A stretch of DNA of 64,000 nt from positions 110,792 through 174,791 of the forward strand of contig JBKDXR010000058.1 of NCBI GenBank assembly GCA_046306055.1, written 5' to 3'. The notes below the pieces were generated by a model. It worked only from the letters and a program-made list of their open reading frames with translations. It made no database searches and had not been told where the DNA came from. The position numbers were made by a program, and so were the translations under genes. This DNA is from Flavobacteriales bacterium. Lineage in GTDB: Bacteria > Bacteroidota > Bacteroidia > Flavobacteriales_F > PHOS-HE28. Below, piece after piece: positions 1 through 64,000 of the stretch (the stretch's first letter is position 1; the number at the start of each line of letters is the position of its first letter).

Positions 1-602
1 AAGGGACTGCCCACCGAAACGCCTTCCGCGCCCCAGGCCAGCATTTGGTCCATCTCGGCCTTGTTGCCCACGCCACCGGCCGAGATCACCGGAATGGTGC
101 AATGTTGCTTCAGCAGGGCGATCAGGTCCTTGGGCGATAGGTTCCCGCGGTGCCCGCCTGCTTCGTTGTTCACGGCAATGACCGCATCGGCACCCAGCGC
201 CTCTACCTTCTGCGCAAAACGCAGGTCCGTGACATCGCAAAAGACCTTGATGCCCACCTTGTGCGCAGCGTTGATCGTCTCCTCCGGACTGCCCAGCGAG
301 GTGATGATGAAGTCGCAGCCCTCTTCGCACAGCATCTCCAGCTGCTTGGCGGCCTTCGGGTTGCTCTTGTTCACGATCAGGTTGAAGCCGTAAGCGCCTT
401 TGCCGAGATCGGCCTTGGCGGCCTTGAGCTCCTTGCAAGCGGCCCGCAGTTCCTCCAACGTGCGGTAGTTCAGCGCAGGAATGCAGCCCGCCACGCCGCA
501 GCGCATACCTTCCTTCACCATGGCCACATTGCTCACCAGGAACATCGGGGCCATGATCAAGGGGTGCTCCAGGTGGAGCAGGTCGGTAAGGCGGGTGCGC
601 AT
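1..602 (-). CDS. FMN-dependent nitronate monooxygenase / FabK-like oxidoreductase (NMO family), 5' part; C-terminus lies beyond the window start
   Basis: Minus-strand reading from the ATG at ~600-602 gives MRTRLTDLLHLEHPLIMAPMFLVSNVAMVKEGMRCGVAGCIPALNYRTLEELRAACKELKA..., and later ...AVNNEAGGHRGNLSPKDL (the E-x-GGH-x-G motif of NMO/FabK). The frame stays open to position 1, so it is absent from the complete-ORF track. ORF 150..620(+) is its antisense shadow. Confidence 0.7.
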   Translation of the reverse strand, partial: MRTRLTDLLHLEHPLIMAPMFLVSNVAMVKEGMRCGVAGCIPALNYRTLEELRAACKELKAAKADLGKGAYGFNLIVNKSNPKAAKQLEMLCEEGCDFIITSLGSPEETINAAHKVGIKVFCDVTDLRFAQKVEALGADAVIAVNNEAGGHRGNLSPKDLIALLKQHCTIPVISAGGVGNKAEMDQMLAWGAEGVSVGSP

Positions 603-795
603 GGGGCAGTGGTTCAGTAGGGCAGAGGTGATATACCGCGGATCACGGTGTTCTTCCTCACCGTCCGAAGGTAGGACCAGGGATCGGAGTTCGAGTTGGA
701 TCCTTGTCCGGTGACCGGGACCATGTTACGGACCACTGATGAACACAGGATCGTCCTGATATCACCTGCAACGAGGTCCGGGGACCAGTGTTCGC

Positions 796-1425
796 TCAGC
801 GCCCGAAATAGCGGTTCACGGCCTCCACGCGGTTCTGCACATGCAGCTTGCCGTACATGCGGTGGATGTGCTGCTTCACGGTGCCCACGGTCAGGCCCAG
901 CCGGTCGGCGATCTCCTTGTAGAGGAGGCCTTCGGCGAGCAGTTGGAGCACGGCATATTCGCGCTCGCTCAATGGGCTGGTGGGATCGGGGCGTTCGGGT
1001 GCGGGCCGGAAGTGGTTGATGACCCGGCGGGCGACGGCGGTGCTCATCGGCGCCCCGCCCTGCATCAGTTCGCGCACGGCCTCGATGATCTGGTCGGGCG
1101 TGCTGCTCTTCAGCAGGTAGCCATTGGCCCCGGCCTTCAGCGCCTCGAACACGCGGTGGTCATCATCGTGCATGGTGTACATCAGGAACTGCGTACCGGG
1201 CAGCTCATCGGCCACGGTGCGCACGCAGTCGATGCCGCTCATGCCGGGCATGCTGATGTCCATCACCACCACATGCGGCTGGTCGGCACGCAGGCCTTCC
1301 ACAGCCTCCTCGGCATTGCGGTAGGCGCGCACCAGCTCGAAGCCCGGCTCTGGGCTGAACAGGGTGATGAGCGCCTCTCGGATGAGGGCCTCATCCTCGA
1401 CCAGGCTGATGCGGATGTTCGGCAT
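796..1425 (-). CDS. Two-component response regulator, NarL/LuxR family (REC + HTH_LuxR)
   Basis: Inside ORF 796..1620. Starts MPNIRISLVEDEALIREAL...VVVMDISMPGMSGID (receiver domain) and ends ...LSEREYAVLQLLAEGLLYKEIADRLGLTVGTVKQHIHRMYGKL (LuxR-type HTH). Overlaps the upstream kinase by ~35 nt. Confidence 0.85.
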   Translation of the reverse strand: MPNIRISLVEDEALIREALITLFSPEPGFELVRAYRNAEEAVEGLRADQPHVVVMDISMPGMSGIDCVRTVADELPGTQFLMYTMHDDDHRVFEALKAGANGYLLKSSTPDQIIEAVRELMQGGAPMSTAVARRVINHFRPAPERPDPTSPLSEREYAVLQLLAEGLLYKEIADRLGLTVGTVKQHIHRMYGKLHVQNRVEAVNRYFGR

Positions 1426-3310
1426 GTGCGGTACGAAGGTCCGGCGGTGACGCGGGGCGTGCAATAGAACCTTTGTTAGGGGTGTGGAACGGCACGATGC
1501 AGCCGAACCGTGTGCCTTGGTCCACTGTGAAGTGGCAGGTACCGCCCAAGGCCTGCAAGCGCTGGCGCATGTTGCGCAGGCCGTTGCCACCGTCCACGTT
1601 GTCGGGGAACCCCACGCCATTGTCGTGCACCACCATGCTGAGGATGCCTTGGTCGCCGTCGGTGCGGTAGGTGATGGTGAGGTCCACTGCGGAGGCCTGG
1701 GCGTGCTTCACCACGTTGTGGAGCGCTTCCTTCAGCACCAGGAAGAGGTTGCGCCGCTGTTCCACGCTGAGCTGCACGATCGGCCATGTGGGGTCAGTGG
1801 TCACGAGCAAGGCCAGGTCGTTCTCTGCGCAATAGGTGCGGGCATAGCTGGTGGTGTAGACCACCCAATCCTCCAAGGTGGACTGGTCGTGGCCCATGGT
1901 CCAGATGATCTGGCGCATGCTGCCGATGAGCTCGCCTGCGCTGGCGGCCATGGACTGTAGCTGCTGCCGCTTTGCAGGGTCCTTCTCCACGCGTAGGGCC
2001 ATTTCGCTGCGGAGCTTCAATCCACTGAGGCCCGCACCCAGGTCGTCGTGCATGTCGCTGGCAATGCGCATGCGCTCGTGCAGGATGGCCTGTTCGCGTT
2101 CAAATTCCGCCTTGCGCCGCCGCCGGTCGATGATGGTCCACATGACCGAAGCACCGATCACCAGCACGCCCAGCAGTACGGCCAGCAGCAACTTGCGTTG
2201 GTTGGAAGCCTTCACCTCGGCAAGCACGCGCGCGTTCTCCGCCTGCTCGCGCTCGGCCACGTAGGCCAGGCTGTCCTGCAGGGCCTGCTGCCGATAACTG
2301 AAGGCGATCTGCGCACGCAACAGCTCTTCGCGCCCCTTCTCGTTGTGCAGGCTGTCCATCATGGTGGCGTACAGCTCGTGCATGGCCAGGGCCTTCCGGA
2401 GGTCGCCCTCCTGCTTGTAGAGGGTGTGCAGGCTCCCCGCAGCGTCGAACACTTCGGCGGCCATGGAGCTGGCTTGTGCCAATGCCAGGGATCGTTCGTT
2501 GAGCGCAATGGCTTCACGGCGCCGACCCTGCGCGGCGCGCAAGTGACCGATGCTGCGCAGGAGGATGGCCTGTTGCCGTTCGTCCATGATGCGTTCAGCG
2601 ATGCGCAGTGCGGATCCCAGCCGTTCCTCGGCCATCGCCAGCCGGCCCGCCGCACGGTCCAGGTTGCCCAGGTTGCCAAGCACCAGCGCTAGGCTGCGCT
2701 CATCGCCCGAGCGTTGGTGCAGCCGCTCCGCTTCCAGGAAGCGCGCGTAGGCGGCAGCCGTATCGCGCAGCTGCAACAAGGCGGTACCGCTGTTGAGCGC
2801 CGCGTTGCCCATGCAGGCCGTATCGCCCGCCAATGTACATGCCACCATGCTGCTGTCGCAGTGGCGCAGGGCCTTCGTGTGGTCGCCCAGATCGGTATGG
2901 ATGGCGCCGATGTTGGCGTGCGAGATGCCGATCCGCCGTTGATCGCCCATGCGTTTGAGCACCGCGATACTGCGTTGGTAGCGGTCCAACGCACCCGGCC
3001 GATCGCCCCGCAACTGCAGCGAGGCGCCCTGCGCGTTCCACCCGATGGCCTCGTGCTTCAGGTCCTGCTGGCGGCGCGCCAGTTCCACCAGCTGCTCGGC
3101 GAGCTGGTAGGCCGTGTCGGGCGCGTGGAACATGTAGTGGTCAAAGGCCAGGTAGTCCAAGGCCTGCATACGCTCCACTGCAGGCTGTGCCCCATCGCGC
3201 ACCACCGCCCACAACGAATCGGCGTTGACCTGCGCATGCACACACCCTACGGCGGTCGTGGTGAATAGGGCGGACAGCAATGCAGTGCGGAACATGCGCG
3301 GTGTGGTCAT
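1391..3310 (-). CDS. Sensor histidine kinase with periplasmic/N-terminal TPR repeats (HisKA_3 + HATPase_c)
   Basis: 639 aa. Signal peptide, multiple TPR-like repeats, one TM helix (LLLAVLLGVLVIGASVMW), then RIASDMHDDLGAGLSGL (His box, NarX/DegS type) and an HATPase region (HDNGVGF...GNGLRNMRQRL). Cognate to the adjacent LuxR regulator. Confidence 0.8.
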   Translation of the reverse strand: MTTPRMFRTALLSALFTTTAVGCVHAQVNADSLWAVVRDGAQPAVERMQALDYLAFDHYMFHAPDTAYQLAEQLVELARRQQDLKHEAIGWNAQGASLQLRGDRPGALDRYQRSIAVLKRMGDQRRIGISHANIGAIHTDLGDHTKALRHCDSSMVACTLAGDTACMGNAALNSGTALLQLRDTAAAYARFLEAERLHQRSGDERSLALVLGNLGNLDRAAGRLAMAEERLGSALRIAERIMDERQQAILLRSIGHLRAAQGRRREAIALNERSLALAQASSMAAEVFDAAGSLHTLYKQEGDLRKALAMHELYATMMDSLHNEKGREELLRAQIAFSYRQQALQDSLAYVAEREQAENARVLAEVKASNQRKLLLAVLLGVLVIGASVMWTIIDRRRRKAEFEREQAILHERMRIASDMHDDLGAGLSGLKLRSEMALRVEKDPAKRQQLQSMAASAGELIGSMRQIIWTMGHDQSTLEDWVVYTTSYARTYCAENDLALLVTTDPTWPIVQLSVEQRRNLFLVLKEALHNVVKHAQASAVDLTITYRTDGDQGILSMVVHDNGVGFPDNVDGGNGLRNMRQRLQALGGTCHFTVDQGTRFGCIVPFHTPNKGSIARPASPPDLRTAHAEHPHQPGRG

Positions 3311-3366
3311 GACGCATTGGCATCATGGGATCGCCAAACTACGGCGTGCCGCCTTCCCGGCCAAGC

Positions 3367-4998
3367 TCACCGCTTCTCCAGCTCCAGCACGATGGCCAGT
3401 GCGTTGCCGCCGCTGCTGCTCGCCCCGATGGTGGTGCCGTCCGTGAAGTGCACGTCGGTGGATAGCTCATCACCGAGCACCTCGCTGAGCTTGGCCGCGA
3501 GGCCCACGGCCTTGCTGGCAAGCAGGCGTTCATTCAGCTTCGGATAGTCGAAGGGCTGGTTGGTGACCAGCACGGCCATTACATCACGTTGTCCTTCATC
3601 ATCGGCCATCAGGCTGTGGTCGCTGGGGAAGATGCGGGTGCCGGTGATGCCACAGTAGGGCGAATGTTTCGGGGTGTAGGGGAAGAGCACATAGGTGCTT
3701 CCGTCGGCCTCCTGCCCGAACACATACGTATAGCACTCGGCGTTGTTGGTCACCTCGATCTTGAACTTCGCGCCTTTGGCGACCGTGGTGGTGCTCCGGA
3801 ACACATTGCCTCCGGTATTCCTCAAGGGAATGTTCTTCTTGGTGGCGTTGTCCACGAAGCCGAAGCGGATATCGAATCGGGTGGGTTTCACGTCCACGCC
3901 TTCACCCTGCGGATAAACGGCATAGGCCTCTTTGGCGAAATGGTCGAATACGGGGTAGGGTACCCAGGCCATGCCGTTCTTCCCCCATTCGGGACCCCAA
4001 CTGTTCATGATGAGGAAGCCGCCGGAATCGCCGAACTTGAAGTCATCATAGCCCACCACGCACATGGCATGTCCGCCGAAGCCCCGTTGGGCGTAGTCCT
4101 GTTCGTTGGGCAGCCAGGCATCGCGGCCTTCCATGGCCTGCATGAAGGAGCCGCCCACCATCATGCCAATGACGATGGGAGAGCCCTGGGCCAGGTGCTG
4201 TTTCATGGCCACCATATCGGTGCGCTGCTCGTTCGCCCCCAGCGTGAGGCGTTGGAATCCCTTGATGCGGTAGGGCAGGGCCTGCTTGCGTTCATCGGCA
4301 TTGGGCAGTTTGTCGCAGCGCTGGTCGGTGTAGGCGAATTGGCTGAAGGGGAGGGCGCCGCCTTTCAGCATCTGCTCCATGGCGCGATAGATGTAGGATC
4401 CCTGGCAGTCGCTGCCATCGATCTTGATCTGGTTGTACATGAAGGCCGGGCTGAAGGCGATCTTCTGCTTATGAATTACACCTTCTTGGAAATCAGCGAC
4501 TGAAGAGTCTCGTCCATCTATTGATTCGAAACTGCCTTCTTCAATAATGTCCATCGCCTTGTTGTAAACGATGGTGCGCGCTGCGTAAGCACTGGCCCAC
4601 GCCACGCAGCTTCCCTGCTGGCCCTGGTTGAGACGGGGCGGACAATACTGCTCCAATGTGATCCGCTCGGGCAGCGGGTTCTTCACGTTGTCCGCCAAGG
4701 GTTCGTATACCTCGGCCTGGTCGTAGAGCGCCGGGTCGAAGTTGGCGCCGGTGCTGAAGTTGGCCAGTTGGGAAAGCATATCCCCACCTCCGCTGTTGCG
4801 ACCCACGAAGAACCACCATAGCCCGCCAAGGACCAGCACCAGGAGCAGGAGCTTGGGCTTCTTGATGAGCAGGCCGATGATCATGGGCAACAGCCGTCCC
4901 AAGCCCCCACCCATGCTGCCACCTCCAGCGGAGCGACGTGGTGTGGGCGCACTACGCCGGCTTCCACCGGGCTCGTCGGGTACCATACGAATGGCCAT
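3367..4998 (-). CDS. Membrane-anchored papain-family (C1) cysteine peptidase with C-terminal beta-rich domain (DUF4384-like)
   Basis: N-terminal cytoplasmic Gly/Arg-rich tail plus a TM segment (LLPMIIGLLIKKPKLLLLVLVLGGLWWFFV). Catalytic motifs QGSCVAWASAY (Cys), GGHAMCVVGYDD (His), NSWGPEWGKNG (Asn-Ser-Trp). Confidence 0.7.
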   Translation of the reverse strand: MAIRMVPDEPGGSRRSAPTPRRSAGGGSMGGGLGRLLPMIIGLLIKKPKLLLLVLVLGGLWWFFVGRNSGGGDMLSQLANFSTGANFDPALYDQAEVYEPLADNVKNPLPERITLEQYCPPRLNQGQQGSCVAWASAYAARTIVYNKAMDIIEEGSFESIDGRDSSVADFQEGVIHKQKIAFSPAFMYNQIKIDGSDCQGSYIYRAMEQMLKGGALPFSQFAYTDQRCDKLPNADERKQALPYRIKGFQRLTLGANEQRTDMVAMKQHLAQGSPIVIGMMVGGSFMQAMEGRDAWLPNEQDYAQRGFGGHAMCVVGYDDFKFGDSGGFLIMNSWGPEWGKNGMAWVPYPVFDHFAKEAYAVYPQGEGVDVKPTRFDIRFGFVDNATKKNIPLRNTGGNVFRSTTTVAKGAKFKIEVTNNAECYTYVFGQEADGSTYVLFPYTPKHSPYCGITGTRIFPSDHSLMADDEGQRDVMAVLVTNQPFDYPKLNERLLASKAVGLAAKLSEVLGDELSTDVHFTDGTTIGASSSGGNALAIVLELEKR

Positions 4999-5043
4999 GT
5001 ACCGTTGTATTTGGGAAGGTTGTAGGTGAACGGTCCGTGCGTA

Positions 5044-5397
5044 TCAGCCCCGCGGCCTGAACGGTTCCTTGCCGGTGAGCAGGTCCCAGAAGAGCAGGAA
5101 GTCACTGGCAAGGCTATATGCCGGATATTGGAAGGTGGCGGGCTTGTTGCGTTCAAAGAAGTAATGTCCCACCCACGCGAAACCGTAGCCGGCCAATGGG
5201 ATCATCACCAACCAGAGCGCGTTCCGGGTGACCAGGGCCAGTGAGCACCACACCACGATAAGCCCCGTACCGATGAAATGGAGCACGCGACAGACCGGGT
5301 CCTGGTGCTCACTGAGGTAGTAGGGGTAGAACGTCCTCAACGATCGGAAGCGCTCGGGGGGACTGTCCGTTGTCATGGTCCGGGTGATGATGCGCAC
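5044..5397 (-). CDS. DUF962 (Mpo1/YGL010w-like) small membrane protein
   Basis: FYPYYLSEHQDPVCRVLHFIGTGLIVV...GHYFFERNKP pattern typical of DUF962. The true start may be the internal Met at residue 8. Confidence 0.55.
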   Translation of the reverse strand: MRIITRTMTTDSPPERFRSLRTFYPYYLSEHQDPVCRVLHFIGTGLIVVWCSLALVTRNALWLVMIPLAGYGFAWVGHYFFERNKPATFQYPAYSLASDFLLFWDLLTGKEPFRPRG

Positions 5398-5425
5398 CTA
5401 ATTTAGGCCAATAACCCACTGAGCC

Positions 5426-5782
5426 ATGAACCTCCTTCTCGCCCTTGTGACCGCATTGGTCCTGCCTCTGCAGGCCTTCACCGTTCCCGTGTTGCCGGAG
5501 GCCCCTGCCAATTCCGACATTGCGGTGGTACTTCATATCGAAGGCCTGGATGATGCCATGCTTGCCCGATTGGCCAAGCAGATCGGCCGTGATAAGAACA
5601 CCACCATCGAGTATTCCTGCGTGTCCTCTGGTGTGGTGGTACTGCGGTTCACGGACGCGCCGGTGAACGAGCGTGCCGATGTCATCACCATGGTCCGCAG
5701 GCAGCTTACGGCCGCGGGGATCGAGCAGGGCGTGGAGTTCCTGCACATTCATATCGAGGCCAAGGGTCCGGGCAAGTGTTGA
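5426..5782 (+). CDS. Hypothetical small secreted protein
   Basis: 118 aa, N-terminal signal peptide MNLLLALVTALVLPLQA. No recognisable domain. Confidence 0.45.
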   Translation: MNLLLALVTALVLPLQAFTVPVLPEAPANSDIAVVLHIEGLDDAMLARLAKQIGRDKNTTIEYSCVSSGVVVLRFTDAPVNERADVITMVRRQLTAAGIEQGVEFLHIHIEAKGPGKC

Positions 5783-5832
5783 CCGGAACGGGGCGTGCTG
5801 GGGCGTTCGCTCCCGATACCTTTGTGCTCCGC

Positions 5833-7419
5833 ATGCAGCCGCACTGTGTCCCTTACGCCGCCACGCACCGTTTCTCCCCGTTGGTGCTGGACTACCTGGC
5901 GGATGGTGAGCGTACACGGGAGTTCCACGCTGGCCGGCCCGATCTGGCCGGTCTGGTGAAAGCCGCTTCCCAGCGGCAGTTCGACCCGGCCGCTCGCGAG
6001 GCGCTTGTGCGCGTTCTGCGGTCCCAATATGATGGCCTTCCGGCGGAAACAGCGGTGGAGCAGAGCCTTCGAGATCTCGCCAGGCCGGATGCGTTAACGG
6101 TCACCACCGGCCACCAATTGGTGCTGTTCGGCGGACCGTTATATGTGCCGTTCAAGCTGCTCAATACCGTTCGCGTGGCACGTGAACTGCAGGCTGCCAC
6201 GGGCCGTCCGGTAGTTCCGGTGTTCTGGATGGCCACCGAGGACCACGACCGTGCCGAGGTCGATCATACCTACTTCAATGACCATATGCTGCAATGGCCC
6301 GGCCAGGCAGGTGGTGCGGTCGGTCGTATGCCCCTGCATGGCATAGGACCCGCGGTGGAGGAGGCCATTGCGCACCTTGGCGAAGGAGCGCATGCCCTTG
6401 AAATGGCTTCGCTTCTCCGGGAACACTACCGGCCCGAGCGGACCTTGGCAGAGGCCACACGCGGCTTTGTGCATGCGCTCTTCGGTCGCTTCGGCATCCT
6501 GGTCCTGGATGCGGATGCACCTGAGCTGAAGCGCTTGTTCGCACCGGTGGTGAAGGAGGAGTTGCTGAACCAGGTCGCGGAAAGAAGCGTCTCCTTTGCC
6601 AATGCCCGGTTATCGGAACAGTTCACCGTGCAGGCCCATGCCCGCGAGATCAACCTCTTCCACCTTCGGCCAGGTCATCGCTCACGCATCGTGCTGGATG
6701 GGGATGCCTTCCGTGTACTGGACGGCGGTCCTTCGTTCACCCTGGACGAACTGCTGGCCGAGGTGGACGCCCATCCCGAGCGCTTCTCTCCGAACGTGCT
6801 GCTCCGTCCGGTATACCAGGAGGTGGTACTGCCCAATGTGGCTTATGTGGGCGGAGGTGGTGAGCTGGCCTACTGGCTGCAACTGAAATGGATCTTCCAG
6901 GCGCTGCAGGTCCCCATGCCACGTGTGTTGCTGCGGACCAGTGCAGGATTCATCAGCACGAAGCGCTTGCACCAATGGCAGGCCTTGGGGCTGGCCACCG
7001 AGGACCTCTTTACTGATCAGTCACCCCTGATGGCCCGCGTGGCCACTGACCTTTCCACGTTCAGCACGGACCTGGCCGGTGAACGGGAGCGGTTGACCGC
7101 GTTTTATGATGGCCTGTTGGCCAAGGCCAGTGCGGCCGACCCGACCCTGCGAGGCGCCGTGGAAGCACGTCGGGCCAGTGCACTGAAAGGGGTGGACCGC
7201 CTTGAGCAAAGCATGGTGCGCGCCGCCAAGCGTCAGCAGGCAACGGCCATGGACCGGATGCGCAGCGCCCATGCAGAGCTGTTCCCCGGTGGCGGTCTGC
7301 AGGAACGTCGGGCCAATATCCTGCCCATGCTGGCCGCGCGTGGCGTTGGGTTCCTGGACGAGCTCTTGGAACGCCTCGATCCCTTGAGCCCCTGCTTCAC
7401 CCTCTTCGAGGAGGCCTGA
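5833..7419 (+). CDS. bshC: Bacillithiol biosynthesis cysteine-adding enzyme BshC (putative)
   Basis: 528 aa from the Met at residue 20 of ORF 5776..7419. N-terminal LVLDYL...; Rossmann-like TTGHQLVLFGGPLYVPFKLLNTV...WMATEDHD signature and a C-terminal coiled-coil, as in BshC (YllA family). Confidence 0.65.
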   Translation: MQPHCVPYAATHRFSPLVLDYLADGERTREFHAGRPDLAGLVKAASQRQFDPAAREALVRVLRSQYDGLPAETAVEQSLRDLARPDALTVTTGHQLVLFGGPLYVPFKLLNTVRVARELQAATGRPVVPVFWMATEDHDRAEVDHTYFNDHMLQWPGQAGGAVGRMPLHGIGPAVEEAIAHLGEGAHALEMASLLREHYRPERTLAEATRGFVHALFGRFGILVLDADAPELKRLFAPVVKEELLNQVAERSVSFANARLSEQFTVQAHAREINLFHLRPGHRSRIVLDGDAFRVLDGGPSFTLDELLAEVDAHPERFSPNVLLRPVYQEVVLPNVAYVGGGGELAYWLQLKWIFQALQVPMPRVLLRTSAGFISTKRLHQWQALGLATEDLFTDQSPLMARVATDLSTFSTDLAGERERLTAFYDGLLAKASAADPTLRGAVEARRASALKGVDRLEQSMVRAAKRQQATAMDRMRSAHAELFPGGGLQERRANILPMLAARGVGFLDELLERLDPLSPCFTLFEEA

Positions 7420-7452
7420 TCCGCTGTTCGTTCCCGCTCCCGACAGGGCTGC

Positions 7453-7460
7453 TACTTTTG
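7453..7460 (+). promoter_or_regulatory. Bacteroidota-type -7 promoter box TACTTTTG ~26 nt upstream of the guaA GTG start
   Basis: Matches TAnnTTTG. Supports the Bacteroidota assignment. Confidence 0.4.
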
Positions 7461-7485
7461 AGGCGTCATCGGATCATCTGTACCG

Positions 7486-9033
7486 GTGGCTACCCATCCC
7501 GTGGCCGGTTCCATCCTTATTCTCGATCATGGCTCCCAGTACACCCAGCTCATTGCCAGGCGTGTTCGTGAGCTGAACGTGTATTGCGAGATCCATCCCT
7601 TCAGCAAGGCCCAGCAGTTCGTTGGCGATCCCACCGTCAAGGGCGTCATCCTGAGCGGTAGTCCCAGCAGTGTGCACGATGTCAATGCGCCTGATACCGA
7701 CCTTACGGGTATCATGGGACGGGTGCCCGTGCTCGGTGTTTGCTACGGTGCCCAGCTCTTGGCCAAACGCGCCGGCGCTCCGGTTGAACGTTCCACGGTG
7801 CGGGAATACGGCCGCGCCCACCTCACCACCATTGGCGACAGCCACCTGTTCGACGGCATCCAGGCCGGCACACAGGTGTGGATGAGCCACGGCGACAGCA
7901 TCACCGCGCCCAGCGAGGCCATGGATGTGATCGCCAGTACCAAGGACGTGCCCGTGGCCGCCTACCGGCTGCGCGATCACATGACCTTTGCCGTACAGTT
8001 CCATCCCGAGGTCTACCACACCACGGACGGGCTGCAATTGCTGCACAACTTCGTGATCGGCATTTGTGGCTGTGAAGGTGACTGGACCCCGCACGCCTTC
8101 GTTGAGCACACCGTGGAGCGTCTGCAACAACAGCTCGGGCAGGACCAGGTGGTGCTGGCCTTGAGCGGGGGAGTGGATAGTTCCGTTGCCGCCCTGCTTC
8201 TGGACCGCGCGATCGGCGACCGTCTCCATTGCATCTTCGTGGACAACGGTCTGTTGCGCAAGGATGAGTACACCCGTGTGCTGGAGAGCTATCGCCACCT
8301 GGGCCTCAACATCACCGGGGTGGATGCCAAAGCGGAGTTCTATGCGGCCCTGACGGGATTGGAGGAGCCCGAGGCCAAGCGCAAGGCCATCGGCCGGACC
8401 TTCATCGAGGTGTTCGACCGGGAGGCGCACCGCATCAAGGACGTGAAGTGGCTGGGCCAGGGCACCATCTACCCCGATGTGATCGAGAGCGTGAGCGTGA
8501 ACGGCCCCAGCGTCACCATCAAAAGCCATCACAACGTAGGCGGGCTTCCGGACCGCATGAAGCTTCAAGTGGTTGAGCCTCTGCGCCTGCTCTTCAAGGA
8601 CGAAGTGCGACGGGTGGGCCGCGAGATGGGCCTCGATCCCAACATCCTGGGCCGTCACCCTTTCCCCGGACCGGGCCTGGCCATCCGTATCCTCGGTGAG
8701 ATCACCCAAGAAAAAGTGGCCCTGCTCCAGGAGGTGGATCACATCTTCATCCAAGGTCTCCGGGACGAAGGGCTCTACGACCAGGTCTGGCAGGCCGGCG
8801 CCATCCTGCTTCCCGTGCGCAGCGTGGGGGTCATGGGCGACGAACGGACCTACGAGAACGCCGTGGCCCTGCGTGCAGTGACCAGCACCGATGGCATGAC
8901 GGCCGACTGGTGTCACCTGCCGTACGAGTTCCTGGCACGGATCTCGAACAGCATCATCAACCGGGTGCGCGGCGTGAACCGAGTGGTGTACGATATCAGC
9001 TCCAAGCCCCCGGCCACCATCGAATGGGAATGA
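7486..9033 (+). CDS. guaA: GMP synthase (glutamine-hydrolysing)
   Basis: GTG start. GATase-1 domain ([30 protein letters not shown]), an ATP-PPase SGGVDSSV motif, and a C-terminal dimerisation domain ending ...PPATIEWE. Confidence 0.95.
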
Positions 9034-10799
9034 CCATCCGTTTTCCCTTGGTCCTGGCCCTGATGCTGTGGACCATGCTCTCCTTCGCACAGGGAACGCG
9101 CACCATCGACGGTCGCACCTACACGGTGCATCGTGTGGAGGCGGGCCAAACGCTTTACGCCATAGCACGTTCTTACGCTGTTCCGGTGGATGCGCTTCTG
9201 GCCGCCAATCCTACTGCAAGCGCCGGTCTGGCCATCGGGCAGGAACTACTTGTACCCAGGGATGCGGTGGTGAAGAAGGAGGTGAAGGCCGCGCCCACCA
9301 TGGCCAAGGACGGCGAACTGGTGCATACGGTGGCGAAGAAGGAGACCCTGTTCGGGATCGCCCGCAACTATGGTATGGACGTGAACGTGTTGTTGGAGCG
9401 CAACCCCGATGCCCAGGCCGGATTGCGTGAAGGAATGACCATTGTGGTGCCCGTGGCGGGCAAGGTGCAGGGTCAGCCTGATGTTGTTACCCGGCCCGCC
9501 GTGCCAGAGACCGTTGTGGAGCACACGGTGAAACAGGGCGAGACCCTGTACGCGCTGGGTCAATTGTATGGCGTGGCACCAGAGGCCATTCAGAAAGCGA
9601 ATGGTGGATTACCCGAAGGGTTGAAGGCGGGAGCCGCAGTGCGTATTCCGTTGCCCCCCGGCGCCAAGGCTCCGGAGGTGCCTGTGGCCACAGTGCCGAA
9701 AGCCAGCGATCGGGTCACGGTGGCCTATCTGCTTCCCTTTGCCTTGACGCGTAATGACAGCGTGCTGGCCGTGCCTTCCGATGAACCACGGTTCTATGAG
9801 GCCACGCGCATTGCCACGCAGTTCTGGGCCGGCGCACGTATCGCATTGGATTCCCTGCAACGCCTTGGCGTCAACGCCGAGGTGCGGGTGGTGGACATGG
9901 GTGACGATGCCCGCACATGGAACGCGGCCCTGAAAAAGCCTGAACTGAGCGGCGCTGACCTGTTCATCGGGCCCTTCCATCGGACGGCCATTGAACAGCT
10001 GGCCCGCACCACCAGTGTGCCCATCGTGTGCCCGGTCCCACAAAGCAACAAGGTGATCCTTGGTCACCCCACGGTGAGCAAGGTGACCCCCACCCGAAGC
10101 GATCTGGTCCGGCACAGTGGCCGATTCGTGGGAACGCGATTCGCTCGCGAGAACATCATCTTGTTGAGCCCCGACCTTTCAGCGGAGAAGGAGATGCAAG
10201 AGCAGATGGCCAGGGCCGTGCGCGATGCCCTCGCGGGTCAGTCGGCCCGGTTGCGGGACAGTGCCGTTGTGGCCAAGCCCGGTCGTCGTGAACTGGGTGA
10301 CCTGGTATCCAAGCTGGATGTTAATCGCCTGAACGTGCTGTTGGCCCCTGGTGAGGACGTGGAATACGTGACCACCCTGGTCAGCAAGCTGAAACCGCTG
10401 GCCACCAAGTACAAGATCATGCTCGTGGGGCTGGAGTCGTGGCAGACCATGGAGACCGTTGCCACCACCGACCTGGAACTGCTGGGCTTCCATTTCGCTG
10501 CGGCCTCTTTCGCCGATCCGGACGATGCCTCACTGCAGGCCTTCACACGCACCTTCCGCGAGCGCTATCACAATGATGTGGACGAGTATGCCCTGCTCGG
10601 GTTCGATGTGACCATGGCCTATGTGAAGGCACTGAGCGAAGTTGGTGCTGTTGGGCTCATGGAACGCATGAGCAATGCTGGAAAGACCCCGCTCCACATG
10701 GGCTTTCGCATGACGCGGACAGGCCCTGAGAACGGCTACCGGAACGAGTACGCCGTGATGTTGAAGCAGGAGGACCTGCGCCTCGTCAGGGCAAGGTAG
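9030..10799 (+). CDS. LysM-repeat protein fused to a periplasmic-binding-protein-like domain
   Basis: ATG overlaps the guaA stop (ATGA). Signal peptide [21 protein letters not shown]. Three LysM repeats ([18 protein letters not shown]..., [20 protein letters not shown]..., [19 protein letters not shown]...), followed by a type-I PBP-like region. Confidence 0.8.
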
Positions 10800-10800
10800 T

Positions 10801-11907
10801 TCAGCCGATCGCCTCGTTCAGGTCGGGGAGGCCCACCCTTCGCAGCAAGCTGAAGTGCGATCGAAGCGCACCCCAGAGCGTGGGATTCACTTGGTAGCGT
10901 AGTCCGAACTCCTGCGCCGTGCGTTGCACAATGGGGGAAAGAGCAGGGTAGTGCACATGCGCCACGCGTGGGAACAGGTGGTGTTCGATCTGGTAGTTCA
11001 GGCCACCCACGTACCAGCTCAATAGACGGTTGCGTGGACTGAAGTTCATGGTCGTTTCCAATTGGTGGATGGCCCAGTCGTTGGCAATAACTCCCTCCGC
11101 ATTGGGCAATGGATGGGCTGTGCCTTCCACCGAATGGGCCAGTTGGAAGACGAGCGTGAGGATCAGGCCGGCCACGAAATGCATCACCAGGAATCCCGTG
11201 AGCACCTGCCACCAGGGAAGTCCCACAGCCATCGGAGCCCCCAGCACCACGGCGAAATAGACCACCTTCAACGCAATGATGCGCAACAGCGCCATGTTCC
11301 GTTGGGCGCGGGTCCCGGTGTTCACACCATTGCGTGTGAACTGGGCGAACTGCACGAAGTCCTTGGCCAGCACCCAATAAAGCGTGAGCAGACCGTAGAA
11401 CAGCGTGGCATAAAGACCTTGGTACCGATGGTACCATTTCCGTTCCGTATGGGGCGAGAACTTCAGTACGAGCCGGTCCTGGATGTCCTCATCCACGTGG
11501 GTGATGTTCGTGTACGTATGGTGCAGGATGTTGTGCTGCAATTTCCAATTGTGCGCGCTGCCCCCGCAAAGGTTCAACGTGTGTCCGATCCAGTAATTCA
11601 CACGGTCGCTGGCCGAAAAAGCGCCGTGGTTGGCGTCGTGCATCACGCTCATCCCGATACCCGCAAGGCCCAACCCCATGATCACCCACAACAGGAGCGC
11701 CCATTGGTAGGCCGGCGCAAGCGCAACAATGACCACGAAGGGAACAAGGTAGGTGGCCAGCATCACAACGGCTTTCACCACCAGGGCTGTATTGGCGTGC
11801 CTGTCCATCCCGTGCTCTTTGAAGTAGGCTTCCACCCTGGTCTTCAAAGTGGGGTAGAACTGGCTGCGTTCGTTGGGAACGAACTTGACGTGAGGGCGTG
11901 TGCTCAT
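10801..11907 (-). CDS. Membrane fatty-acid (acyl-lipid/acyl-CoA) desaturase
   Basis: Three histidine boxes (HDANH, HNILHH, HQIEHHLFP) and four TM segments. Confidence 0.85.
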   Translation of the reverse strand: MSTRPHVKFVPNERSQFYPTLKTRVEAYFKEHGMDRHANTALVVKAVVMLATYLVPFVVIVALAPAYQWALLLWVIMGLGLAGIGMSVMHDANHGAFSASDRVNYWIGHTLNLCGGSAHNWKLQHNILHHTYTNITHVDEDIQDRLVLKFSPHTERKWYHRYQGLYATLFYGLLTLYWVLAKDFVQFAQFTRNGVNTGTRAQRNMALLRIIALKVVYFAVVLGAPMAVGLPWWQVLTGFLVMHFVAGLILTLVFQLAHSVEGTAHPLPNAEGVIANDWAIHQLETTMNFSPRNRLLSWYVGGLNYQIEHHLFPRVAHVHYPALSPIVQRTAQEFGLRYQVNPTLWGALRSHFSLLRRVGLPDLNEAIG

Positions 11908-12067
11908 GCTGGGCGTTTGCTAGCCCCGATGGTGGTCTGGGAATGGAACGGGAACGGATGTTCCCCACCTACGGTCTGGAGGATCTGCAGGTACGAGTCT
12001 AAATCGTGATCGTCCACTGCGGCGGTACAAAGGTAGGCCATGCGTTAAGCAAGGTCCGAAGGGCGAA

Positions 12068-12886
12068 CTATTCCTTTGCGGTTGCAAGGGAGCGCGGGGC
12101 ATCGGTCTGGAGCCTGTCCGGGCCTTTCAACAAGGCCTCACGATGGTCCCACCAGCCCTCCACTCCGAACAATGTGACCTTCAGTCCTTGGGCGTGGGCC
12201 GCTGCCACCTGTTCCGAGGTTATACGGGCATTGTCCATGGTCAATCCCGCGCAGCCAAGGGATCGTGCACGGATCATGCCTTCCGAGGCCTCGTTGGCAT
12301 AGAGGTATAGCGGGAGCGAAGGGGCCTTGCTGCGCAACATGCCGAGGAACTCATCGATCTGGCATTCCACAATAAGCCGTCCGTACAGGTCGGGATGTTC
12401 ATGGAGGGCCTTCAGGGCACTGCTGAAATGGTCGAGATAGGTCATCCAATCCCCTTCGGCGAAGAGCTTGATATCCAGGGTGAGGTCCGCAGCGGGGAAC
12501 GATGCAGCAAGGGCTGGTAACAAACTGTCCAGCCGGGCGATCGGATAGGCACGTTCGCCCTCGGCCGTATTGGGGCACCGACGCAGTTCCTCCCAGCGTT
12601 TGGCGTTCACTTTGCCTTCACAGGGCGTCAGATCGTTCAATTGGGCCGGGTGATAGGCCACCAACACATCATCGGCGGTCATTTGTACATCGAGCTCCAC
12701 GCCATCGATCCCCAATGCAAGCCCGGCCTCCAAGGCCTCCCGGGTGTTCATGGGGTGCTCGCCTTCCGGACCCGATCCGCCGTGTCCAATGATCTGCACG
12801 GAACCGGCCTCGGGTAGTGAACATCCGGACAGGCCCAGTGCCAAGGTGAGCAGGAAGGAGGGCAGCGTTGAACGGAGGGCGCGCAT
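12068..12886 (-). CDS. Glycerophosphodiester phosphodiesterase family lipoprotein
   Basis: Lipobox LALGLSGCS; GDPD motifs IIGHGGSG...EHPMNTREA...ELDVQMTADDVLVAYHP. Confidence 0.75.
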   Translation of the reverse strand: MRALRSTLPSFLLTLALGLSGCSLPEAGSVQIIGHGGSGPEGEHPMNTREALEAGLALGIDGVELDVQMTADDVLVAYHPAQLNDLTPCEGKVNAKRWEELRRCPNTAEGERAYPIARLDSLLPALAASFPAADLTLDIKLFAEGDWMTYLDHFSSALKALHEHPDLYGRLIVECQIDEFLGMLRSKAPSLPLYLYANEASEGMIRARSLGCAGLTMDNARITSEQVAAAHAQGLKVTLFGVEGWWDHREALLKGPDRLQTDAPRSLATAKE

Positions 12887-12929
12887 GGCGGTGCGGCCAC
12901 AGAGATACGCAACCCCGGTCATCCGCGCA

Positions 12930-13583
12930 TCAGCGTTCCACCACGGTGGTCAGCAGCGGGCAATCATAGAGTGCACCGGGCGATATCATGAGCTCATCCA
13001 GGGGTGGGGTACTTCCATACCGAGCACGCATCAACTCCTGCACGGGCGGTGAGCCCAGGTCGTGCTCGCGCATGGGGCGGGGCGCACAAAGCTCAATGCC
13101 CGGGCCTTCCTTGTACATCTTCCAGACCAGTTCAGAGCAGTAGATGCGCTCATCGCTCCAGTTGAACTGCAGGTCGTAGGGAAGGCCTTTGAAGCGAGCG
13201 CCGGCGGTCCTGAGCTGGGCAAGCTCTTCCTTGGTCAATGTGCGGTCCTTGGTCCCCCAGCGTTTGGCGGTCCAATGGTGGTCGGTGCCTCGTTCGATCC
13301 ACTCCTTAAGTGGCTCATATTGCACAGGTCCCACGGCCTCGTATACCATCCAGTGGCCGTTCAGTTTAAAAAGGACCCCCACATGGGTCCAAGGGGAACC
13401 GGTTGCCAGCCGAACCGCACGCCCTTGTTCACCGCCGGTCTGCTGGAAGAGGATGTCCCCTTCGCGAAGCAGGTCCGTATAGGAGGTGGGACCGGTTGCC
13501 GCCCAGGGTGTTTCGCTTTGCAACCCCAGTAGCACCGATGCCGTGATCAGTGCACCGGCCAGCAGAAAGGTCCTTGATCGCAT
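12930..13583 (-). CDS. YiiX/DUF830-like permuted papain-fold (NlpC/P60 superfamily) protein, secreted
   Basis: Signal peptide. GDILFQQT...SPWTHVGV...IYCSELVWKMY arrangement typical of the permuted-papain YiiX family. Confidence 0.55.
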   Translation of the reverse strand: MRSRTFLLAGALITASVLLGLQSETPWAATGPTSYTDLLREGDILFQQTGGEQGRAVRLATGSPWTHVGVLFKLNGHWMVYEAVGPVQYEPLKEWIERGTDHHWTAKRWGTKDRTLTKEELAQLRTAGARFKGLPYDLQFNWSDERIYCSELVWKMYKEGPGIELCAPRPMREHDLGSPPVQELMRARYGSTPPLDELMISPGALYDCPLLTTVVER

Positions 13584-13623
13584 GTTCGGTCAACGCGATT
13601 GTTCAGGCTTCGCGTATGTCCTG

Positions 13624-15375
13624 TTAATGCGTGAAGGCCATTTCGTAACGTGTGGAGTTGCCGCGGTCGTCGGTCACCTCCAGCACGAAGGTGCGCTTCC
13701 CTGTTCCCTTGCTGTGCTTGTCGAAGGTGTGGGTGAGGGTCTTGTTCTTGGGTTCGTATTCCAGCAGGATCCACTTTCCATCCAAGTTGCCGCGCCAGCT
13801 GGCCACGCCCGAAAGGCCATCAGAGACCTTGATGGTGAAACTGTTACGCCCTTTCATGTCGGCGCGGAGGTCCACATTGGTGATCACCGGTGCCACGGTA
13901 TCCAGCATCAGCGTGTAGGCCCCGAAAGCGCGTATGTTGGCCGTTACCGCACCATCGCCCACCGTACCGCCCACCGCGCTCACCTTGCCGCCGTCATCCA
14001 GGCGAACGATAAGGGCCTTGTTGCGCTTTTCGACGGGCAGATCGGGCAGTTCGATCCGGAGTGAACTGTTGCTGTGGATCGGCGTGAGCGGGTCGTGCAA
14101 TTGGTGCAGCGGTACGATCGCTTTGGCCGGTGCAGGCTTTCGCGCATAGCGCACATAGGTGTCGTCGTACAACGCGTTGGGCGGTAGCGTTAGTCGCACA
14201 CCCTCCTCCTTAAGCACGTTCTCGGTATCGTATCGAAAGAGACTGCCTTCCAACGGCTTAATGGGCCAAATACGAGCCTCTTCCAAGGTGGCGCCACGCA
14301 GGTTGAACTTAAGTTCGGAACGGTTGCCGTTCGCATCGGTGGCCAACAGCCTGATACGGTGGTCGCGGCCGGGCGCCAACGCAATGCGGCCCTGCACCGG
14401 TTCCTTGCCATAGATGCGGAGCTTGTTGTTCGGCTGCTTGTAGCACCGGTGGTATTCCAGTTTCTGCCCCTTGTACACCTCGTAGTCCATGTGGGCGTTG
14501 CAGTACCGGTTCACATCGAAGTCCACATGGTCCAGCAAGGTGCTGAACGCCAGTATACTATCCACGTACAGCTCGATCTTCCGCACGCCGAACTTGGCCC
14601 CGCTGTTGTCGTACCGGTCGATCACGTGGAGCGAGACCCCGACCGTACCATAGGCCGTGGGTACCAGGCCGGGTTTCAGCGCATACTTGCCAGCACCGCC
14701 CTGGGTGGCGTAGCCTTTGGCGTTGGCCGGGTAGGGCGCCACCAACGAACTGTCCGTGAGCGGATGCAGCCGAACCCCGATCATTTCCGGTGGCGTTTGG
14801 TCCGGTATGTCATAGCCAAGGGCCTCGGGGTCAACGGCATGCTGGTCGCCCGGACGCCTCAGTTCAAAGTGCAGGTGAGGCCCTCCGCTACCACCGGTGT
14901 TCCCGCTCAATCCGATCACTTCCCCCTGTTTCACAGGTAGTTCGCCCTTCGCCGGGTAGATGTCGATACTGAAATCCTTGCGTTCGTACTGGGCGTTCAG
15001 GCAGGCCTCTGCCACAGGGCCTTTCAATTGCTGCAGGTGCCCATAAACCGAGGTATGGCCATCGGTATGTTCTATGTAGACCGCCTTTCCATAGCCCCAC
15101 GGACTGATCTTTATCCGGGATACCCACCCATCGGCCACCGCCTTTACCGGGATCCCTTCGCGCCCCTCGGTCCGGATGTCCAGACCGGAATGAAAGTGGT
15201 CGGTACGGGGCTCCATGAAGTTGCCCGAGAGCTGCATGGGGATGTCCATCGGAGCGATGTACTTGCGTGTCCCGGATGGCGTTTGCGCATTAACATCGAC
15301 TCCAATTAAAACACTGAATAACAGCAGTATGATATTATTTACTGAAAGTAGATCCGAGGTATTTCTCAGGTGCAT
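13624..15375 (-). CDS. M23 family metallopeptidase (large, secreted)
   Basis: 583 aa. Signal peptide; M23 motifs HSGLDIRT...GWGYGKAVYIEHTDGHTSVYGHL...GNTGGSGGPHLHFE. Confidence 0.85.
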   Translation of the reverse strand: MHLRNTSDLLSVNNIILLLFSVLIGVDVNAQTPSGTRKYIAPMDIPMQLSGNFMEPRTDHFHSGLDIRTEGREGIPVKAVADGWVSRIKISPWGYGKAVYIEHTDGHTSVYGHLQQLKGPVAEACLNAQYERKDFSIDIYPAKGELPVKQGEVIGLSGNTGGSGGPHLHFELRRPGDQHAVDPEALGYDIPDQTPPEMIGVRLHPLTDSSLVAPYPANAKGYATQGGAGKYALKPGLVPTAYGTVGVSLHVIDRYDNSGAKFGVRKIELYVDSILAFSTLLDHVDFDVNRYCNAHMDYEVYKGQKLEYHRCYKQPNNKLRIYGKEPVQGRIALAPGRDHRIRLLATDANGNRSELKFNLRGATLEEARIWPIKPLEGSLFRYDTENVLKEEGVRLTLPPNALYDDTYVRYARKPAPAKAIVPLHQLHDPLTPIHSNSSLRIELPDLPVEKRNKALIVRLDDGGKVSAVGGTVGDGAVTANIRAFGAYTLMLDTVAPVITNVDLRADMKGRNSFTIKVSDGLSGVASWRGNLDGKWILLEYEPKNKTLTHTFDKHSKGTGKRTFVLEVTDDRGNSTRYEMAFTH

Positions 15376-15545
15376 GTGAGCGTGGTTCCGGAGGGCAGTG
15401 CAAGCTATTGCGGCATACGGGCCGGGTTTCCCCGGTGCCTTGTAAAGCCATCAACACCTTGGGGTTCAAACAAAAGCCGTGCAGGAGCAGGGTGCCCGGT
15501 TATCTTTGGACCCGGACCATTGAACGCCATTCTGTTCAGTTCCCC

Positions 15546-15845
15546 ATGCATATCCTCACGGAACGTCTCATTGCCATGCAGCAGAAGGTCGCCCTCTTGG
15601 TGGGCGAACACAAGGCACTGCATGTGCGTGCTAACGAACTGGAGGTGGAGGCCCACGAGCATCGCCGTACGGTGGAGGTGTTGAAGGCCCGCGTGACGGA
15701 ACTGGAACGGGAGAACGGGGTCCTCCGGAAGGCACGGTCCGTCGAAAGCGGGCCGGGCACCACGGGAACGAAGGAACGCATCGATGAACTGGTCCATGAG
15801 ATCGACCGCTGCCTCGCTTTACTGACGCCAGAGGCTGCACGATAG
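15546..15845 (+). CDS. Coiled-coil cell-division protein (ZapB-like)
   Basis: 100 aa, all coiled-coil (LHVRANELEVEAHEHRRTVEVLKARVTELERENGVLRKAR), immediately upstream of zapA and rny. The start is chosen at the first Met that gives a compact protein. Confidence 0.5.
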   Translation: MHILTERLIAMQQKVALLVGEHKALHVRANELEVEAHEHRRTVEVLKARVTELERENGVLRKARSVESGPGTTGTKERIDELVHEIDRCLALLTPEAAR

Positions 15846-15851
15846 AACGCC

Positions 15852-16133
15852 ATGGAAGAACGATCGATACGCATAGAACTGGCCGGCCGCGCCTACCCGC
15901 TGACGATACAAGCAGTTGAGGAGGAGCACCTACACCGCGCCGTGGACGAGATCAACGAGAGCATCGCCCGCTTGAAGGCCCAGTATCCACTGACCGACAA
16001 GCAGGACCTGTTGGCCATGGCCTCCCTGGAAGTGACCGTGCGCGCATTGAACAGCGCCGCGCCCCAGCACAAGGCCAACGCCGAAGCGGCACTGACCGCC
16101 ATGGAACGGATGCTCGCCGAGGTCTTGCCCTAG
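15852..16133 (+). CDS. zapA: Cell division protein ZapA
   Basis: 93 aa. [33 protein letters not shown]...ALNSA matches the ZapA fold. Conserved position upstream of rny. Confidence 0.7.
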
Positions 16134-16201
16134 AGTTCCTTCGTACACCCAGGTGCCGGCCCCAAGGGGGAACATGGTCCGCTAAAAACACAGCGAGACC
16201 C

Positions 16202-17743
16202 ATGGATATGATCAGCATTTTGGTGGGACTGCTCGGCGGCCTTGTCGTCGGCGGTGCCATCGTGTTCGTTACGCTGAACAGCGTGATGAAGAAACGTGCC
16301 TCCGGCATCCTCAAGGAGGCCGAAGCAGAGGCCGAAGCCCTCAAGAAGGAGAAGATCCTTCAGGCCAAGGAGCGCTTCCTGCAGATGAAGGAGGAGCATG
16401 AGAAGGAGGTGCGCGAGAAGGACCGCGCCTTGCAACAGGCCCAGGAGAAGGCGAAGCAACGCGAACAGCAGCTCAGCCGCCAGCAGCAGGACCAGGCCAA
16501 CAAGGAGAAGAACGTGGACCGCCTGAAGGGTGAGCTCGAGCAGAAGTTGGAGGGCCTGGAGCGCCGCCGCGAGGAGACCGAAAAGATGCACGCCAAGCAG
16601 GTGAACCTGTTGGAGAACATCAGCGGTCTGAATGCCGAGGAGGCCCGCAAGCAACTGATGGAGAGCCTGAAGGATGAGGCCCGTACCGCTGCCATGGCCC
16701 ACATCAAGGACGCCCAGGAGGAGGCCAAGCTCACCGCCAACAAGGAGGCCAAGCGCATCGTCATCCAGACCATCCAGCGGGTGGCCACCGAGCACGCCAT
16801 CGAGAACTCGGTGAGCGTGTTCCACATCGAGAATGACGACGTTAAAGGCCGTATCATCGGTCGCGAAGGGCGGAATATCCGCACGCTCGAGGAAATGACC
16901 GGGGTGGAGATCATCGTGGATGATACCCCGGGTGCCATCATCCTCAGCTGCTTTGATGCCGTGCGCCGCGAAGTGGCACGGCTCTCCCTCCACCAGCTGG
17001 TGAAGGACGGACGCATCCACCCGGCACGCATCGAGGAGATCGTGGCGAAGACCCGCAAACACCTCGAAGAGGAGATCATGGAGGTGGGCAAGCGCACCTG
17101 CATCGATCTGGGCATCCACGGTCTGCACAACGAGCTCATCCGCATGGTGGGCCGCATGAAGTACCGCAGTTCCTACGGGCAGAACCTGCTGCAGCACAGC
17201 CGCGAGGTGGCCAACCTCAGCGCCATCATGGCCGCCGAACTGGGCCTGAACCCCAAGGTCGCCAAGCGTGCCGGCCTGCTGCACGACATTGGCAAAGTGC
17301 CCGATGAGGATCCCGAGCTGCCGCACGCCATCCTGGGCATGAAGCTGGCCGAGAAGTATGGCGAGAAGCCCGATGTGTGCAACGCCATCGGTGCCCACCA
17401 CGACGAGATCGAGATGACCACCCTGCTCTCGCCGATCGTGCAGGCCTGCGATGCCATCAGCGGTGCCCGCCCGGGTGCCCGTCGCGAGGCCACCGAGGCC
17501 TACATACAGCGTCTGAAGGACCTCGAGAGCCTGGCCATGAGCTACGGTGGGGTCACCAAGGCTTTTGCCATCCAGGCCGGTCGCGAACTGCGCGTGATGG
17601 TGGAAAGCGAGAAGATCACCGATGCACAGAGCGACGAGCTGAGCATGCAGATCGCCGATCGCATCATGAACGAAATGACCTATCCCGGACAGGTGAAGAT
17701 CACCGTGATCCGCGAGAAACGGTCCGTGGCCGTGGCGAAATAA
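16202..17743 (+). CDS. rny: Ribonuclease Y
   Basis: N-terminal TM helix, long coiled-coil, a KH domain ([24 protein letters not shown]) and an HD domain ([17 protein letters not shown]...HDIGK...AHHDE). Confidence 0.95.
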
Positions 17744-17801
17744 GGCCATTGAACAAGGGTGAAAGTGGGGGCGGCAGCGATGTCGCCCCTTTCTTTGTCG
17801 C

Positions 17802-18491
17802 ATGTCCGCTCCGAACGACCACCTTGATCTGTACTTCCAATGGGAGGTACGCTCCTGGTCGCGGGCCTTTCCGCTCTGGCACCGCACCTTGGCGGCTATT
17901 CCCAAGGAACGATGCTGGGCGCTCGCCTTGGGTGAACGGGATGGAGGACTGAGCTTGATGCTCGCCGATCACGGATTCACTACGGTCTGTAGCGATCTGC
18001 ACGGACCCACGGACCGGGCCAAAGCGCTTCACCGGACCTTCGGCTGGGACGAAGCCATTACCTACGAAGCCATCGACGCCACAGCGATACCCAAGCCGGA
18101 CGCGAGCTTCGATGTGGTGGTCTTCAAGAGCATGATCGGGGCGCTGGGAAGCAAGGAGAAGCAGGCACTGGCCATCCGCGAAATGCACCGTGTCCTAAGA
18201 CCGGGAGGTGTGTTGCTCTTCGCGGAGAACCTTCATGGCAGTCCGTTGCACATTTGGCTGCGCAAGCGCTTCGTGGCCTGGGACCACTACTGGCGCTACC
18301 TCGATCCAGTGAAGGACCGCGACCTGTTCGCACCCTTCGCCCATTTGGAGGACCACACCACCGGCGTGGTGGCGAACCTGGGCCGTTCGGAAGGCCAACG
18401 AGACCTGTTGGCCCGGTTCGATGCGCTCATCCAACCGCTCATTCCGCCCACACAACGCACCATCTGGTATGGCGTGGCGGTGAAAGGCTGA
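17802..18491 (+). CDS. Class I SAM-dependent methyltransferase
   Basis: Motif I-like ALALGERDGGLSLMLADHGF, FDVVVF, LRPGGVLLF. Confidence 0.6.
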   Translation: MSAPNDHLDLYFQWEVRSWSRAFPLWHRTLAAIPKERCWALALGERDGGLSLMLADHGFTTVCSDLHGPTDRAKALHRTFGWDEAITYEAIDATAIPKPDASFDVVVFKSMIGALGSKEKQALAIREMHRVLRPGGVLLFAENLHGSPLHIWLRKRFVAWDHYWRYLDPVKDRDLFAPFAHLEDHTTGVVANLGRSEGQRDLLARFDALIQPLIPPTQRTIWYGVAVKG

Positions 18492-18581
18492 TCGTGGAAA
18501 AGCCCGGAACCCTGGGGCAGAAGGACTTCCCGTGCCGGTCTACCTTCGCCATCCGAGGCGCGATCCAGCGTCCATCGCCAA

Positions 18582-19565
18582 ATGTCAGACCGCGCGTCCC
18601 TTCCCGTACTGGTCACCGGTGGCTCCGGGTTCATTGGCAGCCATGTGTGCGATGCACTGTTGGAACGAGGCATGGCCGTGCGTTGCATGGACAACTTCGC
18701 GACCAGTAAGCGGAGCAACATCGCCCATCTGGAAGGTCGATCGGACTTTGTGCTCGTGGAAGGTGACATTCGCGATGCCGATGCCTGTCGCAGGGCGATG
18801 GTCGGCGTTCGGGCGGTGGTGCACTTGGCCGCATTGGGTTCCGTACCTCGGTCCATTGCCGATCCGCTCGCTTCGCATGCCACCAACCTCACCGGTTTCC
18901 TGAACGTGTTGGACGCGGCCCGGCTGGAAGGGGTGGACCGCTTCGTGTACGCATCCAGTTCCAGTGTTTACGGGAACTCCAAGGAACTGCCCAAGCGAGA
19001 ACCGAACACCGGCGATCCGCTCTCGCCCTATGCCGTTACCAAAGCGGGCAACGAGCTCTATGCGCAGTTGTACACGCGGCTGCACGGCATGAATACCATT
19101 GGGCTGCGCTTCTTCAATGTGTTCGGCGAACGGCAGGACCCCGAAGGACCTTATGCGGCTGCCATTCCGCGGTTCATCAAGGCCTTTCTAAAGCACGAGG
19201 CCCCACAAGTGCATGGCGATGGACAGCAATCGCGCGACTTCACCTACGTGGGCAATGCCGTGATGGCCGTGTTAGCGGCGTTGGACAGCACCGATCCACG
19301 AGCCGTTGGGCAGGTGTTCAATGTGGCCTATGGTGATCGCACTACGCTGTTGCAGCTGATCAACGCTCTGCGGGAGGCATTGGCCTTGACCGATGCGGCC
19401 ATTGGTAGTGTGGGCGTGCAGCATGTCGCCGAACGCCCGGGCGACATCCGCGATTCGCTCTCCGATATCAGCAAAGCGCGCGAACTGCTGGGCTATGCTC
19501 CACAGTTCGACCTGAAGGCAGGTCTTGATCGCGCGGTGCCTTGGTATGTCCGGAACTGGGGCTGA
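18582..19565 (+). CDS. NAD-dependent UDP-sugar 4-epimerase (WbpP/WbgU-like UDP-GlcNAc 4-epimerase family)
   Basis: VLVTGGSGFIGSH, VYASSSSVYGNSKELP, PLSPYAVTK (the SDR YxxxK motif). The pattern matches WbpP-type epimerases. Confidence 0.8.
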   Translation: MSDRASLPVLVTGGSGFIGSHVCDALLERGMAVRCMDNFATSKRSNIAHLEGRSDFVLVEGDIRDADACRRAMVGVRAVVHLAALGSVPRSIADPLASHATNLTGFLNVLDAARLEGVDRFVYASSSSVYGNSKELPKREPNTGDPLSPYAVTKAGNELYAQLYTRLHGMNTIGLRFFNVFGERQDPEGPYAAAIPRFIKAFLKHEAPQVHGDGQQSRDFTYVGNAVMAVLAALDSTDPRAVGQVFNVAYGDRTTLLQLINALREALALTDAAIGSVGVQHVAERPGDIRDSLSDISKARELLGYAPQFDLKAGLDRAVPWYVRNWG

Positions 19566-20868
19566 GGCTGCCCAGTTGGTCCACCCGCAGGAATACCTTC
19601 CAGTAGCGTGCCTTGTCCATGTCCTCCCAATGGATCTGGTAGTAGCGTGCCTGGTAGGTCTGTACTTGACAAAGCACGGTCAATAGCACCGCCAGCGTCA
19701 TCACCACTTTGCGCACCCTGGCGCTGGACGAGCTGAGCAACAGGCCGAACAGCAGCGCGAACAGTCCGAGGAATTCCACCAGCACCCGGCTGCCGAAGCT
19801 GCCGCCGTACCACCAGTTCCACCACGAGGAGAGCACGTACACGAGCAGGGTGAAGAACCCGGCCCAAGCCAGTGCCGCCCAGCGATGCGCCCGGTACAAG
19901 GGGACCAGTCCGAGCATGCTCAGCAACAGCAGTGGCGTGTAAACGAATGCGCCCTTCTTGTAGCTGAACAGAAAGTCGAACAGCGCCGGTGCCGTCCATT
20001 GGAATCCCTCCTCGCCGTAGGAGTACACGAGCCATTCGCCCGTGGCCCATTTGTAGTACCCCAGCTGCAAGAACGGGATGCCCAAGGCCAGTACCGCAGC
20101 AACTGAAATTGCAACGGGGTTAAGGAACAGTGAACGGAACAGCGGACCAACACGATGCCCCTGTGGCACCAATGCCGCCAAGGCCAGTACCACGATGCCG
20201 TTCACTGGACGTACGAGCACGATGAGGCCCCAAAGCGCTGCCAGCTTCCACAGGTCCCTGGTGCGCGCACCGAGCAGCACCGAACGGCCTTTCCAGAGAA
20301 AGAGGCTCATGAGCCCGAAGCTGTACGCATGGCTCATACCCGGTGCCACCACGGCGTAGTAGAAGAGGTTGGTGCCGAACGTGAACGCCAACAGAGTGAA
20401 CGCGATGTGAGGGTCGCGCACGCCGTAGCTGGCCAGCAGCTGGACCAAGGCCCAGCAACCCAGCAGCACCCACGCAACGGCCGCCAGGTTGACGGCCACC
20501 ACGTAGGGTTTGGCGTAGCCATCGTTCAAACCGCCAGTTACGGTCGTGGTCAAGTGGGCCACCAAAAAGAAGGGGGCCTGGACCACGGCGGTGCCCATGA
20601 AGTACTTCGGGATATGGCGGCCGTTATGCGCGGAGCGATAGTCGTAGAAGAGGTCGGGGTTGTAGTAGGTCTCCCGCTCGATCCGGTCGAAGAAGCCGAT
20701 ATTGGGGTCGTGGTGGATGACGATCGCCGGGAGGTAGGCATAGTATCCCTTCGCGTCGGCCTGCATCACCGTGCGCCAGTGCTCTTTGCCCCAATTGATG
20801 TTGGAACTGCTGATCAGCAGCAGCAGCCCGATGATCGCCAGGGCCAACGTGCTCCAGGGGGATCTCAT
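19468..20868 (-). CDS. Polytopic membrane protein, putative GT-C-fold glycosyl/aminosugar transferase (ArnT/PMT-like)
   Basis: About 11 predicted TM helices with an early periplasmic-loop acidic motif (ADAKGYYAY). The start at the Met whose ATG overlaps the WD40 gene stop (ATGA) indicates translational coupling. The family assignment is an inference. Confidence 0.5.
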   Translation of the reverse strand: MRSPWSTLALAIIGLLLLISSSNINWGKEHWRTVMQADAKGYYAYLPAIVIHHDPNIGFFDRIERETYYNPDLFYDYRSAHNGRHIPKYFMGTAVVQAPFFLVAHLTTTVTGGLNDGYAKPYVVAVNLAAVAWVLLGCWALVQLLASYGVRDPHIAFTLLAFTFGTNLFYYAVVAPGMSHAYSFGLMSLFLWKGRSVLLGARTRDLWKLAALWGLIVLVRPVNGIVVLALAALVPQGHRVGPLFRSLFLNPVAISVAAVLALGIPFLQLGYYKWATGEWLVYSYGEEGFQWTAPALFDFLFSYKKGAFVYTPLLLLSMLGLVPLYRAHRWAALAWAGFFTLLVYVLSSWWNWWYGGSFGSRVLVEFLGLFALLFGLLLSSSSARVRKVVMTLAVLLTVLCQVQTYQARYYQIHWEDMDKARYWKVFLRVDQLGSLSPSSGHTKAPRDQDLPSGRTVEHSPAVRALC

Positions 20869-21806
20869 GGCTTCACCTCCCATCTCTTGATCATGCGGTC
20901 GTCCGAGGCGGTGAGCAATGCGACCGGGGTCCAGAGTACGGCGTTCACGCTGTGGGTGTGACCATGCACTGAACGGTCCAAGCGTTGAATGGGCTCAAGC
21001 GTATTCGCGTCCCATAGCTTCACGGTCTTGTCGCGGCTCACGCTGCAAAAGCGCTGTCCGTCAGGGTTGAACACCAGGCGGTAAATGGATCCCTTGTGTG
21101 CCGGTATGCCGAGCAACGGCCTGAACCCTTCCGTTGCGTGCCAGCTGCGCAGGTACCCGTCCTTGCCTCCGCTGATGAGCACGGGCTTGTGCGGATGGAA
21201 GGCAATGCTGGTGGCCCCTCCAGGCTGTTCGAACAGGGTGGGATGTGCTGCTATGGTCGCCTTTTCGTTGAAATAGGTGGTATCCAGAATGCGAACCTGG
21301 CCATCGCCACAGGCTACTGCCAGCAGTTCATCCTGGGTGTCCACGGCCAGGTCGCGCAGTTTCTCTTCGCACAGGGGGAAATGACGCACCAGTTCCAATG
21401 TCGCGCCGTTGCCCGTGTTCGTTCGCCAGATGCTCAGCGTACCATCGCCACCGGCGCAGGCGATCCTGTTATCGCTGAAAGCCACCATGCGGAAGATCCC
21501 CTTCCGGTGTACGGTGAAGCGGTGGAGCTCGCGCCCGTGCACGGCATCGATCACGAACAGGTCGCCGCCTTCGGTGCCGATCAACAGGAGCGTGCCCCTG
21601 CGCAACAGGCTGAAGACCGCCTGTCCCACGTTCACCAGCACATGACCCGCCTCCGGGTCATGAAGCTTCCAGCGCACCACCAGTCCATCACCTGAACCTG
21701 AAAGGAACGTGTCGCCATCCCCCTCGGAGGCCAGCGCATAAACGGGCCCACGATGACCGGTGAACGTGGCTCCCACCAACTGGTCCGTTGACCGCTCCAT
21801 GGGCAA
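20865..21806 (-). CDS. WD40-repeat beta-propeller protein
   Basis: Repeated GH...SGS.DG.V..W WD motifs (FTGHRGPVYALAS...SGSGDGLVVRWKL and others). Confidence 0.75.
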   Translation of the reverse strand: MPMERSTDQLVGATFTGHRGPVYALASEGDGDTFLSGSGDGLVVRWKLHDPEAGHVLVNVGQAVFSLLRRGTLLLIGTEGGDLFVIDAVHGRELHRFTVHRKGIFRMVAFSDNRIACAGGDGTLSIWRTNTGNGATLELVRHFPLCEEKLRDLAVDTQDELLAVACGDGQVRILDTTYFNEKATIAAHPTLFEQPGGATSIAFHPHKPVLISGGKDGYLRSWHATEGFRPLLGIPAHKGSIYRLVFNPDGQRFCSVSRDKTVKLWDANTLEPIQRLDRSVHGHTHSVNAVLWTPVALLTASDDRMIKRWEVKP

Positions 21807-21810
21807 TAGG

Positions 21811-22632
21811 TCAGTCCGTACCGAGTTCCTTTTCCAAGCGCCGCATCAGCTCCAATCGCTTCTCCCGTGTGTGCTCTCTGAGGCGGAAGGTATGCCCCTC
21901 GCTTTGGGGCTGAACGGTCGGCCGTAGGTCACCCTGAACGAAGTGTTCGATGACCCACGGATAGTGCTCTACGACCATCAGATTGTTGAGCGCACGTAAG
22001 TGGAAGGGGTCCGTTGGCCAGCCCGTTTCCGCAGGTTTCTGGAACAGGATCTGGCCCGTATCCACGCCGGTGTCCACGAGGTGAATGGTGATCCCAGCGC
22101 TGGTGGTATCGTTGTTCAGGCATTGCCAGAACTCGGATCGCGTGCCGCGGTAAGCGGGTAGCAGGGAAGTATGGGCGTTCAGTGTCCCCTTGGTGGGGAC
22201 TGCCAGCAGGGGCGCCTTCAGGATCTTCGTGCCGTACACCACGAGCACATCGGGCCGTGCGTCGCGGATGCGCTCTATGGTCTCAGGGGTGTTCAGGTCC
22301 GTGGTCTCCACGCGCTCCACCTCGGGCCATTCGGCGCGTAGTCCTTGCGTGGATGCGCTCTCCATGAAATAGTGATCGGCCTTGTTGGCCAGCCGTTCCT
22401 CAAAAGCAAGCAAACGCCGCATCTCGGGGGTCAGGCGGACGCGATGCATCAGCCGGTCCACCATGCGGTCACCGACCACGGAACGCACGCGGTTCGACCA
22501 TTTGCTGTAGGGTCTGGCACCGGTATCCACCTGTTGCACGATCAAGGTCAGGCCAGTGGTGTTCGCCAGCCGGTCGGCCAGCACCCGTGCCACGGGCTGG
22601 TCGCTGGTCAGCAGGACGATCCGCGGGTTCAT
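21811..22632 (-). CDS. Formyltransferase (Formyl_trans_N; ArnA-N / sugar N-formyltransferase-like)
   Basis: NAHTSLLPAYRG plus a downstream D, as in the N10-formyl-THF-dependent transferases (Fmt/ArnA/WlaRD). Confidence 0.8.
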   Translation of the reverse strand: MNPRIVLLTSDQPVARVLADRLANTTGLTLIVQQVDTGARPYSKWSNRVRSVVGDRMVDRLMHRVRLTPEMRRLLAFEERLANKADHYFMESASTQGLRAEWPEVERVETTDLNTPETIERIRDARPDVLVVYGTKILKAPLLAVPTKGTLNAHTSLLPAYRGTRSEFWQCLNNDTTSAGITIHLVDTGVDTGQILFQKPAETGWPTDPFHLRALNNLMVVEHYPWVIEHFVQGDLRPTVQPQSEGHTFRLREHTREKRLELMRRLEKELGTD

Positions 22633-23852
22633 GCTTCAGGGAATTGAAGGGTGAACGCGTGATCCCCGTGCCGAAGGATGGAATGGGGCACCGCACCTTT
22701 GGTCCCATGCACTGTGATGCCTTGTGGCACCGCCCCTTTGATCGTGAAGGAATGTCCGGCCAGTTCGTGCGGTCCTACGGTGTCGAAGGCCAGTCCATCC
22801 GCCGTGAACGTGAATGCAGCGCCTTGGATGGTCAGGTGGTCACGAAGCACCAGGTAGTCCAGCAGGCGACCGAGCGAGGAAAGCATCAGCTTGCCGTCCC
22901 GGTGCAGGCCGGCCACATGTTCAAGCGACTTCCGTGTTGATGCGGGAACATGCTCCGCATCGTTCTCGTGCCCGGCCTTGCGTTTGCCCAGATGGGTGTA
23001 GGCCATGCAGATCCCGCCTTGCGCCACCAACCGGTCCATCATCGCGGGGGCCAGCAGCACCCCAAGGCCTTGGATGTCGGCCAGTTCCCAACGGCCATAG
23101 CGGGGGAACACATAGCCCAGGCTGCCATCCAGGAACCGGTGTACGCGATAGGCCTGGTTGCCCTGGAACTGGTCCCTGAACGCCTTACCGAGCCCGAAGG
23201 TGTCGCCCACCTTGTGCTTCATCCAGTCCAAGGTGCCGCGTCTGCCTGATCCGGTGCGCTCCAGATGGTATTGTCGCAAGGAGAGTTCGCGGTCCTGGCC
23301 CAGTACCGAGGTGATGGTGCCGTCCCAGAAGTAGCGAACGCCGGCCTTGCGGATCAGGTCCAGCGTGTAGTACTGGTTGGCGTAGGTGTAGCCCGATGCA
23401 TCCTTGAACTCGGGAATGCCCCCGAACTTGTGGTTGTGCAGCAGGTTTCCAATGAACATGCTATGGTCCACCCAAACACGGGGGCGGAAGTTCATCTGCT
23501 CCAAGGTCCTCAGATGCGCCTCGGCATCGCTCCGGTCGAACCCACGTGTACCGGCGAACATGAAGTCGCCCCATGTGTGGATCGTATCGTGCGGGTGGCT
23601 TCCCAGCACTTCGGGATGCCCGTGCAGGTCCACCTGATCGGGCAACTGGATGTTATACGAACGGATGAAGACCGAATCGGAAAAGGGGAGGCCCAGTTCC
23701 TGCCAGATCAACCGGTCCAGTTCCTTCCAATCCGCATGTCGGGTGTTGTCCGGGTCGCTGCTCAGGGTCAACCACGCGGACCATGGGTGCGGAAGCGCCT
23801 GAACACGGCCATCCCGCACGCGTTGCTTCACTGGAGTGTTCCCTGCGATCAT
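22629..23852 (-). CDS. Hypothetical protein, possibly divergent CE4-like deacetylase/deformylase
   Basis: ORF 22629..23903. Weak NodB-like motif spacing (WLTLSSDPD; HGHPEVLGSHPH). Its ATG overlaps the stop of the formyltransferase gene by 4 nt. The assignment is weak. Confidence 0.45.
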   Translation of the reverse strand: MIAGNTPVKQRVRDGRVQALPHPWSAWLTLSSDPDNTRHADWKELDRLIWQELGLPFSDSVFIRSYNIQLPDQVDLHGHPEVLGSHPHDTIHTWGDFMFAGTRGFDRSDAEAHLRTLEQMNFRPRVWVDHSMFIGNLLHNHKFGGIPEFKDASGYTYANQYYTLDLIRKAGVRYFWDGTITSVLGQDRELSLRQYHLERTGSGRRGTLDWMKHKVGDTFGLGKAFRDQFQGNQAYRVHRFLDGSLGYVFPRYGRWELADIQGLGVLLAPAMMDRLVAQGGICMAYTHLGKRKAGHENDAEHVPASTRKSLEHVAGLHRDGKLMLSSLGRLLDYLVLRDHLTIQGAAFTFTADGLAFDTVGPHELAGHSFTIKGAVPQGITVHGTKGAVPHSILRHGDHAFTLQFPEA

Positions 23853-23945
23853 CGATCCTCCGCCACGGGCCCTCTTCGCACCGTCGGACGGGCAAGATAA
23901 CATCGCACCGGGAAGCGGAACCTCTCAATGGTCAGCCTTGAGCGG

Positions 23946-24740
23946 CTATTCCCCGGGCCAGCGGCGGCGGTCGGTCCAAAGGAAGGTCCATTCCGGAGTG
24001 TACAGGCGCTCGTCAGCACCCACGAAGTACCATGCCCCGGCCTCGGGATGGCGCAGGTTCTTGAGCACGTGCAGCTGCTGGGCGGGCATGTAGCTCTGCG
24101 CCAGGAGCATGGCCGTGCTGCCATCCGATCTTGTCGAAACATCAACCACCAGCACTGCATGGCCCGGGCTTCCGCCATGTATGTACACGTCGCCAGGCTT
24201 CACCGCATCGGTCATCGGCACCAGTTCACGCGAGAGCGAGAGGGTGCCCGCATAGGTGAACACCATGTTCAGGTAGCGGAGCAGCTGCTCGTGCGAACGG
24301 TCCGGCACCGCACCAGCATACCAATTGCAGGTGTTGCCGCTCACACGGATGCGCTCGCCCCTGGCCCAGCGGTCCCACCGAGCCTCGAACCCATTGGTGA
24401 ACCGGAACGTGATCTCGCGGTCCCTGCCGCTGGCATACAGGTATTCGGTCCGCAGGCGCATCACGGCATCGGCGCATTGTTGCAGGTCCCTGTCGCCCAC
24501 GCTCACGTCGAGTACGGCCGCATGTACGTCCTGCCGGCCTTTGGCGCTGCCGTTGTACAGTGAAACGCCGGTGCCGGTGGGCAGTAGATGAAGGTTGCGT
24601 AGAAAGTTCCCGAACGACGTTGGGGGAACTGGTACCCTTGCGAACCCGCTCGGGACCGCGAACCTATCGACGATCCGGTCCTTCGTGGGGGCAGCGGTCA
24701 GGCTAAGCAGGAGCGGCAGGAGCAAGGCGAAGGCGCGCAT
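23946..24740 (-). CDS. Hypothetical secreted protein (DUF4846-like)
   Basis: Signal peptide MRAFALLLPLLLSLTAAP. A conserved-looking Bacteroidota hypothetical. Confidence 0.5.
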   Translation of the reverse strand: MRAFALLLPLLLSLTAAPTKDRIVDRFAVPSGFARVPVPPTSFGNFLRNLHLLPTGTGVSLYNGSAKGRQDVHAAVLDVSVGDRDLQQCADAVMRLRTEYLYASGRDREITFRFTNGFEARWDRWARGERIRVSGNTCNWYAGAVPDRSHEQLLRYLNMVFTYAGTLSLSRELVPMTDAVKPGDVYIHGGSPGHAVLVVDVSTRSDGSTAMLLAQSYMPAQQLHVLKNLRHPEAGAWYFVGADERLYTPEWTFLWTDRRRWPGE

Positions 24741-24777
24741 GTCCTTGGGAATGCACGCCATCGCCCGAGGTAACGGA

Positions 24778-26253
24778 TCAGGCCTGCGCCGAGGCCTTTT
24801 GCGGTGTGTAGCCGAACAGCCGATTATCCTTGATCATATTGTCCACGTAGGGCGGCACCATCTCCTCCCAGCCGTCCTTGCCGCTTCGGATCATGTCCAG
24901 CACTTGCTTGCTGAAGATGTGCAGCACGTTGGGGTCGAAGTTGGTGATGTCCACCAACCGTTTGTTGAACAGGAGGTAATCGTACAAGGGCCTCAACCGC
25001 GGATGCACCGGCATGTTCACGGTGGTCATGATCTGCTCGCTGGCGCTGGTGCGGCTCGGGTACACGTAGATCTTCAGGTCGCGGTGGAAGAGGATGCCGA
25101 ACGCCTCCAGCACACCTCCGTTGAGGTCGCGGTAGTAGCGCTCGTCGAACACTTCCACCAGGTTGTTCACTCCCATGATCAGGCCCATGCGCGCCTTGGT
25201 GTAGCGGCTGAAGTACTCCACCAGCTTGTAGTATTCCTGGTAGTTGCTGATCAATACGGTCTGCCCCAGGGAGCACAGGATGTCTGCCCGGTCAATGAAG
25301 TCCTTCTCGTCCACATCGCCCGTATCGCTCTTCAGGTTGTTCAGGGTGATCTCGAAGAGCACTTGCAGGTTCTGACGGTCCACACGCTGTTCCTTGATGA
25401 ACATGTTGTAGCCGTTCATGATCATGTCGATGTTCACCTTGGTCACCGGACGGAAACTACCGCGGATGGCGAGGATGTTCTTCTTGTAGAGCATCTCGCT
25501 GGCCTGCAGGTTCTGGCCATCGGGACCGAAGAGCACGGCGTCGGTGTATCCGCGCTTCACCAGTTGCAGGCTGAGCAGTCGGTTGTCCACCTGAGCGAAC
25601 GCCGGACCGTTCATCTGGATCATGTCGATCTCCAACACGTGCCGGCTCACGTTGTCGTAGAGCGCGGTCATGATCTCCTGCGGATCGGCATGGTTGAACA
25701 TGCATCCATGCATCAGGTTCACGCCCAGCACGCCAATGCTCTCCTGTTGCAGGCTCATGTCGGGATCATGCAGTCGGAAGTGCAGGATCACATCACTGGT
25801 GGGCTGGTCCGGTGCGGTCTGGAAACGGACACCCACCCACCCGTGGCCACTGTGGGGCCGCTCGAAGGTGCTGGTGCCCACCGTGTTCGCATACGTGAAG
25901 AAACGCTTCGTGGGGTGGTCCTTGCGCGAAAGGCGGTCCGTGATCAGCCCATACTCATGGCGGAGCATGTTCTTCAGGCGGCTCTCACACACGAAACGGT
26001 TGCCGGGCTCGGGCCCGTAAATGGCATTGCTGAAGTCCTTGTCGTAGGCGCTCATGGCCTTCGCTATGGTCTGCGAAGCGCCGCCTGCACGGAAGAAATG
26101 CCGCACCGTTTCCTGTCCGGCCCCGATCTCGGCGAAGGTGCCGTAGAGGTCCGCGTTCATGTTGATGCGACGGGCCTTCTGGGCCGGGCTCAGCGGAACG
26201 CGATGGGGGTCCTGCACGATCATGATGGTCCTTGTCTGCGTTGAAGGGAGCAA
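24778..26253 (-). CDS. Conserved hypothetical protein (491 aa), cytoplasmic
   Basis: Protein-like composition throughout (LYGTFAEIGAGQETVRHFF...). ORF 24595..26244(+) is its antisense shadow. No family recognised. Confidence 0.6.
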   Translation of the reverse strand: MLPSTQTRTIMIVQDPHRVPLSPAQKARRINMNADLYGTFAEIGAGQETVRHFFRAGGASQTIAKAMSAYDKDFSNAIYGPEPGNRFVCESRLKNMLRHEYGLITDRLSRKDHPTKRFFTYANTVGTSTFERPHSGHGWVGVRFQTAPDQPTSDVILHFRLHDPDMSLQQESIGVLGVNLMHGCMFNHADPQEIMTALYDNVSRHVLEIDMIQMNGPAFAQVDNRLLSLQLVKRGYTDAVLFGPDGQNLQASEMLYKKNILAIRGSFRPVTKVNIDMIMNGYNMFIKEQRVDRQNLQVLFEITLNNLKSDTGDVDEKDFIDRADILCSLGQTVLISNYQEYYKLVEYFSRYTKARMGLIMGVNNLVEVFDERYYRDLNGGVLEAFGILFHRDLKIYVYPSRTSASEQIMTTVNMPVHPRLRPLYDYLLFNKRLVDITNFDPNVLHIFSKQVLDMIRSGKDGWEEMVPPYVDNMIKDNRLFGYTPQKASAQA

Positions 26254-26324
26254 AGGTAGCCCCTTCGCTCAGGCTGAACATGAAGAACGTCAGGCAAGGC
26301 CTGCATGTTCTTCACTAACGGATG

Positions 26325-26753
26325 TCACTTATCGCTGAAGCCGGAACGCCTGTGGCTGCCATCGCAGTATGGCTTTTTGGCCGATGCCCCGCAACGGCAC
26401 AAGGCCACCTTGCCCTGATGCGTGTCCTCGCGTCCATCAGGGTGTCTTACAATACACGGCCCCTGCAGCACCAATGGCCCGTTGGGCGTGGCCTCTATGA
26501 TCTGTTCGGGGGCTGCGGTCGCCGGGGTGGTGCCGGTGCCATCGTTCATCCGGTAGCTCAGCGCCCCGCTCGGACACTGCTTCACCTGCTCGATGATCGG
26601 TTCCGTACCGATGCCCTCGGGCGTTATCCAGGGCCGTTTGCCGGGTTGGAACACCGCCGGCAGTCCCTTCCAGCAGCGGGTGCTGTGGATGCAGCGGTCG
26701 GGTTGCCAGACGACCGTGACCTCGCCGTTGGTGTAGCTGTGCTCCTTGCTCAT
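26325..26753 (-). CDS. Iron-sulfur protein: divergent 4Fe-4S mono-cluster (Fer4_19-like) domain fused to a CDGSH zinc-finger domain
   Basis: GEVTVVWQPDRCIHSTRCWKGLPAVF (Fer4_19-like Cys pattern) and CRCGASAKKPYCDGSH (CDGSH). Its ATG overlaps the osmC-like stop (ATGA). Confidence 0.65.
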   Translation of the reverse strand: MSKEHSYTNGEVTVVWQPDRCIHSTRCWKGLPAVFQPGKRPWITPEGIGTEPIIEQVKQCPSGALSYRMNDGTGTTPATAAPEQIIEATPNGPLVLQGPCIVRHPDGREDTHQGKVALCRCGASAKKPYCDGSHRRSGFSDK

Positions 26754-27166
26754 GCCTTGAGGCCCGCGCTCAAATGGATCGGGCTCTCCAAGGTACGGTG
26801 CACTGGACATGACCGTGCGATCTGCAACATCCGGTCCTTCTGTTCCTGCGTCAGGTGCTGGGGCAGGTCGATGTCCAGGTGGATCTTCGTATCGATGGTG
26901 GCGCCGGACTGCGTGCGTTCCATGGTCGCGGTGACACCGATGGGCGCCACGTTCCACTGTTTGCGGTCGGCATACATGCGCAGGGTGATCGCGGTGCACG
27001 AGGCCAGGGCGCTCAACATCAGCTCATGGGGCCTGAATCCAAGGTCCTGTCCGCCGTGATCCAACGGTTCATCGGCCACGAGCTCGAGCCCGCGGGTGCT
27101 GAGCTTGGTGGTGTAGGGGGCGCCTTCCAGAACGGCCGTTACGCTGCGGTGGCTGGTGTGTTGCAT
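26750..27166 (-). CDS. OsmC/Ohr family peroxiredoxin-like protein
   Basis: 138 aa. GFRPHELMLSALASCTAITLRMYA...IARSCPVHRTL, the conserved two-Cys OsmC signature. Confidence 0.85.
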   Translation of the reverse strand: MQHTSHRSVTAVLEGAPYTTKLSTRGLELVADEPLDHGGQDLGFRPHELMLSALASCTAITLRMYADRKQWNVAPIGVTATMERTQSGATIDTKIHLDIDLPQHLTQEQKDRMLQIARSCPVHRTLESPIHLSAGLKA

Positions 27167-27211
27167 GGCACAAAGGTGTGCGCTCTTCGCCCGAGGTCGT
27201 TCTGCCCGTGG

Positions 27212-27973
27212 TCACCAACCCGTCACCAGAAGGCGTCGTGCACCATTGATGCCGCACTTCTGGTAGGTATTGTAGGCTTGTGCGGCGCGTTCCTGCACCG
27301 CCGTTGGGGCCTCCTTCCGCACCCAGCCTTCCAATGCGGCCTTCAGCGTGTAGGCTTCCGGCGCCATCAGTCCGGTTGTCCACAGCAGGGGCGTGGCGCC
27401 GGTGTTGCGCAGGTGGGGGGCATAGTACCGTTTGCTGATGCAAGCCAGAATGATGGTCTCGCGCATCCGCTTATCCTGTGCGGGATAGCCCTGTTCCAGT
27501 GCAAAGTCCATCAGTCCGTCGTGCCCCACGTAGGCGATCAGGTCCGCGCCCCCGCCTATGGTCAGGGTACGGTCCGCGATCTTCAGAGCTGTGCTACCGG
27601 CCCCACTGGCGTAGCGCAGCAGGTCAACCGTGGCCTCACGGATGTTGCGGCCGTCGTAGGCATCGGCCACTAAGTAAACCGCACTGTCGCGGTGTTTCCA
27701 GGCCACGCGCTCCAGGATATGTGGTACGCCCGAAGAGGGTACCTGCACACGGACCCATTCCGCCGCGCGATCGAAGTGGGTGCGCACTCCGTACCCGGCC
27801 CCCCAGTACAGATTGGTGCCCGGTTTCTGGCCGTTGCCAATGCCCGCCGGTACTTTCACGATGCCTTGATGCTCGTTGTCGCAAAGGGCCACCAGTACAT
27901 GCACCACGCGTGTGCCTGCCAAGGCGATCGTGTGTGCTAGCACGATCAGGAGGAGGAGGAGAATACGCAGCAT
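27212..27973 (-). CDS. Hypothetical secreted protein
   Basis: Signal peptide MLRILLLLLIVLAHTIALAG. No recognised domain. In an operon with the OsmC and Fe-S genes. Confidence 0.45.
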   Translation of the reverse strand: MLRILLLLLIVLAHTIALAGTRVVHVLVALCDNEHQGIVKVPAGIGNGQKPGTNLYWGAGYGVRTHFDRAAEWVRVQVPSSGVPHILERVAWKHRDSAVYLVADAYDGRNIREATVDLLRYASGAGSTALKIADRTLTIGGGADLIAYVGHDGLMDFALEQGYPAQDKRMRETIILACISKRYYAPHLRNTGATPLLWTTGLMAPEAYTLKAALEGWVRKEAPTAVQERAAQAYNTYQKCGINGARRLLVTGW

Positions 27974-28019
27974 GGTCCTTGGAATGCGGATGTTCCACAC
28001 TGGTAACGGCGTGTAACAC

Positions 28020-28640
28020 TTAAACCTTGCCCGGACGGGGGAACAAGGCCGGTACTTCGCGCCGGTAGCGCACATAATCCTCCCCGAAGGCGGCGATCAA
28101 CTTCCGCTCTTCCAAAGCGATGCCAATGGGCAGGTAAACGAAAGTGATGCCCACCACCAGCAGTGTTGTTCCGTGCCCGTCCAGCAACAGCCAGCCTATT
28201 GCTGCGGAAATGATACCGGTGTAGATGGGATGCCTCATCCGGCCGTGCATGCCCGTGCGCACCAGACCCGCCGCACGTTCCGGTGCCAATCCAAGGAAAC
28301 CCGCCCCGCCGAAACGGAGCACAGCCACCGTGGCCAATAGCCCGCCACCCAGCACCAGCAGCAGGCCTGCCACACGCATGGCCGCAGTGGGGTGGTAGAG
28401 GGCATCGCCGGTCCGGGCATTGTAAAGAGCGAACAGGACCCAGCCGGAAAGCACGGTCGAGACCAGCGTGTAGGCCAGTCGGTACCAACGCGTAAGGCCC
28501 CAGCGCTCCGCTGCCCAGCGCTTGGTGGCGTTCAGCGCGAGCAGGCTGTGCAAGGTGTAGAACACCACCAGGGCAAGGGCCAGGTGCAACATGGCAGCAA
28601 GGTAGAATGCGAAAGGCCACCAGTGAGGTGGCCTTTGCAT
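28020..28640 (-). CDS. Isoprenylcysteine carboxyl / phospholipid methyltransferase family membrane protein (ICMT/PEMT)
   Basis: Five to six TM helices; C-terminal RHPIYTG...EE..L...FG..Y..Y...V motif. Confidence 0.7.
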   Translation of the reverse strand: MQRPPHWWPFAFYLAAMLHLALALVVFYTLHSLLALNATKRWAAERWGLTRWYRLAYTLVSTVLSGWVLFALYNARTGDALYHPTAAMRVAGLLLVLGGGLLATVAVLRFGGAGFLGLAPERAAGLVRTGMHGRMRHPIYTGIISAAIGWLLLDGHGTTLLVVGITFVYLPIGIALEERKLIAAFGEDYVRYRREVPALFPRPGKV

Positions 28641-28676
28641 TGAGGCAGGAGCGTATTGTCGGCGCTCCTGTATTGA

Positions 28677-29327
28677 TCAGCGCATGTCGTTCACTTCCAC
28701 GCCGGGGTACTTCGCCTTGTCGAAGGTGAAGAGCGCATCGGCGAGCGCGGCATTGGCGGTGAACTTTTTCAGCGTGTAGGTCACGATGTTGCCGTCCTTG
28801 TACAACACCTGCACGCTCTTGGGCTCGTTCTTCGCCTTGTCCACGGTGAGCACCACGGTGTGGTAGGGTTTCTTGCCCGCGTCCGTGGGGAACAGCTTCA
28901 CCACCTGTACCACGGTGCCCGTGGCGTCGGTCTTCTCTTCCACGAACTGCACTTTGAAGCCTTTCTCGTACTGCGTGAAGATCTTGGTGGGGTCCAGCTC
29001 CTGGTCCATTTCCGCGGGGTCGTTCAGGGTCACCTCGTTGGTCTCCTTGCTGTACGTGTACATGGTGGTCCCGTCGTTGATCACCGTGTTCTTGTCCAAC
29101 TGCAGGCGGAACTTCTTACCCTTCACCTTCATGTTGCCCTCCTGCTTCACGTCCAGTTTGTCCTTGGTGCTTTGCAGGCGGCTGCTGAAGTCGGCCTCGA
29201 AACTGGTCCACGTCTTGGCGGCGGCCATTAGTTTGTCCACAATGGCCTTGCCCTTGGCATCGTCCTGGGCGTTGGCGGACAGGTTGGCCACGAGCAGCGC
29301 AACGATCAGGAAGAGGGTCTTTTTCAT
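28677..29327 (-). CDS. LolA-like outer-membrane lipoprotein carrier/sorting protein
   Basis: Signal peptide MKKTLFLIVALLVANLSANAQ. Length and unclosed beta-barrel-like pattern typical of LolA-like proteins. Confidence 0.5.
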   Translation of the reverse strand: MKKTLFLIVALLVANLSANAQDDAKGKAIVDKLMAAAKTWTSFEADFSSRLQSTKDKLDVKQEGNMKVKGKKFRLQLDKNTVINDGTTMYTYSKETNEVTLNDPAEMDQELDPTKIFTQYEKGFKVQFVEEKTDATGTVVQVVKLFPTDAGKKPYHTVVLTVDKAKNEPKSVQVLYKDGNIVTYTLKKFTANAALADALFTFDKAKYPGVEVNDMR

Positions 29328-29416
29328 GGGGGCGAATTTACGCCGAGGGTGAAGGCAAAGGCTGTGCCACGTCAGGCCTGGGTGGTTACGTTATCCGGGT
29401 AGGCGCGTTCTAATGA

Positions 29417-29938
29417 CTACTTGTTCCAGTCGGGATTGGCCTTCACAAAAGCCTTGTACTTCTTGCCGCTGAGCATGGTGCCACGGCACTTTTTCGAGCC
29501 GCAGCGACAGGCCCAGGTCTTCAACAGTTCCTTGGTATACGGCAGGTCGAACTCGAACCCGTAATCGTAGAAGATCTCCTCGCCGGGCTCAATGCTGCGC
29601 AAGGCCTCAATGATCACCCGGTCGTTCTTCGGGTCGGGGTTCTTCTTTTTCTCCTCGTGCACGAACGCGATGGCGTTCGGTTCGCAGCTGGTGTTGATCC
29701 ATCGCGCCACATTGCCCTTCACATTGGCATCCAGGATCCACTGGTCGTTCAGCGTGAACAGGAAGGTGTGCCCAGAGGCCACGTCGCCGTGGTACTGTTC
29801 ATCGGCTTGGTCGTGGGTGATCAAGCGGCCCTTGTATTCAACGATGTGTTCGCCTTTGCGGATGGGGGCGACAGCGAACACGCCATTGCCATGGATCTTG
29901 GAACGACGACGGACGATCTTCAGGGGCTTCTCGGTCAT
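29417..29938 (-). CDS. SET-domain protein-lysine methyltransferase
   Basis: GNGVFAV...ARWINTSCEPN...EEIFYDYGFEF and a post-SET Cys cluster CRCGSKKCRG. Start at the Met of MTEKPL; the upstream part of ORF 29417..30064 would overlap the neighbouring lipoprotein gene. Confidence 0.8.
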   Translation of the reverse strand: MTEKPLKIVRRRSKIHGNGVFAVAPIRKGEHIVEYKGRLITHDQADEQYHGDVASGHTFLFTLNDQWILDANVKGNVARWINTSCEPNAIAFVHEEKKKNPDPKNDRVIIEALRSIEPGEEIFYDYGFEFDLPYTKELLKTWACRCGSKKCRGTMLSGKKYKAFVKANPDWNK

Positions 29939-30005
29939 GGGGTCCGGTGCTTCAACGGGGCGCAAAGAAAGCGGAAGGAACGATCGCCCATGGGATACCC
30001 GGCCT

Positions 30006-30425
30006 TCATTCGTCCCACTCCAGCCCTTCGTACACCATGGCCTTGTCAAGGCGGTACATGGCACCGGTCGCGGGGTCCACGATCAACATGCCGATGAACG
30101 CGGCCCCGCCGAACAGGACATTTCCCCAATACCATCCGTTCACTCGGGCGTGTAACACAGCTGATGCTGGCTTCCGGCCTTCAAGGACCAGATCGACACG
30201 GTAAATGCCGCGCTTGAAGTAGCCATTGGCCGCTTTCAGTTCCACCAAGGCAGGTGTGATACCCTCCTTGACCACCTTTCCCTTGCGGTCCGTGATGCGG
30301 TAGGTCGCGCCGGAGGGCTCCGTTCGGATGGGCACCGTGTAGCGCGTGCTCGACACAATGGTGGCGCAGGAGGGGAGCAACAGTGCAATGGCCAGCAGGT
30401 GGGTCGAATACCGACGAAAGCGCAT
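30006..30425 (-). CDS. Hypothetical lipoprotein
   Basis: Lipobox LLLPSCAT; 139 aa. Confidence 0.45.
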   Translation of the reverse strand: MRFRRYSTHLLAIALLLPSCATIVSSTRYTVPIRTEPSGATYRITDRKGKVVKEGITPALVELKAANGYFKRGIYRVDLVLEGRKPASAVLHARVNGWYWGNVLFGGAAFIGMLIVDPATGAMYRLDKAMVYEGLEWDE

Positions 30426-30497
30426 GCGTCGAAGTTATCCAGCGCGGCCGCATCGAGCAGGTCAACGGCATCGAACGGCGAACGTTGTGCGCCGGGA

Positions 30498-31925
30498 TCA
30501 GAAGTACAGCTGTACCACGAATACCGCCGTGATCACGCACACCAGGTCGGCCAGCAGCATGATGGCCAGCGTGTAGCGGCTGTCCTTCACGTTCACGCTG
30601 CCAAAGTAGAGCGCCACCACGTAGAAGGTGGTCTCGGCCGCACCCTGGAACAGGCAGCTCAACTGGCCGGTGATGCTGTCGGGACCATAGGTCTTCATGG
30701 CATCGAGCATGAATCCGCGTGAGCCGCCGGCGCTGAACGGACGCATCAAGGCGACAGGGATGGCATCGATCACTTCCTTGCTCACGCCCACCTGCGCCAT
30801 TGCCCAGCTCAGGCCGTCCATCACAATGCCCATCAGCCCGCTGTTGCGGAAAATGCTCAAGGCCGCCAGCATGGCCAGCATGTAGGGCAGCACGCGCAGT
30901 CCGGTAGTGAAGCCGTCCTTGGCCCCATGCACGAAGCTGTCGAACAGGTTGGTGCCCTTGGCCGTGAAGTATTTCTCCACCAGGAAGGCATAGCCCACGA
31001 TCAGCCCGATGATGGTGAGCAGCATGCCGTTGCTCAGGTTATCGGTGAAGTGGAACTTGGCCACGCCCGTAAGCCCGCCGATGTAGGCCATCAGCCCGCC
31101 GATCACGCCACTGATGCCCAGCACGGTGAGCATCACCGGCCAGTTGAAGAGGTTGATGCGCTGCTTGCCCGCCACCATGAACAGCGCCGCGAGCGTACCC
31201 GCGAAGCTGGTGATGATGGTGGGGATCATGATGTCCGCCGGATTGGCCGCCCCCTGTGCCGCACGGTAACCGATGATGCTGGTGGGCAGCAGGGTAAGGC
31301 CCGCGGCATGCAGGCACAGGAACATGATCTGGCTGTTGGTGGCGCGGTCCTTCTGCGGATTGTCCTCCTGCATGCTCTCCATGGCCTTCAGGCCGAAGGG
31401 CGTGGCCGCACTATCCAGGCCCAGGAAGTTGGCCGCGAAGTTCAGCGTCATGAAGCCGTAGGCCGGGTGGTCCTTCCGCAGTTCGGGGAACACGCGGTGG
31501 AAGACCGGTGATAGCACCCGTGCCACCTTTTCCATGGCCCGGGAGTCGATCAGCAGGTTCAGCAGGCCGCAGAAGAAGGTGAGGTAGCCGATCAGCGGCA
31601 GCCACAGGTCGGTGATGGTGTTGCGGCAGGTGGCGAAGAGGCCGTCCGCAGGCTGTTTGCCCACCGTGGTCCTCACCACTCCGGTGTTGGTCAAGGTGTA
31701 CAGCGTGTCGCCGCGTTGTATGCCCGCTTCACCGGCCACGCGGAGATCGCTCAGGAACAAGGTGCCTTGGTACGCCGCACTATCGCGCTCGGCCACCACC
31801 AAGGCCTCGCCCTGTTTGCCATTCACCAACATGCCCAGGGAATACTGCCGCCCGGTGCCCAGCATCACCAGCACGTAGCCGATGCTGAGTATCAGCATGA
31901 AGGTCCAGAACCGACTGAGGGCCAT
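30498..31925 (-). CDS. Nucleoside-recognition (Gate) domain membrane protein, SpmA/SpmB-like fusion
   Basis: 475 aa. Two Gate/nucleoside-transporter-like halves, 10-12 TM helices. Confidence 0.65.
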   Translation of the reverse strand: MALSRFWTFMLILSIGYVLVMLGTGRQYSLGMLVNGKQGEALVVAERDSAAYQGTLFLSDLRVAGEAGIQRGDTLYTLTNTGVVRTTVGKQPADGLFATCRNTITDLWLPLIGYLTFFCGLLNLLIDSRAMEKVARVLSPVFHRVFPELRKDHPAYGFMTLNFAANFLGLDSAATPFGLKAMESMQEDNPQKDRATNSQIMFLCLHAAGLTLLPTSIIGYRAAQGAANPADIMIPTIITSFAGTLAALFMVAGKQRINLFNWPVMLTVLGISGVIGGLMAYIGGLTGVAKFHFTDNLSNGMLLTIIGLIVGYAFLVEKYFTAKGTNLFDSFVHGAKDGFTTGLRVLPYMLAMLAALSIFRNSGLMGIVMDGLSWAMAQVGVSKEVIDAIPVALMRPFSAGGSRGFMLDAMKTYGPDSITGQLSCLFQGAAETTFYVVALYFGSVNVKDSRYTLAIMLLADLVCVITAVFVVQLYF

Positions 31926-32018
31926 GGGCGCAAAGAAGGGGAGTGGTTCCCGCCTTTTCCCTTGCTCGCTTCGTTCTTGGTGAACAGGTGGCTGTGGACG
32001 AACCGTTCCGCGACATGC

Positions 32019-32120
32019 TCAGCGCAGCGTATCGAGGTCGCGTCCCATCAACCAGTCGCGCATCATCGCCACATCCAGCAAGCTCCCGACAATGCGGTAG
32101 TGCGGATTCGCCAGTGGGTC
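32019..32120 (-). pseudogene. Relic copy of the 3' end (~30 codons) of the DUF1287 gene
   Basis: Reads ...EGFIAGNDPLANPHYRIVGSLLDVAMMRDWLMGRDLDTLR* versus the parent C-terminus ...PLEGNNPLANSHYRIVGSLLDVAMMRDWITGRDLSDPR*. There is a 53-nt identical core (~32052-32104 vs ~33010-33062). Confidence 0.55.
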
Positions 32121-32252
32121 GTTGCCCGCGATGAAGCCTTCAAGGTCATAACATCTGCGAGCCAAGCTGTTGCGGTAAACGGGCTTTCCAGCGCGCGCGG
32201 TTGGTGTTGAAGCAGGCGGTGTGGTCGATGATGATGCGGTTGAGTGTGTTTC

Positions 32253-32990
32253 TCACCGCTTGGCATACAACTCTTGGAACACATCGATGTCCGGGCCATG
32301 AAGCCAGGCGCTTTCGGTCACAAGCTCATGGACCCTGGCCTCGGGTATCGGATGCAAGCCGAAACGCAGGGCGGTATCAACAGCTTTGTCAAGTCTCCGG
32401 TTGATCCGCTTGCAGGATATGAATGGGGTGAATGGTGTGTGATGTATCACCGAGGATGCCTCAACGCGCAGAAGGGTCATGCGTCCTGAGAAGAAGCCCG
32501 GTGCAAGTTCTTCGTTGATGCGGTCGAGTAACCTGGTGTCGAGCTTGTCGTGGTGGTCCTTTGGGGGCTCGAAATAGACCATTATGGTGAGTTCACGATC
32601 GCGACGATGCAGGCGTGATTCCGGATTCACGAAGATGCGCGCGAAGTAGCCCCTGTGCTCGCCCCTGAGTCCGTGATAATCACCGATGCGCTCCTCTGTG
32701 AAGCCTTGGGCCAACAGGCATTTCAGCCTGCGGTCGATAGCTATCCCGCGATGCAGACGTCTGGACCAAAGCTCATCGATGCTCAAGTAGATGAACAGCA
32801 AAAGGCCACCGATCGGGGGGATGGGCCAGTAGTAGCCCCAGTGAACCTCCAGCGTGAAGTGGGCAAGGGCAGCGAAGATCCCGGCCACGCTGAATGCAAC
32901 GATAGCGTTCTGAGAATGGTTGAGCCGGGAGAGGTCGTTGTGCGGCATGGCTGCAAGGTTAGCCATGGGAACCGCTTTAGCGTGGATCAC
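32253..32990 (-). CDS. Hypothetical membrane protein
   Basis: Two TM helices near the N-terminus; no domain recognised. Confidence 0.4.
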   Translation of the reverse strand: MIHAKAVPMANLAAMPHNDLSRLNHSQNAIVAFSVAGIFAALAHFTLEVHWGYYWPIPPIGGLLLFIYLSIDELWSRRLHRGIAIDRRLKCLLAQGFTEERIGDYHGLRGEHRGYFARIFVNPESRLHRRDRELTIMVYFEPPKDHHDKLDTRLLDRINEELAPGFFSGRMTLLRVEASSVIHHTPFTPFISCKRINRRLDKAVDTALRFGLHPIPEARVHELVTESAWLHGPDIDVFQELYAKR

Positions 32991-33690
32991 TCAGATCACG
33001 CCCCGTGATCCAGTCGCGCATCATCGCCACATCCAGCAAGCTCCCGACAATGCGGTAGTGCGAATTCGCCAGTGGATTATTGCCTTCCAGCGGCTCGCTC
33101 ATCACGCCCACCTCGGGGTGGTAGTAGCTGCTGTGTACGAAGCGCGCCACCCCGCCGCGCACCACGATGAAGCCCACGTGGTTGTCCAGCCCTACTTTGT
33201 AAAGGCCATCACCGCGGGACCGAAGCCAGGTCTCCAGTTCGCTCACGGGCCGGTCGCGGTAGCGCTTCACGGTGCCCGCCAGTTTCAGCGTGATGGGTTC
33301 CGCCGCCTCCTGCGACCATTTGATGCGAGGCAGCCGGAAGCCAGCGTCCAGTAGCACGGTGTTCACGAAGTAGCCGCACGCGATCTTGCCCTGTCCCGGC
33401 ACCCGTGTTATGCCGTTGAAGTCCCACGGTGTGCCATACCACGCAGGCAGCAGGTCCTGCGTAATGCGGTCGAAGAGATAGGCCTTGGCACTGTCCAGAA
33501 TGATCCGCTGCCCAACGCTGTCCGCGTTCTGGTAGCTGCGCTGAAAGGCCAGGCGGCGTTCCTCCATGCCTTGTTTGGTGGCGGAGTAGCTCGTGTTCGG
33601 TGTGCTGGGGATCAGCAGGGGTAAGGCGGTAAGCAGGGTGGTGAGCATGGGCTGTGGATCGGTGTTCCCTTTAATGTCCGATCGCATCAT
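32977..33690 (-). CDS. DUF1287 family secreted protein
   Basis: Signal peptide. YFVNTVLLDAGF...HVGFIVV...HSSYY pattern of DUF1287. The C-terminal ~30 codons are duplicated at ~32019-32120. Confidence 0.55.
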   Translation of the reverse strand: MMRSDIKGNTDPQPMLTTLLTALPLLIPSTPNTSYSATKQGMEERRLAFQRSYQNADSVGQRIILDSAKAYLFDRITQDLLPAWYGTPWDFNGITRVPGQGKIACGYFVNTVLLDAGFRLPRIKWSQEAAEPITLKLAGTVKRYRDRPVSELETWLRSRGDGLYKVGLDNHVGFIVVRGGVARFVHSSYYHPEVGVMSEPLEGNNPLANSHYRIVGSLLDVAMMRDWITGRDLSDPR

Positions 33691-33767
33691 TCGTAACGGT
33701 CGATGGTTTTCGTCAGCTTTTTCACAGGCATGTCATGCTAGCTTGCCTCACCAAATACCCAAATGTC

Positions 33768-34670
33768 ATGACACGTATTGCGTCCTACATGCTCGCCGTA
33801 GTGCTGCTCTCGCTGTTCGGCACCTCCTGCGTTTCCAAGAAGAAGTACCTGTCCATCCAGGCATCGAACGAAACACTGCATAGCAAGCTGGATGCATGCA
33901 ACCGGGACCTGGAGGCCTGCCGGGGCGAAAGGTCCGTTCAGGATGCCCGCATCGCCGGGTTGGAGAATGCCAACCAGCACCTGAAGGAGCAGGTGAACGA
34001 CCTGAACAATACCAATGCCGCCCTGCTGAACAACGTAGGGCAGATGGCCACCTTGTCCAAGCAGGAGGCCATCAACCTGGAGAAGTCGCTGGAGCAGATC
34101 CGCGAGCAGGACCTGCGCATCCGCACGCTGCACGATGCGCTCAGCAAAAAGGACTCGGTGACGCTTGCGCTGGTGGTGAGCCTCAAGAGCTCGCTCGGCA
34201 ACCTCAACGATACCGATGTGGTGGTTAACGTGGAAAAGAGCGTGGTCTTCATCTCGCTTAGCGACAAGATGCTCTTCCGGAGCGGCAGCACGGAGCTTTC
34301 TCCCCGTGCCCGCGAGGTGCTCGCCAAGGTGGCCTCCGTGCTCAACGACAAGCCGGAGATGGAGGTGCTGGTGGAAGGCCACACGGACAATGTGCCCATC
34401 AAGCGCGATTGCTTCAAGGACAACTGGGACCTCAGCGCATCGCGCGCCACGGCCATCACGCGTGTACTGCAGAACGACTATAAGGTGGATCCCGCGCGCA
34501 TAACGGCCGGTGGCCGAAGTGAGTACGTGCCATTGGCCACGAACGATACGCCCGAAGGCCGTTCCACCAACCGCCGCATCCGCATCGTGATCCTGCCCAA
34601 GCTGGACCAGTTCTTCGGCATGATCGAGGAAGGGTTGAAGATGGCCGGCGAGGACAACGGCGGCAAATAG
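33768..34670 (+). CDS. OmpA-family lipoprotein with N-terminal coiled-coil
   Basis: Lipobox SLFGTSCVS, a long coiled-coil, and a C-terminal OmpA_C domain (VEGHTDNVPIK...NWDLSASRATAITRVL). Confidence 0.8.
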   Translation: MTRIASYMLAVVLLSLFGTSCVSKKKYLSIQASNETLHSKLDACNRDLEACRGERSVQDARIAGLENANQHLKEQVNDLNNTNAALLNNVGQMATLSKQEAINLEKSLEQIREQDLRIRTLHDALSKKDSVTLALVVSLKSSLGNLNDTDVVVNVEKSVVFISLSDKMLFRSGSTELSPRAREVLAKVASVLNDKPEMEVLVEGHTDNVPIKRDCFKDNWDLSASRATAITRVLQNDYKVDPARITAGGRSEYVPLATNDTPEGRSTNRRIRIVILPKLDQFFGMIEEGLKMAGEDNGGK

Positions 34671-34695
34671 TCCATCAGGTCGTAGTGTATTCGGG

Positions 34696-34717
34696 GGACC
34701 CGGCGTAATGCCGGGTC
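34696..34717. repeat. Palindromic repeat GGACCCGGCGTAATGCCGGGTC (copy 1). It forms a hairpin 25 nt after the OmpA-family gene stop and probably acts as a terminator
   Basis: 8-bp perfect stem GACCCGGC/GCCGGGTC with loop GTAAT. Second copy at 35719..35741. Confidence 0.55.
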
Positions 34718-34869
34718 TCTCCATTTCAGGCCGTGCCGGAGCTTCGCTCGGTCAGCATTATTCGACGTTCTCCTGGTCAGACCTGATAAATGTCATACCG
34801 GACGGATCGCGTTATTCGTTAACTTTCAATGTCCAACAGATCAGCACGACCCTAACACCTACCATAACC

Positions 34870-35640
34870 ATGAAAAACTGGCTAACGATCAGTGCCTTGG
34901 TGCTGTGCCTCCCGGCCGCAAAAGCCCAAGAGGCGGCCGCAGTGGTCAGCGAGATCTTCGCTCCACGTTACATGCTGAAGACCAACGTGGTCAGCTATGC
35001 GTGGCTTTCGATCAATGCGAACTACGAGCAGAAGGTGGGTCCCAAGATCACCGTGGGCCTGCTCGGCGGGTACAAGCTGCCCACGGTCGTCCATGTGGAT
35101 GCCATTGCCAACATCGATGGAGAGAACCAGACCTATACGGGCGACATCGAGCCTGAAGGGTTCTACCTCAACCCTTATTTCCGGTTCTATCCCAAGCAGG
35201 CGTTCAAGGGCTTTTACGTGGAGGCCTTTCTGCGTTACTTCGACTATACCTACCTGGTGCCCTATGACTATGAGAAGAACGGGGGCACCATCCGCGCCAA
35301 CCTCGACGGTACGGCCTCGGCCATGGGCGGTGGCTTGGGAGTTGGCGTGCAGTTCGAACTGGGGCCCCGTGTTTACCTCGACCTAAATGCAGGCTACGGT
35401 ATGGCCATGGGCGATGCATACATCCGCACCAGCGACCCCAACCTCGAGCCGGAGGACTATGTCATCATCAAGGAGAACATCGAGAAGTACGAGGACGATG
35501 CCGATGTGCAGGTCTTCATCCTTGGCGATGTGCTGACCGACCCCGAAGCGTATGCCTATGAGGATTACGCAGAGGCCTATTTCCGTAACAAGGTGTTCCC
35601 CATCGTGCGTGGTGGGATCACCATCGGTTTCGCGTTCTGA
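34870..35640 (+). CDS. DUF3575 outer-membrane beta-barrel protein
   Basis: Signal peptide MKNWLTISALVLCLPAAKAQ. Alternating amphipathic beta-strands, C-terminal GGITIGFAF. Confidence 0.6.
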   Translation: MKNWLTISALVLCLPAAKAQEAAAVVSEIFAPRYMLKTNVVSYAWLSINANYEQKVGPKITVGLLGGYKLPTVVHVDAIANIDGENQTYTGDIEPEGFYLNPYFRFYPKQAFKGFYVEAFLRYFDYTYLVPYDYEKNGGTIRANLDGTASAMGGGLGVGVQFELGPRVYLDLNAGYGMAMGDAYIRTSDPNLEPEDYVIIKENIEKYEDDADVQVFILGDVLTDPEAYAYEDYAEAYFRNKVFPIVRGGITIGFAF

Positions 35641-35709
35641 CCTACCGGCATCGTCTTCGACCAGGGTTGGGCCGCTCTTGAGCGGATGACCATCCAGTAC
35701 AATGAAACA

Positions 35710-36423
35710 TCACGGTGTGGACCCGGCGCAATGCCGGGTCCATGCGTTCCGGGCCTCTTCGTGGCGCTGGATGGCCGCTTGCTCCAGGTCGCTGCAGCCC
35801 TCTGCATTGCGCCCATGGCGCAGCAGCAGGATGCCCCGTTCGTAAAGGCAGTTGCCCACCTCGAAGCCCTGTTCAATACAGACGCTTAGCCAGTCGTAGG
35901 CTTTCACCGTGCTGTCCAGTTCCAGATAGCTCAGGGCGAACGCATACCCAACGTGCTTGTAGGGGACATCGAACTCGGGTGGTTCAATTCCCATGCCTGC
36001 GTTGCCGGTCATCTCCATGAACACGTGCGCGTTGCCGGGGGCGTTCTCGTCCCACCCAGGGCTCTTCAAGCGCATTAAGGTCTCCAGGTCGTTCACGGCC
36101 CCCGCGTGGTCGCCCAGCCGCCCCTTGGCCAGGGCCCGGTTGAACAAGGCGGTCTGGTTCTCCGGGTCCAAGGCCAGTACCGTATCATCATCTGCACGGG
36201 CTCCCGCATGGTCGCCCAAGTGGGAGCGGAGCACCCCGCGCTCAATGCGTGCCCACAAGTGCTTTCCGTCCTTGCGCACTGCTTCGTTCAGGTGGAACAA
36301 GGCCGAGTCGCTCTGTCCCGCCGCCTCCAGCTCACTGGCGATGCGCAGGTGGTCATCCGTCGTGCGCACCTGGCAACCCCACCAGACCAGCGCGAGCAGT
36401 GTGATGGCCCATGTGTGCCTCAT
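35710..36423 (-). CDS. TPR-repeat secreted protein
   Basis: Signal peptide; four or five TPR units. The last 8 codons are supplied by a palindromic repeat element (see repeat 35719..35741). Confidence 0.7.
   Translation of the reverse strand: MRHTWAITLLALVWWGCQVRTTDDHLRIASELEAAGQSDSALFHLNEAVRKDGKHLWARIERGVLRSHLGDHAGARADDDTVLALDPENQTALFNRALAKGRLGDHAGAVNDLETLMRLKSPGWDENAPGNAHVFMEMTGNAGMGIEPPEFDVPYKHVGYAFALSYLELDSTVKAYDWLSVCIEQGFEVGNCLYERGILLLRHGRNAEGCSDLEQAAIQRHEEARNAWTRHCAGSTP
35719..35741. repeat. Palindromic repeat GGACCCGGCGCAATGCCGGGTCC (copy 2). It is embedded in, and supplies, the last 8 codons of the TPR gene 35710..36423
   Basis: Same stem as copy 1. One loop substitution. Confidence 0.55.
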
Positions 36424-37232
36424 GGCAGACCGATCTCCGGCTTCGTCGCCACCAGCCCGTACACCATGGGCAGTTTGCCTTCCATGCCCTTTATCCGGTA
36501 CAGCCCGTCCGGGCCCTGAACCGTGTTCGCGAAGGAGTCGTGCGGCGAGCTGTCCAGTTCCGTGAACCGGTCAATGCGCAATCCCGCCTCCAGCAGGACC
36601 GTCAGCACTTCGCCCAAGCCGTGGTTCCAGCCGTAGGAGGTGAGCCGGATCGGCGCGTTGCGGTCCGCGTAGGTGCCTTGTTCCTCTTCCACAATGGTCT
36701 CCCGGTTGAAGTAGGAGTAGGCCACATGCGTGAAGTCGTTGTCGAACATCCACACTGCCGGGTGGAACTCCACGAACACCAGGCTTCCGCCCGGCCGCAG
36801 ATAGCGCGCGATGTTCGCTGCCCACGGACGCAGGTCGGGTAACCACCCGATGGTGCCGTAGCTGGTGAATACGATGTCCGATCCTCCGTCCAGTTCCGGG
36901 CGATGGTCCACCACGTTGCTTTCCACCCACTGTGCCGTGATCCCGCAGCGTTCGGCCAGCTTGCGGGCCTCGGCCAATGCAGCGTCCGAAATGTCCAGAC
37001 CGGTCACTCGGGCGCCCATGCGTGCCAGGCTCAGCGTGTCCTGTCCGAAGTGGCATTGCAGGTGCAGGATGTCCTTTCCGGTCACATCGCCCAGCAGTTC
37101 CCGTTCGATCGCCGTCAGGGAGCTGCGCCCCGCCACGAAACCCTCCACATCGTACATCCGTGAGGTGAGGTGATGCGGCACCCGGGCGTTCCAGAGGGCC
37201 CGGTTGGCGGCGAATTGGTCATGGTAGGACAT
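36420..37232 (-). CDS. Class I SAM-dependent methyltransferase
   Basis: DILHLQCHFGQDTLSLARMGARVTGLDIS (motif I) and LRPGGSLVFVEFHP. Confidence 0.75.
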   Translation of the reverse strand: MSYHDQFAANRALWNARVPHHLTSRMYDVEGFVAGRSSLTAIERELLGDVTGKDILHLQCHFGQDTLSLARMGARVTGLDISDAALAEARKLAERCGITAQWVESNVVDHRPELDGGSDIVFTSYGTIGWLPDLRPWAANIARYLRPGGSLVFVEFHPAVWMFDNDFTHVAYSYFNRETIVEEEQGTYADRNAPIRLTSYGWNHGLGEVLTVLLEAGLRIDRFTELDSSPHDSFANTVQGPDGLYRIKGMEGKLPMVYGLVATKPEIGLP

Positions 37233-37306
37233 GGAGCGAAGCTAATGGCACACACCGTTCACCCCTCGAGCGCAATGGAGCGTACGCCACCGTTCATCTT
37301 TGTTCC

Positions 37307-38134
37307 ATGAAGCCCGTGCCCGCCCTGTTCGCTGTTCTTCTGGTGGCCTGTTCCGAGACGCCTGCACCCGAGCAGGCGCTGGTCCCTGCAGCTGGCCACA
37401 CCTTGCGCGATGACCTGGCCCACCTCTTCGCCGACCGCCAGTTGCAAGGCTCCTTTATCGGCTACGACGCCCAGCAGGAGCACTGGTCCTTCATCGACAG
37501 TGCCAGCTGCGATGTGGCCACTCTTCCGGCCAGTACCTTCAAGATCATCGGCAGCCTCCTCGGGCTGGAGAGCGGCGTATTGCCCGATACCGGCCACGTG
37601 ATCAAGTGGGATGGGCAGGACTACGGCCGCGCTGCCGCCAACCGCGACCTCAGCTTGCGCCAGGCCTACGATGTGAGCGCCTACTGGTACTTCCGCGATG
37701 TGGTGCGCCGTATCGGTCCGGCAGGCTTCAAGCAATGGCTCGATACCGTGGGCTATGGCAATGCCGACACCACCGGCGGTTTCGACCAGTGCTGGGTACG
37801 GGGAGGGCTGCGCATCACCCCGCGCCAGCAGATCGAATTCCTGCGCAAGCTTCACGCCGAGGAACTGCCCTTCAGTGCCCGCACCTTCGCCCTCACTAAG
37901 GACATCATGGTGCGCGAGGACACCCTTGGTCACGTGTTGCGCGCCAAGACCGGTTGGGCCCAGGGCGATGAAGGAAGCATCGGCTGGTACGTGGGCTGGG
38001 CCGAAGCGCCGGGCCGGGCGCCCTACTTCTTCGCCACCCGCATTTCCACCAGCGATACCGCCCACGCCTCCTTTGGCAACGATCGCATCGCCATCACCAG
38101 GTCGGTGCTGCGCGAAGCGGGGGTGTGGCCTTAG
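37307..38134 (+). CDS. Class D (OXA-type) beta-lactamase
   Basis: Signal peptide. Active-site S-T-F-K (LPASTFKIIGSL), S-x-V (DVSAYW), Y-G-N (TVGYGNADT) and K-T-G (LRAKTGWAQG) elements in canonical order and spacing. Confidence 0.85.
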   Translation: MKPVPALFAVLLVACSETPAPEQALVPAAGHTLRDDLAHLFADRQLQGSFIGYDAQQEHWSFIDSASCDVATLPASTFKIIGSLLGLESGVLPDTGHVIKWDGQDYGRAAANRDLSLRQAYDVSAYWYFRDVVRRIGPAGFKQWLDTVGYGNADTTGGFDQCWVRGGLRITPRQQIEFLRKLHAEELPFSARTFALTKDIMVREDTLGHVLRAKTGWAQGDEGSIGWYVGWAEAPGRAPYFFATRISTSDTAHASFGNDRIAITRSVLREAGVWP

Positions 38135-38296
38135 AGCCTGTTTGGGATCTCCGCATTTGGCTCCGCTATGGTCTTTGGCGACCATACTTCGTTGCGGAAG
38201 CCGTCACGTAGCTTCGGCTATGCTCCGGTTCCGCGCCTCGTCTGGTCGCCAGATCCTCATCGCTCGCTTCAAAAGGAGAGATCCCAAACAGGCTCT
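38133..38296. mobile_element. MITE-like element: 19-bp perfect terminal inverted repeats (AGAGCCTGTTTGGGATCTC) flanking a ~125-nt structured core
   Basis: The left arm starts 1 nt inside the bla stop codon (38133-38151). The right arm is at 38278-38296 and is the exact reverse complement; the match extends to ~24 bp with 2 mismatches. The core contains nested palindromes (GGCGACCA/TGGTCGCC; GCGGAAGCCG/CGGTTCCGC). Confidence 0.35.
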
Positions 38297-38710
38297 TAGG
38301 AGATGCCCGGCGTCTTAAACTTCCGCAACAGGTCCAGGAAACCCAGCACCACCAACGCCACGGCGGCGCCAAGGAGCGTATCGTACAGCCTGCCGCTCAT
38401 GGTGCTCGCAGATTCCGGCTCCTGGCCGAAGGTGGCCAGCGTCTGGGCCCATGGGCGTTCCGATGGCCAATGCCGCTCGCAGTCCGGCACCCCAGCGCCA
38501 TTCACCTTGTTGCAGGCGCATGGCGTGGTGTACCGTGCGTCGGGTGCGGGGTATGCGCAAGCGGGGTCGCATGGGGGCGCGAAGTTGGGGTGCGTGGCCG
38601 CTTGGGTCCGTCGATCATCGCCCCCGTTCGGACGATAAGGGCGGCCTTACTGCCGAAGTTCACGAACAACGCCACCCGGCCCCCGTAACCACCACCAAAC
38701 CCCTGCACCC

Positions 38711-39220
38711 ATGAACCAGCACAAGCTCCCCACCCGTTCGGCCGCGATGTTGGTTGCATGTATCGCTCTATGCTCCACGGCCATGGCCAAGGCCCCGGCA
38801 AGCGCCGACCAGGAGTCCGTGGTACTTACGGGTTGGCAGCACGTAGAGGACCACAGCTTTAGTGGTGCCACCGTTGCCGTAAAGGTGAACGGCGCCATTC
38901 GCGATGCCGTGGTGTCCGAGACCGGGCGCTTCACTGTTACGCTGCCCGCCGGAACCAAGGCCCTGCTGCGCTTCGAGATGCCCGGCCACCTGACCAAGGA
39001 AGTGGTGGTGGATACCCACTTCGCCACGTTGGGCGATCCCGGTCAGCGGGTGCGCCGTGTTCGCTTCGCCGTTGTACTGGAACTGGAACGCCACATGGCC
39101 GGTTTCCGCTATCTAGGCCCTGTGGGCTCCATTGGCTTCGATCAGGGAGGCGGCTGCCTCGCCATAGCCCGAGATCGCAAGCTGGTACCCGCCAGGCGCC
39201 AGGCCACCATGGTGTTCTGA
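38711..39220 (+). CDS. Hypothetical secreted protein with CarboxypepD_reg-like N-domain
   Basis: Signal peptide. The N-domain is paralogous to the N-domain of 55894..57105 (FEMPGHLTKEVVVD vs FEKPGFVAKKLSFN; FAVVLELERHMAGFRYLGPVGSIGFD vs FEFAVSLFKQYDDINIVVFNQPVGVIRYESGLGDFD). Confidence 0.5.
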   Translation: MNQHKLPTRSAAMLVACIALCSTAMAKAPASADQESVVLTGWQHVEDHSFSGATVAVKVNGAIRDAVVSETGRFTVTLPAGTKALLRFEMPGHLTKEVVVDTHFATLGDPGQRVRRVRFAVVLELERHMAGFRYLGPVGSIGFDQGGGCLAIARDRKLVPARRQATMVF

Positions 39221-39321
39221 GCATTCTGGTGGATAGCCCTTCAAGCGCAAGGCCCCTGTGGACAGGTTGTTCCGCAGGGGCTTTGTGTAATGGGCCTTGT
39301 CCACAGATTATCTTCGGAGTA

Positions 39322-40494
39322 ATGGTCGCCTTTCAGTTCCGATGGTTCACATGCCTGTTCTTGCTGATGACGGTGTTGCCCAGCGCGGCACAGACCACGC
39401 CTGCCACCGTGGTGTATGGCAAGGTGCGCCAGGTCTCTGTGGCACACAACGGTTCCATTTGGCTCACCACGAGCACGGGTAACATTTACCATACTGCATC
39501 GGTGGATTCCTTTTGGCAAAAGGGCCTGCAGACCAACCCCGTGTCGGACTACTCCGGGCTTTCCACCAGTTTCGATCGTATCCTTTTCTTCTCCAGCGAC
39601 ACGGCCGTGCTGTTCGGCAATATCCGCTGCGGTTCCGATACTTATGAGCGCAACTGCATCCGCCGCACCGCCGATGGTGGCCGTAGCTGGTTCGTGGTGC
39701 GGTTCGGCAAGGAAGGGGCCTGGGTGCGCCACGGACAGCTGCTTGCCGGTGGCGTGGGCTACATCTCCGCATCCAACGGACGCATCTACCGCACCTCCGA
39801 TCACGGGGATACGTGGGTGACGCTGCCGAACATCTTCGGAAAGGAGCGCGAGGCCTATTACCGTGCGCCCGACCTCTGGTCGTTCCACTTCGCCGATACA
39901 AGCACGGCGATCGCCACCAACCGAAGCAACCATCTGGCCATCACCATCAATGGCTTCGCCTCCGCGCAGCGCATTGCCACACCGCTGGATCAAGGCCTGT
40001 TCCAGCGCGTGTACAAGCCCTACTACCTCAACGGCAAGGGCCGGAAATACGTGGACAATTGGAATATTGACAAGGTCCGGATCTTCGGCGATCACCTGTT
40101 GGTCCTCCAGAACGGACGCATGTACCATACGCGGCGCGATGTCATTGCCTGGAAAGCCGGTTCTGCTGATGTGCTCGACTTTGAGGTGGATGACGCATCG
40201 GGCAGGCTTTTCGCCATTACCGCTGACCAAGGGGTGGGGGAGTTCGCTGCTGATCTGAGCTTCACTTCCTGGGGACAGGTGAACACGGGGGTGCGGCCGC
40301 TGAACATCAGGGTGCAGCGCGATGTGGTATACCTTCTTTACGCTACTTACCTGGACGAGGTGGGCACCGATGTGGTGCGCGAACATGTGGCCGGTCTCGC
40401 AGTCACTGAGAAGAACCACAAGCGCGTTGGCGGCTACCATGTGTTCCGTGCCACACCGGAAGAGATCCGCTACACGACCGTGAGATCTCATTAG
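39322..40494 (+). CDS. BNR-repeat (Ycf48/sortilin-like) beta-propeller secreted protein
   Basis: Signal peptide MVAFQFRWFTCLFLLMTVLPSAAQ. BNR motifs TADGGRSW and TSDHGDTW. Confidence 0.6.
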   Translation: MVAFQFRWFTCLFLLMTVLPSAAQTTPATVVYGKVRQVSVAHNGSIWLTTSTGNIYHTASVDSFWQKGLQTNPVSDYSGLSTSFDRILFFSSDTAVLFGNIRCGSDTYERNCIRRTADGGRSWFVVRFGKEGAWVRHGQLLAGGVGYISASNGRIYRTSDHGDTWVTLPNIFGKEREAYYRAPDLWSFHFADTSTAIATNRSNHLAITINGFASAQRIATPLDQGLFQRVYKPYYLNGKGRKYVDNWNIDKVRIFGDHLLVLQNGRMYHTRRDVIAWKAGSADVLDFEVDDASGRLFAITADQGVGEFAADLSFTSWGQVNTGVRPLNIRVQRDVVYLLYATYLDEVGTDVVREHVAGLAVTEKNHKRVGGYHVFRATPEEIRYTTVRSH

Positions 40495-40519
40495 GTCCAG
40501 CAGCACGGTCGCTACGTGC

Positions 40520-40687
40520 TCAGCGGCTGTACACCTGCCCGCTCCCCAGGTCCGTAACGCTGGCACGCCGTCCTTCCACCACCACGAACAGTCGCGGCAC
40601 GAAGTTCCTGGCAACGCCAATGGGGTAGGCCTTGAAGATATCGTCGTGCCGCTCCTGGTCCACGCACACCAGCGAGCGCAAAGTCAT
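40520..40687 (-). CDS. Small hypothetical protein (55 aa), below the ORF-track size cutoff
   Basis: ATG...TGA reading MTLRSLVCVDQERHDDIFKAYPIGVARNFVPRLFVVVEGRRASVTDLGSGQVYSR, with GC3-rich codon usage like neighbouring genes. Confidence 0.3.
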   Translation of the reverse strand: MTLRSLVCVDQERHDDIFKAYPIGVARNFVPRLFVVVEGRRASVTDLGSGQVYSR

Positions 40688-40808
40688 TTAGGCGACCCTG
40701 CTGGAGGGAGGTTGCCGAATACGGTCAGGTCGCCTTGTCGCAACGCCAAGCGCCATGGATCCCAGCAGTGATCGGCTGAAATAAGTTGGGCCTCACGCCT
40801 AAAGCAGC

Positions 40809-40834
40809 AACGGCCGGCCGCTCGGCCGACCGTT
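40809..40834 (-). terminator. GC-rich hairpin downstream of the Zn-peptidase gene
   Basis: AACGGCCGGCCGCTCGGCCGACCGTT, a 10-bp stem with 1 mismatch, ~22 nt after the stop codon. No strong U-tract. Confidence 0.4.
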
Positions 40835-40855
40835 CTGCAATTGAAGGAATCCCGC

Positions 40856-41554
40856 TCAATCCCTACGGTTCATGTAGATCATGATGTAGTAGAGCAGGGT
40901 GCCAACGGAGCCAATGGCGGCCACCAGGTAGGTGCGGGCGGCCCACTTGAGGGCATCGGCGCTCAGCTCGTGCTCGCCGCTGGTGACCACGCCGGTGCGT
41001 TCCATCCACGCCAGGGCGCGGTTGCTGGCATCGTATTCCACAGGCAGGGTGATGATGCTGAAGAGGGTGGTGAGGGCGAAAAGCACGATACCGAACAGCA
41101 GCAGTCCGGTGCCGAAGGAGTTGACGATCAGGATCCCGCCCAGCAGCACCCATTGGATCCATTGCGAGGCTACGCTGACCACGGGCACCAGCTTGCTGCG
41201 CATCTCCAGCCAACTGTAGGCGGTGGCGTGCTGCACGGCATGGCCCACCTCGTGCGCGGCCACGGCGGCGGCAGCGGCGTTGCGGGCGTGATACACCGGC
41301 TCGCTCAGGTTCACCGTGCGGGTGGCGGGATTGTAGTGGTCCGTAAGCTGCCCTGGCACGCTGATCACCTGCACGTTGGTGATGCCGTGGTCGCGGAGCA
41401 TGCGCTCGGCCACCTCGCGGCCACTGAGGCCGTTGCGCAGGGGGGTGCGGGAGTATTTCTCAAAACGGCTGCGGAGCTGCTGCCCCACCAGCCAGCTCAC
41501 GAGCATGATCACGGCGCCGATCAGATATGCGCCCATCATCGGGTTGCCTTCCAT
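40856..41554 (-). CDS. Membrane zinc metallopeptidase (YugP / Zn_peptidase_2 family)
   Basis: HEVGHAVQH (HExxH) in the characteristic position, with TM helices at both ends. Confidence 0.8.
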   Translation of the reverse strand: MEGNPMMGAYLIGAVIMLVSWLVGQQLRSRFEKYSRTPLRNGLSGREVAERMLRDHGITNVQVISVPGQLTDHYNPATRTVNLSEPVYHARNAAAAAVAAHEVGHAVQHATAYSWLEMRSKLVPVVSVASQWIQWVLLGGILIVNSFGTGLLLFGIVLFALTTLFSIITLPVEYDASNRALAWMERTGVVTSGEHELSADALKWAARTYLVAAIGSVGTLLYYIMIYMNRRD

Positions 41555-41680
41555 GGTCTGTTGTTCGTTGTCCTTAAGTGAACAACGCTCCCTTCAGATC
41601 GTGCGCCGAACATACGAGGGTGCCAAAACGACAGCAGGGGACCCCAAGGTCCCCTGCCTTTAGTAGAATGTGGTGCGGGA

Positions 41681-42256
41681 TCATTCTCCGGCCGCCTCGG
41701 CCTTCTTGATCTCCATGTCCAGGATCTCGTCCATGAGCTTCAGTTCCTGTTCGCTCACCTTGGCATCGGTGCGCGCCTGCTTCTTCATGAAGCGGAACAT
41801 GGCGTTCTTCTTGATCTCGTAGGCCACGTACACGGTGTACTCCTTGGTGGTCTCGTTGAAGTAGGTCTCCTCGCCGATCTTGCGCAGGTCGGCCAGTTCG
41901 GTGTTCATCACCTCACGCACCAGGCTCTGGAACTTGTCTGCCACATCGGCGGCGCGGGCGTTCTCGGTCTGGCCCAGGTACTGGTCGGTAACGGCGCGCA
42001 TGTTGGTGCCCACCTGTGCGGCCACCTGGTTCTTGGCGTCGATATCGGCCTTGCCGCGGGCAATGTTCTGCTTTACGCTGGAGCCCTGCCCCGTGCCGCG
42101 GAACCAGGCGGCGTTGCTCTCGTACTTGCCGCCGCTGAAGGGTTGCTTCACCTTGGTGCCGGCAGGGTTGCTGTTGGTCTTGCACGCAGGCATGGCCAGG
42201 GCCATCAGGGCCAGGAGGATGACCGGAAGGGTCCGGCCCATACGCAGGGTGATCAT
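41681..42256 (-). CDS. LPP20-like lipoprotein
   Basis: Lipobox LALMALAMPACKT. Coiled/alpha-rich, ~190 aa. Confidence 0.5.
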   Translation of the reverse strand: MITLRMGRTLPVILLALMALAMPACKTNSNPAGTKVKQPFSGGKYESNAAWFRGTGQGSSVKQNIARGKADIDAKNQVAAQVGTNMRAVTDQYLGQTENARAADVADKFQSLVREVMNTELADLRKIGEETYFNETTKEYTVYVAYEIKKNAMFRFMKKQARTDAKVSEQELKLMDEILDMEIKKAEAAGE

Positions 42257-42391
42257 GGTGGTTGGAATGGTTCGCTGCCGACAAAGAAAACACCGTGCCA
42301 CGCTATGATCGTGATGGACGGTTGGGTACGGCGCGGGTCGTTGGGGGTTATTTCGGGACCAAAGCCCCATCTTTCGTGCAAATACAAGACC

Positions 42392-43432
42392 ATGCGTGCC
42401 CTCAAGACCCTGCTGATCATCCTGTTATCCCTTCTAGCCCTGCTCGTGGTGCTGGGGCTGATGGGCCCTTCCACCTACCGGGTGGAGCGTTCCACGGTGG
42501 TGGCTGCGCCGCCCGAGGTGGTGTATGGGTATGTGAGCCGATTGGAGAGCATGAAGCAGTGGGGCCCCTGGCAGGAAATGGACAAGGACCAGGTGCAAAG
42601 CCTGGAAGGCACCGACGGCACCGTGGGCGCTGTATGGAAGTGGGAGGGCGATACCGTGGGCAAGGGCAGTCAGACCATCATGTCCTTGGAACCGAACAGG
42701 TCCGTGCGCTGCAAGCTGCACTTCGTGGAACCCTTCGAGTCCATCAGCACCGCCACTTACGACCTGCAGGCCGTGGGCGACAGCACCATGGTGACCTGGG
42801 GCATGGAAGGGGAGAACGGTTTCATGGGCAAGGTGATGGGCGTGTTCATGGACATGGACAAAATGATCGGTCCCGACTTCGAAAAAGGTCTCGCCAATCT
42901 GAAGGGCCTGGCCGAGAAAGAGCAGGCGGACAAAGCGGCCGCAGTGGCCGGGAAGACCTTCGGGGGATATGTGATCGAGACCATCGAGCGCCCCGAAATG
43001 GTGTATGTGGGTAAGCGGAGCAAGGTGAAGTTCAGCGAGTTGGAGAAGTTCTATGGCAGCAGTTTCGGTGCCGCCGGTGCGGCCATCGGCACGGCCGGGC
43101 TCAACATGGCCGGCGCGCCCAGCGGGGTGTACTTCCAGTGGGATGAGAAGGCCCAGGTGGCCGACCTGTTCGCCGGCATGCCCGTGGTGGCCCCAGCCGA
43201 TGTGAAGCTACCCGGCATGGAGGTGTACACGGTGCCTGCCTCGAAGATGCTGCACATTGCCTACTACGGATCTTACGATGGCTCCATGCGCGCCCACATG
43301 GCCATGGACGAGATGATCCAGGCCAAGGGCTTTACGCACTACGGCAACGTGATCGAAGAGTTCATCACCGACCCCATGGCCGAGCCCGATACGACCAAGT
43401 GGCTCACGAACATCTACTACATGATCAAGTGA
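42392..43432 (+). CDS. SRPBCC (Bet v1/AHSA1-like) domain fused to a GyrI-like small-molecule-binding domain
   Basis: N-terminal TM anchor, then an SRPBCC region (STYRVERSTVVAAPPEVVYGYVS...WKWEGDTVGKGSQTI) and a C-terminal GyrI-like half (YVIETIERPEMVYVGKR...HIAYYGSYDGSMRAH...NIYYMIK). Confidence 0.6.
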   Translation: MRALKTLLIILLSLLALLVVLGLMGPSTYRVERSTVVAAPPEVVYGYVSRLESMKQWGPWQEMDKDQVQSLEGTDGTVGAVWKWEGDTVGKGSQTIMSLEPNRSVRCKLHFVEPFESISTATYDLQAVGDSTMVTWGMEGENGFMGKVMGVFMDMDKMIGPDFEKGLANLKGLAEKEQADKAAAVAGKTFGGYVIETIERPEMVYVGKRSKVKFSELEKFYGSSFGAAGAAIGTAGLNMAGAPSGVYFQWDEKAQVADLFAGMPVVAPADVKLPGMEVYTVPASKMLHIAYYGSYDGSMRAHMAMDEMIQAKGFTHYGNVIEEFITDPMAEPDTTKWLTNIYYMIK

Positions 43433-43569
43433 TCGGCAGATGGGGCGGGCCGTGCTGGGCTCAGCGGCCTTCAGTTCCTCGAAGGACGAGAATCGGCGAA
43501 GGGTGTTCATCGGTCCAGCGGTGCTCCGTGCCTCCAAGATACGGCAACGGCTGGCGGTCGAGTTAAACG

Positions 43570-43746
43570 TCATTCCCGGCACGCCGCCCGCAGCTCCTCG
43601 AGCGTGCGGTAGTTGAGCGCGGGGATGTAGCCCGCTACGCCCGCGCGCATGCCCTCGGCCACCATGGCCACATTGCTCACCAGGAACATCGGTGCCATGA
43701 TCAAGGGGTGCTCCAGGTGGAGCATATCGGTGAGGCGGGTGCGCAT
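43570..43746 (-). pseudogene. Relic copy of the 5' end (first ~55 codons) of the NMO/FabK-like gene found at 1..602
   Basis: Reads MRTRLTDMLHLEHPLIMAPMFLVSNVAMVAEGMRAGVAGYIPALNYRTLEELRAACRE then TGA. About 88-90% nt identity to ~430-602, then unrelated sequence on both sides. Confidence 0.6.
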
Positions 43747-43817
43747 GGTGTAAAGGTCGTATACGAGCAGCCGATCCGCGATCGATCATGCTCGTGGACG
43801 GCGCATGACATGTAGGT

Positions 43818-44219
43818 TCAAGGGCACGGGATCAGCCGCAGTTCACGGCCACCGCCGAACTCCTCCGTAAGCCGGATGCACGCGCCCAGCTCTCCCTGGC
43901 GCAGATGCCGTGCCCTCGTTACGCAGTGTTCCGGTGGGTCCGGGTTCATGCGAAGGCCGCTGATGAGACCGGTGGGCTTTGCACAGGGGATGGGTCCGCA
44001 GAGCAGCACTGAGTCCATCCGGAGCGTCCGGGTGCTGTCTGGGGCGAGCCCACCGAGGCTCATGCCGGCAAAGGTGAAGGCATCGATGCGGTGGCCTGTA
44101 TTATTGGTGAAGCGCAGGTCCACCTGGGCGAGGGCATGCATGGCCGGGAAGATCAGGCCCAGCATCAACAGCGTGCGCCGTGCACCGCTCGCTGCACGGT
44201 CAGGGATGGCGTTGATCAT
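43818..44219 (-). CDS. Hypothetical small secreted protein
   Basis: Signal peptide LLMLGLIFPAMHALAQ. The start is chosen at an internal Met. Confidence 0.35.
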   Translation of the reverse strand: MINAIPDRAASGARRTLLMLGLIFPAMHALAQVDLRFTNNTGHRIDAFTFAGMSLGGLAPDSTRTLRMDSVLLCGPIPCAKPTGLISGLRMNPDPPEHCVTRARHLRQGELGACIRLTEEFGGGRELRLIPCP

Positions 44220-45003
44220 CGGGTGTCGGACTTGGGTGTTGAAGACCCCGGGCCCAATGGTGGACGACAAGGTACCAGCGTTGCGTGGTATCGTTCACTG
44301 GTCCGTTATTCGTGCGCACAACGCCCAGGGCAGCGGTCTTCCGGCGGTTGCGTAGCACGCGCCGCACGTCCACGGTGAGCTCGGTCTCCGGCGCGGCGAA
44401 CCGCTCGCCCACGCTGTAGCTGCCCAGCCGCACGGTGTCGCCGGGGGCCAGGGTGTGCTCGCTGTCCTTCAGCGCGGGGGAGGGCCGCAGAACCTTCACG
44501 TTGGCCTTGCCGGCCTGCCGCGTGGCGTTCACCAGGAAGACCTCGTTGGTGAAGAGCTTCTGGCAGTGGGCCAGCACGGGTTCATCCGGCCCCGTGTGGA
44601 AGCGCAGCGTGGTGAGGTCCTCGTGGCTCTGCTGCCAGAAGCCGGTCTGGTTGCCCTGCTCATCGAAGGTGGTGGTGCTGCGGTACCATTGGATGCCGGC
44701 ATCGGGCGCATCGCTTGCTTCGGCCTTGCTCACCGCGCCATTGGGGTGGTAGCTGAAGTTGACACTGGCATGCCCACCGATGCGCCGGGTGCCGTAGCGG
44801 AAGATCTCCTTGCCGCTGCGGTCGTACGCCGTGGTGAGTCCGAAGCGCTCGTCGGTGTCCATCCATTCCTTGGTGCTCACGCCGCCGTTCCTGAATTGGT
44901 GCAACACCACCAGCCCGCTATCCGTGCGCAGTTCCATGCGACCGATCTGGGCGGAAAGCGTGAGCGTGCTCAGTGCGACGAAAAGGGTGGTGGAGAGGCG
45001 CAT
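44200..45003 (-). CDS. Hypothetical secreted protein, paralog A of a tandem pair
   Basis: Signal peptide [19 protein letters not shown]. Shares [13 protein letters not shown] / DTVRLGSY and overall ~40% identity with 45371..46237. Confidence 0.55.
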
Positions 45004-45076
45004 GGCCGGGCAAAGCCAAAGATCAGGCCAAGGCTTCGCGTCTTCGCGGTCCCTGCGGTCCGGCAGGTCGAACCAG

Positions 45077-45196
45077 ATGGCTAAAAAGATCCAGAAGCTG
45101 CTCGTCGCCAACCGTGGCGAGATCGCCCTGCGCGTGATGCGCTCCGCCCGCGGGATGGGCATCAGCACCATGTCGGTCTTTTCCGAAGCCGACCGC
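45077..45196 (+). pseudogene. Relic copy of the first ~40 codons of accC (biotin carboxylase)
   Basis: [40 protein letters not shown] versus the genuine acc[42 protein letters not shown]; the sequence diverges afterwards. About 25 nt of upstream leader is also copied. Confidence 0.6.
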
Positions 45197-45370
45197 CACG
45201 CCGACCAGTTGTCGGCATGGAACACCGCTGGCAGGTCCGTGGTGCTTTTCACGCGCTGCAGCGCCCGCCAACGCCCGTATGCGGCGGCGATGCCGGTGGC
45301 CAGGGCGATCAGGTGGAAGGTGGCGAAAAGGTAACGGACCATCATTGGCCTCAAGGGAAGGTATTGGGGC

Positions 45371-46237
45371 TCAGCCCCAGATCATCCACCACTTTGATCC
45401 GCCCCGGGGCAACGGTGTGATGCCGTCCTCGCGCTTGAACTGGTCGTTGCGGCCTTTCTTCCAGCCTGTGATCCGGATCACGTATCGAACGTGCTCTGGA
45501 CCCACCATTTCCGCGTCCGTTCGGGTCTCCGGCACGCGCCTCTTTTTCGCGTCAGGGCCGACCTGCTCGATGAAGAAGGTGAGTTGGCGGTCGGGTGGCA
45601 CGAACGCCTCGTAGTACGCATAGGTCCCCAAACGCACCGTGTCGCTCGGGTCAAGGAAATGGGTGCCACGCGGCAGGGTGGGATGCTCGTACACCGGGCT
45701 CACCACCGCTCGACAGGCCTGGTCCGTTCCGTTCACCAGGAACACCTCGCTCACGTACAGCTTCTGGCATTCCGCGATCGGCCGCTCCGGATGCCACACC
45801 TCGCCAGGGCCTGGGCGCAAGGCGCTGTCGGGGTGTGATAGGAGGTCAGCCTCCTTGTTCCCACGCTCGACGAAGCGGTTCCGGTTCCCCTCCGGGTCGA
45901 AGCCGGTGTAGCTGCGGTACCACGGGCCACTTCCTTCGGGGGCCGTGCTGTACTCCACGGCGGCCACGGAGCCGCTGGCGTGGTAGGAGAAACGTACGCC
46001 GAGATGGCCGGGGATGCGGCGGGTCCGGTGCGCCACCAGCACGGTCCCGTCGCGTTTGAACGCCCAACTCCGGTCCCAGGCCTTGTCCTTGTCCGTCCAG
46101 TCCAGTGTGCTCAACTCCCCCGTGGAGAAGAAATACAGCCGGACCTGTCCGCTGTCGGTCTGGAGCGTGCAGGTCCGTACCTGCGCAAGGAGGAGCGGGG
46201 CAACGGCAACGAGCAGGAGGCTGATCAGCGCGCGCAT
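45371..46237 (-). CDS. Hypothetical secreted protein, paralog B of a tandem pair
   Basis: Signal peptide MRALISLLLVAVAPLLLAQ. Homologous to 44200..45003. Divergent to accC, 63 nt between the two start codons. Confidence 0.55.
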   Translation of the reverse strand: MRALISLLLVAVAPLLLAQVRTCTLQTDSGQVRLYFFSTGELSTLDWTDKDKAWDRSWAFKRDGTVLVAHRTRRIPGHLGVRFSYHASGSVAAVEYSTAPEGSGPWYRSYTGFDPEGNRNRFVERGNKEADLLSHPDSALRPGPGEVWHPERPIAECQKLYVSEVFLVNGTDQACRAVVSPVYEHPTLPRGTHFLDPSDTVRLGTYAYYEAFVPPDRQLTFFIEQVGPDAKKRRVPETRTDAEMVGPEHVRYVIRITGWKKGRNDQFKREDGITPLPRGGSKWWMIWG

Positions 46238-46300
46238 CAGCGTGAATAGTGTCAAAGATCAGGCCAAGCCTTCGCATCTTCGCACTCCCTGAACAGGACC

Positions 46301-47797
46301 ATGGCCAACAAGAAGATCCAGAAACTACTCGTCGCCAACCGTGGCGAGATCGCCCTGCGCGTGATGCGCTCCGCCCGCGAGATGGGCATCAGCACCGTGG
46401 CGGTCTATTCCGAAGCCGACCGCAACGCACCCTTCGTACGCTTCGCCGATGAGGCCGTGTGCATCGGGCCTGCCGCCAGCAAGGAGAGCTACCTGGTGAT
46501 CGACAAGATCGTCAAGGTCTGCACCGATCTGAAGGTGGATGCCGTGCATCCCGGTTACGGCTTCCTCAGCGAGAACGGCGACTTCTGCCGTGCGCTGGAG
46601 AAGGCGGGCGTCACCTTCGTTGGTCCTTCGCCCCACGCCATGAAGGTGATGGGCGACAAGCTGGCCGCCAAGGAGGCCGTGAAAGGCCATGGCGTTCCGC
46701 TGGTGCCCGGTACCGAGGGTGCCGTGAGCAGTTTGGAAGAGGCCATGGCCGTGGCCAGGACCATCACCTTCCCGATCCTGATCAAGGCCGCGGCCGGTGG
46801 TGGTGGCAAGGGCATGCGCATCGTGGAGCGCGAGAGCGAACTGAAGGAAGGCCTGGAGCGCGCCATCAGCGAAGCACAGAACGCGTTCGGCGATGGCAGT
46901 GTGTTCATCGAGAAGTACGTGACCGGTCCGCGACACATTGAGGTGCAGATCATGGCCGACACGCACGGCAACACCTGCTACCTGTTCGAGCGGGAGTGCA
47001 GCGTGCAGCGCCGTCACCAGAAAGTGGTGGAGGAGGCCCCGAGCGCCGTGCTCACCCCCGAGCTGCGCAAGCGAATGGGCGAGGCTGCCGTGGCCGTGGC
47101 CCGCAGCGTCGACTACACCGGCGCCGGCACCGTGGAGTTCCTGCTCGACTCCAGCATGGAGTTCTACTTCATGGAGATGAACACCCGCCTGCAGGTGGAG
47201 CACCCGGTCACCGAGATGATCACCGGGCTGGACCTGGTGAAGCTGCAGATCCGCATGGCCGAAGGGGAGAAGCTGCCCTTCACGCAGGATGACCTGAAGA
47301 TCAACGGCCACGCCATCGAGGTACGCGTGTATGCCGAGGACCCCGCCAACAACTTCCTGCCGGACATCGGCAGGCTCACAACCTACCGGCCCCCGCAAGG
47401 CCCGGGCGTGCGTGTGGACGATGGTTTCGAGGAGGGCATGGACATCCCCATCCACTACGACCCCATGATCGCCAAGCTGATCACCCATGGGGCCACCCGC
47501 GAAGAGGCCATCAACCGCATGGAGCGCGCCATCGACGATTACGCCATCAGCGGCGTGGAGACCACCTTGGGTTTCTGCCGCTTCACCATGGGGCACGAGG
47601 CGTTCCGTAGTGGCACGTACGACACCCATTTCGTGCGCGACCACTACCGGCCCGAGCTCCTCGATGGACAGGACCCCGAGGAAATGGCCGCTGCCGCGGC
47701 CGTGGCCGCAGGCCTGTTCGAGGGCCGGAACCAGCGACCTACGCTTACCGGGACCGGTGCCAGCGCAGTAAGTGCCTGGAAACTAAAGCGGCGCTGA
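46301..47797 (+). CDS. accC: Acetyl-CoA carboxylase biotin carboxylase subunit
   Basis: 498 aa. ATP-grasp biotin-carboxylase motifs throughout ([36 protein letters not shown]). Confidence 0.95.
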   Translation: MANKKIQKLLVANRGEIALRVMRSAREMGISTVAVYSEADRNAPFVRFADEAVCIGPAASKESYLVIDKIVKVCTDLKVDAVHPGYGFLSENGDFCRALEKAGVTFVGPSPHAMKVMGDKLAAKEAVKGHGVPLVPGTEGAVSSLEEAMAVARTITFPILIKAAAGGGGKGMRIVERESELKEGLERAISEAQNAFGDGSVFIEKYVTGPRHIEVQIMADTHGNTCYLFERECSVQRRHQKVVEEAPSAVLTPELRKRMGEAAVAVARSVDYTGAGTVEFLLDSSMEFYFMEMNTRLQVEHPVTEMITGLDLVKLQIRMAEGEKLPFTQDDLKINGHAIEVRVYAEDPANNFLPDIGRLTTYRPPQGPGVRVDDGFEEGMDIPIHYDPMIAKLITHGATREEAINRMERAIDDYAISGVETTLGFCRFTMGHEAFRSGTYDTHFVRDHYRPELLDGQDPEEMAAAAAVAAGLFEGRNQRPTLTGTGASAVSAWKLKRR

Positions 47798-47861
47798 TGC
47801 GTTGAAGGGAATAACGGCGCGCGATCGGCGTTGTACCTTCACGATCCCAGCGACCGTAGGA

Positions 47862-48569
47862 ATGAACTTTCGTTCCCTTCACTTGATAGCTAGTGTCGTA
47901 CTGGGCCTTTGGTCCTGCGGCATGTTCGCCCAAACGGACGGCGGCTTTCATGTGCTGCAGGCCAACGTGATCAATGGCGATACGGTCCCCTTGGTGCAAC
48001 TGCCCGAGACCCGGGTGGAGGCCCGTTGGCGCCCACGCGACCGGCGCGAAGCGGCCCGGTACGACAAGTTGACGCGCAACATCATCCGGGTGTATCCCTA
48101 TGCGCGCATCACCGGCGAACTGCTGCGGGAGTATGAGCACGATCTGACACAGATCCAACGGGAGAGCGATCAGGACCTGTACCTGAAACTTGCCGAGGCC
48201 GAACTGCGCGCCGAGTTCGAGGAGGAGGTGAAGGACCTGACCATGAGCCAGGGCCGGGTGCTCATCAAGTTGATCGACCGCGAGACCGGCAAGACATCCT
48301 TTGACCTGGTGCGCCAGCTGCGCGGGTCGTTCACGGCGTTCGTATGGCAGGGCCTGGCCCGTTTGTTCGGCCATGACCTGCGCAGCACCTACGACCCGGA
48401 AGGCGAGGACCGTATGATGGAGCTGGTGGTGCAACGCATAGAGCGGGGCGAACTGGCCGTGGCCCCCAGGGCGGCACGTACGGCCAAGGCCCAGGCCCGA
48501 TTGGAAAAGCGCAAGGCCCGGTTGTACCGCAAGTACGGCCTTCCCTTGGAGCCAGTGAGCGCCAATTGA
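47862..48569 (+). CDS. DUF4294 family secreted protein
   Basis: Signal peptide. ARYDKLTRNIIRVYPYARI...MSQGRVLIKLIDRETG pattern typical of DUF4294. Confidence 0.55.
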   Translation: MNFRSLHLIASVVLGLWSCGMFAQTDGGFHVLQANVINGDTVPLVQLPETRVEARWRPRDRREAARYDKLTRNIIRVYPYARITGELLREYEHDLTQIQRESDQDLYLKLAEAELRAEFEEEVKDLTMSQGRVLIKLIDRETGKTSFDLVRQLRGSFTAFVWQGLARLFGHDLRSTYDPEGEDRMMELVVQRIERGELAVAPRAARTAKAQARLEKRKARLYRKYGLPLEPVSAN

Positions 48570-48579
48570 AAGTGCTTGC

Positions 48580-49070
48580 TCAGAGCATGAGCTCCATCAC
48601 GAAGTCGTCCATCACGTAGCCCTGCCCGATGGGGATCACTTCCTCGCGAACGGTCCGGAAGCCCTGGCGCTCATACCATTGCTTGGCCGGGTTGTACTTG
48701 TTCACGTTCAGTTCAATGGCCTCAGCGCTTTTGGTTCGGGACTCGTCCAGTACTGCTTCCAGCAGGGCATGCCCCACGCCTGAGCCTTTCACACCGGGCA
48801 GGACATAGAGTTTATGCAACCGCGAACGGCCTGACCCTTTGTAACGGTGTTCCACGGTGGCAAAACCGATTGCGATCCCGCCCTCTTCCGCCAATAGGAA
48901 GCGGTGGCCTTTGTGCCGCAGCTGCTCGACCAGCACGGACTCGTCATACATGCGGTCCAGCATGTATGCCAATTGCTCTTTGGAAAGGATCGTGGCATAG
49001 GCCACGGGCCATCCGGCATGGGCAATGGCCCGGATCGCCGGGATGTCGCCCAATTCGGCCGTTCGAACGG

Positions 49071-49074
<4 letters not shown>
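48580..49074 (-). CDS. GNAT family N-acetyltransferase
   Basis: 164 aa; acetyl-CoA-binding motif A (VLPGVKGSGVGHALL). Confidence 0.8.
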
Positions 49075-49958
<884 letters not shown>

Positions 49959-50062
49959 GGGTTCACGGAATGGACGGCGAAGGTAACCCGCAGTGTTGTT
50001 CAGCAAGGCGTTGCAGTTAGGCCATGTGAGGTCTAATTTGCACCAATTCAGATCCACCTCCC

Positions 50063-52036
50063 ATGCGCACAATGGTACTCCTGGTCTCGCAACTGTTCAC
50101 GGTCCTTGTGTCCGCCCAGCAGCAGGTCTTCTTCGAGGATTTCGAGGCACCCATGCCCGCGTTCGCACCGAACACGCCCGATGTGGGTTCGGTCACCTCG
50201 GGGGACAATACCTGGTTGATCAATAACGCCTATTCCGGAGGCAACGGGACCATCACCTGCCTGGGCTTTCCGTTCTCCTTCACCGTGCCCACCACGGCGG
50301 CACAGCCGGGAGGCATCACTACGCCCAACGGACGTTACCTGCACACCACCAGCACGGCGGCCATCGCCAGTGGTGTGCAGAACTGCTGCTTCGTGGCCGC
50401 CGATGGCCTGTGTGCCCAACCGGCCAATCATTTCGCGCGGATGACACTGGACGTGAGCACCATCGGCGCTGCTAGCGCCACCCTCACGTTCTGGTGGCTG
50501 TGCGGCGGCGGCACCAGCAACTACGGCGAAGTGTATTACAGCACGAACTCAGGCACCACCTGGAACCTGATCTCCACGCCCATTGCCCAATACCGGAACC
50601 AATCCACATGGACACAGCAGACCATCACCCTTCCCGAACTTGGTGGGCAGTCCACCTTGCGTTTCGGGTTCCGGTTCGTGAACGGCACCACACTCAGCGC
50701 ACAGGACCCCGGCTTCGGCATCGATGATGTGCGCATCACCGTGCCTACTTCGGTCACCAACACCATCACTACTGGTGATCTGGCCTCTTCGTTGATCTGC
50801 CAAGGGGCTTCGATCGGTGTGCCTTACACGGCAACCGGGACCTGGGGAGCGGGCAACGTGTTCACGCTCCAACTCTCCGATGCCAGTGGCAGCTTCGCGG
50901 CTCCGGTCGCCATCGGCACCTTGGCGTCCAATGCGTCCGGTACCGTTCCCGGCCTTGTGCCTGCGAACACCCCGCCGGGTGCGGGTTATCGCTTGCGGGT
51001 CGTAGGTAGCGATCCGCTCACCGTTGGCGTTGTGGGCAGCATCAGCTACGAGGTGGTGCCGGCGCCATTCGCTGGTGATGATGCCACGGTATCGCTCTGC
51101 AAGAACACGGGCACCTACGATCTCTTCGCCTTCCTCAGTGGAGCACCGGCCACCTGTGGATCTTGGTCGGGGCCCCAAGGGGCGGTCCCTTCCGGTCTGA
51201 TCAACACGGCCACGGACGTTGGCGGCCAATACGTGTTCACCACGGCATGCCCGGGCGGTTGTCCGCAGGATGAGGCCACCCTCGCCATTACGCTGTTCGA
51301 TCCGGCGAACGCAGGCATCGATGTGGCCTTGTCCGAATGCGACGATAACCTGCCCGCTACCCTGTACGGCTACGTGAGCGGTGGCAGTCTTTCCGGCATC
51401 TTCTTCCTGAACGAGCAGCCTGTCACCAATTCCATCCTACAGAACGCAGGTGTGTATCCGTTGCATTACGTGGTCTATGGCACAGGACCTTGTGCGAACG
51501 ACACCGCTTCGATAACGATCACCGTGAACCCCGCGCCGAACGCGGGCGTGAGCACCACCTTCACGGCTTGCGTGAACGGTAGCCCGGTCGACCTGATCAA
51601 CCTGCTGGCCGGAGCCGATGAAGGAGGCACATGGGAAGCCCCCGGAGGGGGGGCGTTCGCAGGGACCTTGGTACCTTCCACTGGCTTATCAGGGCTTTAC
51701 ACGTACACCGTCCCGGGAACAGCACCCTGCATGGATGCGCAGGCCTTCGTTGCCGTGGTGATCGATCCCTGCCTGGGCATTGGCGATTCGGTCGAATTGC
51801 CCGCGATCCAATGGGGAGGCCAACAGACCGAAGGACACCTGCTGATCATGCCGGATGATCATCGTGTGCTGGACGTGATCACTACGAACGGTAACCGCGT
51901 GGACCATCGAAGGATCCCCTCGTCCCAGGGTCGCCAATGGCTTCAACTGGCAGAAGCTTCCAGCGGAGCCTATTGCGTTCGCATTTCGGGTCCGGAAGGC
52001 GTGCGTGTGCTTCGCTTGTTGCATACGGCCCAGTAG
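50063..52036 (+). CDS. T9SS-secreted surface protein: MAM/choice-of-anchor-J-like N-domain, Ig-like repeats, C-terminal Por_Secre_tail sorting domain
   Basis: Signal peptide. N-domain FFEDFE...YYSTNSGTTWNLI...GIDDVRIT; a Thr/Gly/Ser-rich middle; C-terminus ...GAYCVRISGPEGVRVLRLLHTAQ, which is type-A CTD-like. Confidence 0.65.
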   Translation: MRTMVLLVSQLFTVLVSAQQQVFFEDFEAPMPAFAPNTPDVGSVTSGDNTWLINNAYSGGNGTITCLGFPFSFTVPTTAAQPGGITTPNGRYLHTTSTAAIASGVQNCCFVAADGLCAQPANHFARMTLDVSTIGAASATLTFWWLCGGGTSNYGEVYYSTNSGTTWNLISTPIAQYRNQSTWTQQTITLPELGGQSTLRFGFRFVNGTTLSAQDPGFGIDDVRITVPTSVTNTITTGDLASSLICQGASIGVPYTATGTWGAGNVFTLQLSDASGSFAAPVAIGTLASNASGTVPGLVPANTPPGAGYRLRVVGSDPLTVGVVGSISYEVVPAPFAGDDATVSLCKNTGTYDLFAFLSGAPATCGSWSGPQGAVPSGLINTATDVGGQYVFTTACPGGCPQDEATLAITLFDPANAGIDVALSECDDNLPATLYGYVSGGSLSGIFFLNEQPVTNSILQNAGVYPLHYVVYGTGPCANDTASITITVNPAPNAGVSTTFTACVNGSPVDLINLLAGADEGGTWEAPGGGAFAGTLVPSTGLSGLYTYTVPGTAPCMDAQAFVAVVIDPCLGIGDSVELPAIQWGGQQTEGHLLIMPDDHRVLDVITTNGNRVDHRRIPSSQGRQWLQLAEASSGAYCVRISGPEGVRVLRLLHTAQ

Positions 52037-52315
52037 AAACGGGCGGTGCACAACTTGTGGATAAGCCGGGGTCGAAAAACTTGATGAGCACCCGCTCCTG
52101 AGGGTACTTTCGGATCACCAATGTTCTTTGTGTCATTCGATCGTGCTGTAACGCACAACGGGTAAGGGTTGAGGCAAATCGTGAGCTACGGCTTACGGCG
52201 GGTTTGGTAAGAAACCCCGCATCAACCTTGGGCGGCATGCCAGACGTGTCCCCGAACCGGATCGCACCTTGGATGCATTCATCCAAGGAGGGCGCAGGGG
52301 ATGAGGGCATACGAT

Positions 52316-52380
52316 GGGGACCACGGTCAACATCGGATGGGAGCGGGGATCGCCAAAACGGTGGTCCCCGCTTCATTTTT
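52316..52380 (+). terminator. Stem-loop followed by a T-run (possible intrinsic terminator or ncRNA 3' end) inside the long intergenic region
   Basis: GGGGACCACGG ... CGGTGGTCCCC (one mismatch) followed by GCTTCATTTTT. Confidence 0.3.
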
Positions 52381-52419
52381 CACCTGCGCTCCACACTGCG
52401 CTGATGTTCCGGTGATGAA

Positions 52420-52433
52420 CACGATCGATCGTG
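52420..52433. promoter_or_regulatory. Perfect 14-bp palindrome CACGATCGATCGTG (candidate operator) ~45 nt upstream of the -7 box of the PhoH2 gene
   Basis: Exact dyad symmetry, seen directly in the sequence. Confidence 0.3.
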
Positions 52434-52478
52434 GATAAGTGCGATCCAATTGGACCCCGCTTCCGGAAAAGCTGCGGA

Positions 52479-52486
52479 TAGCTTTG
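52479..52486 (+). promoter_or_regulatory. Bacteroidota-type -7 promoter box TAGCTTTG (TAnnTTTG) 23 nt upstream of the PhoH2 start
   Basis: A perfect match to the sigma-A(Bfr) -7 consensus at the typical distance from the start codon. Confidence 0.45.
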
Positions 52487-52508
52487 ATGCACACCGTTCC
52501 TTGATCGA

Positions 52509-53843
52509 ATGAAGAAAAAAGACCGCAAGATCTTCGTACTGGATACATCCGTGATCCTCTACGACCACTCGGCCATCGAGAATTTCGAAGAGCACGACGT
52601 GGCCATCCCCATACAAGTCCTGGAAGAGCTCGATACGTTCAAGAAAGGAAATGACACCATCAACTTCGAAGCCCGGGAGTTCATCCGGCATCTGGACGAC
52701 ATCGCAAAGACCGATGTGCTGACCGATTGGATACCGCTGAACGGGCCATCGCACGGCAAGTTCAAGGTGGTGGCCAAGCATGACCTGAACGGGGTGGATG
52801 CCACCAAGGTCTTTGCCGACGGCAAGAACGACCACCAGATCCTGAACGCCACCCTCACCCTGCAACGCCAGAACCCCGGCCGCAAGGTGGTGCTGGTCAC
52901 CAAGGACATCGCGCTCCGCCTGAAGGCCAAGAGCCTGAACCTGCTGTCCGAGGATTACCTCACGGGCAAGGTTCGCGATGTGCGCGAGAAGCTGTACACC
53001 GGCCGCACCGTGGTGGACGATTACTCCGAGGAACAGATCGATCGGTTGTTCTCCGAAGGCAGTATCGAGGTCTCGGAGCTGGGCGTGGAAAAGCCCAAAG
53101 GCAACCACTTTTTCATCCTGAAGCACAAGAAGAAGAGCATCCTTGCGAAGTTCGACCCGCGCACCGGACGCGTGGACCGGGTGGAGAAGCAGAGCGTGTT
53201 CGGTATCGGTCCCAAGAACGCGGAGCAGGCCCTGGCCATGAGCGCCTTGCTGGACCCGGAGATCAAGCTGGTGACCCTGCAGGGTGCGGCCGGCACGGGC
53301 AAGACCCTGCTCGCTTTGGCCTGTGCCTTGGAGCAACGACGGGAATATCGACAGATCTACGTGACGCGTCCCGTTGTGCCATTGAGCAACAAGGATATCG
53401 GTTACCTGCCCGGCGATATCCAGAGCAAGCTGGACCCGTACATGCAACCCTTGTGGGACAACCTCAAGTTGATCAAGGGCCAGTTCGAGAAGCACGACAG
53501 TACGCCGAAACGCATCGATGAGATGCTCGAGAACGAGAAGATCGCCATCGCGCCACTGGCCTATATCCGAGGTCGCAGCCTGGCCAACATCTTCTTTATC
53601 GTGGATGAGGCCCAGAACCTGACGCCGCTGGAAGTAAAGACCGTGATCAGCCGCGCCGGCGAGGGCACCAAGATCGTGTTCACCGGTGATGTGCACCAGA
53701 TCGACACACCCTTCCTGGATACGGAGAGCAATGGCCTCAGCTACCTGATCGACAAGGCCAAGGGTGATCCGCTGTTCGCACACATCACCTTGGAGAAAGG
53801 CGAACGCAGTCCGCTGGCCAACCTGGCGAATGACCTGCTCTGA
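52509..53843 (+). CDS. PhoH2-type protein: N-terminal PIN domain fused to a PhoH-like ATPase
   Basis: PIN (KIFVLDTSVILYD...IPIQVLEELD), Walker A GAAGTGKT, and the PhoH C-terminal signature. Confidence 0.85.
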   Translation: MKKKDRKIFVLDTSVILYDHSAIENFEEHDVAIPIQVLEELDTFKKGNDTINFEAREFIRHLDDIAKTDVLTDWIPLNGPSHGKFKVVAKHDLNGVDATKVFADGKNDHQILNATLTLQRQNPGRKVVLVTKDIALRLKAKSLNLLSEDYLTGKVRDVREKLYTGRTVVDDYSEEQIDRLFSEGSIEVSELGVEKPKGNHFFILKHKKKSILAKFDPRTGRVDRVEKQSVFGIGPKNAEQALAMSALLDPEIKLVTLQGAAGTGKTLLALACALEQRREYRQIYVTRPVVPLSNKDIGYLPGDIQSKLDPYMQPLWDNLKLIKGQFEKHDSTPKRIDEMLENEKIAIAPLAYIRGRSLANIFFIVDEAQNLTPLEVKTVISRAGEGTKIVFTGDVHQIDTPFLDTESNGLSYLIDKAKGDPLFAHITLEKGERSPLANLANDLL

Positions 53844-53877
53844 ACGTTTCGATCTTACCCATCAGCACCCAACGAAA

Positions 53878-53899
53878 GAACCCCGCGATCGCGGGGTTC
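53878..53899. terminator. Bidirectional hairpin terminator between convergent genes
   Basis: GAACCCCGCGATCGCGGGGTTC is a perfect 22-nt palindrome. It lies 34 nt after the PhoH2 stop and 23 nt after the stop of the minus-strand gene. Confidence 0.6.
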
Positions 53900-53922
53900 T
53901 GTCGTTCATGGAGGGGATGTGA

Positions 53923-54321
53923 TCAGAAAAGGTCCTTCACCTCAATGAAGTTGAAGTCCAGATTGAAGAAGCTTTGATAATCCTTGCCGGTCTCTGCCAT
54001 TTCCTCATCACCGGTCTCGTAGTGCCAGTTCACCTGAACGCGTTGTCCCCGTTCGCTCACGGCATCGAGCTTTTGGAAGATGTTATAGAGGTGCTTGGAG
54101 GAGCTGGTGTCCAGGTAGTCCAACCGCATGTTCACCGTGGTTTCCACCTTGGGGGCGCGCAGGTACTCATCAAGCCAGTTGTACACGCGGTGGTAGAACT
54201 GCTCGGAATTGTGCGGCAATGAACGCCCTATGAACTCGAGTAGTCCTTGGTCGAGATCAAGGTCCACCTCGGGCGAGGTCTCTGTACGTTCAATGTGGAA
54301 TCGCTTCATGGCCTCGGTCAT
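53923..54321 (-). CDS. DUF1987 (SiaC-like) protein
   Basis: LEFIGRSLPHNSEQFYHRVYNWLDEYL...RLDYLDTSSSKHLYNIF...VQVNWHYETGDEEM...FNLDFNF matches the DUF1987 pattern (FxGxSxPEN...WL..Y...L.YxNTSS.K...). Confidence 0.55.
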   Translation of the reverse strand: MTEAMKRFHIERTETSPEVDLDLDQGLLEFIGRSLPHNSEQFYHRVYNWLDEYLRAPKVETTVNMRLDYLDTSSSKHLYNIFQKLDAVSERGQRVQVNWHYETGDEEMAETGKDYQSFFNLDFNFIEVKDLF

Positions 54322-54413
54322 TACAACACATCAAAGGTGCTGTTGCGTGGCCGAGGGATATGGTTGGAAAAGAACCTTGGACCAACACCCCGATGTTGAT
54401 CGGTGGCGTTGGC

Positions 54414-54824
54414 CTATCGGCTGCGGTACTCCGTAACGATCTCGTGGTCCGAGGGAAGAATGATCTCCGTGTCGTTCACACGACGCACCCAGTAGAGGTA
54501 TTTGCCGGTGCCCTGACAGGCGAACACGGTCAAGACCTCATTGCCGGAAAGCGTGCGCACCGGGAAGATCCGCCATGTACCGTTCTTTTCCTGAACGGCC
54601 ACTTTCACCTCCACGAGGTCCGTACAGGTGTTCTTGAGGTCCACGCTGTAGGTGCCGCTGAAATCACGTTTGTATCCGTCCTTGTAGATCTCGCACTTCT
54701 CACAGGGCGCTCCCCAGCGGCTGGCGGTCTTGATCAGGCAATCCGCAGGGTCGCGGTCCTGGGCACCTGCCCAGAACGCCATCAGCACACCAAGGATGAG
54801 CAGAAGGGTCTTCTTCACGGTCAT
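54414..54824 (-). CDS. Hypothetical secreted Cys-containing protein
   Basis: Signal peptide MTVKKTLLLILGVLMAFWAGAQ; 8 Cys. Its ATG overlaps the stop of the upstream TPR gene. Confidence 0.45.
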   Translation of the reverse strand: MTVKKTLLLILGVLMAFWAGAQDRDPADCLIKTASRWGAPCEKCEIYKDGYKRDFSGTYSVDLKNTCTDLVEVKVAVQEKNGTWRIFPVRTLSGNEVLTVFACQGTGKYLYWVRRVNDTEIILPSDHEIVTEYRSR

Positions 54825-55354
54825 TTGCAGCGGTTGTTGTTCAGGATGATCTTGGCTTCCGCATTTCCCATGCGCTGGCTGCTTCGCCAGGCCTTGCAAG
54901 CACTGTCCATGTCGCCCTTTGCTTTGTAGGCCCAGCCTTTGTTGTTCCAAGCCTCCTCATTCCGGGGGTCAAGGCTAATCACCATTTCAAGGTCCGCCAA
55001 GGCCTTGTCGTGCTCTCCGGACCTGAGATATGAACTGCCGCGTGTGGTATACGCCAAGGCATGGGTGGGCTCCCGTTCGATCACCAGGGTGAGGTCCTTG
55101 ATCGCATCGGCGTACTGCTTCAGCATCACCAAACAGAAAGCCCTGTTCAAGTAGGCGTTCAGGTGTGTCGGGTCCAAGGCGATCGCTTCCGTGAAGTACA
55201 CCACGGCCTCGGTATGGTCACCACGGCGAAAGGCCTGTTCGCCCTGCTCATAAGCGCCCTTGTTCGTGGTCGATGTACGCGCCTCTGCCATGTACTGGGC
55301 CCTGCTCATGAATACGGCAAGGAACATGAAGGCCAGAACAAGCGATGAGCGCAT
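54821..55354 (-). CDS. TPR-repeat secreted protein
   Basis: Signal peptide MRSSLVLAFMFLAVFMSRAQ; three or four TPR units. Confidence 0.65.
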   Translation of the reverse strand: MRSSLVLAFMFLAVFMSRAQYMAEARTSTTNKGAYEQGEQAFRRGDHTEAVVYFTEAIALDPTHLNAYLNRAFCLVMLKQYADAIKDLTLVIEREPTHALAYTTRGSSYLRSGEHDKALADLEMVISLDPRNEEAWNNKGWAYKAKGDMDSACKAWRSSQRMGNAEAKIILNNNRCK

Positions 55355-55398
55355 GATGGGGTTTATCGGATAAGGCCCTGTTACGTCGTGGACCGGCC

Positions 55399-55830
55399 TC
55401 AAGGTTTCGATGCGGGCATGCAGGTGAGCGAACGACGCTCTTCGATGAGCACCACGAGTGTCCGTTGGACCCGCTGCAACTGCGCGGCCGAAAGTGTTGT
55501 GGGAAGTGCCGTGCGCCCCGACCTGATGGTGGATGCCGTGCGGAACTGTTCCTTGGCAATGCACCTTCCCGAAGCCCCCGTACAACCGAACACCAACTGC
55601 GCGGACAACGTGTCCGATCGCACCGCTGCGGGGTCCAGGTCGGCAAGCGGGGCCAGGTATTGAGCGATCCTACGGCCGTCGTCGATATGGTCCATGACCA
55701 GCCTGTCGTGTTGGTCGATCCGAAAGGTCGTGCTGCCGCCAAGGAGCGCGTTCAGCGTATCCAATGCGGGTTGCGCCCGGCCAGCGAGCGCTTGAAAGAA
55801 CAGGGGTAGCAGTATGATCCGCAGTGGCAT
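55399..55830 (-). CDS. Hypothetical secreted protein
   Basis: Signal peptide MPLRIILLPLFFQALAGRAQ. Confidence 0.4.
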   Translation of the reverse strand: MPLRIILLPLFFQALAGRAQPALDTLNALLGGSTTFRIDQHDRLVMDHIDDGRRIAQYLAPLADLDPAAVRSDTLSAQLVFGCTGASGRCIAKEQFRTASTIRSGRTALPTTLSAAQLQRVQRTLVVLIEERRSLTCMPASKP

Positions 55831-55893
55831 GGGAGAACCCTTGGGCCCGTTCGTACGTAAACCCGCGTCGCAGGTTCAACCTGTGGCAAACCG

Positions 55894-57105
55894 ATGGCCT
55901 ACCGAACGCATCACTTCAGGGCACTATTCACCTGCTTCCTCCTGCTGGCCGGCACGTTGGTGCTGGGTCAGGGCAAGTTCACCGTGAACGGCCGAATGAA
56001 GATCGAAGGAAGTGACCTGTCCGGGGCACGTGCCGTCATCTACAAGAACGGCGAGAAGGATCGCACGGTCACAACCAACCTGAACAAGTTCACGTTGGAA
56101 CTCGACCTGAACGAGAACTATGTCATCTCGTTCGAGAAGCCTGGTTTCGTGGCCAAGAAGCTCTCGTTCAACACACGCGTACCCGCTGATGCGGTCACCA
56201 AGGGCTTCACGCCGTTCGAGTTCGCTGTTTCCTTGTTCAAACAGTACGACGACATCAATATCGTGGTCTTCAACCAACCCGTGGGGGTGATCCGATATGA
56301 GAGCGGACTGGGCGATTTCGATTACGATACGGACTACACGAAGTCGATCCAATCGCAACTACAACAGGTGTTGGCAGAGGTGGAGAAACGGCAGAAGGAG
56401 GAGGCCCAGCAAGCCAAGGCCCAGGCCGCTGCCGATGCCAAGGCCCAGGCCGAAGCGAAGAAACAGGCGGATGCCCAGGCCGCAGCCGATGCCAAGGCCC
56501 AGGCTGAAGCGAAGAAGCAGGCGGATGCCGCAGCCAAGGCCGAACGGGAAGTCCAGGAGGTCGCACGTAAAGCGGAGGAGGCCCGCCTTGCGGAAGCTGA
56601 ACGTGCCGAGGCGGAGAAGCCCAGGCCGGTGGCCGCAAAGCCCAAGGAGGAGGCTCGACCTGTGCCGCCACCGGTGAAGGCCACACCAGCCCCGGTGCCG
56701 GTCGCCACCAAACCACCACCGGTAGTGCCTCAGCGCAACCATGCCATGGCCAAGGCCCACGAGGATTCCGACACCCGCCGCACCACGGTCCCGATCGAAG
56801 CAGGAGAGGCTTCGCCTGTGGCACTGGCCCGGCCGGTCGCAGCAGAGGAGGTTCAGCCCGTGGCGGTGAATGAGGAGGCGGTGACCGTGCGGAATGAAGA
56901 GCTCGTGGTTGAACCCAATAAAGTGATGACCATCATCCGGCTGGAGACCAACGGGGTTACGACCGAGTATCGCAAGGTGATCCACAAGTGGGGTACCACG
57001 TACTACTTCCGCAATGGTCAACCTTGTACGCAGCTCGTCTATGAGCAGGAGGTCTTGACGGAGGACCGTCTGGCCGGTGCAATGCCGCGGGCCAAACTGC
57101 CCTGA
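55894..57105 (+). CDS. Secreted repeat protein: CarboxypepD_reg-like N-domain, Ala/Lys/Gln-rich tandem-repeat coiled-coil, Pro-rich linker, conserved C-domain
   Basis: Signal peptide. The N-domain is paralogous to 38711..39220. Two perfect or near-perfect 18-aa repeats AQAAADAKAQAEAKKQAD. Confidence 0.6.
   Translation: MAYRTHHFRALFTCFLLLAGTLVLGQGKFTVNGRMKIEGSDLSGARAVIYKNGEKDRTVTTNLNKFTLELDLNENYVISFEKPGFVAKKLSFNTRVPADAVTKGFTPFEFAVSLFKQYDDINIVVFNQPVGVIRYESGLGDFDYDTDYTKSIQSQLQQVLAEVEKRQKEEAQQAKAQAAADAKAQAEAKKQADAQAAADAKAQAEAKKQADAAAKAEREVQEVARKAEEARLAEAERAEAEKPRPVAAKPKEEARPVPPPVKATPAPVPVATKPPPVVPQRNHAMAKAHEDSDTRRTTVPIEAGEASPVALARPVAAEEVQPVAVNEEAVTVRNEELVVEPNKVMTIIRLETNGVTTEYRKVIHKWGTTYYFRNGQPCTQLVYEQEVLTEDRLAGAMPRAKLP
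56419..56526 (+). repeat. Two tandem 54-nt (18-codon) repeats inside the CDS, ~94% identical
   Basis: GCCCAGGCCGC(T/A)GCCGATGCCAAGGCCCAGGC(C/T)GAAGCGAAGAA(A/G)CAGGCGGAT, twice. Additional degenerate GCCAAGGCCCAGGC units flank them. Confidence 0.7.
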
Positions 57106-57126
57106 TCCGTTCCCGACCTTTGGGGC

Positions 57127-57567
57127 ATGCCCCCGCGCAGCTACCTACGTGATGGCCGTGCCCCAGTGCCTGCCGATGAGCGCATAAGCGCGGTCATGAG
57201 CCGCATCCGGCTCAAGCACACCACACCCGAACTGCTGGTGCGCAAAGCGCTAAGGTCGATCGGGTTGACCGGTTATCGCCTTCATTATACGAAGGTGCCC
57301 GGCAAACCGGACATTGCATTCGTAGGGCGCAAGGTGGCGGTGTTCGTGAACGGTTGTTTCTGGCACGGATGCCCCCATTGCCGACCCCGGCGACCGCGAA
57401 CGCATCAAGGCTTCTGGAACGCCAAGCTGGACCGTAACATGGAACGCGATGCGGAGAAGACCAAGGCGCTGGAACGGTCCGGATGGAAGGTGGTCACGCT
57501 ATGGGAATGCCGCGTGAAGCAGAATGCCGACCGGGAGGCCGCACGCGTAGCATGGCTATTGGCCTGA
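57127..57567 (+). CDS. vsr: Very-short-patch repair endonuclease
   Basis: PELLVRKAL...GYRLHYTKVPGKPDIAF...VFVNGCFWHGCP...WKVVTLWEC, the canonical Vsr motifs. Confidence 0.85.
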   Translation: MPPRSYLRDGRAPVPADERISAVMSRIRLKHTTPELLVRKALRSIGLTGYRLHYTKVPGKPDIAFVGRKVAVFVNGCFWHGCPHCRPRRPRTHQGFWNAKLDRNMERDAEKTKALERSGWKVVTLWECRVKQNADREAARVAWLLA

Positions 57568-57933
57568 TGCCTTGCGCTTGCCGAACAAGCGGCCGAAGAA
57601 CCGCTTCTCGAAGGCCCAGAAAAAGCTGAACTGGCCGAACAGCGCTCCATAGATCAGGAGCACCACATTGTACAACGGAAGGATGAGCACATAGTAAAGC
57701 ACCGAGAAGATCAGGGGCGCGTCACCCTCTCCGGTCACCCAGGCGACAATGGGTTTTTTCAGGAACATGACCGTGAATCCGGTGCAGGCGAACACCAACA
57801 GGATCACCAGCACACGCGAGGGCGCAACGCCCCAGCGCTCACCCAAACGGGCCATCCAACCCTTGTTGCCTCCCTTCGCTTGGTCCATCGGCATTCGGCT
57901 GGCGAAGTTCGCGGTTCCGCTATGATCACTCAT
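57556..57933 (-). CDS. Hypothetical small membrane protein
   Basis: Three TM helices (VLVILLVFACTGFTVMF..., LIFSVLYYVLILPLYNVVLLIYGALFG). The start is chosen at an internal Met. Confidence 0.4.
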   Translation of the reverse strand: MSDHSGTANFASRMPMDQAKGGNKGWMARLGERWGVAPSRVLVILLVFACTGFTVMFLKKPIVAWVTGEGDAPLIFSVLYYVLILPLYNVVLLIYGALFGQFSFFWAFEKRFFGRLFGKRKASGQ

Positions 57934-58003
57934 GGTAATTACGGAACAACCGTGTTCCCTGTTCGTTCGGTCAGCCTCCGGAACGCGGCCGATCGGCAAA
58001 GGC

Positions 58004-59119
58004 TCAGTCCTGCCATTCGGCCAGGAACAGGTTGGTCTCGCGTGTGCCGTTGTTGTTCCGGTTGCTGCTGAACACCAGGTAACGGCCATCGGGGCTGAAC
58101 ACGGGGAACGCATCGAAGGTGTCCCCGAAACTGACCTGTTCAAGCCCGGTGCCGTCGATGTTGATCATGAACAGCGTGAACGGGAATCCGCGCTGGCTTT
58201 TGTGGTTGCTGGCGAAGATGATCTTCTGTCCGCTGGGATGCCAGAAAGGCGCCCAGTTGGCCTGGCCCAGTCCGGTCACCTTGCGCATGTCGCTGCCATC
58301 GGCATTGGCCACGTAAAGCTCCATGTCGGTGGGTTTCACCAGTCCTTCCTTCAGCAGGGACTTGTATTCGGCCAGTTCCTCCTTCGTACTGGGACGGCTT
58401 GCACGCCACAACAGCTTGGTGCCATCGGGGCTGAAGAAGGCGCCACCGTCGTAGCCCGGAGCATTGGTGATCCGCTTTACGTCACTACCATCGATGTTCA
58501 TGGTGTAGAGTTCCATGTCGCCATCACGCATGCTGGTGAACACGATGCGATCGCCCTTGGGCGACACGGTGGCCTCGGCATCATAGCCGGCGGTCTTCGT
58601 GAGCTGTTTGCGGATGTTGCCGTTGAGGTCGCTCACGTAAATGTCGAAGCTGGGATATATGGGCCACACATACTTGCCGTCGGCCCTGCGCTCCGGCACG
58701 GCAGGGCAGGTGGCACCGGCCTCGTGGGTGCTGGCGAACAGGACCATGCTGTCGCCCGGCAGGAAGTAGCTGCAGGTGGTCCGGCCACCTTTGATGCTGA
58801 TATGCGTCGGCTTGCCGCTGCGGAGGTCATCGGTGAACGGGTTGAACACATGGATCTGGTCGCACTGCTCGTCCCAGGCCGGGTTCGAGGATTGGAAGAC
58901 GAGCTTGCTGCCATCGAAGCTCCAATAGGCCTCGGCGTTGTCGCCACCGAAGGTGAGCTGCTTCAAGCTCTTGAAGTGCTTCTCATCAGGATGGATGAGG
59001 GAGTCCTTTACCGCGACCGTATCCACAGCCGTGGCCGTAGTGTCATCGGGGGCAGGACCTTCCTGGCAACCGGTGGTGAGCAGGATCGCTAGCGGAAGGG
59101 CGGGCAGCAGTCGGTACAT
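58004..59119 (-). CDS. TolB-like periplasmic PD40 beta-propeller lipoprotein
   Basis: Lipobox LLTTGCQ. Repeated PD40 motifs (SPDG.k..F.S.R.G...ly). Confidence 0.75.
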   Translation of the reverse strand: MYRLLPALPLAILLTTGCQEGPAPDDTTATAVDTVAVKDSLIHPDEKHFKSLKQLTFGGDNAEAYWSFDGSKLVFQSSNPAWDEQCDQIHVFNPFTDDLRSGKPTHISIKGGRTTCSYFLPGDSMVLFASTHEAGATCPAVPERRADGKYVWPIYPSFDIYVSDLNGNIRKQLTKTAGYDAEATVSPKGDRIVFTSMRDGDMELYTMNIDGSDVKRITNAPGYDGGAFFSPDGTKLLWRASRPSTKEELAEYKSLLKEGLVKPTDMELYVANADGSDMRKVTGLGQANWAPFWHPSGQKIIFASNHKSQRGFPFTLFMINIDGTGLEQVSFGDTFDAFPVFSPDGRYLVFSSNRNNNGTRETNLFLAEWQD

Positions 59120-59215
59120 GGTCGTTGTTGAGGGCCGCGAAACTACACCAATGGGTTCGGACCGAATGTCATCGCATAGCCATAGGGAAGGGCGGTCGGT
59201 TATCTTGTTCGCAGC

Positions 59216-60295
59216 ATGATCGATGGAAAACCCATCAAGGGCAGAGGGGCTGGAGGCCAGGTGCGGAACCGCTTCGCGCAGCGCCATTATGCGGACGTGC
59301 ACTGGGAGGCCATTGACGAGCCGATCGACGAACATGGGCAGGCCACGAAGTACATGGAGACCCATGCGCGGACCATCGTGAACCGTGTGGATTCGCCGGA
59401 CCTGCCGTTCCGATGGAGCCTCAATCCGTACCAAGGCTGCGAGCACGGTTGCAGTTACTGTTATGCCCGGCCTACCCACGAGTACTGGGGTTACGGCGCC
59501 GGACTCGATTTTGAGCGGGTGGTGCTTCTGAAGCGCAATGCACCAGAGTTATTGGAAAAGACCCTGCGTGGCCCCCAATGGCAGGTGGATCCCATTGTGC
59601 TCTCCGGTGCCACCGACCCGTACCAGCCCATTGAGCGGAAGGAGAGGCTCACGCGTGCCCTGCTCGAGGTGCTACGGCGCTACAAGCATCCCGCCGGGCT
59701 GATCACCAAGAACGCTTTGGTGCTGCGTGACGTTGACCTTCTGCGCGAAATGGCGGCCGAGCGACTGGTCTCCGTGGCCATCAGCCTCACTACGCTCAAC
59801 GAGGACCTCCGGCGCCGCTTGGAACCGCGCACCAGCAGTGGCTTGAACCGCTTGAAGACCATCGAGGCCCTTCGGCAGGCCGGAGTGCCGGTATTCGTGA
59901 TGATCGCCCCCATCATTCCCGCGCTGAACGAGCCCGAAGTACCGCTGTTGTTGCGGTCCGCGGCGGATGCCGGTGCACTCGGCGCGGGCTACACCGTATT
60001 GCGCACCAATGGCGCGGTGGGCGAGGTGTTCGAGGCCTGGTTGCACACCCATTATCCGGACCGCGCGGCCAAGATCATGGCCCAGACAAAGGCCTTGCAT
60101 GGTGGTCGCATGAGCGATACCGAGGCCGGGAGACGCATGCGTGGTGAAGGTGTGTTCGCCACCAACATCGCGAGGCTGTTCGAGGTGATGAAGCGCCGCT
60201 ATTTCGAGGGGCGGTCGGTGCCCGAACTGGATCGTACGAAGTTCAGCCCGCCACCTCAGGGGCAGTTGGACCTGTTCGGGCCAGCGGCCAGGTGA
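59216..60295 (+). CDS. Radical SAM protein, SplB-like (spore photoproduct lyase / PA0069 family)
   Basis: CEHGCSYCYA (CxxxCxxC) near the N-terminus; ~360 aa with an SplB-like C-terminal region. Confidence 0.8.
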   Translation: MIDGKPIKGRGAGGQVRNRFAQRHYADVHWEAIDEPIDEHGQATKYMETHARTIVNRVDSPDLPFRWSLNPYQGCEHGCSYCYARPTHEYWGYGAGLDFERVVLLKRNAPELLEKTLRGPQWQVDPIVLSGATDPYQPIERKERLTRALLEVLRRYKHPAGLITKNALVLRDVDLLREMAAERLVSVAISLTTLNEDLRRRLEPRTSSGLNRLKTIEALRQAGVPVFVMIAPIIPALNEPEVPLLLRSAADAGALGAGYTVLRTNGAVGEVFEAWLHTHYPDRAAKIMAQTKALHGGRMSDTEAGRRMRGEGVFATNIARLFEVMKRRYFEGRSVPELDRTKFSPPPQGQLDLFGPAAR

Positions 60296-60815
60296 TCAGC
60301 GGTGTATGTATGGTGCCGTGCGGGCCGGGCTCAGAGCGGAACAGCGTCAATTCGCGCAGCGGGAACTCGTGCAGGACGGTGGGGGGCTTCTGTAGAACAT
60401 CTGCTTTGCCGCGCGAACGGGCCAGCGTGATGTGTGGCCAGTAGGGCACGTGTTGGCTGGGTGGCATGAAGAGCGCTTGGGCCAGCCGGAGGTGCAAACG
60501 GGTCAGTTCAGCGTGCGGGTCGAAGCGGACCCAGAGCATGGTGGGCCCGTCCTCGGGCATGGTCCGGAGCGCTCCGTTCTCCAACCGGATCACCGGGGTA
60601 TCCACGACGATGCGTTCCACGGCCGCTTGGATGCCAGGCAGGTCCTTGGTCGGCCGTTCCCCGATGAACAGGGCAGTGACATGCCATTGTTGTTCCGGGG
60701 CCACGCGCCAAACGGGGTGGGCGAGGTGCTGGTCAGCGGTGCTGCGCACCAGCGTTACCACGTTCGCCGGTACGCGCGTACCGATGAACAGGCGGATGCG
60801 TTCCAAGGCGGCCAT
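60243..60815 (-). CDS. RNA 2',3'-cyclic phosphodiesterase (2H family, ThpR/LigT-like)
   Basis: Two H-x-T/S-x motifs, HVTALF and HITLAR, ~190 aa. Its 3' end overlaps the convergent radical SAM gene by ~50 nt. Confidence 0.7.
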   Translation of the reverse strand: MAALERIRLFIGTRVPANVVTLVRSTADQHLAHPVWRVAPEQQWHVTALFIGERPTKDLPGIQAAVERIVVDTPVIRLENGALRTMPEDGPTMLWVRFDPHAELTRLHLRLAQALFMPPSQHVPYWPHITLARSRGKADVLQKPPTVLHEFPLRELTLFRSEPGPHGTIHTPLITWPLARTGPTAPEVAG

Positions 60816-60843
60816 CTGCCGCTAAGTTCGCACAGGTCCGTGC

Positions 60844-61023
60844 TCAATGTCCGGAATGCCCCTTCTTCTCCAATTGCATGGCCCGCAGGTAGGCGTCCAG
60901 GCTATGGCCTCGCTCGGCCTGCAGCACGGAGTTCAGGATGGTGCGTGTGCGGGAATCAAGGATGCGGCCTTGCTGTTCCGGATGCTTGGTGCGTTGCAGG
61001 AAGCGTTTGCCGATGGTGGTCAT
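60844..61023 (-). CDS. Small hypothetical protein (59 aa), below the ORF-track cutoff
   Basis: MTTIGKRFLQRTKHPEQQGRILDSRTRTILNSVLQAERGHSLDAYLRAMQLEKKGHSGH. A clean ATG...TGA. Confidence 0.3.
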   Translation of the reverse strand: MTTIGKRFLQRTKHPEQQGRILDSRTRTILNSVLQAERGHSLDAYLRAMQLEKKGHSGH

Positions 61024-61196
61024 GGTCGTTCGTGTTGATGTCTGTCAAAACTCCACATGCACAGGGCCGCACCCAATACCGGGATCGTGGTATGTGCGCG
61101 TGAAATGGTGAACGATCGATCGTTCTTGTTTGCTGCAGAAGGATGACATGGCTCATTCGGCTGGTCGCTCGAAGTGTTAGCACGTAGCTTCGCCGC

Positions 61197-61862
61197 ATGT
61201 CCCGTGGGCGCAGTGTGTTCCTCTTCCTGATGGTATCCCTGGTGTTCGCATTGCCGGCATTACTGGCCGTGCTGCTCACCGATCAGTTGGATTTACACAG
61301 CGCCATCAACCGGTATCACGCGGGGTGGGCCGATCGCTTCTTCCGGTTCATCACGCACTGGGCCGATGGCCTGGTGCCGACCGCCGTGGCATTGCTCTTC
61401 CTGTTCTTCGGAACGCTTCGCTCGTTCATGATGATGGGGTTGAGCTGTGGTCTAAGCGCGATCGTGGCGCAACTGCTCAAGCGACAGGTGTTCGATCACG
61501 TGCATCGGCCCTTCATGTTCCGTGAGCAGTTGAACGATATGCACTGGGTGCAAGGCGTTGAGCTGCACCATCACTTCAGCTTCCCGAGCGGCCATTCCAC
61601 GGCAGCCTTCAGCATGTGCCTGGCACTGGCGGTGATCGCGGCGAGGCCGAGGTTGGCGGTCCTATTGGCCGTGGCTGCTTCGCTGATGGCCTTTTCGCGG
61701 GTCTATCTCTCGCAGCATTTCACCGAGGATATACTCGCCGGTGCGGCCGTGGGTTCGGCGACCGCCGTGCTGATCTGGCGATGGCTCTATGTCGGGAAGT
61801 TCGCCGAACGCCCATGGCTGGACCGGCGGGTGATACGGTCAACGAGCACTATGTTGCCGTAA
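61197..61862 (+). CDS. PAP2-superfamily lipid phosphate phosphatase (membrane)
   Basis: PAP2 motifs KRQVFDHVHRP (KxxxxxxRP), FPSGHS, SRVYLSQHFTED (SRxxxxxHxxxD). Confidence 0.75.
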   Translation: MSRGRSVFLFLMVSLVFALPALLAVLLTDQLDLHSAINRYHAGWADRFFRFITHWADGLVPTAVALLFLFFGTLRSFMMMGLSCGLSAIVAQLLKRQVFDHVHRPFMFREQLNDMHWVQGVELHHHFSFPSGHSTAAFSMCLALAVIAARPRLAVLLAVAASLMAFSRVYLSQHFTEDILAGAAVGSATAVLIWRWLYVGKFAERPWLDRRVIRSTSTMLP

Positions 61863-61978
61863 AGCCGGTGATCGCTGACGGAGGTCCAGAATGTGTCGAT
61901 GAAATAGCCTTTACTGCCGACCGGATATTGACATCGCTCGACGAACGAAGTAGCTTGACGCCCCTTAACCAAGCCGTC

Positions 61979-64000
61979 ATGTACTTCAAGAAGCCGTTCT
62001 GGATCATCATGGGCGAGCGCCCCAAGGCCTTCATTCGGATGATCCTGTCCGGTATGGCGGCGGTGCTGGTCCTTTCAACGAACGGACAGACCGTGCCTGC
62101 GGGATTCAGCGATGCGCTGGTGATGGGTGGCTGGAGCGAACCGGTTGGCGCTACCTGGGATGCGAACGGCCGGATGTACGTATGGGAGAAACGCGGGATG
62201 GTGTGGATCGTGGAGAACGGCGTGCGGTTGCCGAACCCGTTGATAGACATCAGTGCGGAGGTGGGGAACTGGCGCGATCACGGATGCCTTGGATTCGCCC
62301 TCGATCCTGCCTTTCTCACGAACGGACGCATCTACCTGATGTATGCCGTGGACCGGCATCACTTGATGCAGTTCGGCAGCCCCAACTACAGTGCCACCAC
62401 GAACGAGTATTATGCGGCCACCATCATGCGCATCACGCGCTACACCGCTGTTGGCCCGAACTTCAATACAGTGGACCCCGCAAGCCGGTTCGTGCTGGTG
62501 GGTGAAACACGCCAGACCGGTATCCCCCTGCTTCATGAATCGCACAGCACGGGTTCGTTGATGTTCGGGACCGACGGCACGCTGCTGGCCACAACGGGCG
62601 ATGGTGCCAGCTACAATGTGGTGGATGCCGGCAACAGCGGGGATACCTATTGGTCACAGGCGCTCACCGATGGTATCATCCGCCCCGCCGAGAACGTGGG
62701 TGCGTTCAGGTCCCAATTGGTGGATTGCCACAATGGAAAAGTGCTGCGCATCGACCCCAATACAGGCAATGGGGTTCCGAGCAATCCCTGGTACGACCCC
62801 AGTGCACCACGGGCCCCGGGCTCCCGGGTATGGGGGCTTGGTCTGCGCAATCCGTACAGATGCACGTTCAAACCCGGTAGTGGCAGTGCCGACCCCGCAG
62901 CGGGTGATCCGGGCACGGTGTTCATTGGCGATGTGCAATGGAATGTTTGGGAGGAACTGGATGTGTGTTATGAAGGAGGGATGAACTTCGGCTGGCCGAT
63001 GTACGAGGGAATGGATCCGATCAATGGATACATGGCGGCCCTCACCACGAACCTGGATGTCTCCAATCCGCTGTACGACGGAGTGGGGTGTACGCTTCAA
63101 TACCTGCGTTTCCAGGACCTGTTGAAGCAGGACACCCCCATACACCTGAACGGGCACCCGAACCCATGCAACAGCGCGGTGCAGATCCCCAACAGCATCA
63201 CGAAGTTCTACCATGCACGGCCGGCCATTGACTGGCGCCACGGGAACCAGTCGCGCTGTGGTGCTTTCACCGGAAACACGGCGGTGACCTACGACCTTGA
63301 TTCGCCGCTATCACCTGTGCCAGGCCCTCGTTTCGGTGGCTATGCGGCGCTTGCAGGTCCATGGATGAGCGGGCAGAACCTGCCGCTAGGCTACCAGAAC
63401 AGTTCGTTCCATGGCGATTATGCCGGTGGCTGGATCCGTCGTTTCATGTTCAATGAGCAGGATGCGCCGGTAAGCGTTCATGATTTCGCCACGGGGCTCG
63501 GGGCCATTACCTGGATCGGGGCCGGGCCGGATGGTTGCGTGTGGTACATCAGCTACAGCAGCGCCCAACTGCGCCGCATCTGTTACACGCTGGCCGTGAA
63601 CCTGCCACCCGTGGCCGTGGCCACTCAAAGCGCACAGTTTGGACCGGGGCCGCTGGCCGTTTCGTTCAATGGAGCGGGTAGCAGCGACCCCGAGAACGGT
63701 GCCATCACCTACAGCTGGAACTTCGGCGATGGTTCACCGGTGTCCAATGCTGTTGCTCCTTCGCACGTGTTCAATGCGCCGCCCGGTGTACCCACGAGCT
63801 ACACGGTAACACTCACGGTGACCGACAACCAGGGCCAGACCAATTCCACCACCTTGTTGGTCTCGGTGAACAACACGCCACCATCGGTCCAGATCACGAG
63901 CATTCCTGCGGATGGCTACTTCCCCGTGGGCGTGGATACGGTCTATCAGCTTCAGGCGGCAGTAGGCGATCTGGAGCATGGTCCCGGCCAGCTGACCTAT
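61979..64000 (+). CDS. PQQ-dependent sugar dehydrogenase-like (GSDH beta-propeller) fused to a PKD domain; 3' end beyond window
   Basis: No stop before the window end, so it is absent from the ORF track. Signal peptide-like MILSGMAAVLVLS. GSDH-like region (MYVWEKRGMVWIV...GRIYLMYA...HSTGSLMFGTDGTLLATTGDG...HNGKVLRIDPNTG) and a PKD motif TYSWNFGDGSP...YTVTLTVTDNQG. Confidence 0.6.
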   Translation, partial: MYFKKPFWIIMGERPKAFIRMILSGMAAVLVLSTNGQTVPAGFSDALVMGGWSEPVGATWDANGRMYVWEKRGMVWIVENGVRLPNPLIDISAEVGNWRDHGCLGFALDPAFLTNGRIYLMYAVDRHHLMQFGSPNYSATTNEYYAATIMRITRYTAVGPNFNTVDPASRFVLVGETRQTGIPLLHESHSTGSLMFGTDGTLLATTGDGASYNVVDAGNSGDTYWSQALTDGIIRPAENVGAFRSQLVDCHNGKVLRIDPNTGNGVPSNPWYDPSAPRAPGSRVWGLGLRNPYRCTFKPGSGSADPAAGDPGTVFIGDVQWNVWEELDVCYEGGMNFGWPMYEGMDPINGYMAALTTNLDVSNPLYDGVGCTLQYLRFQDLLKQDTPIHLNGHPNPCNSAVQIPNSITKFYHARPAIDWRHGNQSRCGAFTGNTAVTYDLDSPLSPVPGPRFGGYAALAGPWMSGQNLPLGYQNSSFHGDYAGGWIRRFMFNEQDAPVSVHDFATGLGAITWIGAGPDGCVWYISYSSAQLRRICYTLAVNLPPVAVATQSAQFGPGPLAVSFNGAGSSDPENGAITYSWNFGDGSPVSNAVAPSHVFNAPPGVPTSYTVTLTVTDNQGQTNSTTLLVSVNNTPPSVQITSIPADGYFPVGVDTVYQLQAAVGDLEHGPGQLTY

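Follow-up and report, generated by a model that had tools for sequence, protein, structure and literature searches.

Within a 64,000-nt window of contig JBKDXR010000058.1 (assembly GCA_046306055.1, a Flavobacteriales bacterium), four consecutive open reading frames occupy the minus strand (22629–23903, 21811–22632, 20865–21806 and 19468–20883), as a preliminary description of this DNA had reported. They encode a predicted sugar de-N-acetylase, here called p424 (22629–23852); a stand-alone N10-formyl-THF-type formyltransferase of 273 aa, FT (21811–22632); a 311-aa WD40 β-propeller protein without a signal peptide (20865–21800); and a 466-aa polytopic membrane glycosyltransferase of GT-C fold (19468–20868). 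Two plus-strand genes converge on this run, again in line with the earlier account: a WbpP/WbgU/TviC-type UDP-HexNAc(A) C4-epimerase of the SDR type (18582–19565) and a class I SAM-dependent methyltransferase (17802–18491; PF08241, 7e-12). On the other side, a same-strand backbone gene encoding a DUF4846 protein (23946–24761; PF16138, 6.8e-91) adjoins p424 across a 93-nt gap. The first gene of the co-oriented run (24778–26223, minus strand) encodes a 481-aa protein that is 82–98% identical across Flavobacteriales loci and returned no match in Pfam, NCBIfam or the PDB. Rfam and tRNA scans of the whole window gave no matches.

The four genes had been thought to be coupled by ATGA overlaps at every junction, which holds for two of the three: p424/FT (GCATGAAC) and WD40/membrane protein (CCATGAGA). 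A 10-nt gap separates the FT stop codon (TGA, 21813–21811) from the WD40 ATG at 21800, and the alternative TTG start at 21806 still leaves no overlap, making FT/WD40 the sole non-overlapping junction, located between the two units proposed below. The 424-aa length first assigned to the leading protein reflects the open reading frame to 23903; a 407-aa product from ATG 23852 is most likely, because GGAGGA precedes this codon, homologues measure ~405–415 aa and external gene calls agree. The membrane protein starts at ATG 20868, giving its 466 aa; its C-terminal ~30 residues are encoded by 98 nt antisense to the epimerase 3′ end, are modelled as disordered and are missing from ~433-aa homologues. 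A motif scan placed TACCTTTG, a Bacteroidota-type −7 promoter motif, at 26251–26258 on the minus strand, where it is unique from that position to the end of the GT-C gene and hints weakly at a six-gene transcript; matches to this motif do not exceed chance in the window as a whole, and five of the six lie just upstream of genes. A sigma-70 promoter scan of the region found none.

The p424 hydrolase and its formyltransferase partner

p424 is a predicted cytoplasmic hydrolase. The weak CE4/NodB-like motif spacing first seen in it did not survive sequence methods: Pfam searches at E ≤ 5 over 46 family members gave no match, PF01522 included; neither p424 itself nor its family is recognised by any Pfam or NCBIfam model; a PDB sequence search with the family profile was empty; hhalign of that profile against E. 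coli ArnD gave a probability below 1%; and the CE4 motifs MT1–MT5 (TFDD, H[ST]xxH, RxPY, DxxDW, LxH) were not matched in the family. The resemblance stands at the level of fold only. Comparison of structure models revealed a CE4-superfamily fold, a distorted (β/α) deacetylase barrel, with ArnD among the structural neighbours recovered. Residues analogous to the CE4 motifs are present in rearranged form (SxD33-P-D35, H92, D129-H130, R251, H287), and invariant Asp/His/His/His plus Asp and Arg fall at strand C-termini in the secondary structure of the model. As far as alignment and model indicate, this invariant composition matches that of a CE4 metal site with its base and acid residues; conservation and placement on the strands make Asp35-His92-His130 the predicted metal site, with Asp33 as putative base and His287 as putative acid. 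p424 would thereby share with the CE4/NodB-homology de-N-acetylases a deacetylase-type barrel and an Asp-His-His plus Asp/His catalytic composition, but it differs in lacking PF01522, in carrying its two predicted metal histidines on different strands rather than in one HxxxH motif, in an extra C-terminal β domain (residues ~340–407), in its cytoplasmic location and in having a formyltransferase as partner. The family comprises 787 representative clusters at E ≤ 1e-3, and its members are called "hypothetical protein" in every source that names them; a literature search on the family or on a deacetylase–formyltransferase route found nothing relevant.

FT proved to be the stand-alone formyltransferase described earlier, with its NAHTSLLPAYRG motif at residues 152–163 and with a Formyl_trans_N domain (PF00551, E = 3e-18). 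The Asn-His-Asp triad (N152/H154/D191) is invariant among 31 homologues and the HxSLLPxxRG motif is conserved, and the enzyme is catalytically intact. Its best PDB sequence matches are sugar N-formyltransferases and ArnA; to the core of the ArnA N-domain it is 34% identical. The closest solved relatives — GDP-perosamine N-formyltransferase (5vyt), WlaRD and PseJ — share the triad and the motif. Their substrates are 3- or 4-amino dideoxy sugars produced by aminotransferases; to our knowledge, all characterised sugar N-formyltransferases act on amines installed by such enzymes. The window FT subfamily, in contrast, is paired with a deacetylase-like enzyme without a nearby aminotransferase, and is set apart by a ~55-residue N-terminal insertion, an EFW motif and the absence of a C-terminal domain.

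Genomic distribution of the two gene pairs

p424 and FT are adjacent on the same strand at 32 of 46 informative genome loci, spread over Bacteroidota, Acidobacteriota (including Thermoanaerobaculia) and Myxococcota; at a Gemmatimonadota locus, FT lies ~5.5 kb from p424 on the opposite strand. In one protein (P0427) the two are fused, and its FT domain and the window FT align over their full lengths. Together, cross-phylum adjacency and fusion argue for a shared substrate. Neighbourhoods of the p424 family are polysaccharide clusters with GT2, GT4, Wzx and Acyl_transf_3 genes. About 30% of p424 loci have no adjacent FT, and there the family takes other partners: three FT-less members are fused to GT4 (P0381, P0393, P0406), a p424-like domain in P0425 is fused to a SAM methyltransferase, and neighbours include a NodU-like carbamoyltransferase with an acyl-AMP ligase, N-acetyltransferases and AsnB-like amidotransferases. 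The window methyltransferase was considered as a counterpart of the P0425 methyltransferase domain and rejected, since the two share only generic class-I similarity. Such variety of partners is what one would expect of an enzyme that exposes an amine for re-decoration, and the FT-less contexts, with the GT4 and methyltransferase fusions, favour a de-N-acetylase that uncovers an amine over an enzyme devoted to deformylation. Exposure of an amine followed by its re-decoration is familiar from NodB with NodA/NodS in Nod factor synthesis, and from LpxC–LpxD, PIG-A/PIG-L and BshA/BshB; p424 resembles these pathways in its genomic coupling to amine-acting enzymes (FT, methyltransferase, N-acyl and carbamoyl transferases) and to GT4. 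A DegT-type aminotransferase was found near p424 at 2 of 52 loci by tblastn with few queries, a search that divergent aminotransferases or GT2s can escape; this scarcity suggests that the amine does not come from transamination, and is in keeping with an amine at C2 that derives from GlcNAc.

The WD40 protein carries the repeated units of a β-propeller, as had been claimed (PF00400, E = 2.5e-37), with many propeller models spanning residues 12–312. It has 560 homologues at E ≤ 1e-20, the best 120 of which are ~300–360 aa long, and all taxon-named proteins among those 120 come from Flavobacteriales MAGs. WD40 belongs to the resident Flavobacteriales backbone of this site: it occurs there without p424 and FT, either alone (L060, L061) or with GT-C (L062), and in L060 the DUF4846 gene directly precedes it. 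In backbone loci without p424–FT, the epimerase gene comes after WD40/GT-C, and the methyltransferase is syntenic with WD40 in L060 and L061. The epimerase itself is of the WbpP/WbgU type (PDB 1sb8 WbpP, E = 1.7e-90; WbgU, 3e-89; NCBIfam TviC, 4.5e-83).

The membrane protein was described as a GT-C-like transferase with ~11 transmembrane segments, and modelling bears this out: it has about 11–12 helices and a polytopic GT-C fold whose first extracytoplasmic loop carries one or more conserved acidic residues, and ArnT is among the structural neighbours recovered. It belongs to no Pfam family, and the only NCBIfam hit is a weak match to the Leptospira LA_3751/3752 putative glycosyltransferase family; a PDB search with the GT-C profile found nothing, and hhalign of the family profile against E. 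coli ArnT gave a probability below 1%. Elsewhere the family is mostly a solitary gene. The idea that a GT-C enzyme always follows p424–FT was rejected, because the multi-TM proteins after p424–FT in Acidobacteriota (L025) and Cyclobacteriaceae (L028) are not homologues of the window GT-C and other membrane neighbours are mixed: Pfam matches for ten further TM-predicted proteins nearby included MFS, ABC, Wzx, DsbD and one PMT_2.

Candidate pathways

We give an even chance to a reading in which the four genes form two separable units in one co-oriented, probably co-transcribed run, with p424–FT editing HexNAc(A). The modularity is visible in the backbone loci L060, L061 and L062 and in the non-overlapping FT/WD40 junction. 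p424 and FT would form a horizontally distributed cassette, complete in itself, that edits N-acyl groups on the sugars of cell-surface polysaccharides. As a CE4-fold metallohydrolase, p424 would de-N-acetylate a 2-acetamido sugar, likely a UDP-GlcNAc-derived HexNAc or HexNAc-uronic acid, acting on it either as a nucleotide sugar or once it has been newly loaded on a lipid carrier; FT, drawing formate from N10-formyl-tetrahydrofolate, would then re-acylate the freed amine to yield a 2-formamido sugar. We infer both this substrate and the deacetylate-then-formylate order. A natural sugar of this class, the 2-formamido uronic acid D-GalNFoA, occurs in the Pseudomonas aeruginosa O6 O-antigen (PMC4773840, PMC11706664). 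The second unit, WD40 and GT-C with the convergent epimerase and methyltransferase, would be a resident Flavobacteriales module whose GT-C may pass a sugar from polyprenyl phosphate to an acceptor in the periplasm.

The preliminary description had instead proposed a single Arn-like pathway joining formyltransferase, deformylase and GT-C. FT would transiently N-formylate a nucleotide aminosugar, a GT2 encoded elsewhere would load it onto undecaprenyl phosphate, p424 would deformylate it as ArnD does, and GT-C would deliver it to an envelope acceptor such as lipid A, WD40 having an accessory role. There is a likeness: the run combines a PF00551 formyltransferase of the ArnA N-terminal type with a hydrolase of CE4-superfamily fold and a GT-C membrane transferase, ArnD and ArnT emerge as structural neighbours of the last two, and ArnD-type deformylase activity would be just as compatible chemically with the p424 fold. 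The proposal nevertheless fails on co-occurrence. The four-gene order recurs, in 10 genome loci, but in related Flavobacteriales only; outside the Flavobacteriales backbone, none of 27 p424–FT loci has WD40 or GT-C alongside, and within it WD40 and GT-C occur without p424–FT. GT-C is thus no evolutionary partner of the FT–hydrolase pair, and the components are not co-inherited as one system. Among the window genes scanned (Pfam and external gene calls) there is no ArnB or ArnC, as had been noticed at the outset, nor ArnE/F or an ArnA-C decarboxylase: the SDR is WbpP/TviC-type, giving the different, HexNAc-based rather than UDP-GlcA-derived sugar supply already pointed out. The scarcity of DegT-type aminotransferases, the alternative partners of p424 at FT-less loci and the lack of any sequence-level relation of p424 and GT-C to ArnD or ArnT weigh in the same direction, and we regard the Arn-like pathway as quite unlikely. 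A fold-for-fold resemblance within one operon that fails in this way counsels caution in neighbourhood inference.

The genes could also be neighbours without a shared pathway, p424 being another barrel hydrolase (for example a GH57-like glycosidase/transferase or a YdjC/LamB-like enzyme) acting on a polysaccharide intermediate, FT acting on an amine made elsewhere, and the run reflecting transcriptional convenience. We judge this unlikely: the adjacency and fusion of p424 and FT point to one substrate, and the Asp/His-rich invariant set (D35, H92, H130, H287) is typical of metal amidohydrolases, unlike the Glu/Asp catalytic pair of GH57.

The editing reading turns the p424–FT pairing and fusion into a concrete hypothesis for N-formyl groups on the hexosamine C2 amine; if confirmed, it would lead to better annotation of O-antigen, capsule and EPS clusters across several phyla and extend the known carbohydrate esterases by a new deacetylase family. 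To judge from translational coupling and the single promoter motif, the cell probably expresses both units together, and a functional link to GT-C is thus possible. A fuller version, in which p424–FT supplies the missing route to 2-formamido sugars and, in this Flavobacteriales lineage, the product is handed over, loaded on polyprenyl phosphate, for delivery by the WD40-coupled GT-C to an envelope acceptor, strikes us as a long shot; it would amount to a functional Arn analogue assembled from unrelated families, in which a cytoplasmic WD40 scaffold joins soluble enzymes to a membrane transferase. The closest systems for the GT-C itself are ArnT and the GT-C enzymes without a large periplasmic domain (ALG12, ALG3, PimE and GPI mannosyltransferases), from all of which it differs in being translationally coupled, in some Flavobacteriales, to a cytoplasmic WD40 protein.

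Gene layout and conservation of the four-gene run

The preliminary description had proposed a single Arn-like formyl-aminosugar operon with an embedded WD40 protein. As it had stated, ORF calls place four consecutive minus-strand ORFs, encoding p424 (22629-23903; 424 aa, a predicted CE4-superfamily-fold hydrolase), a formyltransferase (FT, 21811-22632), a WD40 beta-propeller (20865-21806) and a polytopic membrane glycosyltransferase (GT-C, 19468-20883), which converge on plus-strand genes for an SDR epimerase (18582-19565) and a methyltransferase (17802-18491), in a window of about 61% G+C. It had also placed ATGA overlaps at every junction; sequence reading bore this out for p424/FT and WD40/GT-C but not for FT/WD40, where 10 nt separate the FT TGA from the WD40 ATG at 21800. 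From the sequence, the most likely p424 start is the ATG at 23852, which gives 407 rather than 424 aa, is preceded by GGAGGA and agrees with homologues and external gene calls. The GT-C gene starts at 20868 and encodes 466 aa, and its 3′ end overlaps the convergent epimerase gene by 98 nt (19468-19565), leaving ~30 GT-C codons antisense to the epimerase. Because these last ~30 residues are missing from ~433-aa homologues and are modelled as disordered, the C-terminal extension looks like read-through following loss of an ancestral stop.

We sought p424 relatives in one genome per species, obtaining 51 loci, and compared all window proteins with them by tblastn, counting primarily loci with at least 900 nt downstream. 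FT lay directly downstream in 32 of these 46 loci (33 with L038), whereas WD40 was found in 19 and GT-C in 10. All of the latter occurred among the 19 loci on the Flavobacteriales backbone, a syntenic chromosomal site marked by a conserved 481-aa gene upstream (FT, 16; WD40, 19; GT-C, 10). Outside this synteny (n=27), FT was retained directly downstream in 16-17 loci, and both WD40 and GT-C in 0/27, contrary to the idea of an operon conserved as a unit beyond Flavobacteriales. Adjacent FT genes occur in loci of Bacteroidota, of Acidobacteriota (Thermoanaerobaculia among them) and of Myxococcota; a Gemmatimonadota locus, L042, has its FT on the strand opposite p424, at a distance of about 5.5 kb. 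Three Flavobacteriales loci (L013, L014, L017) carry WD40 directly after p424, with no FT within 10 kb.

The reciprocal arrangement also exists. Without p424-FT, the order is 481-aa gene, DUF4846, WD40 and methyltransferase in L060, and WD40, epimerase, then methyltransferase, RNase Y and ZapA in L061, while L062 reproduces the window synteny with WD40 and GT-C (ATGA overlap), a convergent epimerase, RNase Y, ZapA and an M23 peptidase. Since each part occurs without the other, the "operon" is a p424-FT cassette flanked by DUF4846 on one side and a resident WD40(-GT-C) unit on the other, and WD40 is a backbone gene rather than a cassette component. The seam between the two is the one junction without translational coupling.

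The p424 and formyltransferase proteins

Searching 1.84 billion representatives with a profile recovered 787 p424 relatives at E<=1e-3. Pfam, NCBIfam and PDB sequence searches gave no hit for p424, even when 46 family members were scanned at E<=5. Its structural model (46-sequence alignment) reached a pLDDT of 95.7 and gave no significant Foldseek match, so the relationship is a distant one. In 83 family members, some as little as about 20% identical, Pro23, Asp35, His92, His130 and His287 are invariant and Asp33, Asp89, Arg107, Arg251 and Tyr285 nearly so; in the model, the conserved residues come after barrel strands. Their composition matches the CE4 metal triad (Asp-His-His) plus base, acid and arginine, although the two histidines sit on different strands and PF01522 is unmatched. 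The Asp/His-rich invariant set speaks against a non-amidase, for example GH57-like, identity, which we disfavor. With neither signal peptide nor transmembrane segment in its sequence, p424 is predicted to be cytoplasmic, as is the folate-dependent FT.

FT (273 aa) had been called a stand-alone formyltransferase, as its PF00551 match (E=3e-18) confirms. ArnA, Fmt and PurN models match it weakly; among solved structures, those closest in sequence are sugar N-formyltransferases (GDP-perosamine N-formyltransferase 5vyt, 1.4e-11) and ArnA. Asn152, His154 and Asp191 do not vary among 31 homologues. In L004, the closest genome relative (p424 95% identical), the FT match is split between two reading frames (5560-6379; residues 1-168 and 139-273), the result of either a frameshift in the gene or a faulty assembly.

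Neighborhoods, fusions and proposed function

Distant p424 genes sit in polysaccharide clusters: Acyl_transf_3, p424, FT and an 8-TM protein before a GT2/GT4 run in Cyclobacteriaceae; Wzx, DegT, GT4, two N-acetyltransferase-family genes, p424 and GT2, with PMT_2 further on, in Desulfobacter; MBOAT, p424 and Wzx in Marinilabiliaceae; and GT2, p424, an Asn-synthase-like gene and GT4 in Chlorobiota. Two Gammaproteobacteria MAGs (L039, 8094-13864; L044, 8145-13810) have a NodU/CmcH-type carbamoyltransferase upstream of p424 and, downstream, a conserved ~338-aa protein (no Pfam match when scanned in L039) and an acyl-AMP ligase, in what looks like another amine-decoration cassette. The p424 domain is also fused to Formyl_trans_N (P0427, whose FT part aligns end to end with the window FT, E=4e-19), GT4 (P0381, P0393, P0406), a SAM methyltransferase (P0425) and TPR (P0394). 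DegT-type aminotransferases lie near p424 in only 2/52 loci. Together, these contexts, fusions and scarce aminotransferases suggest that p424 behaves as an amine-exposing enzyme.

We propose that p424 would expose a sugar amine that varying partners then re-decorate, most commonly by formylation. By de-N-acetylating ubiquitous HexNAc, the cassette would produce its own amine and need no aminotransferase, which would account for p424 and FT moving together as a self-sufficient pair. In the Arn-like alternative, FT formylates and p424 deformylates an aminosugar; this is feasible chemically and as consistent with the FT-p424 fusion as our proposal is, but it leaves FT-less p424 contexts unexplained and does not account for the GT4 and methyltransferase fusions, the scarcity of aminotransferases or the independence of GT-C from the cassette. 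No equivalents of ArnB, ArnC, ArnE/F or ArnA-C were found among the window genes scanned. The preliminary observation was largely real and its components well judged, down to the folds (triad-like residues after barrel strands in p424, Asp38/Asp54 in a GT-C loop), whereas their integration into one Arn-like pathway is only partly supported.

We favor N-acetyl to N-formyl editing of surface glycans as the probable role of the cassette. Deacetylation followed by re-acylation or decoration has precedents in NodB then NodA/NodS and LpxC then LpxD, and in the GPI, mycothiol and bacillithiol pathways a deacetylase acts after a GT4. The window encodes a BshC homologue about 15 kb from the locus (5776-7419, plus; PF10079, E=2.9e-103), and bacillithiol biosynthesis also has a GT4 and de-N-acetylase step; we saw no link between this homologue and p424. 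An AsnB-like amidotransferase is encoded no more than about 2.5 kb from p424 in L027, L036, L037 and L049; in L042 the distance is about 9.5 kb, and this locus also unites GT4, FT, p424 and a WbpP-like epimerase (49% identity). Such frequent amidotransferase and WbpP/TviC-type epimerase neighbors point to HexNAc-uronic acid chemistry; a 2-formamido uronic acid, D-GalNFoA, occurs in the P. aeruginosa O6 O-antigen (PMC4773840, PMC11706664). It is defensible to regard p424 as an uncharacterised CE4-superfamily family tightly coupled across phyla to an FT subfamily, its cassette here adjoining a Flavobacteriales WD40-GT-C unit.

The resident backbone and candidate promoters

The 311-aa WD40 protein is, as annotated, a WD40 propeller. 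At E<=1e-20 there are 560 homologues; the best 120 are ~300-360 aa, and every one with a taxon name is a Flavobacteriales MAG. This ~300-aa cytoplasmic protein is kept at the same chromosomal site in the window (20865-21800), L060, L061 and L062, and in some Flavobacteriales genomes is translationally coupled (ATGA) to GT-C; to our knowledge, a WD40 partner of a GT-C enzyme has not previously been described. At least 909 proteins belong to the GT-C family, whose gene stands alone in Cryomorpha, Lentimicrobium and one further Bacteroidota genome; Asp38 and Asp54, in the first loop (TM1-TM2), are invariant. The epimerase is of WbpP/WbgU/TviC type. Flavobacteriales genomes share the 481-aa protein (24778-26223, minus) at 82-98% identity, far above its neighbors, and searches of Pfam, NCBIfam and PDB sequences found no match for it.

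No tRNA or Rfam match was found anywhere in the window, and no ORF passed the codon-position G+C filter in 7420-8909, 38135-38710, 59480-60242 and 61863-64000. The 481-aa gene is the first of the co-oriented run, and about 25 nt upstream of it lies TACCTTTG (26251-26258), a Bacteroidota-type -7 motif. As this is its only minus-strand match down to the GT-C gene end, all six co-oriented genes may conceivably share one transcript. Matches to TAnnTTTG total no more than expected by chance in the window; five of the six (7453, 12035, 15501, 26258, 52479) sit in short intergenic gaps immediately ahead of genes and are likely real Bacteroidota promoters.

Follow-up and report, generated by a model that had tools for sequence, protein, structure and literature searches.

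A hairpin element, very probably an IS1031-type MITE, at the stop codon of a class D beta-lactamase-like gene in uncultured Flavobacteriales

In a Flavobacteriales bacterium, a gene resembling class D beta-lactamases (bla) runs directly into a long palindrome, and the locus raises the question of what this palindrome is, how it came to lie there, and whether it bears on the mobility or the expression of the gene. The original prediction, made from the letters of the 64,000-nucleotide (64-kb) stretch of DNA that was analysed (the window), described a 19-bp perfect inverted repeat around a 126-nt core rich in palindromes, with the left arm beginning inside the bla stop codon. [quoted passage not shown] The evidence assembled below indicates that the element is very probably a MITE, as a non-autonomous derivative or mimic of an IS1031-type insertion sequence (IS) of the IS5 family. 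The features of the locus are as follows.

37307-38134, plus strand: class D beta-lactamase-like gene, 275 aa, intact, of the same length as its element-free orthologues
38131-38133, no strand: left copy of the TTA duplication, seen by comparison with the empty site CCTTAGGA in locus L047
38134-38295, no strand: the element read as a MITE, 162 bp, non-coding, GAGCC...GGCTC, absent at the orthologous loci L044-L050
38134-38151, plus strand: left terminal inverted repeat, GAGCCTGTTTGGGATCTC, presumably where the transposase binds
38152-38277, no strand: core of 126 nt, an imperfect palindrome prolonging the repeat stem, from folding and family-wide pairing
38278-38295, minus strand: right terminal inverted repeat, perfect complement of the left
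38296-38298, no strand: second TTA of the duplication, at the right; read on the minus strand it is TAA, with which the FUSC_2 remnant ORF stops
38296-38572, minus strand: remnant of a convergent FUSC_2 gene that has lost about 773 bp internally, from alignment to locus L049

The 19-nt perfect inverted repeat (AGAGCCTGTTTGGGATCTC / GAGATCCCAAACAGGCTCT) was found at 38133-38151 and 38278-38296 as first described, and its left arm does overlap the bla stop codon, TAG at 38132-38134. The borders of the arms were redrawn, with the outermost A and T assigned to a duplicated target site and the element proper running from 38134 to 38295; the perfect repeat is 18 nt long inside these borders and 19 nt with the A/T of the duplication, and complementarity runs on to 31 nt at 87%. 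Judged by shuffles of the window, the 19-mer would be matched 0.01 times by chance when as many as 3 mismatches are allowed. The one further near-match, at 9343 (3 mismatches), has no partner arm, lies inside a 629-aa LysM-like ORF, and was taken as chance. The 162-bp segment between the borders is non-coding: no ORF is confined to it, and the long spurious ORFs merely traverse it. It forms a single end-to-end hairpin, in which the 126-nt core continues the stem as an imperfect palindrome, with a CGTAG...CTA(Y)G loop region at its centre. Folding of the 181-nt region gave a dG of -91.8 kcal/mol on the plus strand and -95.1 kcal/mol on the minus strand (z = -7.4 and -9.5, respectively), with the whole region in one hairpin, and none of 200 shuffles folded as well. 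Terminal inverted repeats, a length well within the limit of about 500 bp, and the lack of coding capacity are all features of bacterial MITEs. An Rfam scan of 37800-38700, with E up to 10, returned weak irrelevant matches, none of them within the element.

The bla gene is intact next to this structure. Its product scored 202.7 bits against NF012161, for which the curated cutoff is 250, and also matches PF00905; STFK, YGN and KTG motifs are present in the predicted translation, and orthologues of 80 - 85% identity are likewise 275 aa long. The element is absent from the orthologous loci of relatives whose Bla identity to the window is 85% (L048), 84% (L049, L050) or 80% (L044-L046 and L047), all of which have bla. 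The empty site of L047, CCTTAGGA, or GTGTGGCCTTAGGAC in longer form, is what the window would read if the element and one TTA were taken out. Polymorphic presence of the element, with the empty site intact, is expected of a MITE and was thereby observed across L044-L050, and in contigs from three samples an identical element accompanies an identical Bla.

On the far side of the element, comparison with the same relatives reveals the remains of a second gene. L044-L046 and L048-L050 have a convergent gene, 332 - 350 aa long, whose overlap with the bla stop is 4 nt; it matches FUSC_2 in L044-L046 and L049. In the window, a 69-aa ORF at 38296-38505 is the C-terminal piece of FUSC_2; window 38310-38449 aligns with 908-1047 of L049, and from 38446 on the window aligns with L049 from 1820 on. 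The order OmpA, DUF3575, TPR, methyltransferase, bla, FUSC_2, 169-aa gene is kept in most relatives. Because this synteny is kept where the element is missing, bla is an old chromosomal gene and the element a later arrival. The suggestion that the element could mobilise bla was rejected on these grounds, since a single copy lies on one side of the gene only and the gene order is the same without it.

Is the element peculiar to this locus? The original prediction was correct in finding neither a second copy nor a transposase in the window, and for the window's own genome the analysis covered these 64 kb, which hold one copy. An exact search for the 19-mer, covering one genome per species, located it in 40 genome contigs, 34 of which belong to 22 high-GC Flavobacteriales/Bacteroidota MAGs; activated sludge is the source of many of these, and one MAG can hold up to five such contigs. 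Of the rest, a Dyella MAG holds three, a second gammaproteobacterial MAG one, and each of two Clostridia-type MAGs one. A first scan of metagenomes with the 21-mer GAGCCTGTTTGGGATCTCCGC gave zero matches; the 18-mer, used afterwards, was found in 34 metagenome contigs. At most loci a second arm stands about 143 nt off, which yields elements of 160 - 162 bp in either orientation. After loci seen in two assemblies were dropped, paired-arm elements (~161 bp) were counted at 42 distinct insertion sites spread over 22 Flavobacteriales/Bacteroidota MAGs, two gammaproteobacterial MAGs and metagenome contigs. Most loci with a single arm are truncated or contig-end copies (L003 has a 33-nt remnant of fused ends), and among those of the genome scan (L002, L032, L033 and others) no transposase adjoins the arm. 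The 29 matches in viral contigs were set aside as chance-level occurrences and not the element, being single arms without partner or transposase; they fall into four sequence contexts in phage contigs of 40 - 54% G+C, and 24 of the 29 represent one conserved locus. A 34-nt end searched against PLSDB gave chance matches of 18 - 19 nt in helicase genes and no IS.

Among most copies the core is 75 - 100% identical. The window copy belongs to a minor subfamily together with L039 642-823 and L079 5731-5880; the minor and main subfamilies differ in sequence and yet are alignable, equal in length and alike in fold, with the central CGTAG kept. A 14-nt palindrome, CCGCCGTACGGCGG, is nested in two copies of the MITE and occurs nowhere else in the window and the loci. 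The L039 copy differs from that of the window by one substitution and a 20-nt insertion and sits at an unrelated site with TAA/TAA flanks, and this near identity at an unrelated site indicates recent movement. The same copy bears on the proposal that the palindrome is an immobile device of this one locus, a terminator or stabiliser that arose on the spot where bla ends. A very stable hairpin right after a stop codon, in one copy in the window, is what such a device would look like. However, the element is missing at this locus in the closest available relatives, its near-identical copy lies in L039 and family members lie at 40 further sites, a TTA is duplicated on its flanks, and no U-tract follows the stem, all of which leave this proposal with hardly any credibility. 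The MITE family dispersed among these genomes is previously undescribed and comes from an uncultured high-GC Flavobacteriales clade; its kind is well known.

The flanks of the dispersed copies were informative as to the mode of insertion. With element borders taken as GAGCC...GGCTC, identical 3-nt flanks were found at 28 of the 42 sites and all are TNA (TTA 14, TAA 10, TCA 2, TGA 2), so that the dispersed copies with target-site duplications by which a MITE is recognised are present; the middle base of the flank agrees at 38 of the 42. The other 14 sites depart from this pattern, though old copies can be expected to do so. At the bla locus TTA is the duplicated triplet, found at 38131-38133 and 38296-38298. 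Duplications of fixed length are characteristic of MITEs, and a 3-bp TNA duplication is also that of the IS1031 subgroup (PMC12016507). The flanks, when read away from the element at either end, have the consensus T-W-A-G-R, which makes the target roughly YC|TNA|GR.

These flanks also speak to the attC-like reading, more broadly that the palindrome is a site for site-specific recombination, or an inverton, that marks bla as a cassette or switches its expression. As with an integron attC, an imperfect palindrome of comparable size lies directly downstream of a resistance-type gene, and its core differs from one subfamily to the other whereas the ends are kept. However, when attC rules were applied, the ends GAGCCTGTTTGGG / CCCAAACAGGCTC were found to be without RYYYAAC, and GTTTGGG, the one candidate, has T where GTTRRRY needs R, leaving the element without R''/R' sites. 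The surrounding ORFs gave no integrase or invertase match and form no cassette array, and bla stands in a chromosomal synteny kept by element-free relatives. The element is dispersed and flanked by target-site duplications, and TNA duplications, here at 42 unrelated sites, are not made by recombination sites; its ends, moreover, equal those of an IS with a DDE transposase. The opposite orientations of L025 and L029, which could have pointed to an inverton, proved to be one locus read on opposite strands. A recombination site is thus most improbable.

The search for an autonomous relative of the MITE led to an IS with the same ends. When relatives of IS orfA/orfB were sought by tblastn in the window and 84 loci, L076 alone matched and the window gave none. 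Positions 114-1032 of L076 are a 919-bp IS that reads TTA-GAGCCTGTTTGGGATCTCC...GGATCCTGAACAGGCTC-TAA; its two flanks, TTA and TAA, do not form a clean duplication. Its orfA matches DUF4096 (59.5 bits), and orfB, in the +1 frame across an A8 run, matches DDE_Tnp_1 (PF01609, 94.7 bits) and NCBIfam transpos_IS5_3 (NF033580) with 139.6 bits against a cutoff of 110, which places it in the IS5 family. This transposase has thousands of relatives, those of 86 - 89% identity lying in 918-919-bp elements (L085-L090) and in related elements (L091-L093). L085-L090 also encode DUF4096 and DDE_Tnp_1 proteins, and many MITE copies have a left end identical to theirs, GAGCCTGTTTGGAATCTC. The left repeat of the window agrees with the IS left end at 18 of 18 positions in L076 and at 17 of 18 in L085-L090. 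TAA stands on both sides of the elements in L088, L090 and L091. L085 and L091 adjoin genes with a Por_Secre_tail domain, a domain specific to Bacteroidota. Terminal repeats in common with an autonomous IS, a further characteristic of MITEs, were accordingly found by comparison across loci. The MITE and the IS share only their ends of about 20 nt, and the MITE core is unrelated to the IS interior; since only the ends are shared, origin by capture of the repeats is possible besides internal deletion. Because of TNA targets, 3-bp duplications and a GAG-initiated repeat, the hallmarks are those of the IS1031 subgroup. With dispersed copies, empty sites in relatives and a matching autonomous IS, the MITE reading of the original prediction is well borne out.

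A route by which the element reached bla can be proposed from these sequences. The DDE transposase of a ~919-bp IS residing elsewhere would recognise the 18-19-nt terminal repeats and probably mobilises the MITE in trans, inserting it at T-N-A, best in YC|TNA|GR, with duplication of three bases. The sequence before insertion read ...TGG CCT TAG GAG..., in which the plus-strand TAG of bla and the minus-strand TAA of FUSC_2 overlapped on TTA. In the lineage of the window, the element entered that TTA and duplicated it. The element starts with G, and the left junction TTA|G again gives TAG for bla, the TA coming from the left TTA and the G being the element's first base; it ends with C, and the right junction C|TTA gives TAA on the minus strand for FUSC_2. 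In this way both stops were rebuilt, with neither coding sequence altered by the insertion, which accounts for its having been tolerated. Insertion at bla appears to have been near-neutral. The 162 nt that follow bla are now those of the element; a transcript of them would form a hairpin of about -90 kcal/mol, and an effect on 3' end formation or stability of bla mRNA is possible.

The family as a whole is found at gene ends more often than expected. Considering flanking ORFs of at least 100 codons, with the CTNAG sites of the same loci as controls, an ORF stop overlaps the duplication at 20 of 42 sites and at 86 of 508 control sites (17%; p = 1.3e-5). Stop overlap on both flanks occurs at 5 of 42 sites vs 2 of 508 controls (p = 4e-5), an approximately 30-fold over-representation between two converging genes. 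A TNA target that contains or creates TAA, TAG or TGA, together with loss of insertions that disrupt genes, is enough to produce this bias.

The hairpin is also conserved. Aligning 27 copies gave a consensus fold of 42 pairs over the whole element, with 95% of cells paired, and 18 of the 42 pairs have changed on both sides with pairing kept. None of 500 shuffles reached the observed pairing, which fell to 34 - 50% when the 3' partners were slid by 1 - 3 columns. The pairing and the compensatory changes indicate that the foldback has been maintained, beyond mere inheritance. Candidates for what maintains it are selection at the DNA level (on synapsis, or on the transposition of so short an element), correction of one arm by the other, and a role at the RNA level.

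If the last of these applied, the element could be a MITE by origin that has been exapted, its hairpin selected, between genes and above all between convergent ones, as a bidirectional transcript-end module (terminator, insulator, 3' stabiliser or RNase target) that shapes the 3' end of the bla mRNA. The pairing and its 18 compensated pairs are consistent with such selection, as are the retention of length and fold by window and main subfamilies diverged in sequence and the over-representation of sites between converging ORF ends; Correia and ERIC elements, moreover, alter transcript processing or stability from like positions (PMC10969869). However, compensatory change is explicable by arm-to-arm correction or by the requirements of transposition, and the enrichment at gene ends is expected from the TNA target and purifying selection. 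No U-tract follows the stem, where the sequence is TTAGGAGATG, and a terminator scan of 38131-38300 gave no terminator-like site, so that an intrinsic terminator is not seen in the element. A sigma-70 promoter scan found nothing in the element, and the Bacteroidetes-type -7 motif TAnnTTTG does not occur in 38101-38330 on either strand. By hand tally, orientation relative to the gene reading into the element shows no bias (12 vs 14). This, the missing U-tract and the missing promoter motifs speak against an RNA role tied to one strand. The excess of G-U over A-C (52 vs 20), taken as a gauge of strand-specific RNA folding, is skewed by the structure prediction itself and does not decide the matter; and relatives fare well without the element at the bla locus. 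Exaptation therefore seems unlikely to us.

A wider form of the idea would make the family a module for gene ends, spread by transposition and working in either orientation, that keeps colliding convergent transcripts apart in these Flavobacteriales, with bla/FUSC_2 as one instance. It is suggested because the foldback is compensated, the TNA target regenerates stops and the excess at convergent genes is about 30-fold, and is put forward as a decidedly speculative and quite unlikely possibility. An IS1031-type MITE with a near-neutral insertion remains the preferred reading.

The identification removes a false lead, in that the repeat beside the beta-lactamase-like gene is neither an integron site nor a signal of mobilisation, and bla is a chromosomal gene conserved in an uncultured clade of high-GC Flavobacteriales, for the most part from activated sludge. 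Documentation of the MITE family and of its probable IS5/IS1031-type partner aids annotation and the explanation of contig breaks in MAGs. The locus is also a clean example of a TNA-targeting element inserting on overlapping stops and rebuilding both, and the conserved full-length hairpin and gene-end bias are of modest relevance to the domestication of MITEs.

Comparison with known systems places the element closest to the IS1031 subgroup of IS5, whose members prefer TNA, make an exclusive 3-bp repeat and carry orfA/orfB; ISLrh of this subgroup is 857 bp long, with orfA/orfB and the repeat GAACCTGTCTAGTATCT (PMC12016507). The present repeat likewise starts with GAG and agrees with that of ISLrh at 13 of 17 positions, in addition to the TNA target and the 3-bp duplication. 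The partner IS resembles ISLrh in size, about 0.9 kb (919 vs 857 bp), with orfA/orfB and DDE_Tnp_1, the two being compared by repeat and size alone. The element differs in being a non-coding 162-bp derivative with a core unlike the IS interior, and orfB of the partner lies in the +1 frame across the A8 run vs the -1 shift described for ISLrh.

Correia elements of Neisseria and ERIC elements of enterobacteria and Yersinia duplicate TA. They are alike in being hairpin MITEs of 100 - 160 bp at gene boundaries, co-transcribed with their neighbors, and they influence host mRNA through RNase III or RNase E (PMC10969869). Correia (RNase III) and ERIC (RNase E) provide the best functional analogy for an element in a 3' UTR. 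However, they are not IS1031-derived, and their mRNA effects are documented whereas that of the present element is, by analogy, only possible.

Tourist-like MITEs of the PIF/Harbinger superfamily in plants share the 3-bp TTA/TAA duplication and the G(N)5GTT motif, and 12 of the first 13 bases are equal between MtPH-E, GGGCCTGTTTGRAAC, and the present repeat, GAGCCTGTTTGGGAT; the PIF/Harbinger transposase is related to that of bacterial IS5 (PMC2213677). PIF/Harbinger is, however, a eukaryotic superfamily with a second ORF, and the likeness would reflect deep homology of the transposition system and not membership.

Within the Bacteroidota, the IS5-related MITEs of Porphyromonas gingivalis (BrickBuilt, MITE239, MITE464/PgRS and MITE700) share only the terminal repeat with resident IS5-family elements (PMC4596501). 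They are similar to the present family in having a repeat beginning with GAG and no transposase remnant inside, and differ in repeat sequence (GAGACCTTTGCA vs GAGCCTGTTTGG). BrickBuilt has a minisatellite and irregular target-site duplications, whereas in the present family a compact palindrome takes up the full length and the TNA duplications are regular. IS5-derived MITEs in Bacteroidota are thus already known from P. gingivalis, and the stop regeneration, foldback and PIF/Tourist-like ends of the family described here are unsurprising to a specialist.

The beta-lactamase-like protein encoded beside the element (bla, window 37307-38134) scores 202.7 bits, below the NCBIfam class D cutoff of 250, yet its homologues at E < 1e-40 number more than 2000; among the homologue matches listed, all organism names given are Flavobacteriales. 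Judged from these matches, bla, a putative beta-lactamase gene, appears to represent an OXA-like chromosomal lineage spread across the clade. Its convergent neighbour, FUSC_2, encodes 332-350 aa in relatives and is a pseudogene in the window:

Window 38296-38572, minus strand: FUSC_2 remnant, convergent with bla, by alignment to L049 (a bla orthologue locus lacking the MITE)

Comparison with L049 showed that ~773 bp of the FUSC_2 interior are deleted, with window 38310-38449 aligning to L049 908-1047 and the sequence from window 38446 on aligning to L049 from 1820 on; what is left is a 69-aa C-terminal ORF and an N-terminal piece that is out of frame. The deletion edge lies ~150 bp from the MITE, and a causal link between the two is therefore not evident. 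At another MITE-free orthologue locus, L047, whose bla is 80% identical to that of the window, a 188-aa ORF and a restriction-modification gene of the MmeI type take the place of FUSC_2 downstream of bla (3829-6828), so the sequence just 3' of bla is a variable spot within the clade.

Several MITE copies carry short palindromic insertions of 14-30 nt, nested in the stem or loop:

L039 ~745-764 (the near-identical copy)
L031 1628-1641
L037 2200-2213
L025/L029
L007/L019

One 14-mer, CCGCCGTACGGCGG, is identical in two copies from different MAGs, at different positions, and a search of the window and the collected loci found it nowhere outside these two. A 33-nt remnant at locus L003 (6697-6729, AGAGCCTGTTTGGGATCTCTTCAAACAGGCTCT) consists of both element ends almost fused, and may be the footprint of an internal deletion or of imprecise excision.

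A perfect 19-nt inverted repeat, TCAACTGGCCGGTGATGCT / AGCATCACCGGCCAGTTGA (window 30659-30677 and 31129-31147, spacing 451 nt), has an estimated chance expectation of ~1e-4 per 64 kb and falls wholly within one 475-aa membrane-protein gene (30498-31925, minus strand), where its arms encode NWPVML and SITGQL. Among the IMG/VR contigs L097-L125, a group of related phage contigs (42-54% G+C) shows conservation of the 18-mer GAGCCTGTTTGGAATCTC, with TAA in front of it, at a single locus; this locus has neither a partner arm nor a transposase, and the match is probably coincidental.

The same terminal repeat, around an unrelated core, was found in elements of two gammaproteobacterial MAGs, one of them from Dyella (L036, L015, L032, L002), including:

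L036 6491-6647: 157 bp, TGA/TGA flanks
L015 4492-4757: 266 bp

Subterminal CTCCGCGT of these elements resembles CTCCGCAT of the window subfamily. MITEs of two phyla thus use the same IS ends.

Of the first 13 bases of the window repeat (38134-38151, GAGCCTGTTTGGGAT), 12 are identical to those of the plant PIF/Harbinger repeat MtPH-E (GGGCCTGTTTGRAAC), the two repeats have the motif G(N)5GTT in common, and the window element and PIF/Harbinger share a 3-bp TTA/TAA duplication (PMC2213677). End sequence and target are thus strikingly conserved between IS1031-type insertion sequences and eukaryotic PIF/Tourist elements.

Follow-up and report, generated by a model that had tools for sequence, protein, structure and literature searches.

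The protein described here is most closely related to the class D (OXA-type) beta-lactamases, for which seven DBL motifs have been listed (PMC11785024). The valine of motif II is often swapped for another hydrophobic residue in class D enzymes (PMC9045261), and in OXA-48 the residues Val120 and Leu158 gate the access of water to the carbamylated lysine (PMC9097296). Domains of class D type, homologous to that of the protein described here, are also present in the pseudo-DBLs YbxI/BSD-1 and BAC-1 and in the sensors BlaR1 and MecR1. Among mobile elements, the IS1031- and IS427-type groups of the IS5 family generate 3-bp TNA duplications and have ends beginning GAG or GGC, a length of about 0.85–0.95 kb, and an orfA-orfB frameshift.

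We analyzed a 64-kb stretch of Flavobacteriales DNA (the window) in which a gene for a class D homologue is followed by a spacer of 576 nt (38135–38710). We consider it highly probable that this gene encodes a class D-family lipoprotein and that the spacer is composed of a MITE, a deleted FUSC_2 gene, and a native intergenic region (Table 1). The locus is interesting in detail and ordinary in kind. In the literature on Flavobacteriales and on class D lipoproteins, our searches turned up no directly relevant characterized enzyme of this clade.

Table 1. Features of the class D locus and its downstream spacer (window coordinates)
Feature	Position	Strand	Basis
Class I SAM-dependent methyltransferase gene, divergent from OXA-like gene	36420–37232	-	Syntenic in relatives
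Class D (OXA-type) beta-lactamase-family lipoprotein gene, 275 aa	37307–38134	+	ORF, HMM, PDB matches, AF2 model
Lipobox L-V-A-C (aa 12–15), candidate lipidation site Cys15	37340–37351	+	Sequence; homologues
PASTFK motif (aa 74–79)	37526–37543	+	Aligned with OXA-48 S70/K73
P-loop R108-A-A-A111, in place of FxxW	37628–37639	+	Alignment to OXA-48
Motif II, S124-A-Y126	37676–37684	+	HMMER alignments to 6nhs, 6n1n, BSU-2
Y150-G-N motif (aa 150–152)	37754–37762	+	Nearly invariant in 119 homologues
Omega-loop C162-W163-V164, in place of F-W-L	37790–37798	+	Alignment to OXA-48
K214-T-G-W motif (aa 214–217)	37946–37957	+	Invariant or nearly so in 119 homologues
Left TTA target-site duplication	38131–38133		Sequence; L066 empty site
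MITE, 162 nt	38134–38295		TIRs, hairpin fold, multi-copy, empty sites
Right TTA target-site duplication	38296–38298		Minus-strand TAA stop of FUSC_2 remnant
FUSC_2 3' remnant, last ~48 codons including last hydrophobic helix	38296–38448	-	blastn, BLASTP versus L007
FUSC_2 5' remnant, start codon and 42 native codons	38446–38572	-	blastn, BLASTP versus L007
Native divergent intergenic region, former FUSC_2 gene to next gene, 138 nt	38573–38710		L007 alignment
169-aa secreted protein gene	38711–39220	+	Syntenic in relatives

Family Placement and Inheritance of the Class D Homologue

The product of the OXA-like gene has the class D fold and is homologous to class D beta-lactamases, as the initial annotation had proposed. 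It matches the NCBIfam model bla_class_D_main (NF012161) with an E-value of 5e-60, PF00905 is its sole Pfam match, and a phmmer search of the PDB returned 6nhs as the best match (E = 3e-50), with OXA-48 and OXA-10 also matched. Its AF2 model has a pLDDT of 93.1, with low values for residues 1–30; a Foldseek search with this model placed an OXA-48-like enzyme at the top (TM 0.95, rmsd 1.6 Å), and the best 50 neighbors are all class D beta-lactamases with TM values of 0.9–0.95.

The NF012161 score of 202.7 bits lies below the curated whole-protein cut-off of 250 bits, as do those of all six members of its clade that we scored (195–214 bits). Among the named families in NCBIfam the best score was obtained with OXA-1206 (172.3 bits versus a cut-off of 420), none of the remaining named OXA families exceeding 168 bits (cut-offs of at least 400), and the protein is placed by these scores outside every named OXA family. 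It is found in identical form in at least 161 assembly blocks. Public names for such proteins conflict, "class D beta-lactamase" being used in some cases and "penicillin-binding transpeptidase domain-containing protein" in others. For resistome surveys, the clade represents a large, vertically inherited class D branch just under the curated HMM thresholds.

The GC content of the OXA-like gene equals that of its flanks, the methyltransferase and OXA-like genes keep their arrangement in relatives with an 80–85% identical protein, and those homologues with a named source are Flavobacteriales MAG proteins. These observations point to vertical inheritance in an uncultured, high-GC Flavobacteriales lineage and agree with the earlier view of a chromosomal class D gene in environmental Bacteroidota. 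Some related MAGs carry isolate names that presumably point to wastewater plants.

Active-Site Motifs and the Clade Signature

The signal peptide noted earlier is present and is of the lipoprotein type (LLVAC). The cysteine at position 15 is at least 90% conserved in the homologue alignment, a lipobox-like motif occurs in 80 of 119 homologues, and Cys15 is followed by a Pro/Ala-rich tether extending to about residue 33. The protein is predicted to be lipidated at Cys15.

Motifs were compared among the same 119 homologues, consisting of 102 clade members (at least 46% identity) and 17 canonical relatives. Within PASTFK all 119 keep the P, A, S, and K, and Thr77 and Phe78 show conservative changes only (T/S and F/Y/W, respectively); Ser76 is presumed to be the catalytic residue and Lys79 the carbamylated general base. 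In the homologue alignments S70, K73, S118, W157, YGN, KTG, and R250 (OXA-48 numbering) are invariant or nearly so, and the omega-loop tryptophan that stabilizes the carboxylated lysine (W154 of OXA-10, W157 of OXA-48) corresponds to the invariant Trp163. The initial annotation had credited the protein with all class D active-site elements. This holds for STFK, YGN, and KTGW and is too strong for the whole, because motif II reads S-A-Y where SxV was claimed, Ala stands in place of W105, and C-W-V takes the place of FWL; the protein departs from three of the seven listed motifs.

At motif II, HMMER alignments match S124-A-Y126 with STV in 6nhs, SAL in 6n1n, and SAI in BSU-2. The serine is invariant among the 119 homologues, and the third residue is Tyr in 95, Phe in 7, and Val in 17. 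The string SGV occurs once in the protein (aa 89–91), off the motif II position. The S-x-V pattern fails by letter, and its chemistry may hold: at position 126 an aromatic or hydrophobic role seems likelier than a polar role, since Phe alternates with Tyr among the homologues.

The position of OXA-48 Trp105 is occupied by Ala111 in the window protein and by V, I, or A in 97 of 102 clade members, none of which has W, whereas all 17 of the nearest canonical relatives do; Arg108, in the same loop, is invariant throughout the clade (102/102). Around the omega-loop tryptophan, the F156 position is C, A, or T in every clade member (102/102) and F in 17/17 of the outgroup, and the L158 position is V in 91/102 and L in 17/17, respectively. 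A remodeled signature (W105 to V/I/A, V120 to Y/F, F156 to C/A/T, and mostly L158 to V) is thus common to all 102 relatives, the clade comprising at least 102 cluster representatives with 46–100% identity to the window protein.

The encoded protein would be a periplasm-facing, lipid-anchored serine enzyme of class D fold. By analogy with the class D mechanism, a beta-lactam would acylate Ser76, and Lys79, which is presumably N-carbamylated and kept in place by Trp163, would act as general base in both acylation and deacylation, with the substrate bound by Ser124, Lys214-Thr-Gly, and Arg260. We infer both the carbamylation of the lysine and the hydrolysis of beta-lactams. The clade appears to have re-packed the shell around the catalytic lysine and the substrate, a change that may set it apart from characterized OXAs in activity and spectrum. 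Given the role of Val120 and Leu158 in controlling how water reaches the carbamylated lysine of OXA-48, Tyr at the Val120 position could alter or impair turnover. With its correlated changes at the residues that gate water to the lysine, the clade offers a natural experiment in class D catalysis.

The same changes could instead mark a pseudo-DBL like Bacillus YbxI/BSD-1 and BAC-1, that is, a protein with negligible beta-lactamase activity that does something else in the periplasm, for instance as a penicillin-binding protein of low activity or in a function related to peptidoglycan. We regard this as possible, though doubtful. The whole clade falls under the NCBIfam equivalog cut-off, W105 is lost, V120 is replaced by Y or F, and F156 and L158 are both changed; a linked regulator or resistance context is absent, and conserved motifs are insufficient for activity, as in YbxI and BAC-1 (PMC9045261). 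Set against this are the invariance or near-invariance of S70, K73, S118, W157, KTG, and R250 and the titles of the OXA-1206, OXA-1089, and OXA-1091 families as carbapenem- or oxacillin-hydrolyzing. In addition, the substitutions look volume-compensating, a ring being gained at 120 and ring or bulk lost at 105, 156, and 158, suggesting a maintained pocket.

A more specific proposal, which we consider speculative and rather unlikely, is that the clade forms a functionally distinct class D subfamily in which the replacements and Arg108 provide an unusual means of stabilizing or gating the catalytic lysine. The hydroxyl of Tyr126 might, for example, hydrogen-bond the carbamate. If true, this could mean a substrate or inhibitor profile unlike that of all characterized OXAs, in a lipoprotein-displayed enzyme of abundant uncultured Flavobacteriales.

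Composition of the Downstream Spacer

The long gap after the OXA-like gene, described earlier as 577 nt of noncoding sequence, is real and measures 576 nt, but its genuinely noncoding character is not borne out: it consists of a MITE, two FUSC_2 remnants, and native intergenic DNA, and is not a regulatory spacer. The native portion has the same length and is alignable in the related locus L007 (7878–8015). Six independent assemblies match over 1404 nt with at most one mismatch.

The inverted repeat noted in this gap is also real, its arms (38129–38159 and 38270–38300) being 87% complementary with a perfect 18-nt core. The core forms the terminal inverted repeats (TIRs) of the MITE (GAGCCTGTTTGGGATCTC, at 38134–38151 and 38278–38295), and the element folds as one whole-length hairpin (-91.8 kcal/mol, z = -7.35). 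The stop codon of the OXA-like gene (TAG, 38132–38134) is composed of the TA of the left TTA duplication and the first G of the MITE. The orthologous sites in L007, L008, and L066 lack the element, and the empty site of L066 reads GGCC-TTA-ATTGG, with one TTA only. The earlier observation that mobile-element genes are absent stands with respect to transposase genes, but the inverted repeat is itself a mobile element.

The MITE belongs to a dispersed family. Its TIR was found at 89 loci (55 genome and 34 metagenome), several per MAG; copies are mostly 161–162-nt paired elements in Flavobacteriales MAGs, approximately 50 paired copies span 160–186 nt, and TTA, TAA, TCA, or TGA pairs within CTNAG flank most of the copies listed. 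The window copy represents a rarer subfamily, internally 50–61% identical to the common 161-nt type, and matches an element at a different site in L064 with 99% identity. It is the only copy in the 64-kb window, with none upstream of the OXA-like gene, and blastn with it found no match in PLSDB plasmids. A subfamily-specific 22-mer had no matches in metagenome contigs; since this 22-mer is present in L001–L006, the metagenome collection is evidently without samples of this organism. A TIR-like site at 9344 (three mismatches) was rejected as a chance match with no partner arm, and L036, considered as a full-length IS, has a single arm, ordinary neighbor genes, and no transposase and was reclassified as a solo or decayed end.

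Neither the 64-kb window nor this organism's contigs yielded an autonomous IS. An unrelated metagenome contig (L093) does carry a 919-bp IS whose left TIR is the same as that of the MITE and whose right TIR has three mismatches, with TTA and TAA flanks; it encodes orfA (PF13340, DUF4096; 4e-16) and orfB (PF01609, DDE_Tnp_1; 8e-27) with an A8 slippery run. The MITE would be of IS5-family type, mobilized in trans by a DUF4096 plus DDE_Tnp_1 transposase recognizing the 18-nt ends. Since members of this family insert at C-TNA-G and begin with G, insertions often fall on stop codons and re-create them.

The remainder of the spacer is best understood by comparison with L007, where an intact 350-aa FUSC_2 protein (PF13515, 5e-22) is encoded by a gene whose stop codon overlaps that of the OXA gene, as is also the case in L008; in L066 the FUSC_2 gene call spans a run of N. 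The 3' remnant in the window matches L007 6843–6977 at 87% by blastn and residues 299–345 of the L007 protein at 81% identity by BLASTP (E = 4e-22), and the 5' remnant aligns from L007 7751 onward and with residues 1–49 (84%, E = 3e-24). The two are joined out of frame, and the deletion relative to L007 amounts to 776 nt (1053 - 277), which is no multiple of 3. Pfam searches with both window fragments gave no match. By this comparison the FUSC_2 gene of the window is evidently a pseudogene. In the ancestral state a convergent gene for a 350-aa FUSC_2 membrane protein would have ended against the OXA gene, the stop codons of the two overlapping. The MITE would have entered the C-TTA-G created by that overlap, duplicating the TTA and preserving both stop codons, and the internal deletion of ~776 bp would have destroyed the FUSC_2 gene and left its ends out of frame. 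Any order assigned to the MITE insertion and the FUSC_2 deletion would be inferential.

A 34-aa hydrophobic micro-ORF had been proposed at 38299–38400. The frame exists, as part of a minus-strand open frame ending at 38296 (69 aa from GTG, 34 aa from an internal ATG), but it lies within the 3' remnant, and its ATG corresponds to an internal Met of the L007 protein. It is the last helix of the dead FUSC_2 gene. That the spacer instead holds its own functional small hydrophobic peptide (34 or 69 aa), or a regulatory RNA or terminator evolved for the OXA gene, seems to us very unlikely. An open frame with a hydrophobic helix is indeed present, and a very stable hairpin begins at 38134, the final nucleotide of the OXA stop codon; as a by-product, this hairpin could stall read-through or stabilize the 3' end of the mRNA. 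The frame, however, is collinear with the C-terminus of the intact 350-aa gene and 81% identical to it, the native FUSC_2 start now reads into another frame, and the hairpin belongs, target duplications included, to a dispersed family and is missing at the orthologous sites. A scan of 36000–40000 against Rfam (E <= 1) gave no match, and no T-tract was found after the stem. Scans with consensus sequences unsuited to Bacteroidota gave no sigma-70 promoter-like sites, and the two terminator-like sites that they did find are weak and have no relation to the hairpin.

The abutment of the MITE on the OXA-like stop codon might suggest a recently acquired resistance gene in a mobile unit moved by an IS5-type element, a reading we consider extremely improbable given the single MITE in the window, the matching GC content, the presence of the gene between the same neighbors without a MITE in relatives (80–85% protein identity), and homologues that grade from 100% to 46% identity with Flavobacteriales MAG proteins as those of named source. 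Nothing here points to a mobilized or clinically imminent resistance gene. For genome annotation, the locus illustrates how an inverted repeat and a micro-ORF in a long spacer can be resolved, by way of an intact relative, into a MITE and a deletion pseudogene.

Comparison with Known Systems

We considered and rejected the readings that the protein is a BlaR-type sensor, that the gene was carried by a composite transposon, that the spacer encodes a genuine small membrane protein, and that the hairpin is a regulatory element that evolved in situ. The first of these, in which the protein would be a BlaR1/MecR1-type beta-lactam sensor domain and no hydrolase, is essentially refuted by protein architecture, and we give it almost no credence. 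The generic BlaR1 model does score 152.8 bits over its sensor part, and the third residue of motif II is non-canonical, the Tyr having a polar OH (PMC9045261). BlaR1, however, is a protein of ~585 aa with a membrane-protease part, whereas the window protein has 275 aa, a lipoprotein signal, and neither the four-helix membrane domain nor the M56 zinc protease; positions 347–584 alone of the BlaR1 model were matched, against a cut-off of 400 bits, and the class D model scores higher (202.7 bits). Phe replaces Tyr in seven homologues, a blaI- or blaZ-like partner is absent nearby, and BlaR/MecR proteins are absent from the best 50 structural neighbors. The possibility raised by the initial annotation that the protein might group with non-hydrolytic BlaR/PBP-like class D homologues is not borne out by these comparisons.

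The window MITE resembles IS5-family-derived MITEs in its 18-nt TIR starting with GAG, its TNA duplication within CTNAG, its whole-length hairpin, its multiple copies, and its empty sites in relatives. Among FUSC_2/YccS-type inner-membrane proteins (fusaric acid resistance-like, aromatic acid exporter), the PF13515 domain is present in the intact L007 orthologue, whereas the window copy keeps the first 42 and last ~48 codons, with ~776 bp gone and the frame broken.

With OXA-48-like and other class D enzymes the window protein shares its fold (TM 0.93–0.95, rmsd 1.6 Å), PASTFK, S118, YGN, W157, KTG, GWxxGW, R250, a similar length, and secretion, at an identity to the solved structures of merely 33–39%. 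The closest of these by sequence is 6NHS, "class D YbxI from Nostoc" (39%), BSU-2/YbxI is the top PDB match over the segment from motif II to YGN, and the best-scoring named NCBIfam families are OXA-1206, OXA-1089, and OXA-1091. YbxI and BSU-2 keep the canonical S-A-I, W105, and FWL, positions at which the window protein differs. Relative to OXA-48-like enzymes, it has lost the FxxW tryptophan, has SxY for SxV and CWV for FWL, and, unlike the class D enzymes compared, carries a predicted lipoprotein anchor.

The OXA-like protein and its lineage

The OXA-like gene is predicted, from its sequence and modelled fold, to represent a member or clade of the class D beta-lactamase type that is new and uncharacterised. 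PF00905 is its sole Pfam domain, and its top NCBIfam match is the generic class D model NF012161 (5e-60, 202.7 bits, below the curated cut-off of 250). The named OXA families are all far off (the closest, OXA-1206, scores 172 bits vs. a cut-off of 420), and a BlaR1 model match is confined to the sensor part (152.8 bits). Among solved structures, 6nhs is nearest in sequence (3e-50), ahead of other class D enzymes, OXA-48, OXA-2, and OXA-10 among them. An AlphaFold2 model built with 54 homologues as input was confident (mean pLDDT 93.1, pTM 0.87); all of its top 50 Foldseek PDB neighbours are class D beta-lactamases, with OXA-48-like structures overlaying it at TM 0.93–0.95, an rmsd of 1.6 Å, and 33–39% identity. 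The N-terminus (MKPVPALFAVLLVAC, followed by SETPAPE) contains a lipobox, the Cys of which shows conservation of at least 90% among the aligned homologues; a lipobox with a Pro/Ala-rich tether after it is a recurring feature of the family.

At least 161 assembly blocks contain the identical protein, and six independent contigs (from ENA and JGI) match the window gene and spacer with at most one mismatch in 1,404 nt. Relatives, where named, appear as "MAG: class D beta-lactamase [Flavobacteriales bacterium]" or [quoted passage not shown] The gene is chromosomal and vertically inherited, because its GC content (approximately 0.63–0.64) equals that of its flanks, the methyltransferase–OXA order is kept in relatives with an 80–85% identical protein, the identity of relatives declines gradually from 85% to 46%, and the adjoining T9SS-tail (Por_Secre_tail) and DUF3575 genes are in keeping with Bacteroidota. 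No sign of mobilisation of the gene was found: a miniature transposable element (MITE) occurs just once in the 64 kb and nowhere on the gene's upstream side, and relatives retain the locus in synteny. In its core, the initial annotation (an OXA-like class D gene on the chromosome, its product bearing a signal peptide) holds.

Gene content just downstream varies at strain level. A JGI contig encoding the identical OXA protein (L002) has a minus-strand Peptidase_M43 gene (PF05572, 9e-10) at 11987–13123, where the window (39229–40494) and other contigs have a plus-strand ORF of 390/421 aa with weak Sortilin/Tectonin-like matches only. Long frames are open on both strands of window positions 39229–40620 (421 aa plus, 459 aa minus); the 459-aa frame, which has no Pfam match, is probably a shadow ORF of high-GC DNA.

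A decayed gene and a mobile element in the spacer

In two relatives with an 80% identical OXA protein (L007 and L008), the position of the spacer is occupied by a convergent gene of membrane-transporter type, FUSC_2 (PF13515; 350 aa in L007, called at 334 aa in L008), whose stop codon overlaps that of the OXA gene. A third relative (L066, 85% identical) shares this arrangement, but its FUSC_2 gene call spans a run of N. The window keeps only the two ends of this gene, 277 nt vs. 1,053 nt in L007, with a blastn junction at 38446–38448; approximately 776 nt are missing, a length not divisible by three, and the surviving parts sit in different frames. A 34-aa hydrophobic micro-ORF suggested earlier for the spacer is not a gene of its own: it is the last hydrophobic helix of the dead FUSC_2 gene, with an ATG that corresponds to an internal Met of FUSC_2. 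No new noncoding functions are needed to explain the long spacer in full.

Features of the OXA-like locus and of the related insertion sequence
Feature	Position	Strand	Description
OXA-like class D gene	37307-38134	+	ORF, 275 aa
Spacer 3' of OXA-like gene	38135-38710		576 nt
MITE	38134-38295		162 nt, bounded by inverted-repeat arms
FUSC_2 3' remnant	38296-38448	-	...LATFGQE..STMSGRLYDTLLGAAVALVVLGFLDLLRKFK; 81% identical to L007 residues 299-345, E 4e-22
FUSC_2 5' remnant	38446-38572	-	MRPRLRIPRTRRTVHH...GTPMG; 84% identical to L007 residues 1-49, E 3e-24
Native divergent intergenic region	38573-38710		138 nt; equal length in L007, alignable
L093 element	L093:114-1032		919 bp; left end = 18-nt end of window MITE

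In L067, another relative with an 80% identical OXA protein, FUSC_2 is wholly absent (4911–8721), and what lies downstream of the OXA gene is an MmeI-type restriction-modification gene together with a 188-aa ORF; DNA 3' of the OXA gene is thus a hotspot of change in the lineage.

The initial annotation saw no mobile-element genes here but missed a mobile element, the inverted repeat being a MITE. Its arms (38129–38159 and 38270–38300) share a perfect 18-nt core, GAGCCTGTTTGGGATCTC, and it folds as a single long hairpin (−91.8 kcal/mol, z = −7.35). TTA flanks it on each side, and the orthologous site in L066, GGCC-TTA-ATTGG, has a single TTA and no element; the MITE is also absent from the L007 site. 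The target was the C-TTA-G made by the overlapping OXA and FUSC_2 stop codons. With G as its first base, the element left both stops intact: that of the OXA gene consists of TA plus this G, and the FUSC_2 remnant stops at the TAA complementing the right TTA.

The MITE family and its IS5-type relative

The 18-nt terminal inverted repeat (TIR) was found at 55 loci in a scan of one genome per species, more than half of them in Flavobacteriales MAGs and with single genomes often contributing several, and at 34 further loci in a metagenome scan. About 50 pairings are copies, mostly of 161–162 nt, and those listed are mostly bounded by matching TTA, TAA, TCA, or TGA within C-TNA-G. One 99%-identical copy (L064) occupies an unrelated site, contains an internal insertion of 20 nt, and has a TAA duplication. 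The metagenomic L093 element encodes a DUF4096 orfA (PF13340, 4e-16) and a DDE_Tnp_1 orfB (PF01609, 8e-27) and is flanked by TTA and TAA, with no identical duplication. An A8 run between the two frames suggests programmed frameshifting. These features are those of IS5-family insertion sequences, and the window element is a putative non-autonomous derivative of one.

At 25 of 51 pairings (49 elements; loci L011–L101), the stop of an open frame of 80 or more codons coincides with the TNA duplication or is formed by TA and the G that starts the element, vs. 20% (86/422) of CTNAG sites taken from these loci as controls; frames end on both sides, as with the convergent genes of the window, in five of the 51 vs. 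0.9% of controls. The family thus tends to sit exactly on stop codons, these being raw counts in which high GC inflates spurious open frames.

Beyond Bacteroidota, the TIR occurs in L054, in a Dyella MAG (L059:6491–6647, a 157-nt paired copy with a TGA duplication), and in a gammaproteobacterial MAG (L030:4492–4757, a 266-nt paired element with unequal flanks, TCA and TAA). A solo end in Dyella (L012:5135–5152) is followed after 18 nt by a FUSC/FUSC_2 gene encoding 694 aa (Pfam 7e-27), probably by coincidence. At L013:6698–6728 the left end, GAGCCTGTTTGGGATCTCTTCAAACAGGCTC, directly joins the right end as a 31-nt hairpin, a collapsed mini-copy that suggests internal deletion of an element.

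Active-site motifs

PMC11785024 lists seven motifs of class D beta-lactamases. Motif residues were compared in an alignment of 119 homologues with OXA-48, whose reference sequence was verified against 3hbr (265/265 residues covered, 602.7 bits). P74, A75, S76, and K79 (PASTFK), S124, W163, and R260 (OXA-48 R250 by alignment) are invariant in all 119, and Y150-G-N and K214-T-G nearly so. GWxxGW reads G226-W-Y-V-G-W in the window protein. In the clade of 102 homologues at least 46% identical to it, W227 and G230 are invariant, G226 and W231 nearly so, and Arg108 is invariant (102/102). The claim that all active-site elements are present was overstated: PASTFK, YGN, and KTG stand, and SxV (motif II) reads S124-A-Y126.

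The third residue of motif II is Y in 95 and F in seven of the 102. The clade also lacks W at the OXA-48 W105 position of the FxxW motif (V/I/A/L/T; W in 0/102) and F at the F156 position (C/A/T; F in 0/102), and has V at the L158 position in 91/102. The 17 homologues at most 45% identical are canonical at all positions where the clade deviates, with V in motif II in 17/17. Val120 and Leu158 of OXA-48 form a "deacylating water channel" controlling hydration of carboxylated Lys73 (PMC9097296). Because the ring gained at position 120 accompanies loss of bulk at 105, 156, and 158, the changes look like compensatory re-packing, and the alternation of Tyr with Phe argues for a hydrophobic role of this residue. 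The Tyr/Val/Cys/Ala combination of the window protein may alter lysine carboxylation and substrate spectrum. No position varies more than the motif II Val, for which another hydrophobic residue often stands, and BlaR sensors have a polar residue in its place; intact motifs do not guarantee activity (PMC9045261). In solved class D proteins the third residue is V, I, or L (STV in 6nhs, SAL in 6n1n, SAI in BSU-2/YbxI, SVI in BAT-2, and SVV in OXA-48), whereas in the window protein it is Y.

Follow-up and report, generated by a model that had tools for sequence, protein, structure and literature searches.

A second, apparently foreign copy of an exported-protein gene beside the resident copy at the accC promoter of a Flavobacteriales bacterium

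Introduction

Additive displacement arrays have been described for the T6SS effector-immunity modules of Vibrio cholerae and for Rhs C-terminal displacement (PMC5361080). In such arrays an incoming homologous module uses a conserved neighbour as its anchor and joins the old module instead of replacing it. The old one is displaced along with a stump from the conserved gene, and the heterogeneous copies come not from duplication but from related, co-occurring lineages. The locus described here is like these arrays in all of these respects. It differs from them in its anchor, which is the housekeeping gene accC with its promoter, in having two copies only, and in its module, one exported protein in which toxin or immunity features are not recognisable.

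Three further processes are relevant for comparison. Homology-facilitated illegitimate recombination was reported for naturally transformable bacteria (PMC3240628) and also figures in the references of PMC5361080. It combines a conserved anchor on one side with an illegitimate join with little or no junction homology on the other, as at our locus, but the leaders in front of the accC sequences fit a permuted block better than a linear one. In Campbell-type integration, as here, the insert is flanked by direct repeats of a shared sequence (here the 31-nt motif) and both joints lie in the same interval; the gene order of our insert would likewise be circularly permuted with respect to the donor locus. 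Unlike in the classical case, no replicon, integrase or attachment-site machinery is evident at the locus, the "element" is simply part of the orthologous chromosomal locus from another lineage, the homology lies in a promoter that both have by descent, and the circle is supposed. Classical tandem gene duplication also gives head-to-tail homologues with a promoter copy each, but the junction, the phylogeny and the divergence times at this locus contradict an origin within the genome.

Results

Layout of the locus

The window, meaning the whole stretch of DNA analysed, comprises 64,000 nucleotides of a Flavobacteriales genome. The features are listed below, with related genome loci given by their L labels.

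43818..44219, minus strand: hypothetical gene of 133 aa, 3' of gene A, resident flank by tblastn synteny
44200..45003, minus strand: gene A, resident (orthologous) copy, 267 aa, predicted to be an uncharacterised exported two-domain beta protein
45017..45047, no strand: promoter motif copy 1, A-side half of resident type (..AAGG..), as in single-copy loci L025, L043 and L138
45048..45076, plus strand: leader of the accC relic, of non-resident type, best match L041; the inserted block begins here
45077..45201, plus strand: decaying accC 5' relic, start codon plus 41 codons, Biotin_carb_N positions 2-44, 93% identical to 46310-46428
45202..45204, no strand: illegitimate junction CGA between accC relic and DUF2214 fragment; accC homology reaches ..ACGC (45201), DUF2214 starts from CCAGTTG (45205)
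45205..45354, minus strand: stump of a DUF2214 membrane-protein gene, first 50 codons, 96% aa identity to L053:6884-7033 and 94% to L056
45371..46237, minus strand: gene B, xenologous copy of A's family, 288 aa, from an L053/L056/L137-like source lineage
46253..46283, no strand: promoter motif copy 2, B-side half of donor type (..AAGC.., after CAGCGTGAATAGTGT); the inserted block ends here
46284..46300, plus strand: resident accC leader ACTCCCTGAACAGGACC, matching L025 at 15/17 positions; the L138 leader is the same as that of L025
46301..47797, plus strand: genuine accC, biotin carboxylase, 498 aa, TIGR00514 at 645 bits against a cut-off of 626.5, three Pfam domains
45048..46283, no strand: entire inserted block, its 1236 nt matching the repeat period, delimited by empty-site comparison with L138 and L025

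Genes A and B are homologous, signal-peptide-bearing and arranged head to tail on the same strand, with 38% identity over 247 residues (E=4e-47). Both contain the motifs CQKL[FY]..EVFLVN and DTVRLG.Y, and both have putative signal-peptide N-termini ending in A-Q. A preliminary description of this DNA had reported such a pair of secreted-type proteins, and our results agree with it here, as they do on the genuine accC at 46301 and the truncated relic at 45077, where the profile matches concur, and on the position of each gene behind a copy of the divergent promoter and the accC 5' end. In the ORF at 45077-45334 the Biotin_carb_N match is confined to positions 2-44, so the relic is not a functional member of the biotin carboxylases.

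The same description placed one stretch of ~170 nt upstream of each gene. The similarity itself is found, but it consists of two blocks: the accC 5' end (45083-45201 against 46310-46428, 119 nt, 93% identity) and the motif region (45017-45055 against 46253-46291, 39 nt, 90% identity), with a repeat spacing of 1227-1236 nt. The leaders between motif and ATG measure 29 nt (45048-45076) and 17 nt (46284-46300) and cannot be aligned with each other, so the repeat is not a single continuous sequence. The 31-nt core motif, CAAAGATCAGGCCAAGSCTTCGCRTCTTCGC, has exactly two occurrences in the 64-kb window, with 0 expected in shuffles.

The order B / relic / A recurs in 16 contigs fetched from separate assemblies of ENA, JGI and NCBI, two NCBI MAGs included, and is not an assembly artefact, a concern raised earlier. 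The layout is found in at least 20 independent assemblies, and B is listed in 81 blocks of the collection according to its index. The relic carries strain-level polymorphism among the fetched contigs, with strain-specific substitutions in L011 and L012, while in the sister species L022 it contains an in-frame TGA. The contigs for P0002 and P0003 are short; they show the donor-type upstream region and do not reach the downstream side. Every named match is a genome of uncultured Flavobacteriales or Bacteroidota, in several cases from a lake.

Pfam and NCBIfam searches gave no match for the 133-aa gene. For A and B no significant profile or fold match to a described protein family was found, and their exported family, which comprises hundreds of sequence clusters, has no Pfam model; the AF2 model in the entry for gene A has a pLDDT of 86.5. 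A sigma-70 scan for promoters and terminators at the locus, which does not cover Bacteroidota promoters, gave nothing above chance, and neither did the fold of the spacer between B and DUF2214.

Origin of the two genes

A relative of A and B is present at 34 genome loci, and two copies are found only in the window's species and L022. Most of these loci have the order family gene / accC / DUF4294, and about 30 related Flavobacteriales species have one copy, located beside accC and divergently transcribed from it. The DUF4294 tree groups the window and L022 with L023, L025, L026, L038 and L054 (100% support), and L053 and L056 with L039, L040, L041 and L029 (96-97% support). Judged from these sequences, the backbone of the window belongs to the A-type clade. 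The tree of the A/B family is discordant with this picture: A falls with L024, L023 and L025 (93%) and B, on a long and deep branch, with L053 and L056 (100%).

Gene A nests among the single-copy genes of L024, L023 and L025, which are 78-80% identical to it (the 93% is a bootstrap value). The 133-aa gene next to it also lies 3' of the A-type copies in L022, L023, L024 and L028 by tblastn synteny, and it has 100% nucleotide identity to L022. A is thus shown to be the resident ortholog of a fast-evolving exported protein.

The close relatives of B are in another clade. There, in L053, L056 and L137, B is the sole copy, also beside accC, and in L053 and L056 the gene order is accC / B-type gene / full DUF2214 gene. 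Compared with the single copies in L053 and L056, B is 86-88% identical at the aa level. Nucleotides 271-867 of B differ from L137 at 4 sites (99.3% identity over 597 nt), compared with 28 sites from the sister species L022; the promoter, leader and accC 5' end of L137 are of L053 type and stand together with a window-like B. Between the window and L053/L056, dS is 0.53-0.54 for accC and 0.04-0.26 for B. Divergence from the donor lineage is therefore far lower in the insert than in the flanking genes: against L056, B has a dS of 0.043 (residues 91-225) and accC one of 0.54. On this evidence B is the version of A's gene that belongs to the lineage of L053, L056 and L137. Since entering the locus, B has continued to recombine with that lineage.

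The contrast between a conserved flank and diverged genes had been read as a possible sign of diversifying selection on paralogs. It does not point that way: the accC 5' end and the motif are both highly conserved in all these species, and the protein family evolves fast in every species compared. Over the 119 nt of the accC 5' end, nearly all species compared share ~85-95% identity, with lower values in the most distant ones (e.g. L054), and high identity there is therefore no sign of a recent copy; the resemblance of the two accC pieces mainly reflects extreme conservation among species. The suggested dN/dS ratio between A and B is uninformative, since dS is saturated (1.29). For A and B, window against L022, omega is 0.4-0.5, which indicates weak constraint. 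The stretch 44832-45200 is only 64-74% identical between the window and L022.

The DUF2214 stump and its junction

In the donor lineage (L053, L056) the full DUF2214 gene, of 150 aa with PF09980 at 4.4e-32, adjoins the B-type copy on its 3' side. A comparison of 45197-45375 with 43500-44260, downstream of A, gave no significant nucleotide or protein similarity. The sequence that follows the relic is thus DUF2214 and not the downstream region of A, and with B in the clade of L053 and L056 the in-place tandem duplication first proposed for this locus is contradicted.

The window joint, ..ACGC/CGA/CCAGTTG, can be compared with the donor sequence GCCGTACCAG, with 2-4 nt of possible overlap, while the L022 joint lies within a CGAnnAGG-like similarity; for both, no exact donor was found among the genomes. 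The two junctions differ. In the window accC codon 41 is joined to DUF2214 codon 50, and in L022 about codon 51 to about codon 7. Because the sister species has a different junction, the stump region must have been remodelled since the insertion. The differing junctions and the diverged 44832-45200 stretch imply at least one further event, and the present junction is perhaps not the original one. When metagenomes were scanned with the DUF2214 C-terminus, most matches were distant members of the family, and L056 alone was relevant.

Promoter halves and leaders

The single-copy A-type loci L025 and L138, which together with the likewise single-copy L023 and L024 are the empty-site relatives, show what the site may have looked like before insertion. 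In L138 and L025 it reads ...AAGGCTTCGCATCTTCGC / AGTCCCTGAACAGGAAC-ATG. In the window the block separates two parts of this site, the A-side half being found at 45017-45047 and the leader at 46284-46300. The 177 nt of L138 and L025 that run from the motif through the leader into the accC 5' end map to two places in the window, 45017-45202 and 46253-46428. In both motif copies the switch between resident and donor type lies within CTTCGC[A/G]TCTTCGC.

The leader of the window's relic has its best match in L041, a species of the donor clade (1/1000 shuffles reach the score), and shows a partial match to L043, which is on the recipient side; the leaders are just 17-29 nt long. The relic leader of L022 also matches L041 best (at most 1/1000 shuffles reach the score), and L039 and L053 are good matches too. 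We considered that the relic was "refreshed" by allelic replacement from an A-type donor and dropped this idea, as L138, which has the N-terminal allele of the window's A, has an L025-type leader.

The coding part of the window's relic has 8/119 differences to the resident accC, or ~4-5 for the inferred within-species ancestor, and ~17/119 to L053. It is nearer to the resident accC than to L053, so a donor-derived relic needs later gene conversion or an unsampled donor. For L022 the coding part of the relic does not distinguish among the candidate sources. Sliding-window identity and informative sites, with L053 set against L023 and L025, gave no callable right-hand breakpoint or donor tract inside accC, because accC is 85-93% identical to everything and its signal is mixed.

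Discussion

The second copy is in our view quite probably part of a block of this locus from a foreign Flavobacteriales lineage, recombined into the shared accC promoter by a Campbell-type crossover. The foreign origin of the insert is well supported and the mechanism of its insertion moderately so. A block of the foreign locus would have entered the resident divergent promoter. In window order it would comprise the accC leader, the accC 5' end, the illegitimate junction, the DUF2214 5' end, B and the B-side half of the motif, an order that would be circularly permuted with respect to the donor genome; copies of the 31-nt motif stand on either side of the block as direct repeats. The simplest way would be for the chromosome to undergo one reciprocal crossover, within the motif, with a donor fragment that had circularised, and an equivalent one would be recombination with a donor already bearing a transient tandem duplication. 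As a result B would have brought its own promoter half, A would have retained its own, and the genuine accC would have kept the resident leader, while the stumps of accC and DUF2214 would have been left to decay.

Homology-facilitated illegitimate recombination with a linear donor fragment (DUF2214' / B / promoter / accC...) has the foreign origin of B and of the DUF2214 stump in common with this explanation. Its right end would join by homology, in the motif or accC, and its left end illegitimately in the resident accC 5' end of the sister chromosome. The relic would then be a piece of the resident accC, to which its coding part is indeed nearest, and the non-resident relic leaders would be later replacements, which the rampant later recombination at the locus makes conceivable. 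There is also a possible GC/GCCG microhomology at the junction, and the mechanism has been proposed for comparable arrays (PMC5361080). However, a linear fragment predicts a donor-type leader at the genuine accC or a resident-type leader at the relic, and the window and L022 show the opposite. The leaders would have to be replaced twice independently, or else one replacement would be needed in addition to two sister chromosomes, and we therefore regard this route as unlikely, though worth keeping in mind.

The remaining explanations do not involve a foreign block. A tandem duplication of gene, promoter and accC 5' end within the genome, followed by diversifying selection while conversion or selection kept the flank alike, would account for the head-to-tail arrangement with its period of 1227-1236 nt, for the 93% identity of the relic to the resident accC and for the weak constraint on A and B between the window and L022 (omega 0.4-0.5). 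We find it very improbable: the junction sequence is unrelated to the region 3' of A and instead represents the 5' end of what, in other genomes, is the gene behind B. B and A do not coalesce, over 597 nt B shares 99.3% identity with a genome from another clade, and the relic leader is not the resident one. Even less credible is an ancestor with both A and B, from which most species lost B, L053 and L056 lost A, and the window lineage kept both. The long, deep branch of B in the family tree would suit it, but it predicts that B has diverged at least as much as the species (accC dS 0.53), and we find 0.04-0.26 and 4 differences in 597 nt to L137. Moreover, the full DUF2214 gene cannot have descended from a truncated stump, and about 30 independent losses would be required. 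A chimeric assembly of two strains or species with a common accC might be suspected, since the lineages of donor and recipient are found together in lake metagenomes and have near-identical stretches in common. Yet the junctions recur in the 16 fetched contigs, from independent assemblers and samples and including the two NCBI MAGs, with polymorphism inside the relic, and we give this explanation practically no credence.

An apparent "diverged tandem duplicate" can thus be a foreign allele stacked beside the resident one, and the locus offers an example that can be checked. Inferences that treat A and B as paralogs, such as duplication dating, dN/dS and neofunctionalisation, would mislead here. 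The 5' end and promoter of a housekeeping gene can be the homology by which neighbouring variable genes are imported from other species, and the 99.3% identity over 597 nt between lineages with an accC dS of 0.53 speaks for gene flow at this locus.

The finding also flags an uncharacterised exported protein family as a hot spot of recombination and diversity. A bolder idea, which we put forward only tentatively and do not expect to hold, is that the accC-side slot is a dedicated diversity hot spot in this clade of Flavobacteriales. The 31-nt divergent promoter and the accC 5' end might then be a portable recombination anchor, by which hypervariable exported-protein alleles and ParE-type toxin-antitoxin cassettes are swapped, stacked and re-shuffled across species. 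If this were true, the tandem of A and B would be a selected "two-allele" genotype and not a by-product, and phage or interbacterial antagonism might target the exported protein.

Two homologous genes beside accC

The preliminary description of this locus was correct in its anatomy but wrong in its history, a duplication in place: the feature is a xenologous tandem insertion, in which a homologous gene acquired from another lineage (B) adjoins the resident copy (A). The locus is composed of the following elements.

44200-45003, minus strand: gene A, 267 aa
45017-45047: 31-nt divergent promoter motif, CAAAGATCAGGCCAAG[G/C]CTTCGC[G/A]TCTTCGC, upstream of A
45077-45334, plus strand: accC relic, with an ORF of 85 aa directed at the 3' end of B
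45371-46237, minus strand: gene B, 288 aa
46253-46283: the same motif, upstream of B
46301-47797: genuine accC

A and B do encode homologous proteins of secreted type (38% identity over 247 residues, E=4e-47), each with a signal-peptide-like N-terminal segment closed by A-Q. The motif has only two occurrences in the window, against 0 expected by chance. The repeat described upstream of each gene stands in that the motif is each time followed by an accC start, but the leaders in between, of 29 nt and 17 nt, cannot be aligned with each other. The accC 5' repeat covers 119 nt at 93% identity (45083-45201 against 46310-46428). Of the two accC ORFs, the genuine one is a full biotin carboxylase and the one from 45077 is a truncated copy, retaining Biotin_carb_N positions 2-44 only. 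An assembly artefact, the refutation initially envisaged, is excluded by the same arrangement in 16 contigs retrieved from assemblies made independently, two NCBI MAGs among them. The TGATCTTTGG box, ~15-25 nt upstream of the ATG, is a candidate site for the transcription start of A and B.

The relic has kept its start codon and the accC-type promoter half, from which antisense transcription into B could occur. Its 85-aa ORF is not conserved, since the relic of the sister species L022 carries an in-frame TGA. On the minus strand, a 384-aa ORF (44200-45354) runs from a DUF2214 stump through the antisense of the relic into gene A; gene prediction in most metagenomes reports it as a 380/381-aa protein (P0010). 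Judging by the signal peptide, which is conserved at the internal Met (45003), this long form of A is an artefact of high G+C content.

The protein family and its distribution

No Pfam or NCBIfam model matches the A/B family. At 90% identity it forms ~200 clusters, and at 50% identity it has ~320 representatives; the matches that carry a name are without exception Flavobacteriales or Bacteroidota MAGs. The AlphaFold model of A (from 104 sequences, mean pLDDT 86.5) starts with a signal helix. Over residues 22-126, ~9 beta hairpin strands form an N-terminal meander, which a disordered linker joins to a beta sandwich at the C-terminus (residues 150-250). The A-Q end of the signal peptide is nearly invariant across the family and, going by Bacteroidota signal peptidase I substrates, is consistent with an exported protein.

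A single copy is present in 34 species-level genome loci, most of which have the family gene divergent from accC and a DUF4294 gene beyond accC. Two copies are found only in the window's species and L022. The single copy is of A type in L023, L025 and L024 (78-80% aa identity to A) and, more distantly, in L026, L028, L017, L018 and L043 (63-70%). It is of B type in L053 and L056 (86% and 88% identity to B), where the next gene encodes a complete DUF2214 membrane protein of 150 aa.

Origin of gene B

The trees place the two genes in different company. By DUF4294, the window and L022 cluster with L023, L025, L026, L038 and L054 (100% support), and L053 and L056 fall in a separate clade with L039, L040, L041 and L029 (96-97%). 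In the family tree, the A copies of the window and L022 are nested with L024, L023 and L025 (93%), and their B copies form a long-branch clade with L053 and L056 (100%).

Synonymous divergence agrees. The accC dS from the window is 0.21 to L022, 0.48-0.50 to L023/L025 and 0.53-0.54 to L053/L056, but the dS of B between the window and L056 is 0.205 overall and 0.043 in residues 91-225, so that the donor clade is far nearer by B than by accC. In nt 271-867 of B, 4 sites differ from L137, a genome with an L053-type promoter, leader and accC 5' end, against 28 from the sister L022. The trees, the low dS and the near-identity to L137 show that B is a xenolog with continued DNA exchange with the donor lineage. 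The gene is a mosaic, as nt 1-135 and 676-765 are specific to the window and L022, with 77-84% identity to L053 and L056. Residues 45-90 and 226-255 are its variable segments. Between L053 and L056 themselves, dS is 0.094 for B and 0.386 for accC, indicating that inside the donor clade, too, B alleles are transferred or undergo sweeps.

The proposed dN/dS comparison of A with B is uninformative, because dS is saturated at 1.29. Both genes are intact in the window and in L022, with omega of 0.4-0.5 against 0.06 for accC; the family is fast-evolving yet maintained. The flank had also been thought too conserved relative to the genes, but the accC 5' end and the motif are similarly conserved across species. 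Nearly every species compared has ~85-95% identity in the first 119 nt of accC, even where the family proteins share just 40-50%; values fall below this range only for the remotest species, L054 for example. The motif is conserved in most. The 93% match between relic and accC therefore says little about age.

Layout and proposed mechanism of the insertion

Between the relic and the B stop codon, 45205-45354 (minus strand) is the first 50 codons of a DUF2214 gene, with 96% protein identity to L053. It ends exactly past ..FHADNW, and three bases, CGA (45202-45204), link it to accC codon 41, so the window holds a stump of B's neighbour gene from another lineage. A tandem duplication requires this junction segment to resemble the DNA downstream of A, and no similarity between the two was found.

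In the single-copy A-type layout (L025 and L138, the latter with the window's own A N-terminal allele type), the order is A-start ...GGGGCAAAGCCAAAGATCAGGCCAAGGCTTCGCATCTTCGC | AGTCCCTGAACAGGAAC ATG-accC. In the window, its left part with the diagnostic AAGG adjoins A (45017-45047), its right part, ACTCCCTGAACAGGACC, adjoins the genuine accC (46284-46300), and the extra DNA is 45048-46283 (1236 nt). The B-side motif half and the bases up to the B ATG (CAGCGTGAATAGTGTCAAAGATCAGGCCAAGC) are of L053/L137 type. Both type changes thus fall within one ~14-nt stretch of the motif. The block is flanked on both sides by direct motif repeats; with the leader and accC 5' end at its start and B with its promoter half at its end, its order is that of the donor locus, circularly permuted. 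The simplest mechanism would be circularisation of a donor fragment and one reciprocal crossover within the motif; a crossover with donor DNA bearing a transient tandem duplication would be equivalent.

Alternatively, the relic could be resident DNA, left by one-sided homology-facilitated illegitimate recombination. This would suit the coding part of the window's relic, which has 8/119 differences to the resident accC (~4-5 for the relic's within-species ancestor, judged from differing substitutions in L011 and L012) against ~17 to L053. Were the relic derived from the donor, either the resident accC must have converted it or the donor must lie outside the sampled genomes. The one-sided route, however, mispredicts the leaders: those of the relics in the window and L022 best match donor-clade L041 (a score reached by at most 1 in 1000 shuffles), that of L022 also matches L039 and L053, and the genuine accC leader best matches L025.

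Later reworking and neighbouring insertions

The joint in L022 differs: there accC runs to codon ~51 and meets DUF2214 at codon ~7. Identity between the window and L022 is just 64-74% at 44832-45200, which spans the relic, the promoter and the first ~57 codons of A, but 100% at nucleotide level over 43832-44732 (a 133-aa gene and the 3' two-thirds of A). Given ~93-97% in the surrounding genes and the accC dS of 0.21, the latter looks like a very recent recombination tract. The N-terminal part of A-type genes (~57 codons; 44832-45003 in the window) has two allele forms, MRLSTTLF... and MRTLPLL..., seen in proteins P0012, P0014, P0027, P0038, P0063 and others; they cross species independently of the rest of the gene, as a separately recombining module. 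Together, these observations show a repeatedly reworked locus, and at least one of the present junctions, in the window or L022, is secondary. We speculate that a second import in the window's lineage was anchored in B and ended illegitimately in the old relic, which would explain why the window nearly matches L137 from within B as far as the B stop codon, where the L137 contig stops.

Several species of both clades carry a small two-gene cassette in the same divergent promoter:

L056:3090-3560, L140:1100-1600, L139:250-480; also L023, L024, L026, L028, L033, L049: promoter cassette

In L056 it encodes an 86-aa ParE-family toxin with an antitoxin-like ORF upstream. In L056, L139 and L140, the three loci positioned base by base, it directly follows CAAAGATC[A/G]GGCCA. 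Insertion of other cargo, too, may thus recur at this promoter. A 58-aa ORF (43570-43746, minus strand) resembles an N-terminal piece of nitronate monooxygenase (weak Pfam NMO match, positions 2-55). L017 has the same piece (L017:1811-1987) and, ~1 kb further on, a complete NMO gene (L017:2797-3750) that begins almost identically. This is another 5'-end stump in the A/B neighbourhood.

Relation to known systems

In its outcome, the insertion is similar to the displacement arrays of T6SS effector-immunity modules and Rhs tips. These arrays are additive: a homologous module comes in with a conserved neighbour as its anchor, and the older module is shifted together with a stump of that neighbour gene (PMC5361080). 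Their heterogeneous copies are beyond explanation by duplication, and homology-facilitated illegitimate recombination was proposed as the mechanism (PMC5361080; see also PMC3240628). The repeat-flanked, permuted layout of the window matches Campbell-type integration. Unlike in the known systems, the anchor here is the promoter and 5' end of a housekeeping gene, the cargo is an ordinary-looking exported protein, and mobile-element functions are absent at the locus. The xenologous pair is a caution for paralog analyses, and the locus points to a hot spot of recombination near the genes of this uncharacterised family of exported proteins.
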